The translations under genes were made by a program, and so were the position numbers. A stretch of 64,000 nt of DNA from positions 24,914,213 to 24,978,212 of the forward strand of contig OZ234493.1 in the NCBI GenBank assembly GCA_965153455.1, written 5' to 3'. Numbering within the stretch: position 1 is the first letter of the stretch; each line of letters starts with the position of its first letter. Origin of the DNA: Sphagnum compactum. Its lineage: Eukaryota. Below the pieces are notes generated by a model. It ran no database searches. It was given only the letters and a program-made list of their open reading frames with translations, and had not been told where the DNA came from. Positions 1-64,000 of the stretch are shown one piece after another.

Positions 1-1
1 G

Positions 2-671
2 GTGGTGCTTGTCAATGAGGGGAGTGCAAGTGCAAGTGAGATTTTAGCTGGAGCCTTGCATGACAATGGACGTGCCATTCTTGTTGGTCAAAATACATAT
101 GGCAAAGGAAAAATTCAGGTGAGAGCATCTGCCTTCTTCGACAGACGATTGGCCTTTTGGTGAGGTCTTCAGTATTCCTCAGTACAAGTAGTCAATTTGC
201 TCATGCATTACACTCTGTGGACAAATATCTTTGTTCATACAGATGGTTTAGCATGGGCTAGGTATTTTCATATGGCAGCTGCCCTAAGGTTATTAGTCAG
301 TTCTCTTGGGTGTGTAGTATTCAATGTTGAAGTTCTTTTGTCTTTTCAAACCAGCAGTAAGAAGTTCAACAATTGTTGTTTAGCATCTTCTGTCATGTGG
401 GTTTTGTCTCTAGGCACAATAGATCTAACTGACGACCAAATTGTTGCAATGACAGAGTGTAACTGAGCTCCGAGATGGTTCTGCACTCTTTGTGACAGTA
501 GCCAAGTATTTATCTCCTGCACTGCACCAGATTGATCGTGTAGGCATTGCACCAGATGTGAAATGCATTCCTGGAGACAACATTTCAACCCCAGTCCGCC
601 CGAGCTCAGGCCCCCTATTGGAAAGTGATGCCTGTATTATGTTGGCGCAACGCCAATTGGACCTCCACTGA
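2..671 (+). CDS. CTPA: C-terminal processing peptidase (S41A/CtpA family), last two coding exons; gene begins upstream of the window
   Basis: Exon 2..118 reads [39 protein letters not shown], containing the S41A catalytic Ser (SASASE) and Lys (TYGKG) motifs. GT at 119, AG at 454-455. Exon 456..671 reads [21 protein letters not shown]...VGIAPDVKC...LDLH* (TGA 669-671). Confidence 0.92.
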
Positions 672-2383
672 TTTAAAACCAGGTTCAATGTTATTACAAC
701 TGTAAATTAGATTTTTTTCGGGGGGCGGGGGGATGTTGAGGCACACACCCTTAGTGTGAATCAAGTCTTGGTCACAGGTTTAGTTCTGTTAATTGGGGTT
801 AACGGGATATTTGATCTGTATGATCTGGTCATCATGCATTGCTTTGTAAATAGTCATTCATTTGTTAAGAGTGGGATTCACAGGCTGCAGTCTGCAATCA
901 TAGTGGTAAACACTGTGTTTGCCAAAACTAGAGATTATTATGCAGCTATGTACATTTTTACAATTAATTGTGATTGGTGATTGATTTTCAGTATTGGCAC
1001 TGTTTGGTGAGTTTAAGCAGCCACAGCTGTGTTCACCGCTTTCAAACATTTTATCCAACTGCTTCTTTGAGTCATCATTTTGGTGTTTCCTTCTTTTCTG
1101 TCTTGCTGGCTCACAGATAGAAGGTTTTATAAGATGCCAATTTTGGCCTGTTGGATGTTTAATCGATTCACAATGGCACGAAAGAATTGGCAGCTGAGAA
1201 GATGTGAACTTTGAGAGTTTGGAGTTCAACACAGGTCTGTGTAAATAACTTCCAGTTCTCTTCAAACTTGTTGCAGAACACCCATCTTCTGTCGTATCAG
1301 TCCAAAGCTTAGACAATCGCACATCAGTGTTGCTCCTTTTCTCACGAGATGTTCCAGGCTTTGTTGAAAGTTCTGTTTTGACCTCCATATACAAATCTTC
1401 AAGGAGACTTGCACAACAGTGTAAGCAAGCAAACATATTGATGACTGAAAGTTTTGCTCTGCAATGTAGCATACCCCTATCTATCTTGTTTCATGCTTAA
1501 AGGAGAGCTGCACAGAGTGGAGCAAAACAGCAAATCATGTCTGAAGTTTTGCTCTACAGTGTAGACCTACCTCATTGTCAATGCTTGAAAGAAGACTTGC
1601 AGATTTATCTGTGCATTGTGAATTCAGGCTAAAGGTTTTTTTAATATATGCTGTGGAAAATTGTGGGACACTCTGAAATGGTGATTTTGTACAGTGCCCG
1701 AGTTTCAGATTCCTCGAGAATGTCAGAAGCCTTTTCTGGCGATTTCTCAGATTCTCTGACATGTTCAAGTAGGAGAAGGATCTAAATCTTTCTAACATTT
1801 CTCACAGAAAGTTAGCTCAAGGAGGCACTTGTAATCAGCTGCTTGTTTCAATTTCCAACAAACCCGTGAGGAAGCCAAGGATGTGTATTCTGCATGTTGT
1901 CCATTACCATGTTGGTATTTACATCTTTTGATGTTCATAATAATCAATAAAATAATTTTAAAAAACCCTCACAAATGACATAACAAAGAGAACCCAAAAG
2001 TAAACCTCCAAAGCATGGAACAAATAGGTACCTCAAACACAAAATAACTCAAATTACATTCATTTGTTGTTCTTTTCTTTTTGTGATACATCAAATCTAA
2101 GTCAAAATTCCAACAAAATTGCAATTTGTTTCACACTACCACTGGCATTGACCCTTGATAATACATTGTAAAGTTTTGTCTCTCAAGTGTGTATCAATTT
2201 GATTGTGCCTACAAATAAAACAACGATTGAAAACCACAAACGAAAGCACGTGAACTAAAAAACCAAAAACAAATGAACATGTAACAAAAGAAAGAAGAAC
2301 ATAAACTTAAATCCAAAACTAAAAGTAAAAAATAGAAATAGAAAAAGGAAAGAGTTGTCTTCCCATACATGAGATTGGGTCAT

Positions 2384-2846
2384 CTTGATGACCCATAACC
2401 TCCATGTTGTACTCTCATGGAATGAGAGCCTTCTCCATTAGTGTTAATCTCAAACCCTATTCTAGTTTTGTTTAACAAATTTTTTAATTCTTTCAAGAAA
2501 GAAAAGTCAAAAGCTAAATTATCAACAATTAATTGTAGTTGGTTACAGCCAATTCGAGAAGTAGTAAACAAAATTTTATCACTCCTTTTTCATTTAGGTC
2601 TAGGGCATAGGAAGAGTTCTCGATGACCCATAACCTCCATGTTGTACTCTAATGGAATGAGAGCTTCTTTCATTCATGTAATTTCAACCCCTTTTCTAAT
2701 TTTGTTTGACAAAACTTTCTCTTTCAAGGAAAGTGAAAAAAAATCAAATTATCAACAATTAATCATAATTGATTATGACCAAACGAAGAAGTAATAAACC
2801 ATATTCCATCACTCCTCTTCCACTTAGGTCTAGAGGATATGAAGAG
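2384..2846. repeat. Diverged direct tandem duplication, 2 x ~235 bp
   Basis: GATGACCCATAACCTCCATGTTGTACTCT...TTATCAACAATTAAT...TTAGGTCTAG...GAAGAG occurs at ~2384-2616 and again at ~2619-2846. Confidence 0.85.
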
Positions 2847-3550
2847 CAAGTGAAGACATGACTTATCATCAAGCCAAATAGTAGTCGATTATAGTCGATT
2901 GTGACAACAAGAGAATTGGGACAAAATGTTTAAGTGCTAGAATCATCAACTCCAACATGGACATCAAAGTTTTCAACCTCCATGCAAATTGAAAGGTTGT
3001 ACAAGTTTGAAAATTTATCAACATCCACTTGAAGTTGATCATAAAGAGAAAAAAAACCTCAAGATTTCTAATCCATCATTAAACCACAAAACTTCGCCAC
3101 CCAAACTACTACTACTAGTAGAGAGTGTAAAAGGAAAGGCTTTAGAAACAAAAGGTGTAAGATAATCGAGTCTTCAAAAATTGTTGTTGGAAAGCTTGTT
3201 GGAAGCCGGTTGATCATGACTATGGAACATTGAACGGCAAGCAAAGGGACAAAACAAATATGAAAAATAAAGAAGAATCAATATAATCACTTCATGACAT
3301 AGAAATCTTGAGAACAACATACTTGAAGAATATATGATGCCAGAAGTAGTAGACATGCTACAACAGAAACACTCTTCAACAAAGAACTTGCACAAAAGCT
3401 CACACAAAGCAAGATGATAAGAGTTTCAAAGATGAATGCTTTGAAAAAAACTTTTAGAATAAGAAACGACACCAAACAAAAATTGAAGGCAAACAAATGA
3501 ACAACACACAAAGGAAACAAAAAAAAATGAGAGTTTCAAGAATGAACGTG

Positions 3551-3577
3551 GAGAGAGAGAGAGAGAGAGAGAGAGAG
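3551..3577. repeat. (GA)n microsatellite
   Basis: Perfect GA run directly visible. Confidence 0.95.
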
Positions 3578-4017
3578 CATAAAAATGAATGCAACACTTA
3601 GATCGTCTCAGGATGAAAGGAGCTTTTGTTTTTGCAAAAAAATTCACTCTGAATTCCAGATCCATGAATCCAGCCAGCGACCGAGAGAGACACAGAGCGC
3701 CAGAGAGAGACAGAGCTACAGAGAGATGTGTGCACTGGAATTGACACGTTCAGCAACAAAGGGAATTGCCATTTGCAAGCACCACGATATGCACCACTAG
3801 ATTTGAACCACCATGGCTGCGCAATGCTCAGTACTGTGCTCGCTTGCTGGTCTTTCTCCGTCGCCAGCATCTTCTAATTCCACTGGCCTTGTTTCCCTCG
3901 ACAACAACTGTCTCGAACACGAGCTGCAATCTATGTAGTTTGAACGCAGATTTTAATTTTCTTTCCTTGTCTATCTTCCAAGTGCTACGATGGTGAAGAA
4001 GATAGAAAAGCTTTGAA

Positions 4018-7000
4018 ATGAAAGTCATGCATGAGAGGATGAGAGGGGACCTGCAGGGCGCGGCAGTCCAGCAGCAAGTGCAGGCGGGAGGGGAGATGAT
4101 AGAGAAGGTGCCAATTCCGGGATTGAGGCCTACAGTATGGGATCAGACACAACAGAAGGTGAAGTACCCCAAGCTGCTGCGGAAGGCGGTCACCGATGTG
4201 GTGGTTGTGGGAGCGGAATAGCTGGTCTCACAGTAGCTTACAATCTTGTCAAGGAAGGCAAGAAGGTGGTTGTTCTTGAAAGTCGAGTTCGAGGTAAAAT
4301 TGATAGAGATGATGATCAGATTTGGCAGCAGACTTGATATTTTTCTGAAACAAATTCTCTCATGCAACAAGGACTGCCGACCGGGTGGGAAGTGGTGTCT
4401 CAGGTGGAGGACAGACAGGCAGAACCTCAGCACATATAATGCCTTGGTACGATGATTTCTACCATCAAGTGGAAGATGTGCATGGGTTTTACGTTGCACA
4501 GATTGTTGCAGAGAGCTACAAGACAGCCATTGACTGGGTGGAGCGTACACTCGAGGAAGAAGGCATTCAATGCAATTTTGCTCGAGTCGATGTCTATCTC
4601 TTTCCACATGCGCATACCAAAGAAGCTCACGACAAATTGCTAAAGGTAAATACGTTTACAGCTTTGACTGGAGGGAAATCACTTCCAATTTTTTTTCAAA
4701 TGGCGTGCAAAGAACATGAAGTGTAAACTAATCTCAGGTGAAGTTGACAAATTCAGAGAGAGGTGTTTCAGCATGAACAAAGCTTGATCCAAAGTTTACC
4801 ACTAGTAGACAGACAGATCTACGCAGAAAGGAAACAAAATTATGGCTTGCATGCTCTGAGATTGTGTTGTGGAGGAGCAAAGAGATGATGATGGGCTCTT
4901 AATCCATGGTTTTGTTTTTTGTTCTGTGGCCATGTGGCAAGAAACCACAAAATTGAGGAAATTGACTGCAGGAGTTTGTTGCTTGCCAAAATCTGGGAGT
5001 CAACGTGGAAATGCAGGACTTGGGCAATGATCCTGCAAGTGGAAAAATTGGCACTGCTATATGACTTGCAAGTGCTGCCGAGTCTCACCCTCTTCTGTGA
5101 GCCTATCTTATCTCCAGTGAACAGTAGACATTGTTGATTACAACAGTTCCTTCAAATTCAATAGGATTGTTAGACTCCTTATGAAGGTTGTTCTCATGAA
5201 GTGTGATTTCTTTCCTGAAGATGATAGATATCATGACTCCAGTCCATTGATTGATCGAGATTTAAGCCAGTGCCAAATGTGTCGATTCAAGGGCATATAC
5301 CAATATAATCAAAATGTGAAGTTTTTGTGCTTCTCTGAGGGAGTGGGTCATAGGTACATCAATGGGTTGGCAGATGCTATTGTGAAGAAAGGAGGGAAAG
5401 TCTATGAGGAGACAGGAGTGATGAAGCGTGAGGGGACAAAAGTCGCCACAGAAGAAGGATTCCAAGTGACTGCCAATGCACTGGTTATCACTACAAATTC
5501 TCCTATCTACCATGACCTGTTGATTCATGCCCGACAAACAGCAAAGTGTACTTACGCTATCGGCCTTAAGCCCCCAAAAGGGATCTGTCAAGTACTATGT
5601 TGTTGCTTCTTCTTCCCTTTTGTGTTAGGTTCTTCTGTGAAAAGGGAGCCCAGAGGAAATATACATATATGCATCATCTTCTCCACATCCCCCCCTCACA
5701 ATTGGCTTGGTGATTTAGAGAGAAGTGCCCTGAAACAAAAGTTGGCTGCAATATTTTTTGCTATTAGTTTCTGATGAGATCTTCACTACTTCTATTGTGC
5801 TGCTGCTGCTATTCTGAACATTTGCAGAAATTGTTTGTCATTTGCCTCCTCCAAAAAGCGCATTGGGATATAGTGTAGATCATGAATCAGTTCTTGCAGC
5901 CTGCATTTTATTTTGTCAACTAGTATGAATGAAAAGCCTCTTGTAAGATATATGAATGCGGATCGGGTGCTTTTGGAGCAGGAGAGTTCAATGGTGGGAC
6001 ACAGCTGATATCTATCACTAAGTGCGCATCGAGCAAAGACAAGATTTTGATGTTTTGGTAGTTGGTGGAGAAGACACAAGCACTGGCATGAAACCTAGAG
6101 ACTTCCATGACCCATATGGAAATTTAGCAAAATGGGCTAAAGTAAGGTGGACCTCTGCAGAGGAGGTTCTTTACACGTGGACAGGCCAGGTTTGTCATTG
6201 CTATCACCACAGGGATTGAACAGTGTTGTCATTGTGAACTGTGGTTTAGATTGCAATCAGAAGCTCAAATACAGATCTATGAGTTGCTCTAATGTTTTGA
6301 GAGCACTGCTGTGTGCATGCCACTCGGGTGATGTAACAGGGCTGCACACAATCTTGTGAATTTGGAAAGAGTGCAGAACTCCACAACTTTGGTGATGAAA
6401 AATTGTTTCTTTTTTGTGCTACCTTCAATTGAATGAAAAATCATATGGACAGGTGTTTGAGCCAGCAGATGCGTTACACATTATTGGCCCTGAACCCCTT
6501 GAAGCTGGCAAAGCTGATCAATACGTTGTTACTGGTAGTCATCATCTCTTTCTCCTCCTGGCAAAAACTGGATTGTAATGTAAAGGATTGTCCATACATG
6601 ATGAGACAGAGAAAGACTCATTTTTCTATCACATTCATTAATTTCTCTCCTCTCTTCCCAAGAGGGAAAATAAGAAGTTTTGATCTTCCTTCTAAAAGAT
6701 ATTCCTCTGTTCTAGTATACTAAAAGCTTGGGCCTGCAGAAGAAGGGGTTACCCAACTTTGCTGCTCTACTACTAGACACAAAACAGCTCACCATTGTTG
6801 ACAAAAACAAGTTATCTGAATTTGACAACTACAGACTGTCATGTGTCTTATGTGAGAAGGATTGGAGACAAAACCATTGTAGATGCTCACGTGAATTTCA
6901 ACTTAATCAAAACGTTCAATCCATAAATATGTATGTGGGACATGAGAGCTCAAGTAATTTTATTTGTTATCATCAGACTTCAGGAGTGATGTGGCTGGAA

Positions 7001-8180
7001 GATAATATTATTTTAGCTGGAAAAATGTACTATTACCATACCTTTAAGGATATGCTTATTTTTGGAGGGCAGGTGACAGTGGGCAAGGCATGACTGAAAG
7101 CACAATAGCTGGGATTATGATCAAGGATATGATTTTAGGGAAGCAAAATTCATGGGTCAAGGCTTACAATCCCCAGAGGAAGCTTCCCACCTCAAAACTG
7201 ACATTGTCAAATGTGGCAGAAGAAATCCAGCATACTGTAGAGGTTTTTTCTTTCAACCTCTTTCATGATTTATATTTCTTCATCATCATCAAACTAACAT
7301 GTGAAACTAATTTTCATAAATGGAACAACAATAAACTTCTTTTGCTGTGAGCACTGGAAGCTGCAAATATCAGCTCCTTCAAATCAGTTTCAGTTGCTTG
7401 GCTTGGGATCCAACAGTTGGTGCTTTTGAAAATTGGTATAGATACATAGTTGATCATCATTATATTATTGCACTTGGCAAAATGTTGTATTTTTTTTCCA
7501 CAGGGTCTGGCCAAGGACTTCATACCAGTTGTGGGTACTGACCCATTCAATGTTGAGGAATTAGTTCCATTCAGTGGCTGTGTTGTACAAGAGGGACTTA
7601 GCAAGATCGCAGTGTACAAAGATGGTGATGGCAACCTTCACAAATTTTCGGGTGAGTCAGTCTTCTTCACAATCTCAGCTCATGAAGAGCAAAATTAATC
7701 TTCATATTGAAAAACACCCAAGAGAATCTCTCTTTCTCTACTCTTTTGGTAGTAGGAAAACAACTAGAGTTCCTCAAGAGTTCATATTTTTCCACAGATA
7801 TAACTTTGTACAGTCACAAACATGGGTAGATAGCCATTTGATGGAATTTAAGTGATTCAATTTTACTGATGTGCTGTGGCCAACAATAAGGGTACTTCCA
7901 TGGAGGGATGGATTGCAAAGTGTTGTTTTGTAGCACCTCTTTCACAACTTCATTATGAGAAAAGGGAAAATGCATTATGTTGTATTTGTAATGACAACTG
8001 CAAGTTGATAATTGACCTTTGGGAAATGCATGTGGAAATGTAGCTATTTGCTCGCACATGAAGTGTGTTGTGAAATGGAATCCACTTGATGCGACATTTG
8101 ATTGCCCTTGCCATGGTTCCATCTTTGGACGTTGCATCAATGGCCCTGCAAAAGCTGACCTTCCTCCTCACGATAAGTAA
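4018..8180 (+). pseudogene. Disabled FAD-dependent oxidoreductase (DAO family) fused to a C-terminal Rieske [2Fe-2S] domain, YhfW-like; 9 exons
   Basis: Exons ~4018-4293, 4404-4645, 4972-5096, 5354-5591, 5982-6189, 6453-6534, 7073-7242, 7504-7651, 8044-8180, all GT-AG. Motifs: DVVVVGA/GIAGL (Rossmann), GGGQTGRTSAH, HPLLYINGLA, VVGGED, VTGDSGQGMT, Rieske CSHMKC and DCPCHGS. Lesions: 1-nt deletion at ~4214 in GxGxxG, TGA at 5062-5064, TAA at 6019-6021. Confidence 0.88.
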
Positions 8181-10454
8181 GTTTCAAGTTCCAACACCAC
8201 AGCCAAGTTCACTCTCAGCCCCCAAAAGTGTGATAACCTCATTTGTTGTTCATATGCGCTAGTAGAGAGGTAGGTTTGCAAAGCAATTCTCAACAAATGG
8301 TCATCTATGATGCTAATACCAATAGCATCATTAGATTATCAATCAAGTTGTTCATTGAGGGCTTCCTTCTATTGGCCTAGGGATAGGGTAGTATAAAATG
8401 TCTCAAAGAAGCTCCTTGCATGTGGAAAACCCATAATGATTTGCATCAAAATTTGGTCCACTTTGTGTAATCTCCCGTTTTCTTGAACTATCTTTGTACT
8501 GTTGATCACTCATTTTGTGGACAATCCTGACATGAAGGGAGTTAATGCAAAATAGGTAGTGGTATATGGCACTTATGGAGGAGAACCTAAGCAACCATTG
8601 CACACCAAAATTGATCTATGATGTGCTCTAATGTCTTTTGCTTCTTGCACAATGTTTTCTATCTTTACCTATCATTCCTAGTCCATATGTTGTAAAAATA
8701 GGGTAGTTGGGTGCAAGGGATTAAACTTGGTATAAATGCAGGTGGAAATCCATGTTTGTCATGTGTCAAACACCTGCCACAGGCTCTGAGACTTCTCTTT
8801 GGATGTTGTACTAACACATTACATAAAATTACATCATGTTACAAGAGGCCCATAGATTCAAGCAAGTTTCTGTGACCTCTAATACAAATCTGTACCCATA
8901 AAACAACATTTTTCAGTTGAAGAACCTCAATGAAGTAGAAAAGCAATGGTCACTTTTGGTTGCTCTACAAACTTCAAAATCTATTTTACTAACCAATTGA
9001 TGGAATTAATCTAAGATATTAAAATAGGATTTAACGCATAACGGACAAAATTGTTAATAAGAATAATATGCAAAGAGGGGAGGATTGATGCTTCTATTGG
9101 AGTAACATCAAACTTTTGCATTTCATTGTTTATGACACTAGGAACTTCATGACTGCAATATTTTGCTTATGGCTGACTCATTTTCTTTGAGCCATAAAAC
9201 CGCCTCATTATCATTGTATTGAACTTGGTTGTCATAATTGCACATGTGACATATATAAAAACTATAAACCCACAAATGGCCAAACATGTTTTCACAATAA
9301 TGTTTGGGACCCAAGTGTGATAAAGGGGTTGTAACTTGATTTTCCAACTATGGTAGCTCTTCTTATCATTGGACTATCAATGCAAATCAATGAACTGTGC
9401 CATAGGCACGAACATGATGGAAGAATGGGCATGACACCAAAATCATGAACTTGGTGAAGGATGAAAACTTATTATCGCACTCTCCATTTAAATCAATGTT
9501 AAATTCATCACTTAAATACTCTTTCAATTTGGACTTGGACCCATGTCTCATTTAACAATTGGCACACAATTTTACAGCCATTTAAATGAAGTCATATCTA
9601 AGTAAGCTTTTTACAGCACAAATATGGAATATTGAAAAAAAACCTGTTCAACAACATTTCTATCAATTCTAGATACAATTCCACTCTGCAACTTTTCTAT
9701 TCAACAATTAGCAACATTGTCATTCCTTTAAGACTACAACTTGGCTTGGGAAAACAATCCTTCCCCATAACACAAAGCAATGATGTACAAATGCCATAAA
9801 TCCTAGAATCCAATACTGAGGTTTTTCAGTGCAGAAACAACCCCCCTCTCCAAGGCCCTGAGGAGTGAGGAATCAGAACTCTAAAAATTCTCTACATACA
9901 ATGAATTGCTTCAATTCTTTGAAGTGGATTACAGTTTCAAAGTTGGATTTAGGTCTCAAGCCTGTTAGTACAAAGTAGGTTACACCTTTGCAATCAGATG
10001 GACCAGTCACTTCCAACACAATCCCAGGAAATGAATTACTTGACTACAGGTAAACATTCACTAGCTGGACAAACCAGGAAGAGTAAGAACGCAACATACA
10101 ATGACAGAAGGTTGTTCAAACCACTGGTGTTCAATTTAACATTGACCAATATCTCAATGCTTGGATTTGCTCAGAAGTACTTCCAAATTCCATTAGTCGA
10201 TGTGAGCCATGTCTTTTCCCTGAAAACATAAGCTTTTCAGTGTTATCAAAGCAGTGAAAAACCTGCATCAACTAAAAGATTTAGACCCTCACACGCCAGC
10301 CTCTCCCAGGGTGCAAACTTGAGTGTATGTAGTATCACATTGGGCTGTCAAGCAACTTCAAGTTATTTTCCACAGGGTTCTCCATGGATACCTCAGACTA
10401 TGTTTTATGATTTGTGTGCTTGTTGACCACAAATCATGCGATATAGCCGTACTG

Positions 10455-13400
10455 CTATTTCCTCATTTGCGTGAAGAGGGGTGTAGGGGCTGGCGGGGTT
10501 GGGGTGCCACCAAACCCGGAAACTCCCCCACCAGCAAAAGCCCCAAATCCACCACCCCCACTTTGGTTGCCACCAAATGCCTGAAAGCCTCCACCTCCAG
10601 CCACTCCAGCAAAGCCTGCCCATTTTTCACACCATCTGAGTGAGATTGTTTACAAGAGTCAAGGTAAACACCTTTCATGACCTGTTCTTACAGCAAATTA
10701 CAGAGCACACAAGCAATGCCTGTCATCCAGTTGACTTGCAGCAAAAGATGATCACTGTGAAAATGTCAATGTTTCAATTCACTCTCAAGTTTCTGGCCAG
10801 CCATACATAAAAGTGAGTTGATTCTTGGTTACTATGTAACTATATCACTTTTTGTGACAGGTTACCTGATGGAGCACTTCCAAATCCACTAGCAGATGCA
10901 GCTCCTGCAAAACCTCCACCAGTAGCTGCACTTGCAAAACCTCCACTACTAACTGCAGTTCCCACCCCACCTCCAAATGGGCTGGACAGACCAGCCCCCA
11001 TTTGTCTTGTCTGACCAAATGCTCCCAGTGCACTACCCAAGGCTTGCTGCCCAGGTCCAAGCTGTGATCGTTGCCCAAACCCTCCAATCCCAGGTTGCAT
11101 GGGGGTTGCAAACCCTGTACCAGGTGCTGCTGAACTTGTACTGAAAAGATTGCCCCCAGATGGGTTACTTGTAGCAGCTCCAAACCCAATTCCAAATGGA
11201 CTTGCCTGGCCTTGCTGGGGTGACATTCCACTCCCAAAAGTGCTTGCTCCACTTGATTGTGGTGAAGATTGAGCAGAAGGCAAGCTGAAAGCTGCTGGCC
11301 GAAACAGCTGACCCTGCGGTGCAGACAATGGAGGAAACATTGATGAAGGCTGTTGGGGCATAAATGGGGATGAACTTCCAAAGGGGCTGCTCTTTTGGGC
11401 TTCAGCTGGTGATGGAGTTGACCCTAACCCTAAACCCCCAAGGCTTCCAAACCCACTGAGCACTCCTGAACCTGTTGGTTCTTCCTCCATGTCCTCCTCA
11501 TCAAGATCAGAGGGTTGCATTGACACAGATGTGAACAATGGAGCTTGCACTGGAGTGTTTGATGCAGGAAAAACAAACTGTGTTGTGGGTGTTGGGGGAA
11601 GGGATGCTGGAGGTCCTAGATTCTGTACTGCTGCAGGTGATGACAGAGGCCCTTGCTGAGAAGAGACAGGTGTGCTGAGGGATGAAGAATTCTGGCTCAC
11701 TTGAGTGATGGTTGGTGCAGCAGCCACAGAGGCAACCACCTGAGGTTTCTCAGCTGAAAGAGGTGTAGCTGTAGTTGTAGGTTTCACTGGAAAAAAAGCT
11801 GCACTGCTTGAATTGTGAAAACTTCCTGAACTAGTAGCTGGCTTGTTGAACTGCAGTTGCGCAGGAGGGGTGAGGGGCAGAGGAAGCTTCTCATCATTGA
11901 ACTGGCTCTTGGTATCCACTTCCTTAAAGCCTGAAAGTTTGTTGCCAGAAAGATTCAGTGTGAAAGCTGATGGAGCTGCTACGCTCACAGAGGTGGCAAC
12001 CCCTTCTGGAGATGAATACAGAGGCAAACTTCCTCCTCCTCCAAGAGGCATGGGCTTTGAAAAACTACTAGCTTTAGATGGAGCAATCTTGGCTCCCAAG
12101 TTAGACTTATCAAGTTTCCCAGTTCCAAATCCTGGCTTCAGATTGTTGTCCACATTGATCTTTGGGAAGCCTTCATTGCCAGATTTGCCAGTAGCCTGGT
12201 TTCCAACTGTTTGAGTGGATTCTATATTCACAGTGTTAGGTAAACCTGATGAACCAGACACTGTTGAGGAAAAGATCCCCACACTTGATGGCTGTGAGCC
12301 AGAACTGGCTGCTGCTTGGATTGCAAGACTAGCTCCTGGTTTATCTGGAGCTCCACTAACTTTTGGTTCTGATGGTGTGGAAACAAAGGAGAATGAGGAT
12401 GCCAAGGTCGGTGATGCATTGCTTGCCCACTTAAACACACTCTCGGAGTTGGGAATGGAGCTCAAAGGGGTTGAGCTAGTAGTATTTGGGACTGAGGCAG
12501 CAGTAGTGCTTGCAGGTGGTGGCCCAAATCGTGAGGCTGGAAATGTTGGTGCAGTATCTCCAAACGATAGTGGACCCCTTGACACTGCCACAAGAACAGT
12601 CAACAGTGAGGACTTCTGTTGCAATCCTGTGAATCTAAGGCCAACAGAACAACCTCTGCATATAGGGCAAGCAATTCACATACAGGCTTCAAGCATTTGA
12701 GTTGCATTATCAATAAAGAAAAATATCACATACAGACTGTACAAAATAATGAGATTGCAGAATCTCCTGTGTGCTGCCTTGAAGATAATAACTTGATTGT
12801 AAACCTTACCTATCCTCTTGGATTCTGGTCTGCCCTCTTCTGACTGCTGGGTCTGCAATGAAGTGGGCAAGAATGACTTTTGTGAACTAGTGACACCAAC
12901 ATTGAACATATTTCCACTGGTGAAATTTGCCTCGTAATCAGAACTAGATGAGGTAGATGTAGAACTGGAAACCACTGAGCCTGTCTGACTGGAAAGGACC
13001 CGCCTCACATGTCGGGGATGGGCTGCACTTTCGTCAGTGGAGTCCTGGAGAAACAAACCTGGTAAGAATCCTCCCTCACACCTATATATCCTACATCATC
13101 TAGTTGCTGGATTCCGCTGGTAGGTGTTTGTAGAGTGGGCAAATCTTAGAGGGAAAGCTCTACTCTATGGGTGCTAAATTAGTGTGCTGCCGGATTTCAA
13201 ATGCAGTATGTGTTATAGAGTAGGTGGATGATAAAAGGGAAGAACTTGAGCAAAAAACAATAAAATAATAAAACTAGCAGTATGAACAAAAGTGACAGTC
13301 TCTCTCACTTGTTCAGGGACCGTCAACAGTAACAGGTATGATAGCAACATATCTACCATAACTTACCCACTGACTTTGTCAGCTCCCCATATGAGTATAG

Positions 13401-16400
13401 GCCAATGTGACCACTATCCTGCCTACTGAGTTTCTGTTGCAAAGCAATAGGAAGACTTGGGCATGATATTGGCTAGCAACATTGATTTGAGCCCTGAAAG
13501 GTCACTGAACAGAACACTAAGTATAAAGAGATTTCTGATTTTGGAACACTATGACCCAGGTTTTAGACATAGAGTTGCACACCTGAAATGGACGTAGATG
13601 TCCATGTTTGACTGCCAAAGAACTGGCCTGCTGCACAGGTTTAACATGTGTTACCCTCTCAATAGTTGTCTTAGGAGATGCTGCCCCACCCATTGCTCGC
13701 ACCTTCCCACCCCACACCACAGCAAAACACAACTGAATTTAAGTGCCAAGAACATTTCACCCCACACCCTGCATCTGGATGTTGTTCACCACAAGGACAG
13801 AAAGTTTGGAGAAAACATGTTTCTCAATACACATCCTACCAACACAACATGGCATCTCTTTCCCTGCTACCTTCCTTGCTTTCTCCTGAAAGGATGTATA
13901 CCAGAGGTGTCACTTGCTCCCCAGCCCAATGACCTCTATTCCCACAACAATAACTAGGAAGTTCTCAACCTCCTAAAGAAGAGTTACCATGTCCATAGAG
14001 TCTCTCCTCCTTCTTGCAGGTGATGGTGCTCCAACTGCTGAGTCTGATGGCACTGGTCGTCTTGGAGGAGTAGCCAGACCTGCAGTCCCTGAATCAAGCC
14101 TTAAGGATGGAGAATAGCTCAGTCGATGCCGAGCATGAGGACTTGGAATGGCCCCACTTGAAAATGGTTGTATTCGAAACTTTCTGCTCTCATCTGGAGA
14201 TATGCCAACAGATTTCAGGATTTTTGAAGCTGTTGCAGGCTGCGTAGAAATGTTTAAAGCTTCCATTTGCTGTGCAACTTCCTGCGCAAGATGATCAGCT
14301 GATGCCAGAAGCCCATTCACAGTGTTGTAGAGGTTCTGCAATGACTGGCCTCGTCTGGTAGGCATGACAAACTAGCACACTGTGAGAAATAACATGCTTT
14401 TGGTAATGTCCCTCCCACAAACACCAAGACAGTTCCTAGATGACATGCACAGCAGGCACGGTCCTCATGCATCAAATGCCAATGTAATGAATTGGTCAGA
14501 AATTTGACAGAGAATTGAAAGAACTCAAGTGCTGTCAAGCACAAGGATAAGCTATGCAAACCACTTTTACAAGGTAGAACTCACCCCAAGCTTTCCTGAC
14601 AGTCATAGTTTGTCTTCCTTCCTTTGGAGGTTGCATGGGACCTTCGACGACTAAGTTCAAGATAGTGGACATGCTCTTCTAGCTCAGCTATCTGTTGCTT
14701 CAAAACCTGAGTGACTCACAAAAATCACAGTTAAATCAGCTTGTTGCTAACATAAGGAAACCCTTCAGACACTACCTGTTCCCTCCAAGCATTCATTTGT
14801 GGACAGAAAGACTACAGATAGTCCAGAAGGACAACAAAGATCTTTGATTTGCACTTTAAATGACTTAAATCATCCTACAGAAGTCCACCCACTGGAATGG
14901 TGATGAGATGATGATGACCCAATGCTATAGAAGAGTAAGGCAACAAATCAAGGAGTTTCTGGGGATGTGGTACATGTCTTCATGCAGGATATTTAGATGC
15001 AGCATATCTCAGATATCTGACAATGGTCATGCCACTTGAGTTTATTCCATTCGCCATTATACCTGTTCAGCCTTGATGACCCGTTTGCGTTTCACATCCA
15101 AATCCGGTGGCAGCTTCCTTCGGCTCCATAGCTCTTGGTGGCGAGTGTCTGTAGCTTGCCCAGCCAAGCTCTGAACATAGATGCGCCATGCATCAACTGT
15201 TTTGGACACCCTGCCATATCAGTATGCAACTTCACCATCCTATTCTACAATCAGGTTCCAGAATTCAACCAGTCAGGTAATCAAGCAACAGCTAAGAATC
15301 TGGGGTGGCTAAGTAGCTCAATCATCATGAGTTTTCCGATACAATTTACTACAGTATACTAAGCACTGCTTAAGTAAAGCAGTTCAAATTGCCACTGCAC
15401 AAAGAAGAAACTGCATCAGAAACTATGGCTCCAAACCTCACCATATCCTCACCCCAAAAACTACACTTACGATTTCATACATTTTCTTTTCAAGAACAAG
15501 CAAGTGACAATACTCTTTGAGCAAGGAGAACCAAAATTGCCAAAGCTGCTCCATCCGGAGAGTGTCTTGAAGCAGAAGTACCTCGCAAGCATTCATCTCG
15601 CAGGTTCTCAATGCCCTTCCTCTGCTCTTCAACACTTTCCTGCACCAATAATGCACACAATGATGCAATATGACATTGTGTCTCCAAGAAACTTGTCCTA
15701 CTACACAATGCTCACTCAGACTACACACTACATTCCTGGTCAAACTTGCTTTCAAACAATTACACAACTACAAGAAGATTTACAAAATTTTGTAAATAGA
15801 ACTATTTCTATTTCTTATAGGAATTGAGATTAAAAAAAAAAAATTTAAATTCTTATTCAACGGGTTAACACAAAAGAGAAGATCCAAGAGGGTACCTTGA
15901 CATTCTTACAGCTTTCAGCAAGGTTGCGGATGCCAAACTCAAGCTCATCCAAAGACTGCTTTGTGAAAGATGGGGGTGGATTACGAATGCTCTTTTGGCT
16001 CCTCCCTTCAATGTATGCCATCAAACTATCCACTTCATCTGCCATTTGCTTCACCTGCAGATATAAATGTGATTTAAGATATTTATTATGAATGTGAACA
16101 TGGAGAGTGAGGTGGAAACATTGGCATTTCAACCCTGTCCACTATTGTCTTACTGGACTAGTATCAATGTGAATTCATGGAGGAGGGCTATACAGAAATT
16201 TGCAAAGAGTATGAAGCTGATGACCTGAGATCATCTGTCTAAGATGACAGCAAGGGCTTAATGATCTGCCCAGCTTGCAAATAAATGACAGCCAAAATCT
16301 CCACAACCACTTCGCAAATCAGACGAGCCAAACAGGTGGAGATGATTGCTAACCTTCTCCAGCTCTAGAATGAAGGCCTCCATTTCAGTACCACCAGATT

Positions 16401-19400
16401 GCTGGGCTGGAGTCACTGTAACAGGCGGGGCTGTCATGGTTGTGGCAGTTTTCACCCCAGTACTACTTGTCTTTGTAAACCCTGTCTGAGACCCTCGATC
16501 TAATTGTGGAAATTGTTGCGAGAAAACGGTTGCTGTAGAGGGCATGTGAGCTCTATTACCTTTCTCACTACCTGCATGTCCAGATAAACCAGGAGCTGGT
16601 GCTTGTGCAGGTCTTTGACCAGGAGTCCATGCAGCTGAGGATTTCTGAATGGTTGTGGATGGGGGCACCTGAACTACAGATCCACTAAAAGATTTCATCA
16701 AAAGAGTGGGTTGCTGAGGTGTTGATACTGTTGGTTGAATCTGATCAAGGCCAGATGGGGCACTCTTCACAGTACTGATGGCACTAGCATTGCTGGGTTT
16801 TGTAGTCATCAAGTTGCTCACTGTTGAGGTATTCGCTCCTTGCTGGCCCACTGTAGATGGTTTCTCATCTACCTTGTCGATTTTCTCATCTGACAAGCTT
16901 TTGCTTTGTGCCCTAACAGGCTTTAGCTCACCTGGTCTACCTGCATCATGTAAAAAAACTCCCCATAAAGGCTTGGCTGGATATACCCTTCCAATTCTTA
17001 TCCCAGCTTACATCCAATCACCAAATACTAAGACAAAGGTGCTGAAAACTGTCATGGAAGTTATATTCCAATTCACAAACACATTCTTGGCAACAGCTGG
17101 ACTGTGTCCTAAAATCTTTTGTCTCAAGTCCAAAGCTGTTGTTAAATCTATGTACATCTACCATAAGAAGAAAAATAAGCAAGAGGAGAGCATAAGTGAG
17201 CAACCTGCAGGTGAAATATTTTGTGATGCTTCATCATCTTCACTTCCATCATGGTCATCTTCATCTGTCCCACTACCAGAATAAACTGAAGTTTCGTCAT
17301 CACCCCTCTCGTCAGTTTCACTCTTAGCAGTCTGCACAATGTCAGTGAGTGCTTTGCTGGCAGGCTCCAATTTGAGAGGCTTAGTGGCAAGCTCAACAGA
17401 TGGTTTGGTTGGAGGTGCCTTTAGTTTACTGCTTGGAACTGCAGAAGGTGGGAATACAAGTTCTGTATTCATGCCATTCTGATCAAGCCTGCAAGATGAT
17501 CACACATGGCACCCCAGCTTGATGAATAATTAGTCTGGTAAAAGTATGTATGTTACAAACCTTTGGGGAGAGTAAAAGAAAAACCAAGTTGCATCCAAAC
17601 ACTGAGTAGGCACCTTTCTGCCTGCAGAACTAAAAGAAATGTAATACTAAGAAGATCCCATTGAAACTGCTCTGCTCTCCAAAATTCCTCGCTTCAGCAG
17701 TTACAGAGCACAAAAACATGCTACTGTATGACCTTTGTTTTCAGGTTGGACAGGCAATGGATTCAATGCAAAAAAAAATTGCTATGTTAGTCTCCTTTGA
17801 TTTTGGGTGCAAAGAGGAGACATACCTGGCAACTGAGAAGAGACTTAACTTCCCTCCAAGAGAAAGGCAGAGCAAGACAGGGCATGGAGGCAGTTTTGTA
17901 TCCCCACTGTCATCTCGAGGGTCTGTCAACTGCAAGTTGGTGGTTGTAAAATCAAAGGCTAGACCCAGTAACACATTGTCATCACCACTCTCTGTAAGCC
18001 AGAAATTCTTTGTCAGCATTGTCAGTTCCAAGAACTGGCATTGATTGTACAGAAGTTACACATGGAAATTGGAAGTATGTAAAGTCATCAAACCTTAATC
18101 ATTGTCACTACTGAGAACTGGCATTGCAGGTGCACAAGTTATGTTGGGAAATAGACAAAGCCATCAAATCTTAACCATTGATCTAGACACCTCGTAGCTC
18201 ACACCCCATCCAAACCAAGAAGCAAGTAATGTAGCAAATGATAACCTTGAAGCTCAATACGAGGAATCCAGGCGTCGTTGCTGAGTTCAATGTTGTATGC
18301 TTCCAGTTGAGCCCCTTCAGAAGACCATCCAATGATGACAATGTGATCATCAACACTGCGCCTGTTGGCAGCAACTGCCATCTTCCTGGAGGAACCAAGA
18401 CACCAGAGCTGAAACAAATCCAAAGGCCTTATTATATTTGTGTGGACAAAATTAGAACAAATTTTGATGGCAGTTCACCACTGTTACCATTCATCATAAT
18501 GTCAGTCATCAAGTATGGTCAATGACAATCAACTGCAAGAACCAGTGGCCCTCAAAGAAATTTCAACTTTGCAAACTTGAGAGATGTGCAGCCTTACCAA
18601 GGATCCACATACTGAGTGAGCATGTAAGGCCCACTCCCAGTTGGAATAACTACCGAGTCTGTGGAAGGAAATAGGTTTTCAAAGATCATCCCTTCCAGCC
18701 CCCCATCTTCCTGCAGTAGTCAACACAAGACCAACAATAGGCTTCAAGTTATGAGTAGACCACTTTGACCCACAGCCAGTTCAATCGACAAGTGCAGATA
18801 TATAGTGAATCTCCAATCCTCATTCCAATCTGTTGCCTGGACACCAGAGTGGATTAGAGCATTACCTGAGCAAGGTCTCCATTCTTCGATCTAAGGAGGA
18901 GAAGAGGGCAGTCATCCTCTTCTGCATCTTCACTGATGTGAATGTAGGAAACTAGCATGCTATCAGGACGAACCCAATTTATGCTTTCCACTGTCAAGAG
19001 GGACACACAAGATACTTAAAACATGCCAACCCCTAGGCACAATCAAACAATACTAAGCACAGTTGCATCAACACTATGTATCATTCACCAGCTGACTTAC
19101 AGCTCTGATAAAGCCAGAATTTTCCAGAAACTATCCTAGAATTAAATGACCATCCAGCCAAATTGCACACTTCCAAAGACAGTCATCAGCCTCAGCAACA
19201 GAAAACAATCACAATAACAAGCCCTGGGCAAATACTTCATCACTGTGCTGATTAACAAAAACTCGTATATTCATGTGGAGACTAGATGAGATATGGAAGA
19301 AGAACGGATAACTTTCAGCTGGCAAACAGACCATCTAAACTCTTCCAGTATCTAAGGAGAGCTTCAGATTTTAAACAAGCAATATATTCAAGAAAAGTTA

Positions 19401-20828
19401 TAAGCCTCCACTTACCTTTCAAACTAGGATCGTCTTCATCCTCATGGAGGTCAGCCGGAAGATCAACTGAAAATTCATTTTCAAGACTTGACGTGGCAAT
19501 GTGCAATGACCTGTCATCTGTGCTGTATGCAATGTGCTTCCCATCTGGACTCCAGCAAGCTGAAATTCAAACAACCATTGAAATGACAGAAGCGGGAATA
19601 TCAGATAAACATTGTTGCAAGATCAACATCTGCAGACCACCAACAATGCCAACCTCAGAAATCAAACATGTGGTTCTCTCTTGGCAACTACCCTAATCAT
19701 GCACTCCCACTTCCCACTTCAAATAGGCCAATGTCCAGGATACACATAATTGCAAAACAAAAGACAGAAAATTTTGACAAAAGAGGTGATGGGACAGACA
19801 CCTGCTTCAACTTTGCTTTCAACTAATTGTTCATAGTCCACACCAACTCCACCTCTGAAGAGCTGGCCTTCATGTGAGAGAACCAAGTAAACTCCTTCAT
19901 CAGCAGGACTCCAACTCAGATCCTTCACATCACCATCTGGAATGTCCTTTGTCTCGAAAGGGGACTTATCAAACTGCAACACATTAGCCAAGCCATAATG
20001 TCAGACACTAAGGGATCCGGATCCAACCTCATGGAAGTCACCACTTGTTGTGTCTATAAAAAGCTTATGCAGATTCTCTTATCGTCACATGTTGCATTCC
20101 ATGTGCTTGTTAGGGTTTATCTGCATGTGCCTGAAACCCTAAACCCTAAACCCCAAATTTGGCAGAACTGAAAGGTAGCAGCAAAGAGGTGAACTGACTT
20201 TGTGGACAAGGGAAGGAACATCGTAGAACTCTACAGCGCGATCGCCCACACAGACTGCAAGTGTAAGCTCATCTCTTGAGAGTGAGAGCGAGCGGACGTT
20301 CCGGACTGAGATAACAAGCTCACTCTCTTTCTCAGCCGTTCTATTGCCTCTGTCATTCTTTGATTGCTTGGCCAACTCCACCAATTTGGACGTCTTTGCA
20401 ACAGCGAACCCTGCCACCATCAACCAAAAAACAAAACACAAAACCTCAACACCTCCACTCAGCCTTGAACTCCTTAAGCTCCAGGTTCAATCACCCGTTA
20501 CTCTCACTAGCAGCAGAACAAACAATCCATTCATCGCTTCGTCATAACCCAGCAACAGTGCACAAAGAGCAAAATCGTGCAAGTTTACCAGGGCTAAAGC
20601 CATGAAGCAAGCAACAAATTCATGTAAGGAAAACATTATAAAAAAAAGAGAGTATAATATACCCTTGGCATGCACGAAGAAGGTAAGACCAAAGCGATTG
20701 GAGACAGCAAGAGCTCGTGCGGGGATCGAGTCAATGAAAGCTGGAGACTCCAACGTAAGGGAAATGTCATCACCGATCTTACGGAACACAAGGTCACGAG
20801 TCTCAGTAGGTGCGTGCCTGATATCCAT
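10455..20828 (-). CDS. NUP214: Nuclear pore complex protein NUP214 (N-terminal beta-propeller, central coiled coil, Ser/Pro-rich linker, C-terminal FG repeats); ~19 exons
   Basis: ATG at 20828 (MDIRHAPTETRDLVFRKIG...LAVSNRFGLTFFVH). Propeller exons include CWSPDGK, VESINWVRPDS, AANRRSVDDHIV, PRIELQESGDDNVLLG and LPPCPVLLCLSLGGKL. Coiled-coil exons lie at ~16350-14250. A 1.76-kb exon (12625-10866) carries EEDMEEE, GQLFRP and GQQALGSALGAFGQTRQMG. The last exon (10615-10455) ends FGG...LFTQMRK*, the plant NUP214 C-terminus. Splice phases are consistent. Confidence 0.93.
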
Positions 20829-21072
20829 AGCTGGCTGGCTGGCTTCCCTGCTGGTGGGTGTGCCACAAAATCACAAACTCACAACATGGGTGCGATGCAA
20901 GCAAGCAAGCAATTCAAAACTAACGAACTCAAAACAATTCCTCTCGGCAATCATACGTTTGTATATTTCTTTTCCTCTATTCTGCCACAATCTGCTTCCG
21001 AACACACACATTAGTCACGGAACAAAAACCTTCCTTCCTTAAGACAAACTGTATGCAAGGAAAAAGTTCCAG

Positions 21073-21290
21073 ATTTAGGGGTTTAGAGTTTTAGGGTTTT
21101 AGGGTTTTGGATTTAAGAAAACCCTAGGAATCAAGGGACACAGTTTCACAAATTCCTGAGTATTCTTAATTCTTTGGGTTTTCAAGTCGGTATTTTTAGG
21201 GTTAGGGTTCAAGGACACATGCTTTAGACATTCTTCTTGCATTATTTGAGGTTTCAATTGGATGTTTTAGGGTTAGGGTTTAAGACACTC
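21073..21290. repeat. Degenerate telomere-like (TTTAGGG/TTAGGG) repeats / telo-boxes upstream of NUP214
   Basis: TTTAGGGGTTTAGAGTTTTAGGGTTTTAGGGTTTT at 21073-21108, AAACCCTA at ~21119, and TTTTAGGGTTAGGGTT at ~21194 and ~21265. Confidence 0.75.
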
Positions 21291-21325
21291 TGTTTTTCAA
21301 ATTTTTGAATATTCTAAATAATTTA

Positions 21326-22010
21326 GAAAAAATGTATCAACTCAAAACTACTGCACAATACATATCACAATACACATAACATATCCCATTTTTTTAATTT
21401 TATTGTGAAAATTTCACAATTGCACAATCTCTAAATACTCGTTTTCTTAAATTACATTTTTGCAATGTCCTTACATACTCGTTTTTTAAAATTGTATTTT
21501 TACGATATTCTTGCAAATCCAAATCTATTAGCATCACACATTCTTTGCTTGAATGAAACAAAAATTTTAAAAACTTCAAACAAATAACAAGCAATATGTT
21601 ACAATATCGAAAATTTTCAATATCATCTCATGTTATTTATGAACATGAAATTATAGTACTATAGGACGAAATGGTAATTTTGACACAAACAAAATTTGTT
21701 AACAAATGTTGGTGCTAAATTTATTATTACATTTTTCAACAACAACACACGAGAAAACATTTTGTATTTAATTATAGTCTATAATCCACCTAAAATGTAA
21801 ATAAATTATTTTTGTTACATACTAGAAATCATTGTTAAACAAATGCCTCAAAATGTTCCAACGATTATTAGAGGAGAATTCAATGTTGATATCTTAACAG
21901 AAACATGTTAATACATGACATTACGATAACTTCATGAATGCACAAAAACTCAAACTTTTTTTCTTTGAATACACAACCATTAATAAAACACAGATAGACC
22001 ACATATCACC
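21326..22010 (+). mobile_element. Degenerate EEP (apurinic-like) endonuclease domain, Helentron/endonuclease-Helitron-like relic
   Basis: Manual translation across stops and frameshifts gives LHTRFLKLYFYDILANPNLLASHILCLNETK (21471-21563), IIVYNPPK (21771), PTIIRGEFNVDIL (21858-21896) and YTTINKTQIDHI (21969-22005). These match the ordered EEP motifs N-x-R-S-L, CLxET, YRPP, GDFN and DH. Confidence 0.72.
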
Positions 22011-23899
22011 CAACCTAAAAAGGTATTATGATACCTAACGCACGTCTTTTGAGCCTATTTATTTAACATGTTTTCCTTTCACATGAAAGATTTGACACAT
22101 ACACCTAATGATGAAGTGTGAATAACCATATGATAACATATAAGGGAATGAAAAAAGGAAAAAAAAAAAAAAGGAGTTTTGTTTAGTTTGGAATCTTACC
22201 CTTTGGGCAAGAGCATTACACCCATTTGATTAGAAATTTCATGGATTTAATCAAGGTAATTTAATCTCTATTTTATTTATTGTATTTATTTTCAAAGGTG
22301 TTATAATTTCAAACATAGGACTCAATTTCATTATAAGAAGGCAAAGAAAAAAGGGGGAAATAATTGAATATTTTCTAACACAATATTTTGCAAGTAAGTA
22401 TGTTGAAGGTTATAAATCAAAAGTTGACATGGTGGGTATTGTTAAAGGTTGAATGTTAGAAAATGAATTAAAAGTAGGTATTTGATTAATGTGTTATTCA
22501 CATAATACCAATCATCATGTTTAATATTTGTTGGTATTCAATTCCTTGTTACATTTCAAATTTATATCTTTAACTATATGCATTTGATAGCAATATAGAA
22601 AGTTTTCAATTTGCTTGATACCAATACCAAGCTGGTATTAAAATCTATAAGAAATTTTTATACCATTCCATTAAAATTATGATAAGCCATAATTACTAAT
22701 AAAATGTTCACAATGCAATAAGTTGAATGTCAAAGTAACCCACCTCCAAAACCAATTAAAGATTATGGTTGTTAGAAGGCCTTCGCACATGAACGCTTAT
22801 GCTTTTGTGTTCACTAATACCCTTGGCACAAATTGTTAGCAGATAAACTATACATTGACAAACTCAAAAACTTCAAGATCCTACTTTGCTTTTGTTGGGC
22901 AAGGTTATCGAGCGGATACATTTGAATAGCTAAGACTTAGATAGAATCGGTTAATTAGCGTAATTCTAAGTTAATTAAACATTTTATGTAAAATAACCTA
23001 GTTTTTAGCAAATTCTAAGTAGAATGAAAAATTAGTCAAACTTTAACTTAACTGAACATTCGAAACAGGAAATGCAAACTACACAATTTTGGACGGTTAA
23101 AGGATTTGAACCTTTACATTTTGACATTTGTAAAGTTATGAGAAGTATATCAAGGACAATTTTGGGGTATAAGCTAGATGTACATAAATAGGTAATCATT
23201 AGTAATTAGGGTTGGAAAGCTTCACAACTTTTAGGGTTAATTCCACCTTAAACCTTTTTCAGCTTTAAGTGGATTAATATGTAAAAAGGACACTGTTCTT
23301 GGGTGTCTCCTTATTGAATGGAAAATGACAAAAAAAAACAAGGGTGAAAATCATAAGAGAGTGAAGGAAGAAGCTTTAGAATAACTTGTTATCAAAGAGA
23401 GGAAAAGAGGTAGGATGGTGGCGGGTAGGAGGGACAATAGAGACAAGTAGGGAGGAAGGTGAGGGGGAGAGAGGAGGAAAGGGGATATAGGAGGAAACCC
23501 TTGTGACCTAAAAACAATGTTAAACATTTTCTACGGATGAAAGTAGAAAACCCTAATTCAGCTCTATGGCTGAACTTTTGGAGGCATGGTGTTTCAAGGA
23601 CGCTGAATAATTTATTTTCTTATTTTTCTATTTTTGGTTTGGCTTATTGTTTTGTAGGTTATTGTGGAATGATCTTGGTGAGCCGGTTTCAGTGATAGAG
23701 TGTGATCTTGGTTGCTCATTGGATACTATTTACGACTTGTGTGAATCACGAGTTTGGTACAAGATTGGTGTAGAGCTTTCAGGGGAGCGAGGGGAGCGAG
23801 GGGATGTGGAAAAGAAAAATATATATGAAGCTAGTTGAAGTGGAGGAGGTGGACTTTTGGCGAAGGGATGAAGCTAAGTTCCTAATTTTTATGATGATT

Positions 23900-25100
23900 A
23901 AGATGCTGATTTGGAATTGGATTGTAATCAGTTAGGGGTAGAAGTTGATATGGACTTCTTCCTCTCTTGAATCTTGACATTTAATCTTCCGTTGTGCCAT
24001 AAGCATCAAGAAAAGATTAAGAGGTCTATCATTTTCATGTTAGGGACCAACACAAGGGAAATGATGAGTGAGTCAAGGATTTCATGAATGGTTGTTGTGG
24101 CAGCATCATCTTTGACAGTTTGGGGGTCTTAATGTGAGTGTGCAATGTGGTCATTCTGAGAAAAAAGTACATGTTGGATAGTGGGAGCTCTGGGGATTTT
24201 GGAAACAAGGGGATATTATGAAGTGTATAAGATCACACTCACCTATTATGTTTTAAGTCTCTGTCCAGCTTTTGAAAGGAACCATGTGATGATGTCGGGA
24301 TTGTATTTGTTGGATTTCTATTGTTGAAGTATGAGCTGCCACTTTCATTAAACAACCAATTGGCTCCTTGAGAAGAAATCAAGAAAGATCCATTGAGGTC
24401 CATAGAACTAAGGTAATAAAATTTGGTGTCTGTAAGGATATAAATGTAGAAATAATACTTGTAATAACCTTCTTTTTGACTCAAGAAGATTTTACCAATT
24501 CCTATTGAGTCTGTATACCCAACATCAGGGATTTCCACAACAGAAATCATCTCCCTTTCTTTTTGGTGACACCCTCACAAAGGAAGGGAATCCTCTGTTT
24601 TTGTTGTACCAAGGTGACCTATTAATAAAACATTAGGGAAAAGGTTGTGGGAATGTTGTGCATAGTAGGAAGGAATCATTGCATGTTTGTTTTAATTTGA
24701 TCATGATGTAATTTAGTTTTAGTTAACCTTCATGGGAGCCAAAAAAGGAAAAAAAAAGAAAAAGATAATAAGAACTCCAAATTAGAATTAGATAGGAGGA
24801 TGAAGTTATAGGGCAAACAAGGTGTGGAATTAATAATGACAAATAAGGGGTCTGGAATTTGAACTCAGAGACATTATCAAATAATCCATATAATAGACCT
24901 TTGGTAAAATTTGATAATGGAAAAGAAAACAAACCCGCTAAAACTTAAGCATTTAAGTATATCTCAAAACTTAAGGTGTAATATTCTACTTAATAACCTT
25001 CATTGGCAAACAAGTTTTATTGCTCCTCCTCCACCATGTTTAAAGTCCTCTTTTTCACCCAAAGCCCTACCCTACTTCTTACCTTTCTTCACCTCTTATT
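23900..25100 (-). mobile_element. Possible highly decayed non-LTR (LINE ORF1-like) relic
   Basis: Broken coding-like stretches (FTKGLLYGLFDN, SIGIGKIF) and an eroded zinc-knuckle-like CTFFS/QNDHIAHS at ~24135-24175. No RT motifs seen; weak. Confidence 0.25.
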
Positions 25101-25349
25101 TTTTACCATTGCTTATTTAACAAATAAAGAAAAAATTCAACAAATTCAAAAACTTAAAATGACATTTTAATTAAAAATTTAAAATGACACACCATCTTTT
25201 TAACCCAAAATTATTGTTTTAAAACTATTAATTAGCTATCTGATTATCAATTAATTTTTTAATCCATGTTTTCATCAAAATATATATAAATAAATTATTT
25301 ATTTCATTTTATTATTATCATCCATCACCATAGCCCAGCCTAGATTCAT

Positions 25350-27600
25350 TACAATTTGAGCAAAAACTTCAAAAAGCAAAAGTTTGCACATTTTTACATT
25401 AGATTTCATTGAACAAAAGTTTCCAAAAACAAAATTTTGCTCACTTTGACACTATGGAACACATGAATGAGAACTTCACTTTAGACTTCACACAAGAAAG
25501 TCAAGATTCAAGATTTTTGGCCCAAATGTTAGTGGCCACAAATGTCATCTTTTTGAAAGCATTAAATATCAAATTTTTAAAAACACAAATCCAACTAGCA
25601 AAAAAAAGTGGAAAAATGTTGTCACTCAACTCCTTGACCTTTATGAAAAGAAATGATAAGTGATGGGAAAATAAGACTTTGTAAAACATTATTGATTGGA
25701 AATTGTTAACAAGCTTGATGAAATTTACTTCATGATTTCAAAGCTTACATAAAAGCAATGTTAAAATAAAGTTAACAAGATACAAAAGATGAATAACAAA
25801 TATTAAGAAACACAAAATGAAATAAGCACATGTGCTTGCAAATGGGTTTAGTATGAAACGGTTTTTCTATATTAACCTTTGCATTTTTTCAATTTGCAAA
25901 ATTTTCCAACAAAAATCAGACAATGAAATGGAAATGTAATCACAAATGGCAAAGGAGGCAATAAAAATGCAAATATTCATTGCCAAAATGGTCATGGAAA
26001 TGGAAAAACGTTAAACTTAATATATTTTACAAATTTAGTTTCAAATGGCAACATTTTTTGTGGATGTGTTAAAATATAAATCAATAAAAATTAAGTCAAA
26101 TAATTATAAGATGTGTGCAAACAAAACATTTTGGCAATATTTTTAAATTTATAAAATTAATAAAACATACATTTTTTATTTCAATGTTCACATTTTATTT
26201 TCAAAATATATGTTTGTTATATTATAAGATGATGTTCTAATCACGATGCAAATAACACCTCTTAATAATTCACCATTTGCTTTTGTTTATTCTTCATCTT
26301 GAGAACAATTCACCCTATCAAAATCAACCATGAGTCATCTTGCTCCTTAGAAACTAATATCATGAACAATCAGTTCAAAGATGTCATGCAACTCACAAAA
26401 GTTGTGCAAAACACAATGGGCCATAATGATGTATAATGATTGATACACAAGCATTGGCAAGCCTTTCAAAATTCACCATTAATTTTTAAAAACATGAAAT
26501 GCATTCTCAATCATAAATCAACTTACATTTATTGAAACATCAAACTCAATTTTGTCCATTATAGTAGGGTTATGAATTTTACATCTTTAATGAAGTATGG
26601 CGTAATCAAATAGGTTGAATTAGTTGATATATGAATGGTCAAACCTCCAAATCTTGAATGTTGATCATTGTTTCTTATAAAATCTCGCAAGTTTGTAATT
26701 GCTTGTACAAAACAAAATACTTGAATTTTTCCACCATCATGAACAACATCAAATTGTCTTACACAAACACTATAAAAAATCTTATTTGCATCACAAATGC
26801 CTTACACAATTTAGTTGTAAAAACATTTGGGGTTGTGTATACTATAAATCTTTGGGGCAATTGTAATCCTTATGGATGCTTTAAATGATAATGAAACATA
26901 TGTACCATCAATGACCCCTGTAATTTGCTAAATACTAATCAAATTTTTAATTTTTTTGATGATGAATATTAAACATTATCATGTAGGAAGGTGAATATAG
27001 ATCTTATGAAATTTATCCTTATTTGCCAAAATGTCATAAATAACGTCAATGTCTTCTTGAACAATAGAAACACCAACATTGTAAAAATCAACCATCAACT
27101 TTGGTTAAATTCCATGAACTATTTTAAACAAAAAAAACTTCATAAACTTGTGGATGCGACAAAACTATCTCACAAAAGTTTAAATGGGTGTGTAGTGAAA
27201 GGTGTGATTTGTTGGACAAGACTTTCGAATCCAAAAATGATGTTTTATAAAACTGAATATATCATCTATCCAACATCTATAGATTGGTGAACCAAACATA
27301 TATTTTTTTAGCATTTAGATATGTTTTTTATTTAAGTTCCTTCCACCCCAAGCTATGAAAATGATGTTTTTTTTGTAATAGATAATAACAAAAATCATTG
27401 AAACAAGTTAGTTTCATAATTTATTAGACTTGATAAAAGCCCATGAGAAAGCAATTTTGTGAACATAAGCATATGCAAAAACATTTGAGAAATAAACCAA
27501 ATCCCAACAATTAAAGCAAAGTTTGTCATAATATGAAACAATATGTTTCAATACAATGTAAATCACAAAATGAAAAAAATAAATTGTTAAATACAATTTG
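25350..27600 (-). mobile_element. Decayed PIF/Harbinger transposon: DDE transposase on minus strand, with a probable convergent second ORF relic at ~25380-26020 on plus
   Basis: Minus-strand translation gives QITGVIDGTYV (~26895-26928; cf. GAIDGTHI), IENAFHVFKN*W*IL (~26468-26511; cf. IENAFGILKNRWRIL) and MAHCVLHNFCE (~26392-26425; cf. ACCxLHNF), in the correct order. Many stops. Confidence 0.8.
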
Positions 27601-27894
27601 ATAATATGAAAAAAAAGTGATCACACCCTTTAGGAAAACAAAATAAAATGAGAATTAACAATAGGGAAAAAAAATTAAAGAGAAGAAAAATGTTTAAAAA
27701 ATAATGGGCATTTCTTCCATGGAAAAAAAAACAAAAAAACTTTCAATTGGAAAATAAAGAAATAAAAAATGAAAAATAGGAAAAAGGAATAAAATACATT
27801 TTTGGAAAAAAAGATGGAAAGAACAACAAGAAAACTGAAAAAAACATACAAAATGAAAAAATAAATAAAAGAAAAATGGAAGAAAATAGGAAAA

Positions 27895-28290
27895 ACCAAT
27901 TAAAACAATAAAGGGGGGGATTTTTTAAAACATGGGTTATAAAATGTCGAATTACTAGGAAAAAAAATTGAAAAATTGAAAATATAAAAATATTAAAAAT
28001 AAATTCATGTCACTAGTGGCCCAACAATTATCCAATAAAAAGTGGGCATTTTAAAAACTGTAGATTATGAAATGCCAAATTATTTTTAAAAAATTGAAAT
28101 TAAAAAATTTGTAAATATCAAAAAATAAAGTCATGTTGCCATTGGCTTAGCTATTGTCTAATAAGAAGGGGGATTTTTAAAAAGGCGGGTTATAAAATAT
28201 TGAATTATTTAAATAAAAATCTAATTAAAAATCAAAATTTTAAATATTAAAAAATAAAATTTTAGTTGCTGGCCTAATTATTGTTTAATA
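27895..28290. repeat. Degenerate tandem repeat, ~3 x 125-130 bp
   Basis: Recurring unit AATAA.AAGGGGGATTTTTAAAA..GGGTTATAAAAT..GAATTA...AAATATTAAAAAATAAA..CATGT...TGGCC at ~27905, ~28033 and ~28160. Confidence 0.7.
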
Positions 28291-28607
28291 TGCATCAACC
28301 TACAACTCATGCTAACATGTTCAAAGTAGTAACTAGCCATGTTGCCGATTGTTTTGTGTGTGGTACACATTAGCACCACAACCACGCCAACATTTGAGTA
28401 ACATTGAATGTAAAAGATTATGGAACACACCTTTTGATCCAATGTTCATGTGCATAATATAAGAATATTAATGCTGACAATTAAACAATGACACGTTTAT
28501 AAAATGAAAGTAAACATTTTAAAAATTAACAATGATGATAAATGATGTTCATGTTGGGTTGAGGTGTAAATTAATGCTTTCCATAATTCCAATCACAATG
28601 ATTCATC

Positions 28608-28790
28608 AAAACTTAAACAAGTGAAGTAACTTTAGGTTTTGTAGGTTGTCTTTTTGACTAATAATTTAAAAGCTTAATTAGGTGGAGTAACTTTAGCTTT
28701 GGTAGGTTGTCTTTTTGGCTAACAATTTTAAAACTTAATTAGGTGGAATAATTTTAGCTTTGGTAGGTTGTCCTTTTGGTTAATAATTAC
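28608..28790. repeat. Tandem repeat, 3 x ~60 bp
   Basis: AAAACTTAATTAGGTGGAGTAACTTTAGCTTTGGTAGGTTGTCTTTTTGGCTAACAATTT-like unit three times head to tail. Confidence 0.9.
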
Positions 28791-31014
28791 AAATTAAGTT
28801 CTATTTAGTTAACTCCCAAATAAAAAAGAATGAAAATGTGTGATTCCAAATTTGGGTCTTTTTTCAAAAAAAAATTTCAACAACATAATCGTTAGTAAAT
28901 CTTCAATATTTTTTGCATCAATTTGCATGCCATTTTTTCAATCAAATTTGAATTTGATTTTTATTTTATTTTTGTTTTTCTATTTGTCTATGTCATGCAT
29001 ACATATTACTCCAAACTTAACTACCTAACAAATTTCCCCAGCCTGCCTATATATATGGACATAACAAGGCACATGTTATGTGCATATTCATGTTCATTAT
29101 ATATATATGATGTTTATTAATCTACATGGGTAAAAATGAGTAAAAAATGTTATCTTTTATAATAAAAAATGAGTTTTTTTCACAATTAATAATTTATTTA
29201 AACAACTTTCATAGGCCTAAATCTAATGCAACAATGCACACATGTGATGTTAAATTATAAAAAAAAATTGAAAAAAAATCTTTAATTCTTAATTCTTAAA
29301 CACACACAAAATTAAAGTTATTGAAATCAAATTTGACAACTTGCCACTTGCCCTACTAAACATAAATGCAAATCTAAAAATTATAATATTTCATATCATC
29401 AAACTTAACATAATGATCTAATTGGTCTTCAAACTCCTTTTCAATTTAATTTAAAAATTTTACTTCAATATTCCCAAAGGCATCAAGAGACACATTATTT
29501 TTCAATATTTGACACCTTGCAAAATCATCACACATACCAAGAACATCAATTTTAAAGTTTAAGTGAGATTTATTTTAGCAAAATTTCTTCAAATTTGAAA
29601 ACATGTTTGGTTTCAAGTATGGGCATTTAAAAAATATATCCAGGGTTATGAAGGGCATAAATTTTCCAAATTTATATACCTTTGGATATGCATTTGATTA
29701 AGGTATATTGAAAAAATAAAATAAGTTAAATAATATACTTTACACATACCTAATGGGTATATATGGATAAATAATATACCCACAACATTAGTAAAAACCA
29801 TAAGCATCTTAACAAGTTCAATTCAATTTAATATAATTCAATTTCATTCAATATTATCATTCAAATTAATGAATTTTGTGCTTTGGCCTAAATGGAATCA
29901 TTTTCAAGGCCCCAAATGTTAAGGTTCCAGATGTGAAAAGACAAATATAAAGTTTAATAATGAAAGGGCAAATAAGATGACTAATGAAAAATTCCCAATG
30001 TATTTGCCCATAAGATGAAGATGCAAATGCATTTTTTTATGTGACATAAAAAAACATTGATTGGATGAAATGGCTAAATGGGAGGATGACCAATGGTAGA
30101 CTCCTTGTGCATTTCCCATAACATGAATAAGGGTGCAATCATAATTCAACAAACCAAAAAAGATGTTGGACTACATACAAAACTACTCAAAATTTAAAAA
30201 TATTATAAAGTTTTGCCATTTAAATCCATGGCTATCATGGCAAGTTGTTGCTTGTTTAATCATGTGAATATCAAAAAATTCAAACAAAAATATTTGATAG
30301 AATTTTAAGTTTAGGTTTTGATTCAAAACATTCAAAAAATGAACACATGTTACATTAAAAAGAATCAATTTTGCAAAGGACTATCAAAAGAATTCATACA
30401 ATAAAAAAAAATTGATGGGAAAACATCAAAAGGATAAAAACTTATTTACCACATTGAAAAACATTCATACTTTAAAAAATGTGGAATTTAAAACCTTAAA
30501 AATCCAATTTACTTTTCAAAATTGATCTAGAATTTCGAAAGTTCAAGAGTCATTTACCACATATAATTTACATGATATGTTATAAAAACTGCAAATTATT
30601 ATCCACCAACATAGAAAAATTTAAAAATGGATTTTTGGTTATGATTTGAACTTTTATATCATTTTAAAAAATGTAACATAACATCTACAAGAAATTTGCA
30701 CACTTTCAAAAATTGACATTTATTCAAAAATGATAAACAAAAAACTTTGTCATGTATTGGGACAATGTTAAATATCTTTTGTAACAATTTGCTATGAATT
30801 TCACTCAAAAATTCATTGGAATGAAAAATTATTTTTTGGACAGAAAAACATGTAATCCTTATTTTAAATAAGGTTTTTGGTTCATTGTATTTTGTTTACA
30901 TCCATAGGCCAATGGATTCTTCGTGTCATATGAAGAGGCAAATGTGAATTCAGATATCACTATGATGAAGAAGCGTTTAGTAGTTCAAAAAACCAATTTT
31001 TAATTTTTTCATTC

Positions 31015-31560
31015 ATTTCCAAATCATTTAAAGTTAAAGGTATAGGTAAATTTAGATTAATCTTTAAATTTCATTTTCATAATCATTCTAAGTTTTTAGA
31101 ATTGTAATTTTTTAATTTATGATCAATCTTTTTCAACATCAAAGGTTATATCTAGCTTCACTTCAAAAGGAAAATTTTCTAACCGTATGTGAGAAATAAT
31201 GAAGTATAATGGTAAAGATGGTGAAGATTTATCAAATTTGATTTTATAAATTTAAATTTTATAATATTTTAAATACTTATGCAATGCACTTTAATAGTTA
31301 AAACATTTTCTAAATATTTAAACTTTGAGACAAAAGAATTCTAACCATATGTGAAAAAGAGGTAAGAAAAATGGTAAAGAGATGAAGGTTTCTCAATTTA
31401 TAATTATTTTTATTAATATAGAATTTACTATTACTTTAAAACACTTATGGAATGTGATTTGACATTTAAATTAATATTTAAATTTTATTTTTTTGATGAT
31501 TTAGCTTCACTTTGAAAGGCAACCTTTCAAAGGGTAAAGATAATGGTAAAGGAGGCGATC
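31015..31560 (+). repeat. Dispersed repeat copy with internal ~160-bp subrepeats; related to 35720-36090 in inverted orientation
   Basis: TCTAACC.TATGTGA.AAA...AATGGTAAAGA..TGAAG.TTT at ~31178 and ~31340, partial at ~31538. The reverse complement of 35898-36010 aligns by eye with 31125-31231. Confidence 0.65.
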
Positions 31561-31855
31561 TCATGGAATCTATATGATCATTGGATTTTGTTTTCATATC
31601 ATAAGATCCAAGAATCAAATGAAAATGTATTGATATTTCACTTTATCATGTTAGTCAATCATCATTGGTAGGGTGGAGTAGGGCAAAACCCATGTTGAAT
31701 TTTGTGAATTGCAATCCTTCGCAATATGACATTCCTTTTGAGCACCTCACACATAATTATGATCAATAGGCTAACCTATTAGACATGGTTTTCATGGGTT
31801 GTTGTGAATTTGGTTGTCATGGGATCAAATGTTCATTTGGAAGGTAGGACATCCT

Positions 31856-34533
31856 TTAAGATTGGCCACCAGTGCCGACGCCATTGGAGCTACCAATGAT
31901 ACTTGTTGCCCCTTGTTGTAAAAGTGCGCCTGCTTCCGAATACAAAGCAGATAATGAGTATTTGTTCACGCTAGTAATGGTCATCCATGAGGAAAAACTC
32001 ACACTATTCTTGTCCGTGCCTGAGAATGCCACATTGATCTGCAAAACCCAGCACATGTAAAATTTCAATGAAGCAAAAATTGAATTGATTTCCTACAAAA
32101 CTAGGTCATCTAGTTTTTTCATTTCTTTTCTACATCAAACATGTAGCCACCCGTTGCTGTGCAAACAGAGTAAGACTACTTTAAGCCATTAAACTAATGC
32201 ATGGAAACTTTACTAATAAATTGAGGATATCACAATGAAAAGATGACAAATCGATAGATGATTCATCACCATGTGACAATTGGGCACTCAATTTAAGGGA
32301 AAAACAGTGACAAGTTATAACTTGCAACTGAAAAAAACATGATATGGGAAAAACAGTTTGACATGGAGCACATAAAAGAGGTTGGCAATTGACTAATTAA
32401 AGGTGTTCATAAAAGAGCTGATGGCAATGAAGCAGCAATGATCAGCAAGGCTTCCAAGACTGAAGTTGGGGAAAAGAGTAAGGAGGGGAGAGATGTGTAC
32501 CCGTGTTAAGCACAAAGTGGGGTCAGCATTGGCAGCATTACAAGTTGTGACGGCAGTGCCACAATTGTTGTCCATGCATAGCGCACTAGTGTTTCCACAA
32601 ATTGCACAAGATTCATCTTTCCTGAAAGAAAAATTGAAGTATATATAAATGTTATGATGTTCGCATGATCTAACCAAGAATACAAACAATTTTTAGTACC
32701 AGCAAAAACAATCTATAGGAAATGCAAGGAAAGGAAAATTTGTGTACCAAGATAGAGTAGTGAGCATGCCATCTACAAAGTCCATAACAAGAAGCAAACC
32801 TGCAACCTTTGCCTGTCCACATCACAAATCCATGGTTATGCCATTTTGCATCTCATACATCTGGCCAATTTAGGTGAACCCAACAATAGACCTTATATCC
32901 ACAAACCCTTGCATGACAGATGCAAGTGAGGGAAGAACATCTATATGTGTGTGTAGATTATATTCACAAAACTTGTCATAACATTGTGGCCATGAACTAT
33001 ACCTGGTTCACATGCAGCAAGAGGCAAGAACTCAAGACTGTATTCATAGATTAACATAAAGAAAAGACAATTGAAAAATGAAAGACACTAACAACAGGGG
33101 TGGAGATAGTCCTAGGAACAGACACAACAGTTCCATTATCATATGTAGCATTGTAGCCAGCATATACTATTAGACTGGCTGCTTCACTAAACTGCAACCA
33201 ACACCCAATTAATCAATCAGAACCTATGAATGCTGACAAAAACATTTGCAACAACAAAGTTGTTTCCCAATTGCAAGAATAATCTAGCTTCTAACAATGA
33301 AATGATCAAATATTAGTCTTTAGGGTTCCTTTCAAGCTCCTGCATTCCTTTTGGCCACAACAGCTACAAAACCACTAATGGATGTGCAAATCCTTTGACT
33401 ACCAACACAAGTAACATGCAATGTTATCTATATACAAGATTGGGGATTCAAAGCTGCCAACATCCTATCACTAGAGTGCATATGCCATATACTACTGAAT
33501 GATTTCATGGTGAATGAAGTCTATTGGAAATGTATTTTACAATTATGGTTAAATGGTGCAGGACAAGGTAGAAAACATGGGGCTTACAGTAGAGGTAACA
33601 GCAAGTAGACTATCATTCTGAATTTGAAACAAACTCAGTTGATCTACCACTGGTCGGAACACAGCCACCTGTGCCCCTACAGGTACTTGCTGCAACCACA
33701 TGATCTAAGTTCCTTTTTCCATCAAGTTCTCGACATAAAACAATTGATTCAATGTTGCTCTAATCCTTCTCCTTTGAAACACACATAATGCACTAATATG
33801 TTCAAGCGAAGGTCCCTATAGTTTATACATTTTTTGGCAGAACAAAATGTTTGGAGAAGGGTTGGAAAGGATGAGTTACTGTAACACTCACTGTTGCAGT
33901 AGAAGGGCTGCATGGAGAGAGCAAGTTTGACAAAGGGTCGGAGTTGTTGTACCACAAAACACTACTTCCTCCAATGGCTACTGCCACAGTGATGGCATCA
34001 CCAGATTTAATGGGCTGCAGTTGAGCACAAGGGTTGACCACTTGGTTGGTGTCCACTGTTGTGGTAGCAGCAGCAGTATCAGCTATGATGAGTATCTGCA
34101 ATCCACCCACATTGGGTTCTCCAAGAAACCAAAACCTAAATTGTTGTTGTTGGACAATGAAATGCAAATTGAAAGTTCTCTTTTCCAGGCCCCTTGTTGC
34201 CATGTAATGCCATCATGTTCATTGCATGTTCCATTTGATCATAAAAACATTTCAAGAGATGATGATGTGCTGAGAAGGAAAAAAGATTTGGACCCAAGGA
34301 AGGAAACAGAGACTTTTACATGGAGCAGCAAAGCCACCATGAACAAGATAAGCCAATAATGCCATTGCATTCCCCTGTAGTGTACGATGGGCATATTTGC
34401 AAATCTCCCACACATGAGTTATTTCCTGCAATTGCACCACCATGTTGATAAATGCTTGGACGACGAGAGTGATGATAAACACAACAACAACAGCAACAAG
34501 AGGAGGAGGAGGAGGAGTCTGTCTATGCATCAT
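31856..34533 (-). CDS. Secreted Cys-rich plant protein of unknown function (family resembling Arabidopsis At3g44150/At3g11800); 7 exons
   Basis: Hydrophobic N-terminus (LVAVVVVFIITLVVQAF). Exons ~34533-34320, 34082-33892, 33691-33588, 33191-33093, 32812-32748, 32622-32502, 32038-31856. Family-like motifs DTNQVVNPC, LSPC, AQVAVFRPVVDQLSL, LVMDFVDGMLTTLSWKDESCAIC, INVAFSGTDK, SWM, YSLSALYS. GT-AG junctions keep the frame. The family assignment is from recalled motifs, not a search. Confidence 0.8.
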
Positions 34534-35719
34534 TATTTTCACCCTAATTTTTAATTTTTTCTTCGGGAATCATCCAATTTCTCATGATTTTTTTGTTTCT
34601 TCACATAAAATGAGAAAGATCAACAAACATTTGTTATCACGATTTCTCCAGTGATGCCATCGGACACACCACAAATTTACAACTGCCGCAACATTGGGCC
34701 TACATTATCACAAATTTTGTTTTGTTTCGGTAAATTTTCTATTACATGTTGTAATGCATTTGAATGTATAGTCACATCATAGCTCTAGCTTAGGTCAAAC
34801 ATTGATCAAATGCAAGCTCTGGGAACTTTATGTCAACCTAATGTAAAGCTTACAACAATTCATGTGTTTATCAACACATGAATCATCAAAAAGTGTCACC
34901 AAATCATCTCTCTTCTTTATATGGGAGAACACAAGTTTATTCTAAGTTCTTTACAAATCATTGACATTTGTTGTTGACGGTTTCTATCTCAAACTTGGGG
35001 ATAGTTTGAGATAGAAGCATTAAGGAACTATTTTGGGTGCGTGTGTATAAACAAAGGTAGATTGAATGGATAAAAGTTTCGATATGAATACGTGAAGTTT
35101 ACTCCAAAAAACGTAGTTTTTAAATTGTTCTATATGGCGCATTTATCAAGTTGTTGTTGTTCTTGATGTCATCACATTCTATTCCATATGCATTGCTCAT
35201 AATTGAATTCTTGTCAATTGCTTAACTAAGAATTCTATTTTTTTCAATTTCAAAATTTTCTTTCTAATAGATGCTTTTAGTTTCACAACTTTTTTGGAAT
35301 TTGTTCCCAGAGTTTTTTATGTTTTTTTCATTGTGGTCCATGTGCATTTGCACATATTCCCATTGTCGCGTATAATGTTTTTTTCTTCACAAATAATGCT
35401 AGTTAGTTTTGGGGAAAGAAAAATCATTTTCAATTTATTTATTATTTCTTTTGGTACATTAAGGAAATATATATTGAACAATCAACTAATATTATTCACC
35501 CATAAAAAGACGAAAATACATCAAGTTGCTTCATGAGTTTTGTTTTCTCAATATTTTGGGGGAAAATAGCATTGGGTTGTCGATCAATGTTATTTTTTCC
35601 TTTAATATTTCGAGGAAATACCATCACCTATCAAAAGAAAAGAGGCATCAATAATTGCTTAATACTATTTTTCAAGAAAATCATTATTTTTACCTTCACA
35701 ACTATGTTTTAAGTACCCT

Positions 35720-36090
35720 TTCAAAACTTCCACCTCCCTTACCATTATCTATACTTGCTTCTCAGATACACTTTGAAAATCTCCATTCCATTCCAAAGAG
35801 GTTTCAAAGTGAAGCCAAATGGTCATTAAATTCAAATTTAAAGATTAATTCAATTAATAGAATATATTTTATAATTTTAAATATACATTATAAAATTGAT
35901 AAACCTCAACCGTCTTTACCAATATTCTTACCTTTTTATCAAATATGTTTCAAAAGCTAACCTCTCAAAGTGAAATTAAATATGACCTTTCACATTAAAA
36001 AAAATGATTAGTTAAAAAGTCAAAATGATCATAAAAGCAAAATTTTAAAATTAATCTTAAAAGGGCCTTGAGTCCTTTGAATGATTTTGG
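35720..36090 (-). repeat. Inverted copy of the 31015-31560 repeat family
   Basis: The reverse complement reads CCAAAATCATTCAAAGG...AAAGGTCATATTTAATTTCACTTTGAGAGG...TGGTAAAGACGGTTGAGGTTTAT, matching 31019-31231. Confidence 0.6.
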
Positions 36091-39000
36091 ATGTTACTTT
36101 CAAATTTGATTACACATTGATTTACCATTTTCATTTATTTGTGCATTAAAAGTGAAAATGCTTTCACATTTGTAGAAATATTTCATTTAAATTTTTTTTA
36201 ATTTTTTAAAATTATGTCATTGGAGATGTTTGTGAATCATAATTCATTAGTTTGTTTTTTTTCCCATTGATGGAATTGTAATATTTGAAGAAAAAGAAAT
36301 GGATTTATAATTAAGTTAAAGAATAAATAAATGGAATTACTACCAAAAGGGAAACTGAAAATATTTTATACATCTAATGAAAGGAAAAAAAGAAAATAAT
36401 GATTTTAAAGAAATAATAGTGAAAGGTTTAGGTTTTCAATATTTTGTCCTATATTTTGGATTGAAGCATTGTATTATTATTTTTAAAAGGCTAGATGGTA
36501 ATTAAAGGTTTAAATGTCGATGTGAAACATGATGTGAATGGTTAAAACCCATGGGATGGCAAGGGTAATGATATTTTGGTTAATCATTATTTAACCAATA
36601 TTTAGTCATAAGGTTTTGTATTAAAATCAAGTTGAAATTCAAAAATTCAAAGTTAGTTTAAGTCAGAAAAAATATTAGTAAATGGTTTAAGGTTTAGGTG
36701 CTCTATCCCAAACTTAGGATTAAAACATTATGGATATGTTGTATTCCACTTTTGATTACAATATTTGTCATGCTTAACCTAACCTAAGTTATCATTTTGC
36801 ATTATCGTTTTATGCTACGTTTGCAAGTGTGTGCATTCCAAATGCATTTGCTTTGTTACCTCACTTGTTTATTGTATTTCCTTTTCATTAAAATGCATAT
36901 TGTGGAACCTTTACTTTCATTTTGCATTATTATTATTATTACATTTACAAGTGTGTGTTCTTGCGTTGCCATATTTTGGTTGCATTTCTTTGTGTACATT
37001 TGCTTGCTACCTCTTTTTTTTTTTTCACTGAATATCTATTACTACATGAAACTTGAAGGTTGAATGATAGTTGGACTAAATGATTTAGACTATGGACTTA
37101 AAGATGTCATTTTCAGTAGTTGACACTCTATTGTGCAATTGAAAAAACAAGCTCAAACACTTTCATCAACTCAAAAAAAACATGTTCCACATTGACTATG
37201 ATAAGTTACTTGTTTTATTCTTCAATGTTTACATTGTTTCCTACTATAATGAAGAAAGATAAACGTGGTACTTGGAGTGGAACATTTAACCTATGGATAT
37301 AAAGAACAACCCAATTATAAAAATATAGTTTGCATGGTGAAAATTTGACTATTGTTCCTTTGGCAATCATTCTTAGTGATGATGTGCAAGATGTGAAACG
37401 TAAACTTGACTTTAATGACCTAAAATCAATCTCCAAACAAAAAACCTCTTGAATGCTTAATGTTGTTATTGATATATTTTTGTATAATCTTTCTATCATT
37501 TATTTATTATGAGTAGTTTATATAAGTGAAAACTATTTATATCACAATTTCATTTTCATAATTATTTTTGGAGTAAAGGAAAAAAATTACATAAATTTCC
37601 ATTCTACTTGAAGAAATGTTATATGTAAAACAATTGTTTAATGTAAGGAATTTTTTTAATACAAGTAATTTTGTAGTTTGAACATTTTTTCAATGCAATC
37701 AACTTTTTGAATTCAAGTAGTTTTTCAATATGTGTGTGGTTGCATGTGTGGGGTGCAAGAAAACATAAAATTCAAATGACTATGTGTGAGACATTAATTC
37801 TGTGTGTGTATGTATAAGTGATAATGATTGTATGTGTTTCTATATGATTGTGTGGGTTTGTGCATGTATAAGTATGTTATGTGTCACATGTGCTTATTTG
37901 TGAGAAAGAAAGGATGATTCTTTTGTGTAATTTTGTATAAAATTTGTTGTGGAATGTAATAGAGATGATTGCACAAGCACCATGCACAAAGGTGTGTGAA
38001 TGAATTTTCTTACTTTTTAAAGGTGTAAAATGCATGTGTTAGTCAGTTTGAAGGAGATTAAAACTTCTTGAGATTTTGTGTGAAACCCAATGCTTCAAGG
38101 GGTTTGTTTTTCAAATTCTTCAAAGTAGGTGCATTAGTACTAAAGATCCACAACATTATGTAATTAACATTAAATGGTGATTGTCTTAAGTGGGTTACAA
38201 TAATTTTACAAACATTCTACAAGTGGTGACTCAAAAAGCAACTAGGTCTGGATGTTTTTTTTAATTTCAAAAAATGGAAAACAAATATTCTAAAATGACA
38301 ACATTTTCATGGGTTTTTTCATTTTATCAAAAAGTCCAACAAGTTGCAAAATTTCAATAAAAAAAACATTGATCTATTATGTAATTAGTGTGAAATTAGA
38401 AGTCATGGGCTTCAATGTTTTGGAAAAAGCATTTAAATAATGTGGTAGGGAAAGAAATTTTTTATTTTGGTGTTGGACATTTATAACAAACATCTTGAAT
38501 AAATTTGTTATTTTTAAATTTTTCTAGAGGGAGTCATAGGACCTTTGAGTTTTAAAACATTAGTAGTCAAAGCTAAGATTTTGAGGTGTTGTGAAATTTT
38601 TGCAACAAAGTTTTATCCTAAAATGTTGTTTCATCCAAAATCTTACAACAAAATGTGATGTAATTTTTATTATCATTAAAATCTCAAGTTAAATACATGT
38701 AAACACGTAAGAATAAATATATTAGGCTTGATGGTTTTTTTGGTAGTGGGGGGTTCAAAAAAAATATTGAGCATCAATCCAATGTTTTTTTTCCCACATT
38801 TGAGAAAAATGATTGTCAAGTGGCTACTTTTTTAATTTATTTTTATATTAAAATTATTATTTTTCTTATTTCAAGCAATCAAGAGAAAACATCCAATGGT
38901 TGTTTGATGATTATTTATTTGATTTTTGTTTTATTTGTTTACTGTTTTCAAACATTATTAAAAATAACACCAAGTTTCACCTCCCACATCAGGAAGAAGA

Positions 39001-40441
39001 AAATTGCAACTTTGATTACATCATAAAATTGGGAAATAAACATTATTCCTCATAAAGCCAACCAACTTGTAATTAATTTACCTTATATCCATAAAATGAA
39101 AACAATTACATTGCATTTTCTAGAAGGATTTCGTCTAAATCACTATTTTAAGACCGAACATCTCGTGATAAAACCACTTATAAACCATCAAAAATGTTTT
39201 CAATATTTCCAAACATTCATTGAAAACAAATTTTCATAATAGTTATAACAAACTAATGGAAAACCTACGTTCATTCAACAAAATAGATCACTAAATTTTG
39301 GTTGTTTTCCATTGCCTCCCTATTATCACACTATGTCATGTGCAACTATGATAATAGAAAATTAATGGAAAGAAACTTGATGTCCAACTTCTTCTATGTT
39401 CATTAATACGACCATGTGCCATTAACATAAGCATATTAGACTTTTTGTAAGGTCACCCATCTTAATAATTTTATACTCAAAGTGGGCTTAATTTTATAAT
39501 CCTCAACTTCCACAAAACAAATTGTCAAAAAACCATTTAATAACTTTCATTAATTTCAAATCATGATACTAAATTTAATATCTTTAAACTGCCAAACAAC
39601 AAATATGCACATTATTTTATATAGGGCTAATATATAGTGGCCTAAAGGTAACTTCGACATTAAGAAAAATATTTAACTTGTCATCTATGACTTTTGAATT
39701 TTTACTTGTCATCTTTACCTTTTTATATTAAAGATTTTTATTTTTATTTTTTTCTTTTGTGCATCATGCTTTTTTTACAAATCATATGTCCTTTTTGAAT
39801 GTCCTAAATAACTCATGGTGTGATAATAAGTTTGGCTTGAAGCAACTTCTAATTATTGAAGGGATCAATGGCATTGTTAAATATGACTTTGCATGCAATG
39901 ATTCTATATGGATTTTGGACACAAGCTTTATTTTCAAGTTGAGTGTATAAGTTACAAAATTGTTGATTATTTTCCACTAAATTGTTGATTTCCCATAGTT
40001 GATTGGTACTTTAAATTAGATTAATTTCATGACTTAAATATTTCAATTATTAAATTTTGATTCATTACATTGAATATGTGTTAATGATCCAAAATGCTAG
40101 TCACACAATGCAATGAAATTAGAACAATATATAGGTATCCACTCTTTTAGGAAGGGATATATATATTATTAACCCAAGCCAAAATTGGTGAAAAATAATT
40201 TTAAGAATTAAAAATCTCATGGTAGCAATGAGATGGAACGACATGCATTGCAAAAGGACTAATTAAATTGGGGTTGAAAGTCTTTTGGATTTCAATGTTC
40301 TTACAACATTTTACAATGTGTTTTCACTAGGTTCCCAAAATACAATTATGTTGTGTTCCCCAATTCCCACCCAATAGCACCACATTTTGTTTCATATTAT
40401 TATTCCAATTGGTGGAAAAGTAGAAATCAGCCCCCAAAATA

Positions 40442-40752
40442 GGGCTTTACACTAGGAGTCAAGGCTGAAGTAGCAAAAAAAATAAAAATTCTTTTCAATT
40501 TGCCCCAAGTTACTAATAAATGCTGAACTTTTATGGGCTTGTATTGGCCCCGAGGCTTAAAAAAAGAAGGACACTATCATCCAATGTGGGAGGCCAATTT
40601 GCAAACCCTTGGGGCCAATGTTCAAGCATTCATTAATATCAATGTTCTAGCATTTTATTAGTAACTTGGGGGCGCCAAACAACAAGCACAAAATTGCTCC
40701 AAGTTGGTCCCAAGTTTTTTTTGGGGCACTAACTCCTAGTGTAAAGCGGGCC
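40442..40752. mobile_element. Fold-back MITE (~310 bp), Tourist/Harbinger-like
   Basis: Perfect 16-bp terminal inverted repeat GCTTTACACTAGGAGT (40444-40459) / ACTCCTAGTGTAAAGC (40732-40747). Inner inverted pairs at 40502-40524 / 40649-40671 and ~40544-40555 / 40607-40618. Flanked by TA on the left and TAA on the right; no ORF. Confidence 0.8.
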
Positions 40753-41454
40753 TAACAAAAACCCCAACCCCCATTCCCATCCCCTACTAACCCACATTGA
40801 ATTTACCAAACAAAAATAAATCTACACTAGGCTAAATAAACGAGTTCCAAGACAAAAAAAAGTGGTTGTACTAAACCCCTGGCATACCACCACCAGAAGT
40901 TAAGGTCACCCAGTCTTCACCCTATCTTTGGGCCTCCTTTCACCCCGCTATCCCCCTCTTTGAGTGAGGTACGCGACACGTAAGGAAATTTTGTTTAAAT
41001 CTGGGTATGAAATGGTGAAACTCAGTATTTAATGCTCAAAGGGGTCGAGAGTAACTATAATAGTTGTACAGGTGGGAGCAATGAAAATATATGTAGCAGC
41101 AGTGGAGGCCATCAGGAAATAGGAAATAAGAGGAGGGGTGAAAACAGGATGAAACTCAGTTTACCCACACCAAAAAAAATGGTGCACTTCTGGATGGACC
41201 AAACTCAGGGTTCTGGTGCTGTGTTTTCCTGACTTTACGGGAAAAACGCTATCCAAAGCGGGGTTTATAGGTACCCACAACAATACCCCCAAAAAAAAAA
41301 CCAAAAGAAATGTGCCATACTTGTGTAATAACTTGTGCAAATAATTTTTTAATCCTTCTTGCTTTTCTCACTTGTACCCACATGATGAAATATGTAAATG
41401 ATGAAATATTTATCTTTATCTTTACAATGTTAAATGTTCATCATTTATGCTTAC

Positions 41455-42150
41455 CCCAAAACCCTAATCCCACTTCATCCATTGAATGGAGAAAGACAAG
41501 AAAACGAAAGAGAAAAAGAAAAAAAAAGAAAGCCTAATCCGTTTCATCAATTTACTAATTTAGATTCAATATTTTGGGGACTTGGTCCTGACGTGGAGAA
41601 AGAAAAGAAAAAGAAACCCTAATCTGGTGCTTCACCAATTATTAGATGTACTTCCTCATTTAGGACTTGGTCCTTATGTGGAGAAAAGAAGGTAAAAAGA
41701 AAAACTCTCTAATCCCACTTCATCCACATTAGACTTAGTCTTTTGGAAGTTGGTCCTTCCTTATGTGGAGAAAGAAGGTACAAAGCAAAACCCTAATTCC
41801 AGTTCATCCATTAGACTTAGTCTTTCGGGACTTGGTCCTTATGTGAAGGTGAAAAGAAGGTAAAAAAGAAAAACCCTAATCCCCTGTTTCATCCATTAGA
41901 CTTAGTCTTTTGGGACTTGGTCCTTATGTGAAGGTGAAAAGAACGTAAAAAAGAAAAACCCTAATCCCCTGTTTCATCCATTAGACTTAGTCTTTTGGGA
42001 CTTGGTCCTTATGCGAAAGTAAAATGAAGCTAAAAAAGGAAAACCCTAAACCTTAATGTGAGGAAAGAAGGTAAAAAAAGGAAAACCCTAATCCCCCGCT
42101 CACTTCATCCATCAGACAGTCTTTTGGGACTTGGTCCTTATGTGGAGGTG
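41455..42150. repeat. Minisatellite, ~8 x 83-87 bp, most units carrying a telo-box (AAACCCTAA)
   Basis: Unit AAAGAAGGTAAAAAAGAAAAACCCTAATCCCCTGTTTCATCCATTAGACTTAGTCTTTTGGGACTTGGTCCTTATGTG(G/A)A. Telo-box or variant at ~41458, 41530, 41614, 41702, 41788, 41871, 41956, 42041 and 42083. Confidence 0.92.
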
Positions 42151-42189
42151 AACGAACAGAAAAGAAATTGAAAAAGAAGAAATGAACTG

Positions 42190-42430
42190 AGTTCGTTCGT
42201 TCCTCCGTCCGTCCGTTTCGTTCGTTCGTTCGTTCTTTCGTTCGTTCCTCCGTTGGTTGGCCAAAAGCCTTGGGCGAGCGCGCTTCGTCGTGCGCACGCA
42301 CGCACGCACTTTCCCGCAACAAACGCTTCGCGCTTTCACGACAAACCATCGCGCACTCGCTCCGTTCTCGCGCACCAATTACGAGCTGCGCAGCAGCACT
42401 TGGCCGCCAAAATTTCCGCTTCCACAGGTA
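42190..42430 (+). promoter_or_regulatory. CpG-rich promoter / first non-coding exon of the ArfGAP gene, with (TTCG)n and (GCAC)n microsatellites
   Basis: Abrupt CpG-rich island in CpG-poor DNA. Candidate 5'UTR donor CAG|GTACG at ~42428 lies ahead of the ATG at 43763. Confidence 0.55.
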
Positions 42431-43762
42431 CGTTTTGTGTTCTAGGTTGTATTATGTTTTTCTTGCTTCTTTCCATAAACGATTTGCATGAAAATTTGTG
42501 CTATTTTCACTCTGTACCTTACCTATGTGTGTGTCCTCTGGAGAGAAAGGAATCGAAGAGCTGCTGCCGCTGTAGCAATTTGCAGTGTTTTTGTTGCAAG
42601 CGTCCAAGAAAAATTATTAGGATTAGGATTAGGATTTTGTATGTCTCTGTATGTGTGTGTTTATTGCTGTGTTTTCCCGTTTTGGACGCAGAAGGCAGCC
42701 TCTGAGCAGGTATTGTCTGTGCTGAAGCTCTTAGGGTCTTTTGGTGCAAGACAGTTGTTGTCGTTGTCGTTGCTGCTGCAGCTCATGTGCTCTATGTTTG
42801 AAACGGGTTTTCGTCTGTTTCTTTGTCCTCTATGACTAATTTCGCAAATTCTTAGTTCTGTAGTTTTGGTTTCTCGTTCTTTCTTTCTGTTGTTGTTGTT
42901 GATTATGATGGCTTTGAGGAGTTTCTTTTGTGGTTAAGTGTCAAGACTGGAGACTGGACTTGTGGTTGCTTCTTAAAGGCTGCTTTTTTGTTTCCCTTCT
43001 CGTTGGCAATTCTTTCTTCTGCATGCATGCATCAGGAGTCTTCTTGATTCATCATTATATAGCTGGAGTTTTCTGTGGCAGGCAGCAAATTGTTTTGAGT
43101 TGCAGATGGTTTTGTCTCAGTTGTACTTCCACTGACTGCTTCAGGAGTGTGGTTGCCTGTGTATGTTTTCCTTTCTTGAGGAGTCTAGAACCAATTTCGC
43201 CTGGAGTGTTTTCAGTTTTTTCAGTGCATACATTATTGTCTTTTTTTAAACAAGGAATTTTTCTTTTAGAGCTAGCCTTTTGACTAAGAAAAAAATGCTA
43301 TAGCACTCTGGAGATAATAAGGACTCGGCTTGCTTGTTATTATGTACTCTGTTCTCCAATGTGTCAAGGAATCGACTGTTGTTGGGGCTGATTCTAGGGT
43401 CTTGACCTTGCAGCCCTTTTGAGTATGTTTGTTTCAAGCTTTGGTGCATTGTTGAGCAAATTGCAACAGAAGACAGTGCTCATGCAGCTTGATTGCAGTG
43501 GCAAATGTCATGTCATGTCCACTTTTATTGCAATGGTGGATGTCACGTCTGCTTTCTGCGCTCTTTTCTTTTCCAAAAGTTGTTGCTTGAGAGTCTGTGC
43601 TAACAATTGAAAGACTGGCTGGTTGCATTAGAAGTTTGTGTATCTTAGAATCTTCAACTGCTCTGTACATGTTGGATGTTTACCAGTGCATATGTGTGCA
43701 TTTTTTGTAGGCTGTGGTTTTGGGTGTGATCTTGGTACCAATCCTTGTAGCAGCCAGGAAAA

Positions 43763-46700
43763 ATGGGGAGTAGAGTGAAGGAAGATGAGAAGAATGAAAT
43801 GATTATAAGACGGTTGCTGAAGCTTCCTGAAAACAAACGGTGTATCAATTGTGGCAGTCAGGTTAATCTTGAAACCTGCACATCGCTTCTAGGTTTTCAA
43901 ACTGGTTTTGATGGATTGTGTCCTTTTGATAAAACAGCTCAGGTGTGCTGACACAAAATCATGTGGGACTTTTCAGGGGCCTCAATATGTCTGTACAAAT
44001 TTCTCCACATTTGTTTGCACACAATGCAGTGGAGTGCAGTAAGTGGCAAACCTCTGCATCTGAAAGTTGTGTATTCAGTGTCGTCAGGCCTAAAATTTCG
44101 GGTTTTGCCTCAAGAAGGGCTTGTGTCTTGAATCAAATGGTGAAGAATCCAACCATGGCAGGCACTAGATTGAATAGTTTAGGATGAGAATAGGGTTTGA
44201 GCATCATTTAACTTCCCAAGCAATAAGTTCATGTGAGCTCAAAAGTTGCATATGTTGGAGAGAATCAAATGGTGGAAAAAACTGGCAAAAATTGGCTGAA
44301 GAGAACACCATATTTCAAATTAGCAAAATGTGTATCTTTTGGGTGTTTATGCAGTCGGGAGTTCACACATCGCATCAAATCAATTTCAATGGCAAAGTTC
44401 ACTACAGCAGAAGTGGTTGCTTTACAACAAGGTGGAAATGAGGTACAGCTGCATCTCTTGAATATTAGTTGACATTATTACTGAGTCTTTCTGTTGCCTT
44501 CTGGACACGCAACAGGAGTCTAGTTTTTGTACAATTGTTTGGTCTAAGTTTTGAGCAGCTTGCTATATACTCAGGGTGTTGAAAGCCCAAACCCTACCCT
44601 TTATGTAGGCCTCTCTATGCCTTTGGCTTAGATGATTGCTTTTACAGTGATGAGCTAAAATTAAATGAAGCTCACCCTCTCCATCTGGTTGCAGCTTGGA
44701 TGAAGATACTATTGACTTTTTAAAAAAAGAAATCTATATCTTTTGAGTGATACCAAACATCATGACTGAGTCTTCCTATCACTTACAGAAATGTGACAGA
44801 AACTCAGGATGCAGAGCCTTTATAGCGGCTCGTGCAACATGATGGGTGGATTATAAATGTATTTATCTACAACCACTTTTGAGAGCTGTGGAAGTTAGTG
44901 GGTAGTCATGGCAGATTGTCACTGCTATCTGTGACGAAGGTGAGGGTCTGACACTTTGTGAGTTACTCTCACAAGGTTATGACTGCACTCATTGTCGTGT
45001 TACCTTCAAATTGTTGTTGTGGAGATTCCTCTGCAATTTCATAGACATATTGGTTACCTTAAATGTTTTTGTGGAATTTCTCTCTGCATTACATGGCTAT
45101 ACATACTAGTTTGGTCCCAAGAACTTTAGAAGGTTTACTCTGCAAGGGCATGGGAGAAAAGAAAGAGCCTGTAATAGTCCATGTGAACACTAAATTGCCA
45201 AAGAAACCAGACACATTCAGTCAAAGGAGACTGCCAAACTGGTACGTTGTTTTCCCAGAGTTCCTTCTATGACTTTATTTCTTGCTTGGTCAATTTTGCT
45301 AATATCTTTGTCACTATTGCTGGCAGCGTGCCCGCTCTATTTTTTTCAAAAGTATGGATCCAGTGCGAAACCCTCTTCCAGACAGTAGGTGAGAAAAGTC
45401 ATACTCCCTCAGAAGGTCCCTGGTATGGTGTGTTGTGTTTGCAAGTTTTGGAGCAAGAATTACCTTGGGAACCCAGTGTGTAGAAGCTATTCACTTATTT
45501 CTTTGGTTTGACTATGTGGATTGATATGTGGCATGTGTTATTCTCCATTCTGTTGCGTTGATAATTTGGAAACTTTTGGTTTCAGGTGTAGACTATGCTG
45601 ACCTTTTTTGTGTGGAATGGTGATGGTGTGTGCTTGTGTTCTGTAGTGATATCAATAAGCTGCGAGACTTTATTAAGCATGTGTATGTAGAGAAGCGCTT
45701 TTCAGGAGATCGACCAGTTGTGAAAGGCCAACAGGTTGGGCTCTCTCTATTTTTCTAAGGTGCACTGTAGGTGGTTGGATTTTTCTAGAAGTCCTCCTTA
45801 GATTCTGAAAGTTCTATTCAAGCCTGCTTTAGTTTTTATGCAGGGGATAAGTCCACCTGTGATGAGCCACTCACTGTTCTATGTCTTTGTAGATCTTTCT
45901 AGTGTGAAGAGCATCATTATGGAAGTCAGATTGGCCAGTTCTTTAAAATTTCTTTTTGATTGTAGGATTCTATCTTTCTTTCCAGTTTAAAGGTCAAGAT
46001 AAGCTGGTATTTGGCCCTAGAGTAGCCCTAGTACCTTTCATCAATCTCAAGACCATGTTCTATGTGGCAATTGTGGTGATAATGTCTTCTCTTCTCCCTC
46101 TTTAGCAATTTGTTCCTTGTGTGAACAGGATGATAGAGGTCATGGTTTCTGGAAGCCTGAGGAGGCAAAGGGTCATCAGGCAGAACCAAGGAGCCTGTCC
46201 TTTGATGATCGTGTTGGTGACCGGCAGCCCCCCTGGAAATCAGATATTGATGAGAAACGAAGCTCTAACCGCTCTGACCCAGAGCGCTGGCCTGCTCGTC
46301 ACAGTTATGATGAGCATGACCGTCCAAATGAAGAACACTCATCAAATGACAGTAACAGAGAAAGACGCAAGTTCTCACGTCCTTTTAGTCTCAGAGATTT
46401 TGACTTCACTCCTCCACCTGTCCAGTCTGTCAAGGACATACTTGGTGACAATGTTCCTCCTCTCCGAGTAGAGTATCGGAAGAAGGAGGGTGCAGACAAT
46501 GACTTGGATTCTCCTGCACTAGGATCTCCGGTAAGCTTCTGAAGATCCATGTGTGACTTCTGGTGCATGTCAGATCAATGGTACATTCTCTGGTATGCAT
46601 CTATTCTTCAACTTCCTTGTGAAAATATTGTGTTGTCTAATACTGTCCTCAATGAGATTAGGGATCCATTATACAGGAAGAACTAACTCACCACCTAAGA

Positions 46701-49700
46701 GATTCCACATGGAAATGCACCTCACGTCTTGCATCCTTAATCCATGCAAGCCATCTTGAAGAACTTGAGGCTTCTCTTGTAATTTTTTGGATTTAGCAAT
46801 GACCCAAGGTGTAAAGGCTTAAGCATTGAAATTCTACACATTTGTTCTCAGCTAGAGTACTCAGCAGGTATTTGACATGATTTATATGTCTCATGTCTGT
46901 CTAATTCCACCAAATTAGCAATAGTTGATAGTCAGTTTCATAAGCTCCTATGGCTTTATGGCTCAAAGGAATTCTTTGTAGCTTAATTGGTGAACATAAT
47001 TAGCCCTCTTCAAAATTTGTATTAAAATGAACCAGAGGTTTCCCTAACACAGAAATTGTGTTTGGCCTTTTGAGTCTTCAAAATGATCTTTCAAGTGGCT
47101 TCTTAATCCTGTGTGTTGAGCTTAATGTCCACTTTGTTCTCGCAAGATCATGCTTGTAAAGTTCTCCTTCTTGTTTCTCTCTTTTCTTCTTCCTCCCTAG
47201 CTATTTTTCCCCCAGGTTGACTTAAATTGCAAGTATGGAGAAATTCTCAATAACTATGAAGATTTTTGGTTTTTTTTGTTTTTTGTGTGTTCCCTCTTTG
47301 TTCTTTTTTCTGTTGGTTATCTTTCATGCTTCATTGAGCCAGCGTCATGCTAACTCTTCCTGTTACTGCTTGTCTTGTTACAGAAACTTATATACAACAT
47401 TGAACCACTGCTAGAAGTAATGAAGTTAGTGTGATATTATGGTAGCTGATCACTACCATATGTGTTGCTATTGTTGAACATGCCTGTGTGACTGCTCACT
47501 GTTGTTCAAACTTCTCATCAAGTTTTTCTCTGTTCTTTAGGTTTGGGTCTCCTCTTTATTGTGTTGACTATTGCTTTGTGGGATCTGAAATCTCTTTTGC
47601 TATTGTGTCATCTCTCAATCCTATTTAGGTTGACTTGAATTGTAACTATTGAGAAATTCTCAATACGTATGAAGAGAGATTCCTTGTTCTCAAATGTTGT
47701 GAAAGCTCGGGTGCAAATGCAAAGTTTTCTTTTGGGAATTCTTTCTGTGAATATCTAATCTTTCTGAGAAGGTGGTGTTTGTTTTGACTGCACTCTTGTG
47801 TTTTCCTCTGTTTTGGTGGGGTTCGGGGGAATGGTTATGTTTTGTCTTAAAGCAAGTTTCCTCATTTTCAAATTTTATGATCATGAGCAGGCTGAGGCAC
47901 ACAAGAATCAACGGTCCCAGAGTATGGGTGCACTGACTGGCAGAAGATCCCCAACATCTGCAGCCCCCTCCAAAATGTCGAACTCAGGAAGCTTTATTGA
48001 CTTTAATGAAGAACCTGCGCCTACATCCAATGCACCTGCAGCAGACCTTGTTGTAGAATCTTCACAAGAGACTACAGCCCCCTCTAATAGCACAGATTGG
48101 GCCACATTCAACTCAGCAACTCTGGCAGTTGCTCCTCCTCCACCAGGCTATCCTGAAATGCCAGCCCCCAAAAATGATCAAGTGCAGTGGAGTGCAGCGG
48201 CATGGCCATCAAACTCAGGCTTCGTGCCTTGGTCACTTGGAGTGACAAGTCATTCTCTGTCTTCCTTGCAGGTGACCACCTCACAGTTTTGCTGTACTGG
48301 TTCATGCATATATCAAATGACAGGCTTTGCTGCATCTCTCCTACTCTGCCTAAGGAATATTCAAATACTAAGTTGGGAAGACTTCTGCATTAGATGTTCA
48401 ATGGTAATAATACCTCTGGTACTCATTCTTGCTGCAATTTAGCACCAATGTGACACATCTACTTAATGTTGCAGACAGGATCTTTGCAAGAGCAACACAC
48501 TGGTGTGTCCTCTGGTGCAATGCCAACCTCACCAAGCTCAGCCCCAAAGCAACGGCGGGAGATTCCTCAGGTCTACTTTTCATACTCATCTTTCCTGAGG
48601 AAGCTTTAAATAACCCTTGAAAGGCCCTGCATGCTTTTGGGGCTGACAAGTACCTGCCGTAACATAAATAGGGTCATTGGGATTCTCAATCTGTAGGTGA
48701 TTCTCAATCATCTAGTGTCATTGTAATGTTGTTAGGCCAAGAAATGGTGCTGTTCGCAGTAGATTTGGGGGATTGTTGACTATGTGAAGGGGTTATTCTA
48801 AGAATTGTCATTTCTGTATCAATTTCTTGCTAGTGACATGTATGTAGCTTTATCATGAGATTAGTTGAGTCTTCATCATGGCATAAATTGATGGATATGG
48901 TCAAGGCAATGTTATCGTTAGCACTCATGCAGGAACCTAAGAGGAAACCATGTTGGGAGTTGCAGGACTTTTTTGTACCCACTTTTCTTGATGCTAGCAC
49001 CCTTAATGCACAGATGGAACAACAGGCACAATTTCCTGGTTTTCATCCAGCAGGACAGCAATTTGAAGATCCATTTGGAAATGCTTATGTTCCGGTAAAG
49101 TCCAGTTATCTTTAACCTCGTGTTGTGTAGAAGAACAAAAAAGGAGTTTTCATCTGCCTTGTTAAATGCTGGGATCTTTAAGCTCTTGCTGAGAAAAGGT
49201 CTGATACAACTCTAAATTTGAGCAGTCACAGTTTCAAAATTGACCTATATTCATGATTTTGACTACTGGATGAAGAGTTCTTGGAATGGTTGTTGGGAAA
49301 TACATTAAGGTGATTATCATGCTTTGTTTTAGCAGGGAGTGATGCCTGGTCACACACCAACAACATCTAGGACCAGGAACCCATTTGATGATGATGATGA
49401 CGATGATGAGCCTTCTCAAAATCAAGGGACCATGACCCCATTTCCTGGAGTTTTGACCACACAACAGGTTCAATTCTTTTGATTTCCTAAACCGGTGTCA
49501 AGGTTTGATGTATTTCAGTAAAGGTACATGGGGCTCGCAGAGATTTTACTCAAGATTTTAGGTGATTTTAAGCAGATAGTACTAATGAGCACATACTAGT
49601 TATCCAGGTTGTTTAAGCCCCACAGATTATATACTGAATGTCGCTGTTTGTGAGCATGGGTGAGTCAATGCAGGCAATTACACTGCCAGCAATATCTTCG

Positions 49701-50661
49701 ACTATGTCAGGTCAGTTTTCGGGCATTGATGAATCAATGCAAGGGAGGTTAAGCCCAACAATGTCATTGCCAAATCCTGTTTCTACCTCTCTTGAGTTTC
49801 CAAGCATGGACTCACTGCAAGCAGCACTTCCACCTGTGATGCCATGGTCTACTACTGTTCCACAGTATCCACTTCCACCAAATTCTACTTCAGGTGCATG
49901 GACTCTCAATAAATTTCTTCTCCTACCTTGGATTCAGGCACATATTAAAAGAAAGTGAAGTTTTCATGGTATCAGTGAATTGGTTTGTAATTCAAGAGGC
50001 ATGGAGAGTTCTGAACATCACCCTTGGCTTTGCACATGTTTCAATTCAATTAGAGTAATCAGATATTGCGGTGGTGATATGTTAGGGCTTTATAGTGTCA
50101 CTTGCTGTATCTTCACTCATCGGTTCAAGATTCACAAATTTTCCGTTCAGTGAGCTTCTTGACAGATATCGGAATCTCTTATGCTCTCACAGGGATCAGT
50201 ATGCCTCATTGGTGTGTCAAAGACCTCTGATGAATGGTTTTGTTCTTCTTCCTGTAGGTGCTGTTTTCGGTGGCCAGATCACACACAATATGATGCCCTC
50301 ACCAATGCTGTAAGTAAAAATGTTGTTAGGTTAGATGTAGTTGTGCTTTCTGGATTTTTGTGGATGAGGGGAGGATAAAGAAGTTGTGCTTTACAGTGTG
50401 GGCCTCTGTGGGGATGTTGATATCATCATTGCCCTGTGCTCCTTGTCTTGGTTTTCTTGGCTTTGAAGTACGCAAGGAAGATTCTTGTCCATCTGGTGTA
50501 AACATGTATTTTGAACCTTTGAATGGTGAGCGTGCAGGACAGTGGAGGCATCAGGAATGTTCACAGCTGGTCCCAGCTTCCCTGCAGAAGCTTCATACTC
50601 TGGAACACAGCTATATACTCAAACCATCATGCGCCCAGCAGGTTACAACCCATTTGCTTAA
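43763..50661 (+). CDS. AGD14: ArfGAP-domain protein, AGD14/NIG-like (AGFG/HRB type), with NPF motifs
   Basis: MGSRVKEDEKNEMIIRRLLKLPENKRCINCGSQ|GPQYVCTNFSTFVCTQCSGVH|REFTHRIKSISMAKFTTAEVVALQQGGNE|RARSIFF...PLPDS|SDINKLRDFIKHVYVEKRFSG contains the CX2CX16CX2C zinc finger and catalytic Arg. Later exons carry IDF, DWATF, NPFDDDD and FPSMDSLQAALP, ending GYNPFA* (TAA 50659-50661). Confidence 0.9.
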
Positions 50662-52310
50662 TATTCTGTTAGATCCTCACTCTGAGCCACTTGAGTGTGT
50701 ATGGGCACGTTTTTGTGAGAAGGATATGTCTTTCTGATGACATTGCACTTACATTAGATACAACCGTGGTATTCCAAGTCTCAAGTCTGGTGGATTGTGT
50801 GGGTGAGTGTTGAGCATGTATGTGGATTCTTGTGTACCCAGTACATAATGGGTAAAATGAGACTAAATGTCTAGTGGTCATCAATCCAATAACTGCGAAG
50901 TTTTCTGGGTATAATTCATTCACAGGTGCATTGCTAAGCACCAGGTAAACTCCATATAATAACCGAGGTAATAATAACTACGTATAAACCTACATGCTAG
51001 AATCTGAGAAGGATCTCAAATGAGCAACTGAATGTTCTGAAAGCGTGCAGTGAGTGAGTGCAACTATATGAAAGAAATCTCAGGTATGAAAATTCTGCAG
51101 CTCTTGTATTGGGTGCAAAAATACTTTGCCGAACATTTTTCTGGACTTTTTGCTATTAGTGATTTCAATGAACCAGCTTTCTGATCTGCAATTAAGTTAT
51201 CACACAGTAATGAAACAAGTTTGTTATTCCTCAGTGGAACATTCTCCAATCTGCAATCAAGGAGAGGAGCTAAGGAGCATGATGAGGACACAAAACAGAA
51301 AACCTGATGTAAAGGCAAAGCCACATGTTGTAGCCCATGAAAGAGAACCCATCAGGTGTTATTTTGAATCTGTTTGACGGGTTTTCATAATACTCATGTG
51401 GGCTGTCTCTTGAAGCTATTGGGTGTGTTGCTTTAATCTGCTGTGAAAGTCATATACTATGTTAAGGGTATCTCTCACTGTTTTATCAGTTTCTGCTCAA
51501 ATTTGATATTGTGATTTGAGTGCTCTGAGAAACTGGTATTCATTTGTTTGGTCTTGTGATTGCCGCAGGATTGTGAGCTGTCTTTTGCATTTCTGTGAAT
51601 TCTTTGTCTTCTGTGCACTTTCAGCCAACAACTGTGTGTGTGAAAGTGGGAAGGACTTGGGAAGGAATTAAATGCTTCTAAGATCCTTCATACAATTGCC
51701 AATAAGATTGTGGGCTTTGTTTTGTGCATTTCTGTAAATCCTCATCTGCTGAGCTCTTTTCACCCACAAACTGCATGAAAGTTGGAAGGTCCCTAAAGAC
51801 TATTTGCTGTGTACCTTTACTCAACCAGTGATGCTTTATTGTCAATAGTCCTCTGCAGATGTGATTTCCTGTAAAGAAAAGAGACTATGGGATAGGGATT
51901 TTCTGCTAAATGTTGCTACACCCTTAGCACCAAAACCAATCACCTAAAAGATCCAATTCTTGATTGAATTTTTGCAACTTTTTTTTGGATACAATTAATA
52001 GATAAATCATATGCCAAGAAGTCTGGTTGTTGCATTGTGCGATGTTTCTTACTGATAGCAAGTGTGCTCTAGCAATCACTAGGTGATGATGACCTTCCAC
52101 CCTATATACAACACACACTGAAAATGCCTGAAGAAGGAAACCTCACAGACAATAGTTGCTGTTTATCAGCATGCTGAGGCTTGAATAGCTACAAAGACTT
52201 AAGAGCATTCTCCTCCTCATACTCACTTATGGACAATGCCTTTATATGCACAACAATGCATACCAATTGAGGGGAAAGAATCACCTGAAAAAGAACGCAC
52301 AGAAATTCAA

Positions 52311-55300
52311 CTATGACTTGAAAGTGCTCTTCCACTGCTTGGAGAGTCTTGATAAGTTTTTCCTCACAGATTCTGGCATGTTACATCCACTTATTGAGAT
52401 CTCAACTGGTTCTGGTAGAACACCAGAATTCTCAGCCTTGTTTGTCACAGCTGAGTCCACTGACTCCTTGATCTGTTCCAAGGGTATCATCTGCAGGCCC
52501 AAGCACAATTGTTGTTTTTTGCCCATCAGCTCATGAACTTTCCTTCTGAAATCGCATGGTTAAAAACCCAAACTCCTAAGACTCTATTTCCCCAACTCAT
52601 CATGGAGGTCCTTATCTTTCCTTTCTTCTTGTACAGCAGCCCAGACATGGTGCCATTGCCAATAATTGCAAGGCCTTAAGTTGGTTAAAAAGAATGGCAG
52701 ATATGTCTGTCTTCATTATTAATCTTCACCTAAATAGCAGGCAATCCAAAAGTGATTGCAAGACAAAACAAAAATAGAAGAGGCTCAATCCACTAACCAG
52801 AGTTTGCAAGTGAGCGCAATTGGTGAAGAGCATGCGACGCAGTAAGGGAGAGTAAAGGAAGACTTCAACCAAGTTCTTGCACCCACATGCCTCCACCACC
52901 TTCAACACCCGAGAGTATGCATTCAGCCTGCATTTACATATCCGAATTCCACCCCACACTTATTCCAGTAACTACAGATAGACACAAGAAGATTGTTAAC
53001 TCCCTGCTAGAGTATCCAGCTAACAGCACAATGTCTGTTATGTCTAACAATGCCAAATGTAATCAATACATTACACAGTCTGCAAAAATCACTGGCATAT
53101 TCAGCCAATGTTGTGCTGTATTTAAGACATGAGTAGAGAGAAGAGAAGACTGACCTTCTGAGGGATGAGCAGCCAGAAACTTCCAGATGCAATAGAGAAG
53201 CTTGTGGAATGTGAATTCTTTCCAGTCGTTCACAACCTCCACATCGAAGGTCCTGAAGGCCAGTGGCCAACTCCAGGATATTTGAAAAAGCAGATTGTGT
53301 AAATGACCGGCACCCTGTTACATTCAGATTCTTCACAGTACTACAACTGAACCTCCCCAATGTCTCCAAGTTGTCTGGAAAACACATCACCACACAAGAC
53401 CAGAGAATCTGAGACTTTGAGATTGCTGCTATTGGTGCTGACCTGAAAGAAAATATGAGACACTGTATTCATTCTACAGGACAAAAGAAAACCCCAGGGC
53501 AAATAGGTTGGATGGAAAAACTACAGTTTCAACTGAGCAACCATGCATACCTCACAAACTACTTATCAGATCAAACAATAATTAAAGTCTGGACCACAAT
53601 AAGATCTTGCCTACTAGTACAGTAATCCTCACCATCTTGCCATCAGGGTTCATCATTGCTACCCACAGTCGAGGTGATCAATTGACCTTCTATGGTCTGG
53701 ACAGATCTCAGGAGAGAACCTTTCACAAGAAGAAACAGACTTCTCTGTGGTGTGGCTAAGAGCAGTTGGTCATACCGCAAAGAGAGAGATTGAGAGAAAC
53801 AAGAGCAGGACACTTGAGGTGAATGCGGGTAAGCTTCTTGCAGTTTGACAAGTTCAGGCTTTGCAAATGCGGCCCCACCAGATGCAAGTCTTCAAGCTGG
53901 AGAAACAGTTGCAATAAGTCAGCCTCTCTGTGTTTGGTGGACTGGAGAGAGGGTATAAAGGCAAGCATCCTTTGCAGGCAATGGAAACAGCTCTGCTGTG
54001 TTGCAAAGTCAAGATCAGCTTCTCCTCAAAAGGGCAATCCTGAATGGAAAGTGAGAATATGTCTACAAACACGAGCAACTCGTCAAGGGATTTGAAGCAA
54101 TCAGGGAACACAACCAAGCTGACCTTTGGACATGCTGCGAGGTTAAGTTGTTGAAGGTTGCCTTCACGAGAAAGTTGCAATACCAAGCGGCTGATGTTAG
54201 GTAACTGCGTTGCTGTCAAGATTGCCAATTTTGATATTGGTGGAAGTTGCAGTCCATTGGTTGTCACTCCAATGCACCGAGAGATATCCAGAGAGAAGAG
54301 AGATGACCTTGATGCACCCCGTAGTAATGCCTGCAACCACAGAAATGTGACTCAGAATGAAAAGATACACTTGGTGAGTTAAACAGCAATTATTCAGCTA
54401 GAAGCTTGTTGCTAAACGTGTTGTATTGTCTATCATGAGGACTGAAAAGAGGGGAAGGTGACAAGCCATCAGTAGATCAAACTAACACATGTGAATGCTA
54501 CAGAAAAATAATAGCAATATATGCATGTGAATATTCAGCAGAGAAACAATGTTGGCAACTACAAAGTCATATATATGAGACTGCAGAGAAACCAAAAAAC
54601 TACCATTGCATGAATGAGTGGCATCATAACTTTATGAGTGTCTCTCACAAAGTATCAGACAAATCTCATCAAGTCTCTAACAATCACCTTCATCAGATAG
54701 CAGTCACTACCTGCCATTCCTCCCCATTGATTTCATCAGATCCCAAAAGTGGGTGTAGATAGGTGAACAACAATCTGCTCAAATTTATGGGCAAAAACAA
54801 TTACAAAAAACCTGTGTCCTGAGTCTCTTGTATTTCTGGAAGCAATGATGGAAGACCCAGTCATGATGTTGGCTAGCAGTCAACCGACATAAAATAGTGC
54901 CTTAGCTTTGCACTAGATCCTTTCAACCAGGTTTACTTCCATAGCAGAGAAAATGTGCGAAAAACTAACCAGGGATATAATAGAACTAATAGAAACAAGG
55001 GAAGAATCATACACAGCTCCACGAACCCTAACCACAGATAGCCAGGGCTTGTGGAACCCACTGATAAGACTTGTGCTTGCTAAGCACTCAGGTTGAATGG
55101 AGCCAGAGGAGATTGAGGAACAAGAAGGTGGAAGAAGAGAAGCCCACAGAATTGCAGTACTTCACAAGGGCTTACTCCTGTAGTGAGGCTCACCTTGATA
55201 GCAATCTTGAGCTTTCCAAATTCCTCTAAGAAACTATTCACACAAGCTTTGACTTACTCTGCATAATTTGCTGAGAATTGCACCTGAGCAAAGCTGGGAT

Positions 55301-58300
55301 TTTAGATTCAGCCTCAAAACTCTTAACAAAGTAAAGGCTCAGGGATGAGGTCTTCTGATGCTTTTGGAAGGGCCTTCCTTTGACTGTTTTAACCCTTGGT
55401 TCAAGCCTGAAAAGAGTACCAGAGAAGAGGAGAGAGAATGAGAGACAAGGAGACACCTGCACGCCTTTGTCAGAAATCTGACTGCAACCAGCAACACAGA
55501 TAAGTCTTAAACCTGGAGGCTCCATCTCCAAACACCTGTCCCCAGTGGAAGTACTTTGAGCTGACCCAGGAGTCTCTGGATTATTATACTCCAGTGATGT
55601 TGGTGAAGTATCTCTAAGCTTGCCATTCTTCATCACTGCACCAATTTGTGAAGCACGGAATCCAGTTGGCAAGCGTGTTGAACCTAGCAGAGATCTAATT
55701 GCATTCTCACCATGTCTATGCTCAGAACTGATCCTTGGAGAGAGATTACTGTCACTGAGCAGCTTGGGTGTTCTGTCAGGATTGTTGGAGATCATGAAAA
55801 TGGCAACATCAGTCTGGGTGGTACTGAAGGCTTCTGCTGGCATGTCTGATATTTCAAGCCTCTGGTCAATAACTTGTGTGGCACCCCCAACTCGAATGGC
55901 TTTTGAATCTTTGAAATCACTCATCAAAGCATTGTAATCCTTCAAGTTGTTGGCTGGGGAGCCATGAACATAAACATTTTGCCGAGTGGCAAGCTTTTTG
56001 TTGCCTTGGGACAAAACATTGAAGTTGTAGTAATCAATCCCAGTTGAACCAGACTGCACTACCACAGGTGCCTTGCTAGCAGTGGGAGAATCAAGATGGA
56101 AGTCTGTTGACAGGCTTGGGCTGGCTTGTCTCACAATATCTGTTCTGTGTGCAGAGTTCATTTGCAGGACATCCATCAACTGAGGAAGATCATGGTTTGA
56201 GTTATCAATCTCGTCCAGGACATAGCGCCTATACCTCTCACTCCATTTGTCCTTGTGTATGCCCCCTGGCAGTGATTCATCCAAAACCTCGACAATTCTG
56301 CTTTTGCCTGCTACAGAGCTACCGTTAGAACACAGAGGTAAATCACCCTGACTACTACCAATCCCAGGGCAGCTAGTTGGAGAAGGGTTTGACTCAGGCA
56401 CTACAACACCTGTCCAATCTATTCTGGGTAGGGAAAATGCTGCACTACTTTGTGACCCATTTGCTACATCTAGATATTCATTTTTTCTGTCTGTTTCAAG
56501 GGTGTCAGTGCTTGGTGGGTAAGATCTATCATCAGAAACAAGTGCATTTGCTGCAGCCTGAGCATAACTTCTTGAAGGCATACTGCTCTGAAGAGGTGAA
56601 CTCTGTTTCTCTAGCCTGAAATGGTGCTCGGTGTTTCCAAGCAAAGTTCCTGTATCACTATTGGAGATGTTAGTTTCACCTTGAAGAGAACAAGGAGATG
56701 GGGATGCTAGTGCTGCCCAAAGCCTTGTCTCTGACATGCTTGGGTTCCTGTTTTCAACTTTTGTGCGAGTGCTATATAAGGCCTTTGGCTTAGGCTGTGG
56801 GCTCAGTTCAGGCCAGGAACAAACAGAACTGTTTTCAAGATTCTGATTGTCTTGATCTTCTGGATTTTCAGCAATAGCAAGCTCTTCATCTTCATCAGTT
56901 GGAGCAACAGCACCTGCCACAGCTTGTTCATTAGGAGCCTCTCTGGTCTGTCGATAACGAGAGAGGGTGATCAAGCCAGCATCTGAGATGCCATGACAGT
57001 TTGCCAAATTGACATCCTCCAGCTGCAAGAACACAAAAAACCACGCAAGACGGGTCACAGGCCCATTGCTACAGCTAAACAACTCTCCTTGCATCCTTGT
57101 TCTGAAAAGAATACAAAGAAACTGTTTTGACATAACAAGGTATTCTCTACAACATGACCATTTTCAAAACACCACACCTGCAAGATGAAAACACATGTAC
57201 ATTCAAGTGCAAATTTTGTCTTACCCTGGAATGCAGACTGCAAAGTGCATTCACATCAGCATCCCCCACAAATTCGCAGCTTCTGAAATCGACAGACTCT
57301 AAAGACCGCCGGTGGCTACCTCCTGCTGCTGCTGCAAGGATTGGGATGAACTTCTTCAATTTCCCACCTGAAATCACACAACTAGCAATGAACCAAGAGA
57401 TACCACAAAAAAAAAGTGCAGCACACTGACCAGATTATTGTCTATTTTTCAAAACATTTTGAGGAACAGAATTCAATGTAGCATAATTGACTAGATCAGT
57501 GCAACAACAAACTCATATGATGGTATAAAAGCTTACTGCATCGCCTGAAGCTTAGGGACCTTAGGTTGGTATGAGAAGCCACCTGCACATCAGCCACTAT
57601 CACTCTTCAGTCTCCTCTAAGTTTTGCTGGCATCTCTCCACAAAAGATACAAAAAGAATGGCTGAGTTCAAGTACCAAGCCTTGCAATGCCGATGGTGAC
57701 AGATCTGGTGGCAAGACAAGAAGCTGAACCGTGTTTCTCACATTCTTCACGCCTTCATTGAATTCCTTTGAAACCTGCTAACACCCCAATTTACCAAAGG
57801 GTACCTCAATCCAGGAACTACTACTACCATTAGAGCCTACATACTGTTACTTTCATGCAAGTCCTGAGCAAAGTTGAGAAGACCCATCAACTCCCACAAA
57901 ACGCCTGAATAAAAGAGGGGAAAACAAAGGTCCATTGAAAATCTTTGATGCCCTGAACTTCTAGATTCTCAAGAAGTGAGACACACACTATTCTGATCTG
58001 CATGGCAATATCAGAAGAGGGCAATAAGATTCAGTAAAGACTCGAACAACACCACCTCCCCTGCCATATCCTGTTGAGTGCAGGATTGGATCAAGACTTG
58101 ATGCTATCTGACAGAAGTGGCAATGGGCAATAAGGCAATTGTTATAGTCACGAATCAATCAATCAATTGGGGAGAAGACATGAAGAAAGGGACACGATGA
58201 AATCACCCTAGCAATTCGCGCAGCTTCTTTGTTGGTCAAGCGGGATAGTATCAGAGATTTGCATTCTTCCGGAAGTGCATCCCACATGTTCAACCCATTA

Positions 58301-58314
58301 TCATTCTCCTTCAT
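52311..58314 (-). CDS. F-box/LRR (cysteine-containing LRR) protein with a very large low-complexity insertion; ~10 coding exons
   Basis: Exon 1 MKENDNGLNMWDALPEECKSLILSRLTNKEAARIAR|VSKEF is an F-box. LRRs: LRSLSFRRC, LESVDFRSC, LEDVNLANCHGISDAG, LRLICVAGCSQISDKG, LFSLDISRC, LQQLNLAACPKL, LQSLNLSNCKKL, LNVTGC, LEVSGCSSL, ISISGC. TAG at 52311-52313; GT-AG phases consistent. Confidence 0.88.
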
Positions 58315-58740
58315 TTTTGCCAACTACAACAAGCATGTACAGTGCTCTTTTTATTCTTCCACCCTTGTGGCACAGCCTTAAACCATACCTGCACAATTCC
58401 TGAGCATAATAATAAGAACAATTTGCTCAAGTCCAAGCAAGTGCATAAAGCTCTATTTCATGAAGCCCATACTACTGCTAGGTGTCGTGTATCCTGCAAC
58501 AAGTCAAGAGTTACTGCCAACACTGCAGTGGAATTGCTGCTGGTTTGTGCACAAACGAACGAGCTTTAAATCCACAATTGCTCATGAAGCACACCTATTG
58601 TTGTATTACTCTTGTTGAACATCAAATGAAGAGCACAGTCAAACACACGAGCCAGAAGCTTTCAGGAGATATGAATTCAACACACACACCAGCAGGAGTT
58701 TTACTCTACCAAAAAAGCTTCAATCTTTTGTCAGAGGAGG

Positions 58741-58762
58741 GAGAGAGAGAGAGAGAGAGAGA
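58741..58762. repeat. (GA)n microsatellite
   Basis: Perfect GA run directly visible. Confidence 0.95.
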
Positions 58763-58999
58763 TTACATTCGATGAAGAATTTGGTACCTTACCAGGGAAA
58801 AAATTGAAGAAGATTCAGAAGCTCTGTTTTAAGGTCAATCTGACACCGAAAGCAACAGGAAGAAAAATAGAGAAAGGAATGGCATGCATCCAAAGGAGTT
58901 CAGAAGTCCAACATAATGAAGCATCTGAAACCATTGCGAAGTTCTTTCTAGTTCCATTCTTTCTAAGCTATACAGGACGGATCTTTCCTCGTCTTCAAC

Positions 59000-60104
59000 A
59001 GAGAAGAAATCGACAAACATGAGAAATGTTTCGCATAAATTCGAGATGATGAAGAGGACAAGACAGACAGGCTGACTTTGAGCGGCTGGCGATGCAAGGC
59101 AGAAGCAATTTCAGCTTCACACTTGGAAGGATTCTTGACACAGTCGACATTTGAGAAAAGCAAGCACGCACGCACGCACGCGAACAACCGGGAGGGACAG
59201 AATAGGCGGCACTTACACCACAGATCTTGACGCTGCTTGCTTGCTGCCGAAGTTGCTGAAGTTTGTCTCCGCAATTGTGAAGAAGAAAACACGATTTGAT
59301 GATGTGCATGCATGCGTCTAGGAGAAGGCTATTGTGGAACGCTCGCCAGAGTACAGGCTCTCCGAGGTCGGTCGGTCGGTCGTGGAAATGGCGGAGAGAA
59401 GAAGAGGATGTAAACGGTGCTTGGTGCAGGAAACCCTGGGAATCTGCGCCCGTTTCCACTACTGCCTACGCCTGGCACCATCAACAACGACCGATAATCA
59501 TCTTCCCCAACAACAAACAAACAAACAAACAACACGCGCTTTCCTTCCTTCCTTCCTTCCTTTTCACATACTTTCTTTTGTTTCTGCGACCAGCCAGAAG
59601 AAGCTTCAGCCCTAGAGTGAGAGAGAGAGATCCGCGACACAACAGAAGACTCGGCGGAGACGGAAAACAAGCTTCTCCATCGTCACAGAAAACGTGCGAC
59701 AAATCTTTTCTCTCTCTGTGTGCAGCATCCCGCCACGACGACGACGCGCAATCACAAGTGCTGATGAGATCCTCCTGTCTTGCTATTATTGAAGCATTCG
59801 GATCGCATTCTTGTGTCCAGTTTTGTCTCTTGCGCGCGGCGGCAAGCAAGCAAGCAAGCTCTCTTCCGGTTGTGTCGGAATTCCTGAGATTGGCAATCTG
59901 CATTCGTTGCCATGCTTAGATACTTCATGAGGCAGCGAGCTGATTCTCGTTCGCCGTGCGATTTCTCTTCGGTCTCGTTTGTGTGTGTGTGTGTTTTGGA
60001 GCTCGTCTCTCTTCTAGTGCGCGAATTTGTCAATCGAGCGAGGAGTGGAGGGAGGAGGAGAAGGAGCTGTGGTTTCTTCTTCTTCGGGAAACCTTTTGTT
60101 TATC
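59000..60104. promoter_or_regulatory. CpG-rich, microsatellite-rich region between the divergent F-box/LRR and PPR genes (putative bidirectional promoter and 5'UTRs)
   Basis: Genes are head to head (ATGs at 58314 minus and 60105 plus). High CpG density, with (GCAC)n, (CAAA)n, (TTCC)n, (GA)n and (GT)n runs. Confidence 0.55.
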
Positions 60105-62340
60105 ATGGCGATGCGAGAATTCGCCCCTACGGCAGGACGCTTGAGCATTCGCTTCTCAGGTAAGAACAAGAAGAAGGAGAAGGATAATCGATTTCCCTCG
60201 GTAGCAAGCCTCCAATCAAGTTCTCTGTGCAATGCAATTCTGTGCATTGCGGTATTGAGGTTGTATCAGTAATGTTTTCTCACCAACAGTTTCCCTGTTT
60301 CCGTGCTCCTTGGTTCGTGACAGGCAACAACAGCAGCAGCAGAAGGAGAAAGACTGTGGAGCAACTGTGGCGGGAGTTCTTCTCAGATCCTTCACAATGG
60401 TGGGATCATAGATCGGAGAAGGTAAGAGGAAACAAAACCCTAAACGGTCATTTGCATCTCTCTACATTTTGTTCTTGCTCATGATGAATGCGGGCACTGC
60501 ACTGCACTGCGTGCACACATGGTTAGGGTATATGAGATGATGATAATCCAGTAGCAGCAGAATTTCTCCTCTCTGTTTCTAGAGGAATGCAAGATATCCG
60601 GATTTCAAGCACAAGACAACAGAGAACAAGGTGCTGTGGCTCGACGACAACTTGAACAATCCTGCATGGGTGCAAGTGGAGCTTGCAGCAATGGCACCAG
60701 GAAGTGTACAAGCAAGCAATTTCTCATTCAACCTAAAGCTTGCCAAGTATGTGAAGGCTGGGAGACATGCAGAGACATTAAGGCTGTTTCAACAACTGCA
60801 ACAAGAACAAGGCATGATTCCCGACAGGTTCAGTTTTGTTCCAGTACTCAATGCATGTGCTGGCTTACGAATGCTTCTGCACGGCAGATGCATCCATGTG
60901 CAGATCATGCAAAGCGGGTGTGAATCAGATGTCTACATTTGTAATAGCCTTGTTGATATGTATGCTAAATGCGGGAGCATGGAGGATGCTGAGAGAGTCT
61001 TTGACAAGATGGGTAGTCGACGTGGTTCTGTTGCTTGGAATGCACTGATTTTAGGACATGTGAAATGTGGGCAAGCAGACAAGGCATTAGCATTGTGTGA
61101 ACAAATGCAACAGGAAGGTGTGGCACTGGATGCCATCACTTTTGTTGGCATTTTGAATGCGTGTGCCAGAGTTGCAGCTCTTGAGAAGGGCAGGTGTGCT
61201 CATGCTCAGATCATTGAGAATGGCTTTGAATCAAATGTATTTGTTGGTAGTAGCCTTGTTGATATGTATGCTAAGTGTGGAAGCCTGGAAGAAGCGCAAA
61301 GAGTGTTTGACAGCATGCCCATCCACAATGTAGTTTCATGGAATGCTATGATTTTGGGACATGTGAAAAATGGACATGGGCGGAAGGCATTGGAAATGTA
61401 TCAGCTAATGCAACTGGAAGGGCTGAAGCCAAGCTCTGTCACCTTTGCAGCAGTGCTCAATGCATGTGCTAGTGTAAAGGTGGCAGTTGAGGAAGGCAGG
61501 TACATTCATGAACAGGCTATCCTACATGGCTGTGAGTCTGATCCTGTCGTGGGTAATTGCCTCATTGACATGTATGCCAAATGTGGGAGTATGGAGGATG
61601 CTTGGAGAGTTTTCAACAGGATGCAGAAACCACACAGTGTCATCTCTTGGAGTGCAATGATTCTGGGATATCTGAAACGTGAGCAAGGGCACAAGGTATT
61701 GGAACTATCTCGGGAAATGCAACGTGAAGGGGTGCAGCCAGACCCTGTCACCTTTGTGGGATTGCTGAATGCATGTGCTACTGTAGTGGCACTTGAAGAA
61801 GGACGGCATTTTCATGAACAGATTATTGATCTTGGGTGTGAGTCTGATCACTTTGTGGCTAGTAGCCTTGTTGATATGTATGCCAAATGCGGGAGCATAT
61901 ATGAAGCACAAATGGTGTTCAACAGGATGTCCTCACCCAATGTGGTGTCTTGGACTGTCATGCTTCAAGGATATGCCACACATGGGCTTGCTAAGGAAGC
62001 ACTTGCACATTTCAAACAGATGTGGCAACAAGGTATTGTGATAGATAAGGTCACTTTCATTGCTCTTCTGTCAGCTTGTAGCCATGCAGGTCTGGTCCAT
62101 GAAGGCCTAGACTACTTTGAATCAATGGGTTCACTTTACCGTGTTTCTGCAACCATGGAGCATTACGCCTGTGTGGTTGATCTTCTTGGCCGTGCTGGCC
62201 ATCTGCAGGAGGCAGAGGATTTCATTAATGCAATGTCTTGTGCACCAGATACTTCAGTGTGGACAACATTGCTTGGTGCTTGTAGAATTCATGGTAATGT
62301 GGAGATGGCAGAGCGCATCACTAAAAGAATAGTTTGTTGA
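60105..62340 (+). CDS. PLS-class PPR protein (15 motifs plus truncated E1) with putative organellar transit peptide and an N-terminal OSB/PTAC9-type PDF motif
   Basis: Proposed exons 60105-60159 (less certain), 60270-60421 and 60583-62340. The spliced product reads ...EQLWREFFSDPSQWWDHRSEK|RNARYPDFKHKTTENKVLWLDDNLNNPAWV, then (P-L-S)x4, P2-L2-S2 (FIALLSACSHAGLV, EHYACVVDLLGRAG) and E1 start VWTTLLGACRIHGNVEMAE. TGA ends at 62340. Confidence 0.88.
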
Positions 62341-62570
62341 AAATGCTACAGGCTGCTATCCAGCATCTATACTGTGGCTGGCAAGTGGGATTGCAGTGTA
62401 CAATGGTCAAGAACGGACTGGAAAGGAGCATGCAAAGACAGCTGGAGTGAGTAATGAGGTTTGTTGCATTCATCTGTAGTGGACCAGAAAGGCAATCATT
62501 ATTTCAAATGATTGAAATCCAGGCAGAACTAGAGAGATTGTCTGGGATGATGAATGATGCTGAGTATGTG
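62341..62570 (+). pseudogene. Frameshifted remnant of the PPR E1/E2/E+ extension downstream of the stop codon
   Basis: Fragments in shifting frames: ENATG, LLSSIYTVAGKWD, VSNEV, QMIEIQAELERLSGMMNDAEYV. These are typical E2/E+ motifs. No DYW HSE/CxxC motif follows. Confidence 0.8.
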
Positions 62571-62880
62571 TGCTAGGTGGGTTGAAAATTACAAATTCCT
62601 ACTGCCGATCCTTCCATTTGAGACACCTAAAATCCTGCAGAATACCTGGGTACAGTCCTTTATGGATGAGCTGTGGTCTGCTATAAAATAGTGCTTTGGT
62701 TCCCCACAACTTGCAAATCCCTCAAAATTGGCATTTCCTGCAAGCCGAATTCTGCAATTCAAGAAGCCTGAAAAGTGGCAGAATCTGCCCCTCAATATCC
62801 TTTGCCTATATGAGATGGGCTCCAAGTAGGTCCATTCCTGCTTTCTCAACACCAACAGCTTGGCCTAGTAACAGCTTCAG

Positions 62881-63050
62881 TGGCATCTCTCTGGTCTTGG
62901 TTCACAAGGTGTAATGCTCTGTTGGCATCTCTCTGTCTGTGGTTCACAAGGTGTTATGCTCCATTGGCATATGTGCACCCTCAGTTCACAAGGTGTAATG
63001 CTCTGCTAGCATCTCTCCACCCTCGGTTCACAAGGTGTAATGCTTTGCTG
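62881..63050. repeat. Tandem repeat, 4 x 42 bp
   Basis: TGGCATCTCTC(variable)GTTCACAAGGTGTAATGCTCTG unit starting at 62881, ~62923, ~62965 and ~63007. Confidence 0.9.
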
Positions 63051-64000
63051 CCTTACAAGATGCCGGAGCATTACGTTACACTTCTTGTATTTTTGTATAG
63101 GACAAGGGTTTATCTTTCGACCCTTCCAGAATTTGAGGTACCTGCCATGAGGCAACAATGCAGGAGAAAGGCATATCTTTGGACCCCGGAATTTGAGGTT
63201 CCTGTCATGACTCATGAGGCCAGCCAGCTGAGTGGAGCGCACTGAAATTTTTAGGGCGTAGCTTGTACTTTCCACCTGGTGCTGGTTGAGGCTAGATTTT
63301 TGCATTAATGTCTTGTAAAAAGACATTGATTGTGCCCTCACTTTCAATTTTGAATGCTATTGTCATTTTTGCTCAAAACTATTTGCTGCAAGGAAATAGA
63401 TGAACTATGGGGAACCATATGGGAACATACAAGGGGAAAAAAAAAACCCAAAAAGGAGATGGAGGATTTTGCTTAGTTCTTTCGGCAAGGGCAATTACAT
63501 TCATGTTTGTAATTTTGCAAGTGGAGCATTTCAATTTGAGCCATTTGGTTTGAATGTTCACGTGATGGTTGTTTTCATGATTCAATGAATATGACACAAA
63601 AGAAGGTGGAATGTTTTGGATAGCCAAATGCCACCCATGTTAATATATTTGCTTTGTGGCATCTTAGCAAGCAAGTCCACTTGTATTGTTAAACTTTGGG
63701 AACTTGGCCGATTGCTTAATTTTGATGTATTCATCACAACTTTTAACCAAAATGTAGTTTACATCAAATTTGAAACAAATTAATAATTAAAAATCTTGTG
63801 GGTTTTGTAAGTGTTTAGGTTTTAAAGTTTTGTCTAGTTCATGGGATGAATCTAGGAAAGGATATGATAGTCTAGAGTCCTTCCCTACAATTTTGGCAAA
63901 CCTAAGAAATGGTATAATGTTTCTTGTATAGAATTTCAAAGAATTTAAAAACCCACATATCCTAATATTCATATTTGAAAAACTAATAGTAAAATTCAGG

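Follow-up and report, generated by a model that had tools for sequence, protein, structure and literature searches.

A predicted OSB-type PDF motif at the head of a truncated PLS-class PPR gene in a peat moss belongs to a widespread PDF-PPR architecture

OSB1-4 and PTAC9 are reportedly organellar ssDNA-binding proteins, as said to have been described by Zaegel et al. in 2006, and OSB proteins have, to our knowledge, no other known element for binding ssDNA than the PDF motif. PPR editing factors are programmable RNA-binding scaffolds, with accessory parts (E, DYW, and MORF partners) deciding activity. According to sections of three papers (PMC6963530, PMC4166229, and PMC6451138), the PDF motif of OSB proteins binds ssDNA; among the same sections, OSB1 and OSB2 are reported to favor ssDNA over RNA. 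Accessory domains on PPR proteins are also on record, with RRM (PPR4), SMR, LAGLIDADG, and NYN named in part of PMC9459714 and fusions of PPR, RRM, MORF, and OZ described in part of PMC13386178, where it is stated that MORF helpers occur only in seed plants. Such fusions resemble the gene described here in joining a PPR array to a second nucleic-acid-related module. Both surveys use catalogued domains, however, and the sections consulted mention neither PDF nor OSB nor single-stranded-DNA-binding motifs; an N-terminal PDF module is likewise not listed among the Physcomitrium PPR accessory domains in the corresponding section of PMC9459714. Within the limited set of papers covered, our literature search returned no description of a PDF+PPR fusion; Zaegel et al. 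2006 may name further PDF-bearing proteins, and supplements might list such domains. The architecture thus appears to be undescribed.

The window analyzed here is a 64,000-nucleotide stretch of DNA, and we read the locus of interest within it as a three-exon nuclear gene from a peat moss of the Sphagnum type (Table 1). It shares with OSB1-4/PTAC9 the PDF motif of ∼50 to 60 residues, W..FF..P..WWD.R..K....PDFKHK....LW....P.WV. OSB proteins combine an N-terminal SSB-like OB-fold with one to four C-terminal PDF motifs, whereas the window gene has no OB-fold and carries a single N-terminal motif followed by a PPR array. The PLS triplets and the P2-L2-S2 end are those of PLS-E-DYW editing factors such as Physcomitrium PPR56 (part of PMC10482289). 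In contrast to those factors, the window copy stops inside E1 and has no deaminase, while the PDF-bearing paralogues scanned have complete E and DYW domains. A plausible functional analogue of the truncated copy is provided by DYW-less PLS proteins of the maize PPR103 type (parts of PMC4872118 and PMC10940495). PPR103 is also a deaminase-less PLS array with DYW-bearing relatives, and it is reported to stabilize RNA ends; unlike for the window gene, a PDF motif is not reported for proteins of this type in those parts.

Table 1. Features of the PDF-PPR gene, in window coordinates
Feature	Position	Strand	Basis
Transcribed 5' leader, reaching further upstream	59900..60104	+	Sense-strand polyA depth 10-12 from 59900
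Exon 1, coding part: ATG + 18 codons + 1 base	60105..60159	+	Joined CDS and RNA-fixed exon end
Intron 1, GT..AG, efficiently spliced	60160..60323	+	RNA joint; depth 0 in 60182-60275
Exon 2; PDF motif N-terminal half from 60329-60421	60324..60421	+	OSB HMM alignment
Intron 2, 161 nt, phase 0, GTAAGA..TTTCTAG, interrupts PDF motif	60422..60582	+	Sequence and RNA depth
PDF motif C-terminal half (RNARYPDFKHK..LWL..NPAWV..LAAM)	60583..60693	+	HMM and alignments, residues 52-88
PLS-class PPR array, 15 motifs: (P1-L1-S1)x4 + P2-L2-S2	60718..62250	+	Pfam and motif layout
Minor alternative intron, GT..AG, 319 nt, P2 end to E2 remnant	62033..62351	+	X24 joint
E1 cut short, 29 residues, then TGA 62338-62340	62251..62340	+	Motif layout, relatives' C-termini
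Decayed E2 and DYW-start remnants, transcribed as 3'UTR	62341..62570	+	tblastn; RNA depth 12-19 to 62700

Translation from the start ATG at 60105 gives a short Arg/Ser-rich presequence as the exon 1 product. The plus-strand frame up to 60421 reads ...LWREFFSDPSQWWDHRSEK, so that exon 2 ends in ...QWWDHRSEK, and the 585-codon ORF at 60583-62340 opens in phase 0 with RNARYPDFKHKTTENKVLWLDD..NPAWV. Intron 2 has canonical sites at its two ends (donor GT at 60422-60423 in AAG/GTAAGA; acceptor AG at 60581-60582 in TTTCTAG/AGG), and the joined CDS has a length divisible by 3 and a single terminal stop. When exons 2 and 3 were joined in silico, the match of the product to an OSB-only HMM reached 75.4 bits (E = 1.3e-25), which exceeds chance, with no gap across the joint. 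This HMM was built from 13 motifs of six SSB-domain proteins, among which NCBI names one OSB1 and one OSB3. The part contributed by exon 2 (joined-product residues 21-51) aligned to HMM positions 3-33, and ∼20 residues precede the motif. In the reciprocal direction, a profile of 20 PPR-borne motifs retrieved 1361 proteins at E ≤ 1e-3, including SSB (PF00436) domain proteins, and found the NCBI-named OSB1 of Populus and OSB3 of Euphorbia at E values of 1e-30 to 1e-33. The OSB similarity proposed in an earlier, sequence-only reading of this DNA is borne out by both searches, and by profile similarity the segment reads as a true OSB-type PDF motif once exons 2 and 3 are joined. That reading had also placed an intron within the motif; the GT/AG sites, the phase, and the gap-free joined motif uphold the proposal, while the 60421/60583 joint was not seen in RNA. 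No SSB (PF00436) OB-fold was found in the ORF or the upstream frame by a scan that does detect PF00436 in true OSB-type proteins. Pfam scans of the ORF, the upstream frame, and three full motifs returned no family for the PDF motif.

Structure prediction is consistent with the PDF module being a unit of ∼60 residues arranged as helix, short strand, and helix. The AF2 model of the motif alone has a pLDDT of 84.8, and the model of a full-length paralogue (pLDDT 87.6) contains the same elements; its residues 1-35 are disordered, as a presequence would be. A sequence profile search of the PDB with the motif gave 0 matches at E ≤ 10. Fold searches with the motif model produced no usable relative (best Foldseek E value, 2.8; best Z score, 3.8 in a wide VIA-align search of 48,161 chains), nor did the ESM Atlas yield a usable match when PPR families were skipped.

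The array behind the motif agrees with the 15 in-frame PLS motifs counted earlier, and it has a period of ∼101 residues; motif names were assigned according to what we take to be the nomenclature of Lurin and Cheng. Pfam reported only PPR families on the ORF (PPR_2, 3e-83; PPR, 9e-66; 9 to 10 stretches), with no E_motif and no PF14432 (DYW) in the same scan. From the end of the PDF motif to the first P1 there are ∼10 residues in one reading frame, a layout matching that of the PDF-PPR family. The array had been described as PLS-E, a label that does not fit the window copy, in which E1 is cut short and E2/DYW has decayed. The terminus ...IVC is common to P0001 and P0002, two proteins of 97% identity. 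Downstream of the stop, the E2 remnant continues to ∼62490 in an unchanged frame but with deletions and stops; a complete E1-E2 extension is therefore absent. The DYW-start remnant at 62493-62570 covers 22 to 26 residues in a shifted frame, with nothing left of the deaminase core. Used as tblastn queries, the C-terminal parts of P0035 and P0039 matched across the stop at E = 1e-50, with a second piece at 59 to 65% identity. These comparisons indicate that the window copy is a truncated derivative of a complete PLS-E-DYW editing factor that has lost E2 and the DYW deaminase.

Sense-strand polyA reads span the whole gene, and record 9 of the X10 contigs adds ∼650 bases upstream of 59901. The intron 1 joint, 60156>60321 (cut +3), was represented by 7 reads with 5 starts in polyA run X24 and by one X10 contig; the polyA depth of 0 in its interior bin corresponds to complete splicing. 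No 60421>60583 joint was reported in the four RNA runs examined, given a threshold of 3 reads, a depth of ∼6 to 10, and the ∼12% of X24 that was read. The sequence-only reading had held that its proposal would fall if transcripts did not join these exons, and for this locus the RNA provisionally goes against it. In the pure-intron bin of intron 2, sense polyA depth was 5.8 versus 6.7 to 9.6 in the flanking bins (overall, polyA reads cover the intron at ∼60 to 90% of the depth of the exons). Metatranscriptomes also contain unspliced contigs, and an X10 contig spans 60371 to 60971 with the intron in place. For the most part, then, the sampled RNA retains intron 2. With the intron retained, the reading frame would end at the stop at 60482-60484, and retention appears to limit, or regulate, protein output from the locus. 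The minor alternative joint, 62030>62350 (cut +2), was supported in X24 by 3 reads with 2 starts. Among short proteins, a search for a spliced fragment of the window gene returned 23 matches, the best 66% identical, plus P0351, and no spliced orthologue. P0351 is the one public model of the identical gene, named Sphagnum compactum. It is marked "partial" and pieced together, opens with the Met that follows the motif, leaves out the motif exons, and drops parts of the PPR array.

The architecture itself is real and widespread, and the window locus is an ordinary, degenerate member. PLS-E PPR proteins had been said to normally lack a PDF domain; among the 120 best PPR relatives, however, 61 carry an N-terminal PDF motif (38 full, 23 with the C-terminal half only), making this the usual build in the nearest lineages. 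Within that set the carriers include 16 of 22 Sphagnum-named and 14 of 28 Diphasiastrum-named proteins, and none of the 13 from Ginkgo, Cryptomeria, Ceratopteris, and Adiantum nelumboides. P0161 of Adiantum capillus-veneris has two PDF motifs together with PPRs. Conversely, PPR arrays occur in 12 of the 150 best matches to the PDF profile. Whether paralogues keep an intact DYW domain can be answered for the five PDF-PPR proteins scanned, all of which have it complete (1-93/93); a DYW match is on record for 18 of the 61 PDF-bearing relatives. An intron lies at profile position 30/31, after the invariant K, in the window gene and its paralogues, and for 19 of the 23 relatives with only the C-terminal half the ORF starts within profile positions 30-34. 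P0011, P0017, P0053, and P0067, all JGI-sourced, are contiguous through the motif and derive from intron-less genes or spliced metatranscript contigs. A half-motif search, word indexed and insensitive, returned two relatives of 97% identity among its 5 candidates. By sequence comparison, PDF-PPR appears to be a large and old family, present in Sphagnum, the lycophyte Diphasiastrum, and at least one fern; many of its members are complete PLS-E-DYW editing factors, and the window gene is one paralogue.

Because the build is family-wide in a moss, a lycophyte, and a fern, the fusion did not originate at the window locus. In Populus OSB1 (locus L001), the one gene used for the OSB intron comparison, a single exon holds the two PDF motifs and the intron position of the PPR family is empty. 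The intron position therefore lends no support to the OSB-derived exons proposed in the earlier reading, and an origin of these exons by shuffling was set aside, weakly, since Populus OSB1 shares no intron position.

We consider it likely that the locus is a three-exon gene encoding a presequence, a split PDF motif, and a PLS array, a truncated paralogue of a DYW factor whose product binds RNA in an organelle. Sequence constraint bears on whether a functional protein is made at all. Seventeen columns are invariant among 20 moss and lycophyte motifs, and the window motif departs from none of the 14 invariant columns of alignment A2. Compared with the contig of a 98%-identical relative over 60583-61588, the window shows 12 synonymous and 7 non-synonymous changes over ∼217 synonymous and ∼789 non-synonymous sites (whole-ORF Nei-Gojobori counts scaled by length), where neutrality would predict ∼4:15 (binomial p = 1e-4 to 3e-3); among the 29 changes listed, the ratio is 15:14. 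The window copy therefore seems to be still under purifying selection, with a dN/dS of ∼0.16 to 0.26 estimated from the few changes listed. We accordingly regard it as unlikely that the locus is an expressed pseudogene, that is, a decaying DYW-factor paralogue giving no functional protein. The retained intron 2 with its premature stop and missing joint, the stop inside E1 ahead of decayed E2/DYW, the minor aberrant splice that takes out 62033-62351, and the pieced-together state of the public model would all suit a pseudogene. The synonymous excess argues against one, as do the intact 585-codon ORF, whose end recurs in relatives of 97% identity, the canonical splice sites of intron 2, the fully kept invariant motif residues, and the complete splicing of intron 1.

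It is highly improbable that PPR translation begins at Met 60691 (..LAAMAPGS), with exons 1 and 2 encoding only a short upstream peptide. The dominance of retained-intron transcripts and the start of P0351 at this same Met favor such a start. However, exon 3 continues exon 2 in phase and completes a fully conserved motif with it, and 38 relatives encode motif and array in one chain. Several AUGs in the retained intron lie upstream of 60691 and make downstream initiation unlikely, and because P0351 cuts into the PPR array, it looks like an ab initio artifact. Least credible of all is a singular, recent chimera in which a programmable RNA reader would be anchored to R-loops or ssDNA of the nucleoid and process RNA co-transcriptionally: the architecture is real and OSB PDF motifs do bind ssDNA (in the sections of PMC6963530, PMC4166229, and PMC6451138 cited above), but a build shared by a moss, a lycophyte, and a fern is neither singular nor recent, and Populus OSB1 has no intron at the PPR-family position.

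For the truncated paralogue that we favor, the loss of E2 and the DYW deaminase points to an RNA-binding role rather than that of an autonomous editing enzyme. Going by its domains, the window protein would most likely be an organellar, sequence-specific RNA-binding protein, either recognizing sites for a deaminase supplied in trans or stabilizing RNA. PPR arrays bind RNA with the N-terminus toward the RNA 5' end, and by this polarity the PDF module is predicted to sit 5' of the PPR footprint. There it would either strengthen binding to single-stranded nucleic acid in a non-specific way or provide a contact to the nucleoid.

A broader reading, which we put forward tentatively and regard as rather doubtful, is that the PDF motif is an overlooked standard N-terminal module of PLS/DYW editors in spore-bearing plants, acting as a single-strand clamp in cis and coupling editing to genome maintenance. 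As such a clamp, the module would grip RNA on the 5' side of the PPR footprint or anchor the factor to ssDNA of the transcribing nucleoid. [quoted passage not shown]

For the window locus, the lesson is more modest: it is a family member that has been truncated, retains an intron, and has a public model without the motif exons. For the family, a strictly conserved, OSB-homologous module of 60 residues fronts about half of the nearest moss and lycophyte PLS/DYW proteins, and it was missed by domain surveys because Pfam has no model for it and an intron splits the motif in many genes. The PDF module would be a component of the editing machinery that has gone unrecognized in early-diverging land plants.

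The gene lies on the forward strand and is divided among three exons (see table below). An upstream frame running to ...LWREFFSDPSQWWDHRSEK ends at 60421, where intron 2 opens with a consensus donor (AAG/GTAAGA, GT at 60422-3); the acceptor (TTTCTAG/AGG with a pyrimidine tract, AG at 60581-2) leads into an ORF with the N-terminus RNARYPDFKHKTTENKVLWLDD..NPAWV. Joined in silico, exons 1, 2, and 3 form one frame from the ATG to a single terminal stop. Pfam matches in the exon 3 ORF are confined to PPR families (PPR_2 3e-83), and the upstream frame, which holds the N-terminal half of the PDF motif, has no Pfam match. The array is laid out as (P1-L1-S1)x4 plus P2-L2-S2, followed by 29 residues of E1, with motif names after the Lurin/Cheng nomenclature. 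The sequence-only reading of 60340-62340 thus had the GT and AG positions, the in-phase ORF, and the 15 PLS motifs right. The WWD/PDFK pair occurs once within the 64-kb window, which contains no second PPR gene or second PDF motif.

Features of the PDF-PPR gene and of the surrounding window
Feature	Position	Strand	Remark
Long open frame	10840-12675	-	611 codons, Ser/Pro/Gly-rich, many FG pairs
Long open frame	55238-57163	-	641 codons
Microsatellites (GCAA)n and (GT)n	59840-59996		Inside or close to the transcribed 5' leader
Exon 1 coding	60105-60159	+	ATG at 60105
Intron 1	60160-60323	+	RNA joint
Exon 2	60324-60421	+	Same frame as exons 1 and 3
Intron 2	60422-60582	+	Splits the PDF motif
Exon 3 ORF	60583-62340	+	585 codons
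Minor GT..AG splice	62033-62351	+	3 reads
DYW-domain-start remnant	62493-62570		22-26 residues, other frame (tblastn)
42-bp tandem repeat	62881-63044		3.9 copies, 81% matches, just 3' of the RNA-mapped stretch 59900-62700

Three full PDF motifs matched 0 Pfam families at E ≤ 10. A profile of 20 motif segments from PPR relatives (alignment A1, 17 invariant columns), searched against 1.84 billion representative proteins, matched 1361 at E ≤ 1e-3, 605 at ≤1e-10, and 70 at ≤1e-30. Among the best 150 of the 1361, 12 carry PPR arrays; the remainder have 1-13 motif copies and are mostly multi-copy, plus short single-motif fragments. The OSB-like proteins within these 150 have ~200 N-terminal residues and then 2-4 motifs. 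In ten profile matches scanned, the SSB domain (PF00436) scored above the Pfam cut-off in P0163, P0165, P0172, and P0134 and below it in P0190, P0185, P0121, and P0148; NCBI names P0190 "protein OSB1, mitochondrial-like" (Populus) and P0185 "organellar single-stranded DNA binding protein 3" (Euphorbia). An OSB-only HMM, made of 13 motifs from six of the SSB-scanned proteins, gave the product of the joined exons a score of 75.4 bits (E 1.3e-25, single comparison), confirming the proposed OSB-type homology. Residues 21-88 align with no gap at the exon joint, and the product retains each of the 14 columns that do not vary in the combined alignment A2. This seamless fit is good evidence that the predicted splice sites are those that evolution uses. 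In published work, OSBs bind ssDNA through the PDF motif, which in OSB1 suffices for binding; both OSB1 and OSB2 are reported to favor ssDNA over dsDNA or RNA (PMC6963530, PMC4166229, PMC6451138).

Proteins of other builds also came up. P0121 (named Kingdonia uniflora, a basal eudicot) and P0123 with its cluster (named Effrenium voratum, a dinoflagellate) consist almost entirely of PDF motifs, in 13 and 9 copies, respectively. The dinoflagellate match does not fit the statement of a review that conservation of the motif is confined to green plants (PMC4166229). P0157 (named Coptis chinensis) has three PDF motifs ahead of a kinesin motor domain, and P0148 (named Striga hermonthica) an SSB domain and 3 PDF motifs inside a 1063-residue protein named for another family; each could be another fusion or the result of merging gene models. 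In the fragment listed for P0333 (named Sphagnum jensenii, 169 aa), two PDF motifs are present but neither a PPR nor an SSB part.

The sequence-only reading had taken the gene for a chimera with a domain that PLS-E PPRs normally lack. Its uniqueness is refuted by the best 120 relatives of the exon 3 ORF, mainly from Sphagnum (55-63% identical) and the lycophyte Diphasiastrum complanatum (~48%), 61 of which have an N-terminal PDF match (38 whole motifs, 23 C-terminal halves only). By label, the match is present in 16/22 Sphagnum-named and 14/28 Diphasiastrum-named proteins and in 0/13 from Ginkgo, Cryptomeria, Ceratopteris, and Adiantum nelumboides among these 120. Tandem arrays of two or three motifs occur in some lycophyte proteins, and one protein of the fern Adiantum capillus-veneris has two PDF motifs plus PPRs. 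Because 19 of the 23 half matches start at profile positions 30-34, the exact position of intron 2, that position is a family trait; four JGI-sourced relatives are contiguous across it, either because their genes lack the intron or because they come from metatranscript contigs that were already spliced. E motifs and a complete DYW deaminase were found in all five PDF-PPRs scanned (P0035, P0039, P0042, P0049, and P0087), and a DYW match is recorded for 18 of the 61. Editing-type PPRs of these lineages thus regularly show the PDF+PLS+E+DYW build. The architecture is apparently undescribed: no account of a PDF motif on PPR proteins was found in the literature searched. A review of Physcomitrium PPR proteins names RRM, LAGLIDADG, SMR, NYN, CBS, and SAP as extra domains (PMC9459714), and a kingdom-wide survey of editing factors from 2026 describes only PPR/MORF/RRM/OZ fusions, with no mention of Sphagnum or single-stranded-DNA binding found by term search (PMC13386178).

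RNA was mapped on 59900-62700 from the stranded polyA run X24 (~12% of the run; species label as for the best matches to the stretch) and from contigs of three metatranscriptome sets, with splice joints reported from 3 reads upward. Forward-strand transcription spans the whole gene, from before 59900 to past 62700, and a contig of set X10 extends the 5' leader at least ~650 nt further upstream. Splicing of intron 1 is proven by 7 X24 reads from 5 starts, one X10 contig, and a depth of 0 within the intron. The proposed splicing of intron 2 is plausible and family-typical but was unseen at this locus; the 60421>60583 joint did not reach the 3-read threshold in any RNA run. Sense depth in its pure-intron bin is 5.8 versus 6.7-9.6 in the bins either side, an unspliced X10 contig spans 60371-60971, and one contig of set X1 begins within the intron. 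One variant shared by 7/7 X24 reads across 60511 points to a slightly different genotype of the same locus, rather than paralogues, as their source. Most of the RNA sampled keeps intron 2, although at this coverage spliced transcripts amounting to as much as ~1/4 could have escaped reporting. The frame of the retaining mRNA would stop at 60482-4, and retention would hold protein output down or make it conditional. The identical gene has a single public model, P0351 (named Sphagnum compactum, "partial," 284 aa), which comprises four collinear segments, each matching the ORF at 100% identity. It begins at a Met after the PDF motif, leaving the motif exons unannotated, lacks three internal stretches of the array, and looks like an annotation artefact.

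The 3' end is truncated. With tblastn, the C-termini of P0035 and P0039 extend in frame beyond the stop (62338-40) and cover a decayed E2 with deletions and two further stops, to ~62490, followed by the DYW remnant; no trace of the deaminase core is left 3' of the ORF. These remnants are transcribed as 3'UTR, and the minor splice, which cuts out the array end and stop codon, joins P2 to the E2 remnant and so creates another short C-terminus. The ...IVC end recurs in two 97%-identical proteins encoded on other contigs. With E2 and DYW gone, the gene product is incapable of deamination. Compared with a 98%-identical relative's contig, 60583-61588 shows 12 synonymous and 7 non-synonymous differences (a rough dN/dS of ~0.16; binomial p 1e-4 to 3e-3 by assumed synonymous share); the 29 coding differences listed split 15:14 (dN/dS ~0.26, also rough). 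Though rough, these figures argue that the PPR array is translated.

AlphaFold2 predicts the motif alone as a confident small unit (pLDDT 84.8, pTM 0.73) with helix 2-18, short strands 23-25 and 38-40, and helix 57-64. A model of a full-length paralogue (pLDDT 87.6) shows the same elements, with 35 disordered residues ahead of the motif that fit a presequence. Neither Foldseek nor VIA-align found a solved fold relative, nor has the motif a sequence relative in the PDB; the predicted fold offers no mechanistic lead. As to origin, a fusion common to a moss, a lycophyte, and a fern is much older than this locus. In Populus OSB1 (metagenome locus L001), the only OSB gene looked at, both motifs (residues 209-371) lie in one exon with no intron at the PPR-family position. 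Recruitment of a PPR module behind OSB-derived exons may have occurred but draws no support from this one gene.

With domain composition, family membership, expression, truncation, and constraint in hand, a likely mode of action can be outlined. PPR arrays lie on RNA with the N-terminus toward the RNA 5' end, so the PDF unit would touch nucleic acid 5' of the specific PPR footprint, where it would add non-specific single-strand affinity or nucleoid contact. A copy without E2 and DYW would serve as a recognition or stabilising factor. It may be likened to maize PPR103, also a PLS array without DYW, to which such a role is ascribed (PMC4872118, PMC10940495). The gene exposes a widespread PDF-PPR architecture and is itself a family member that is truncated and keeps an intron in its mRNA.
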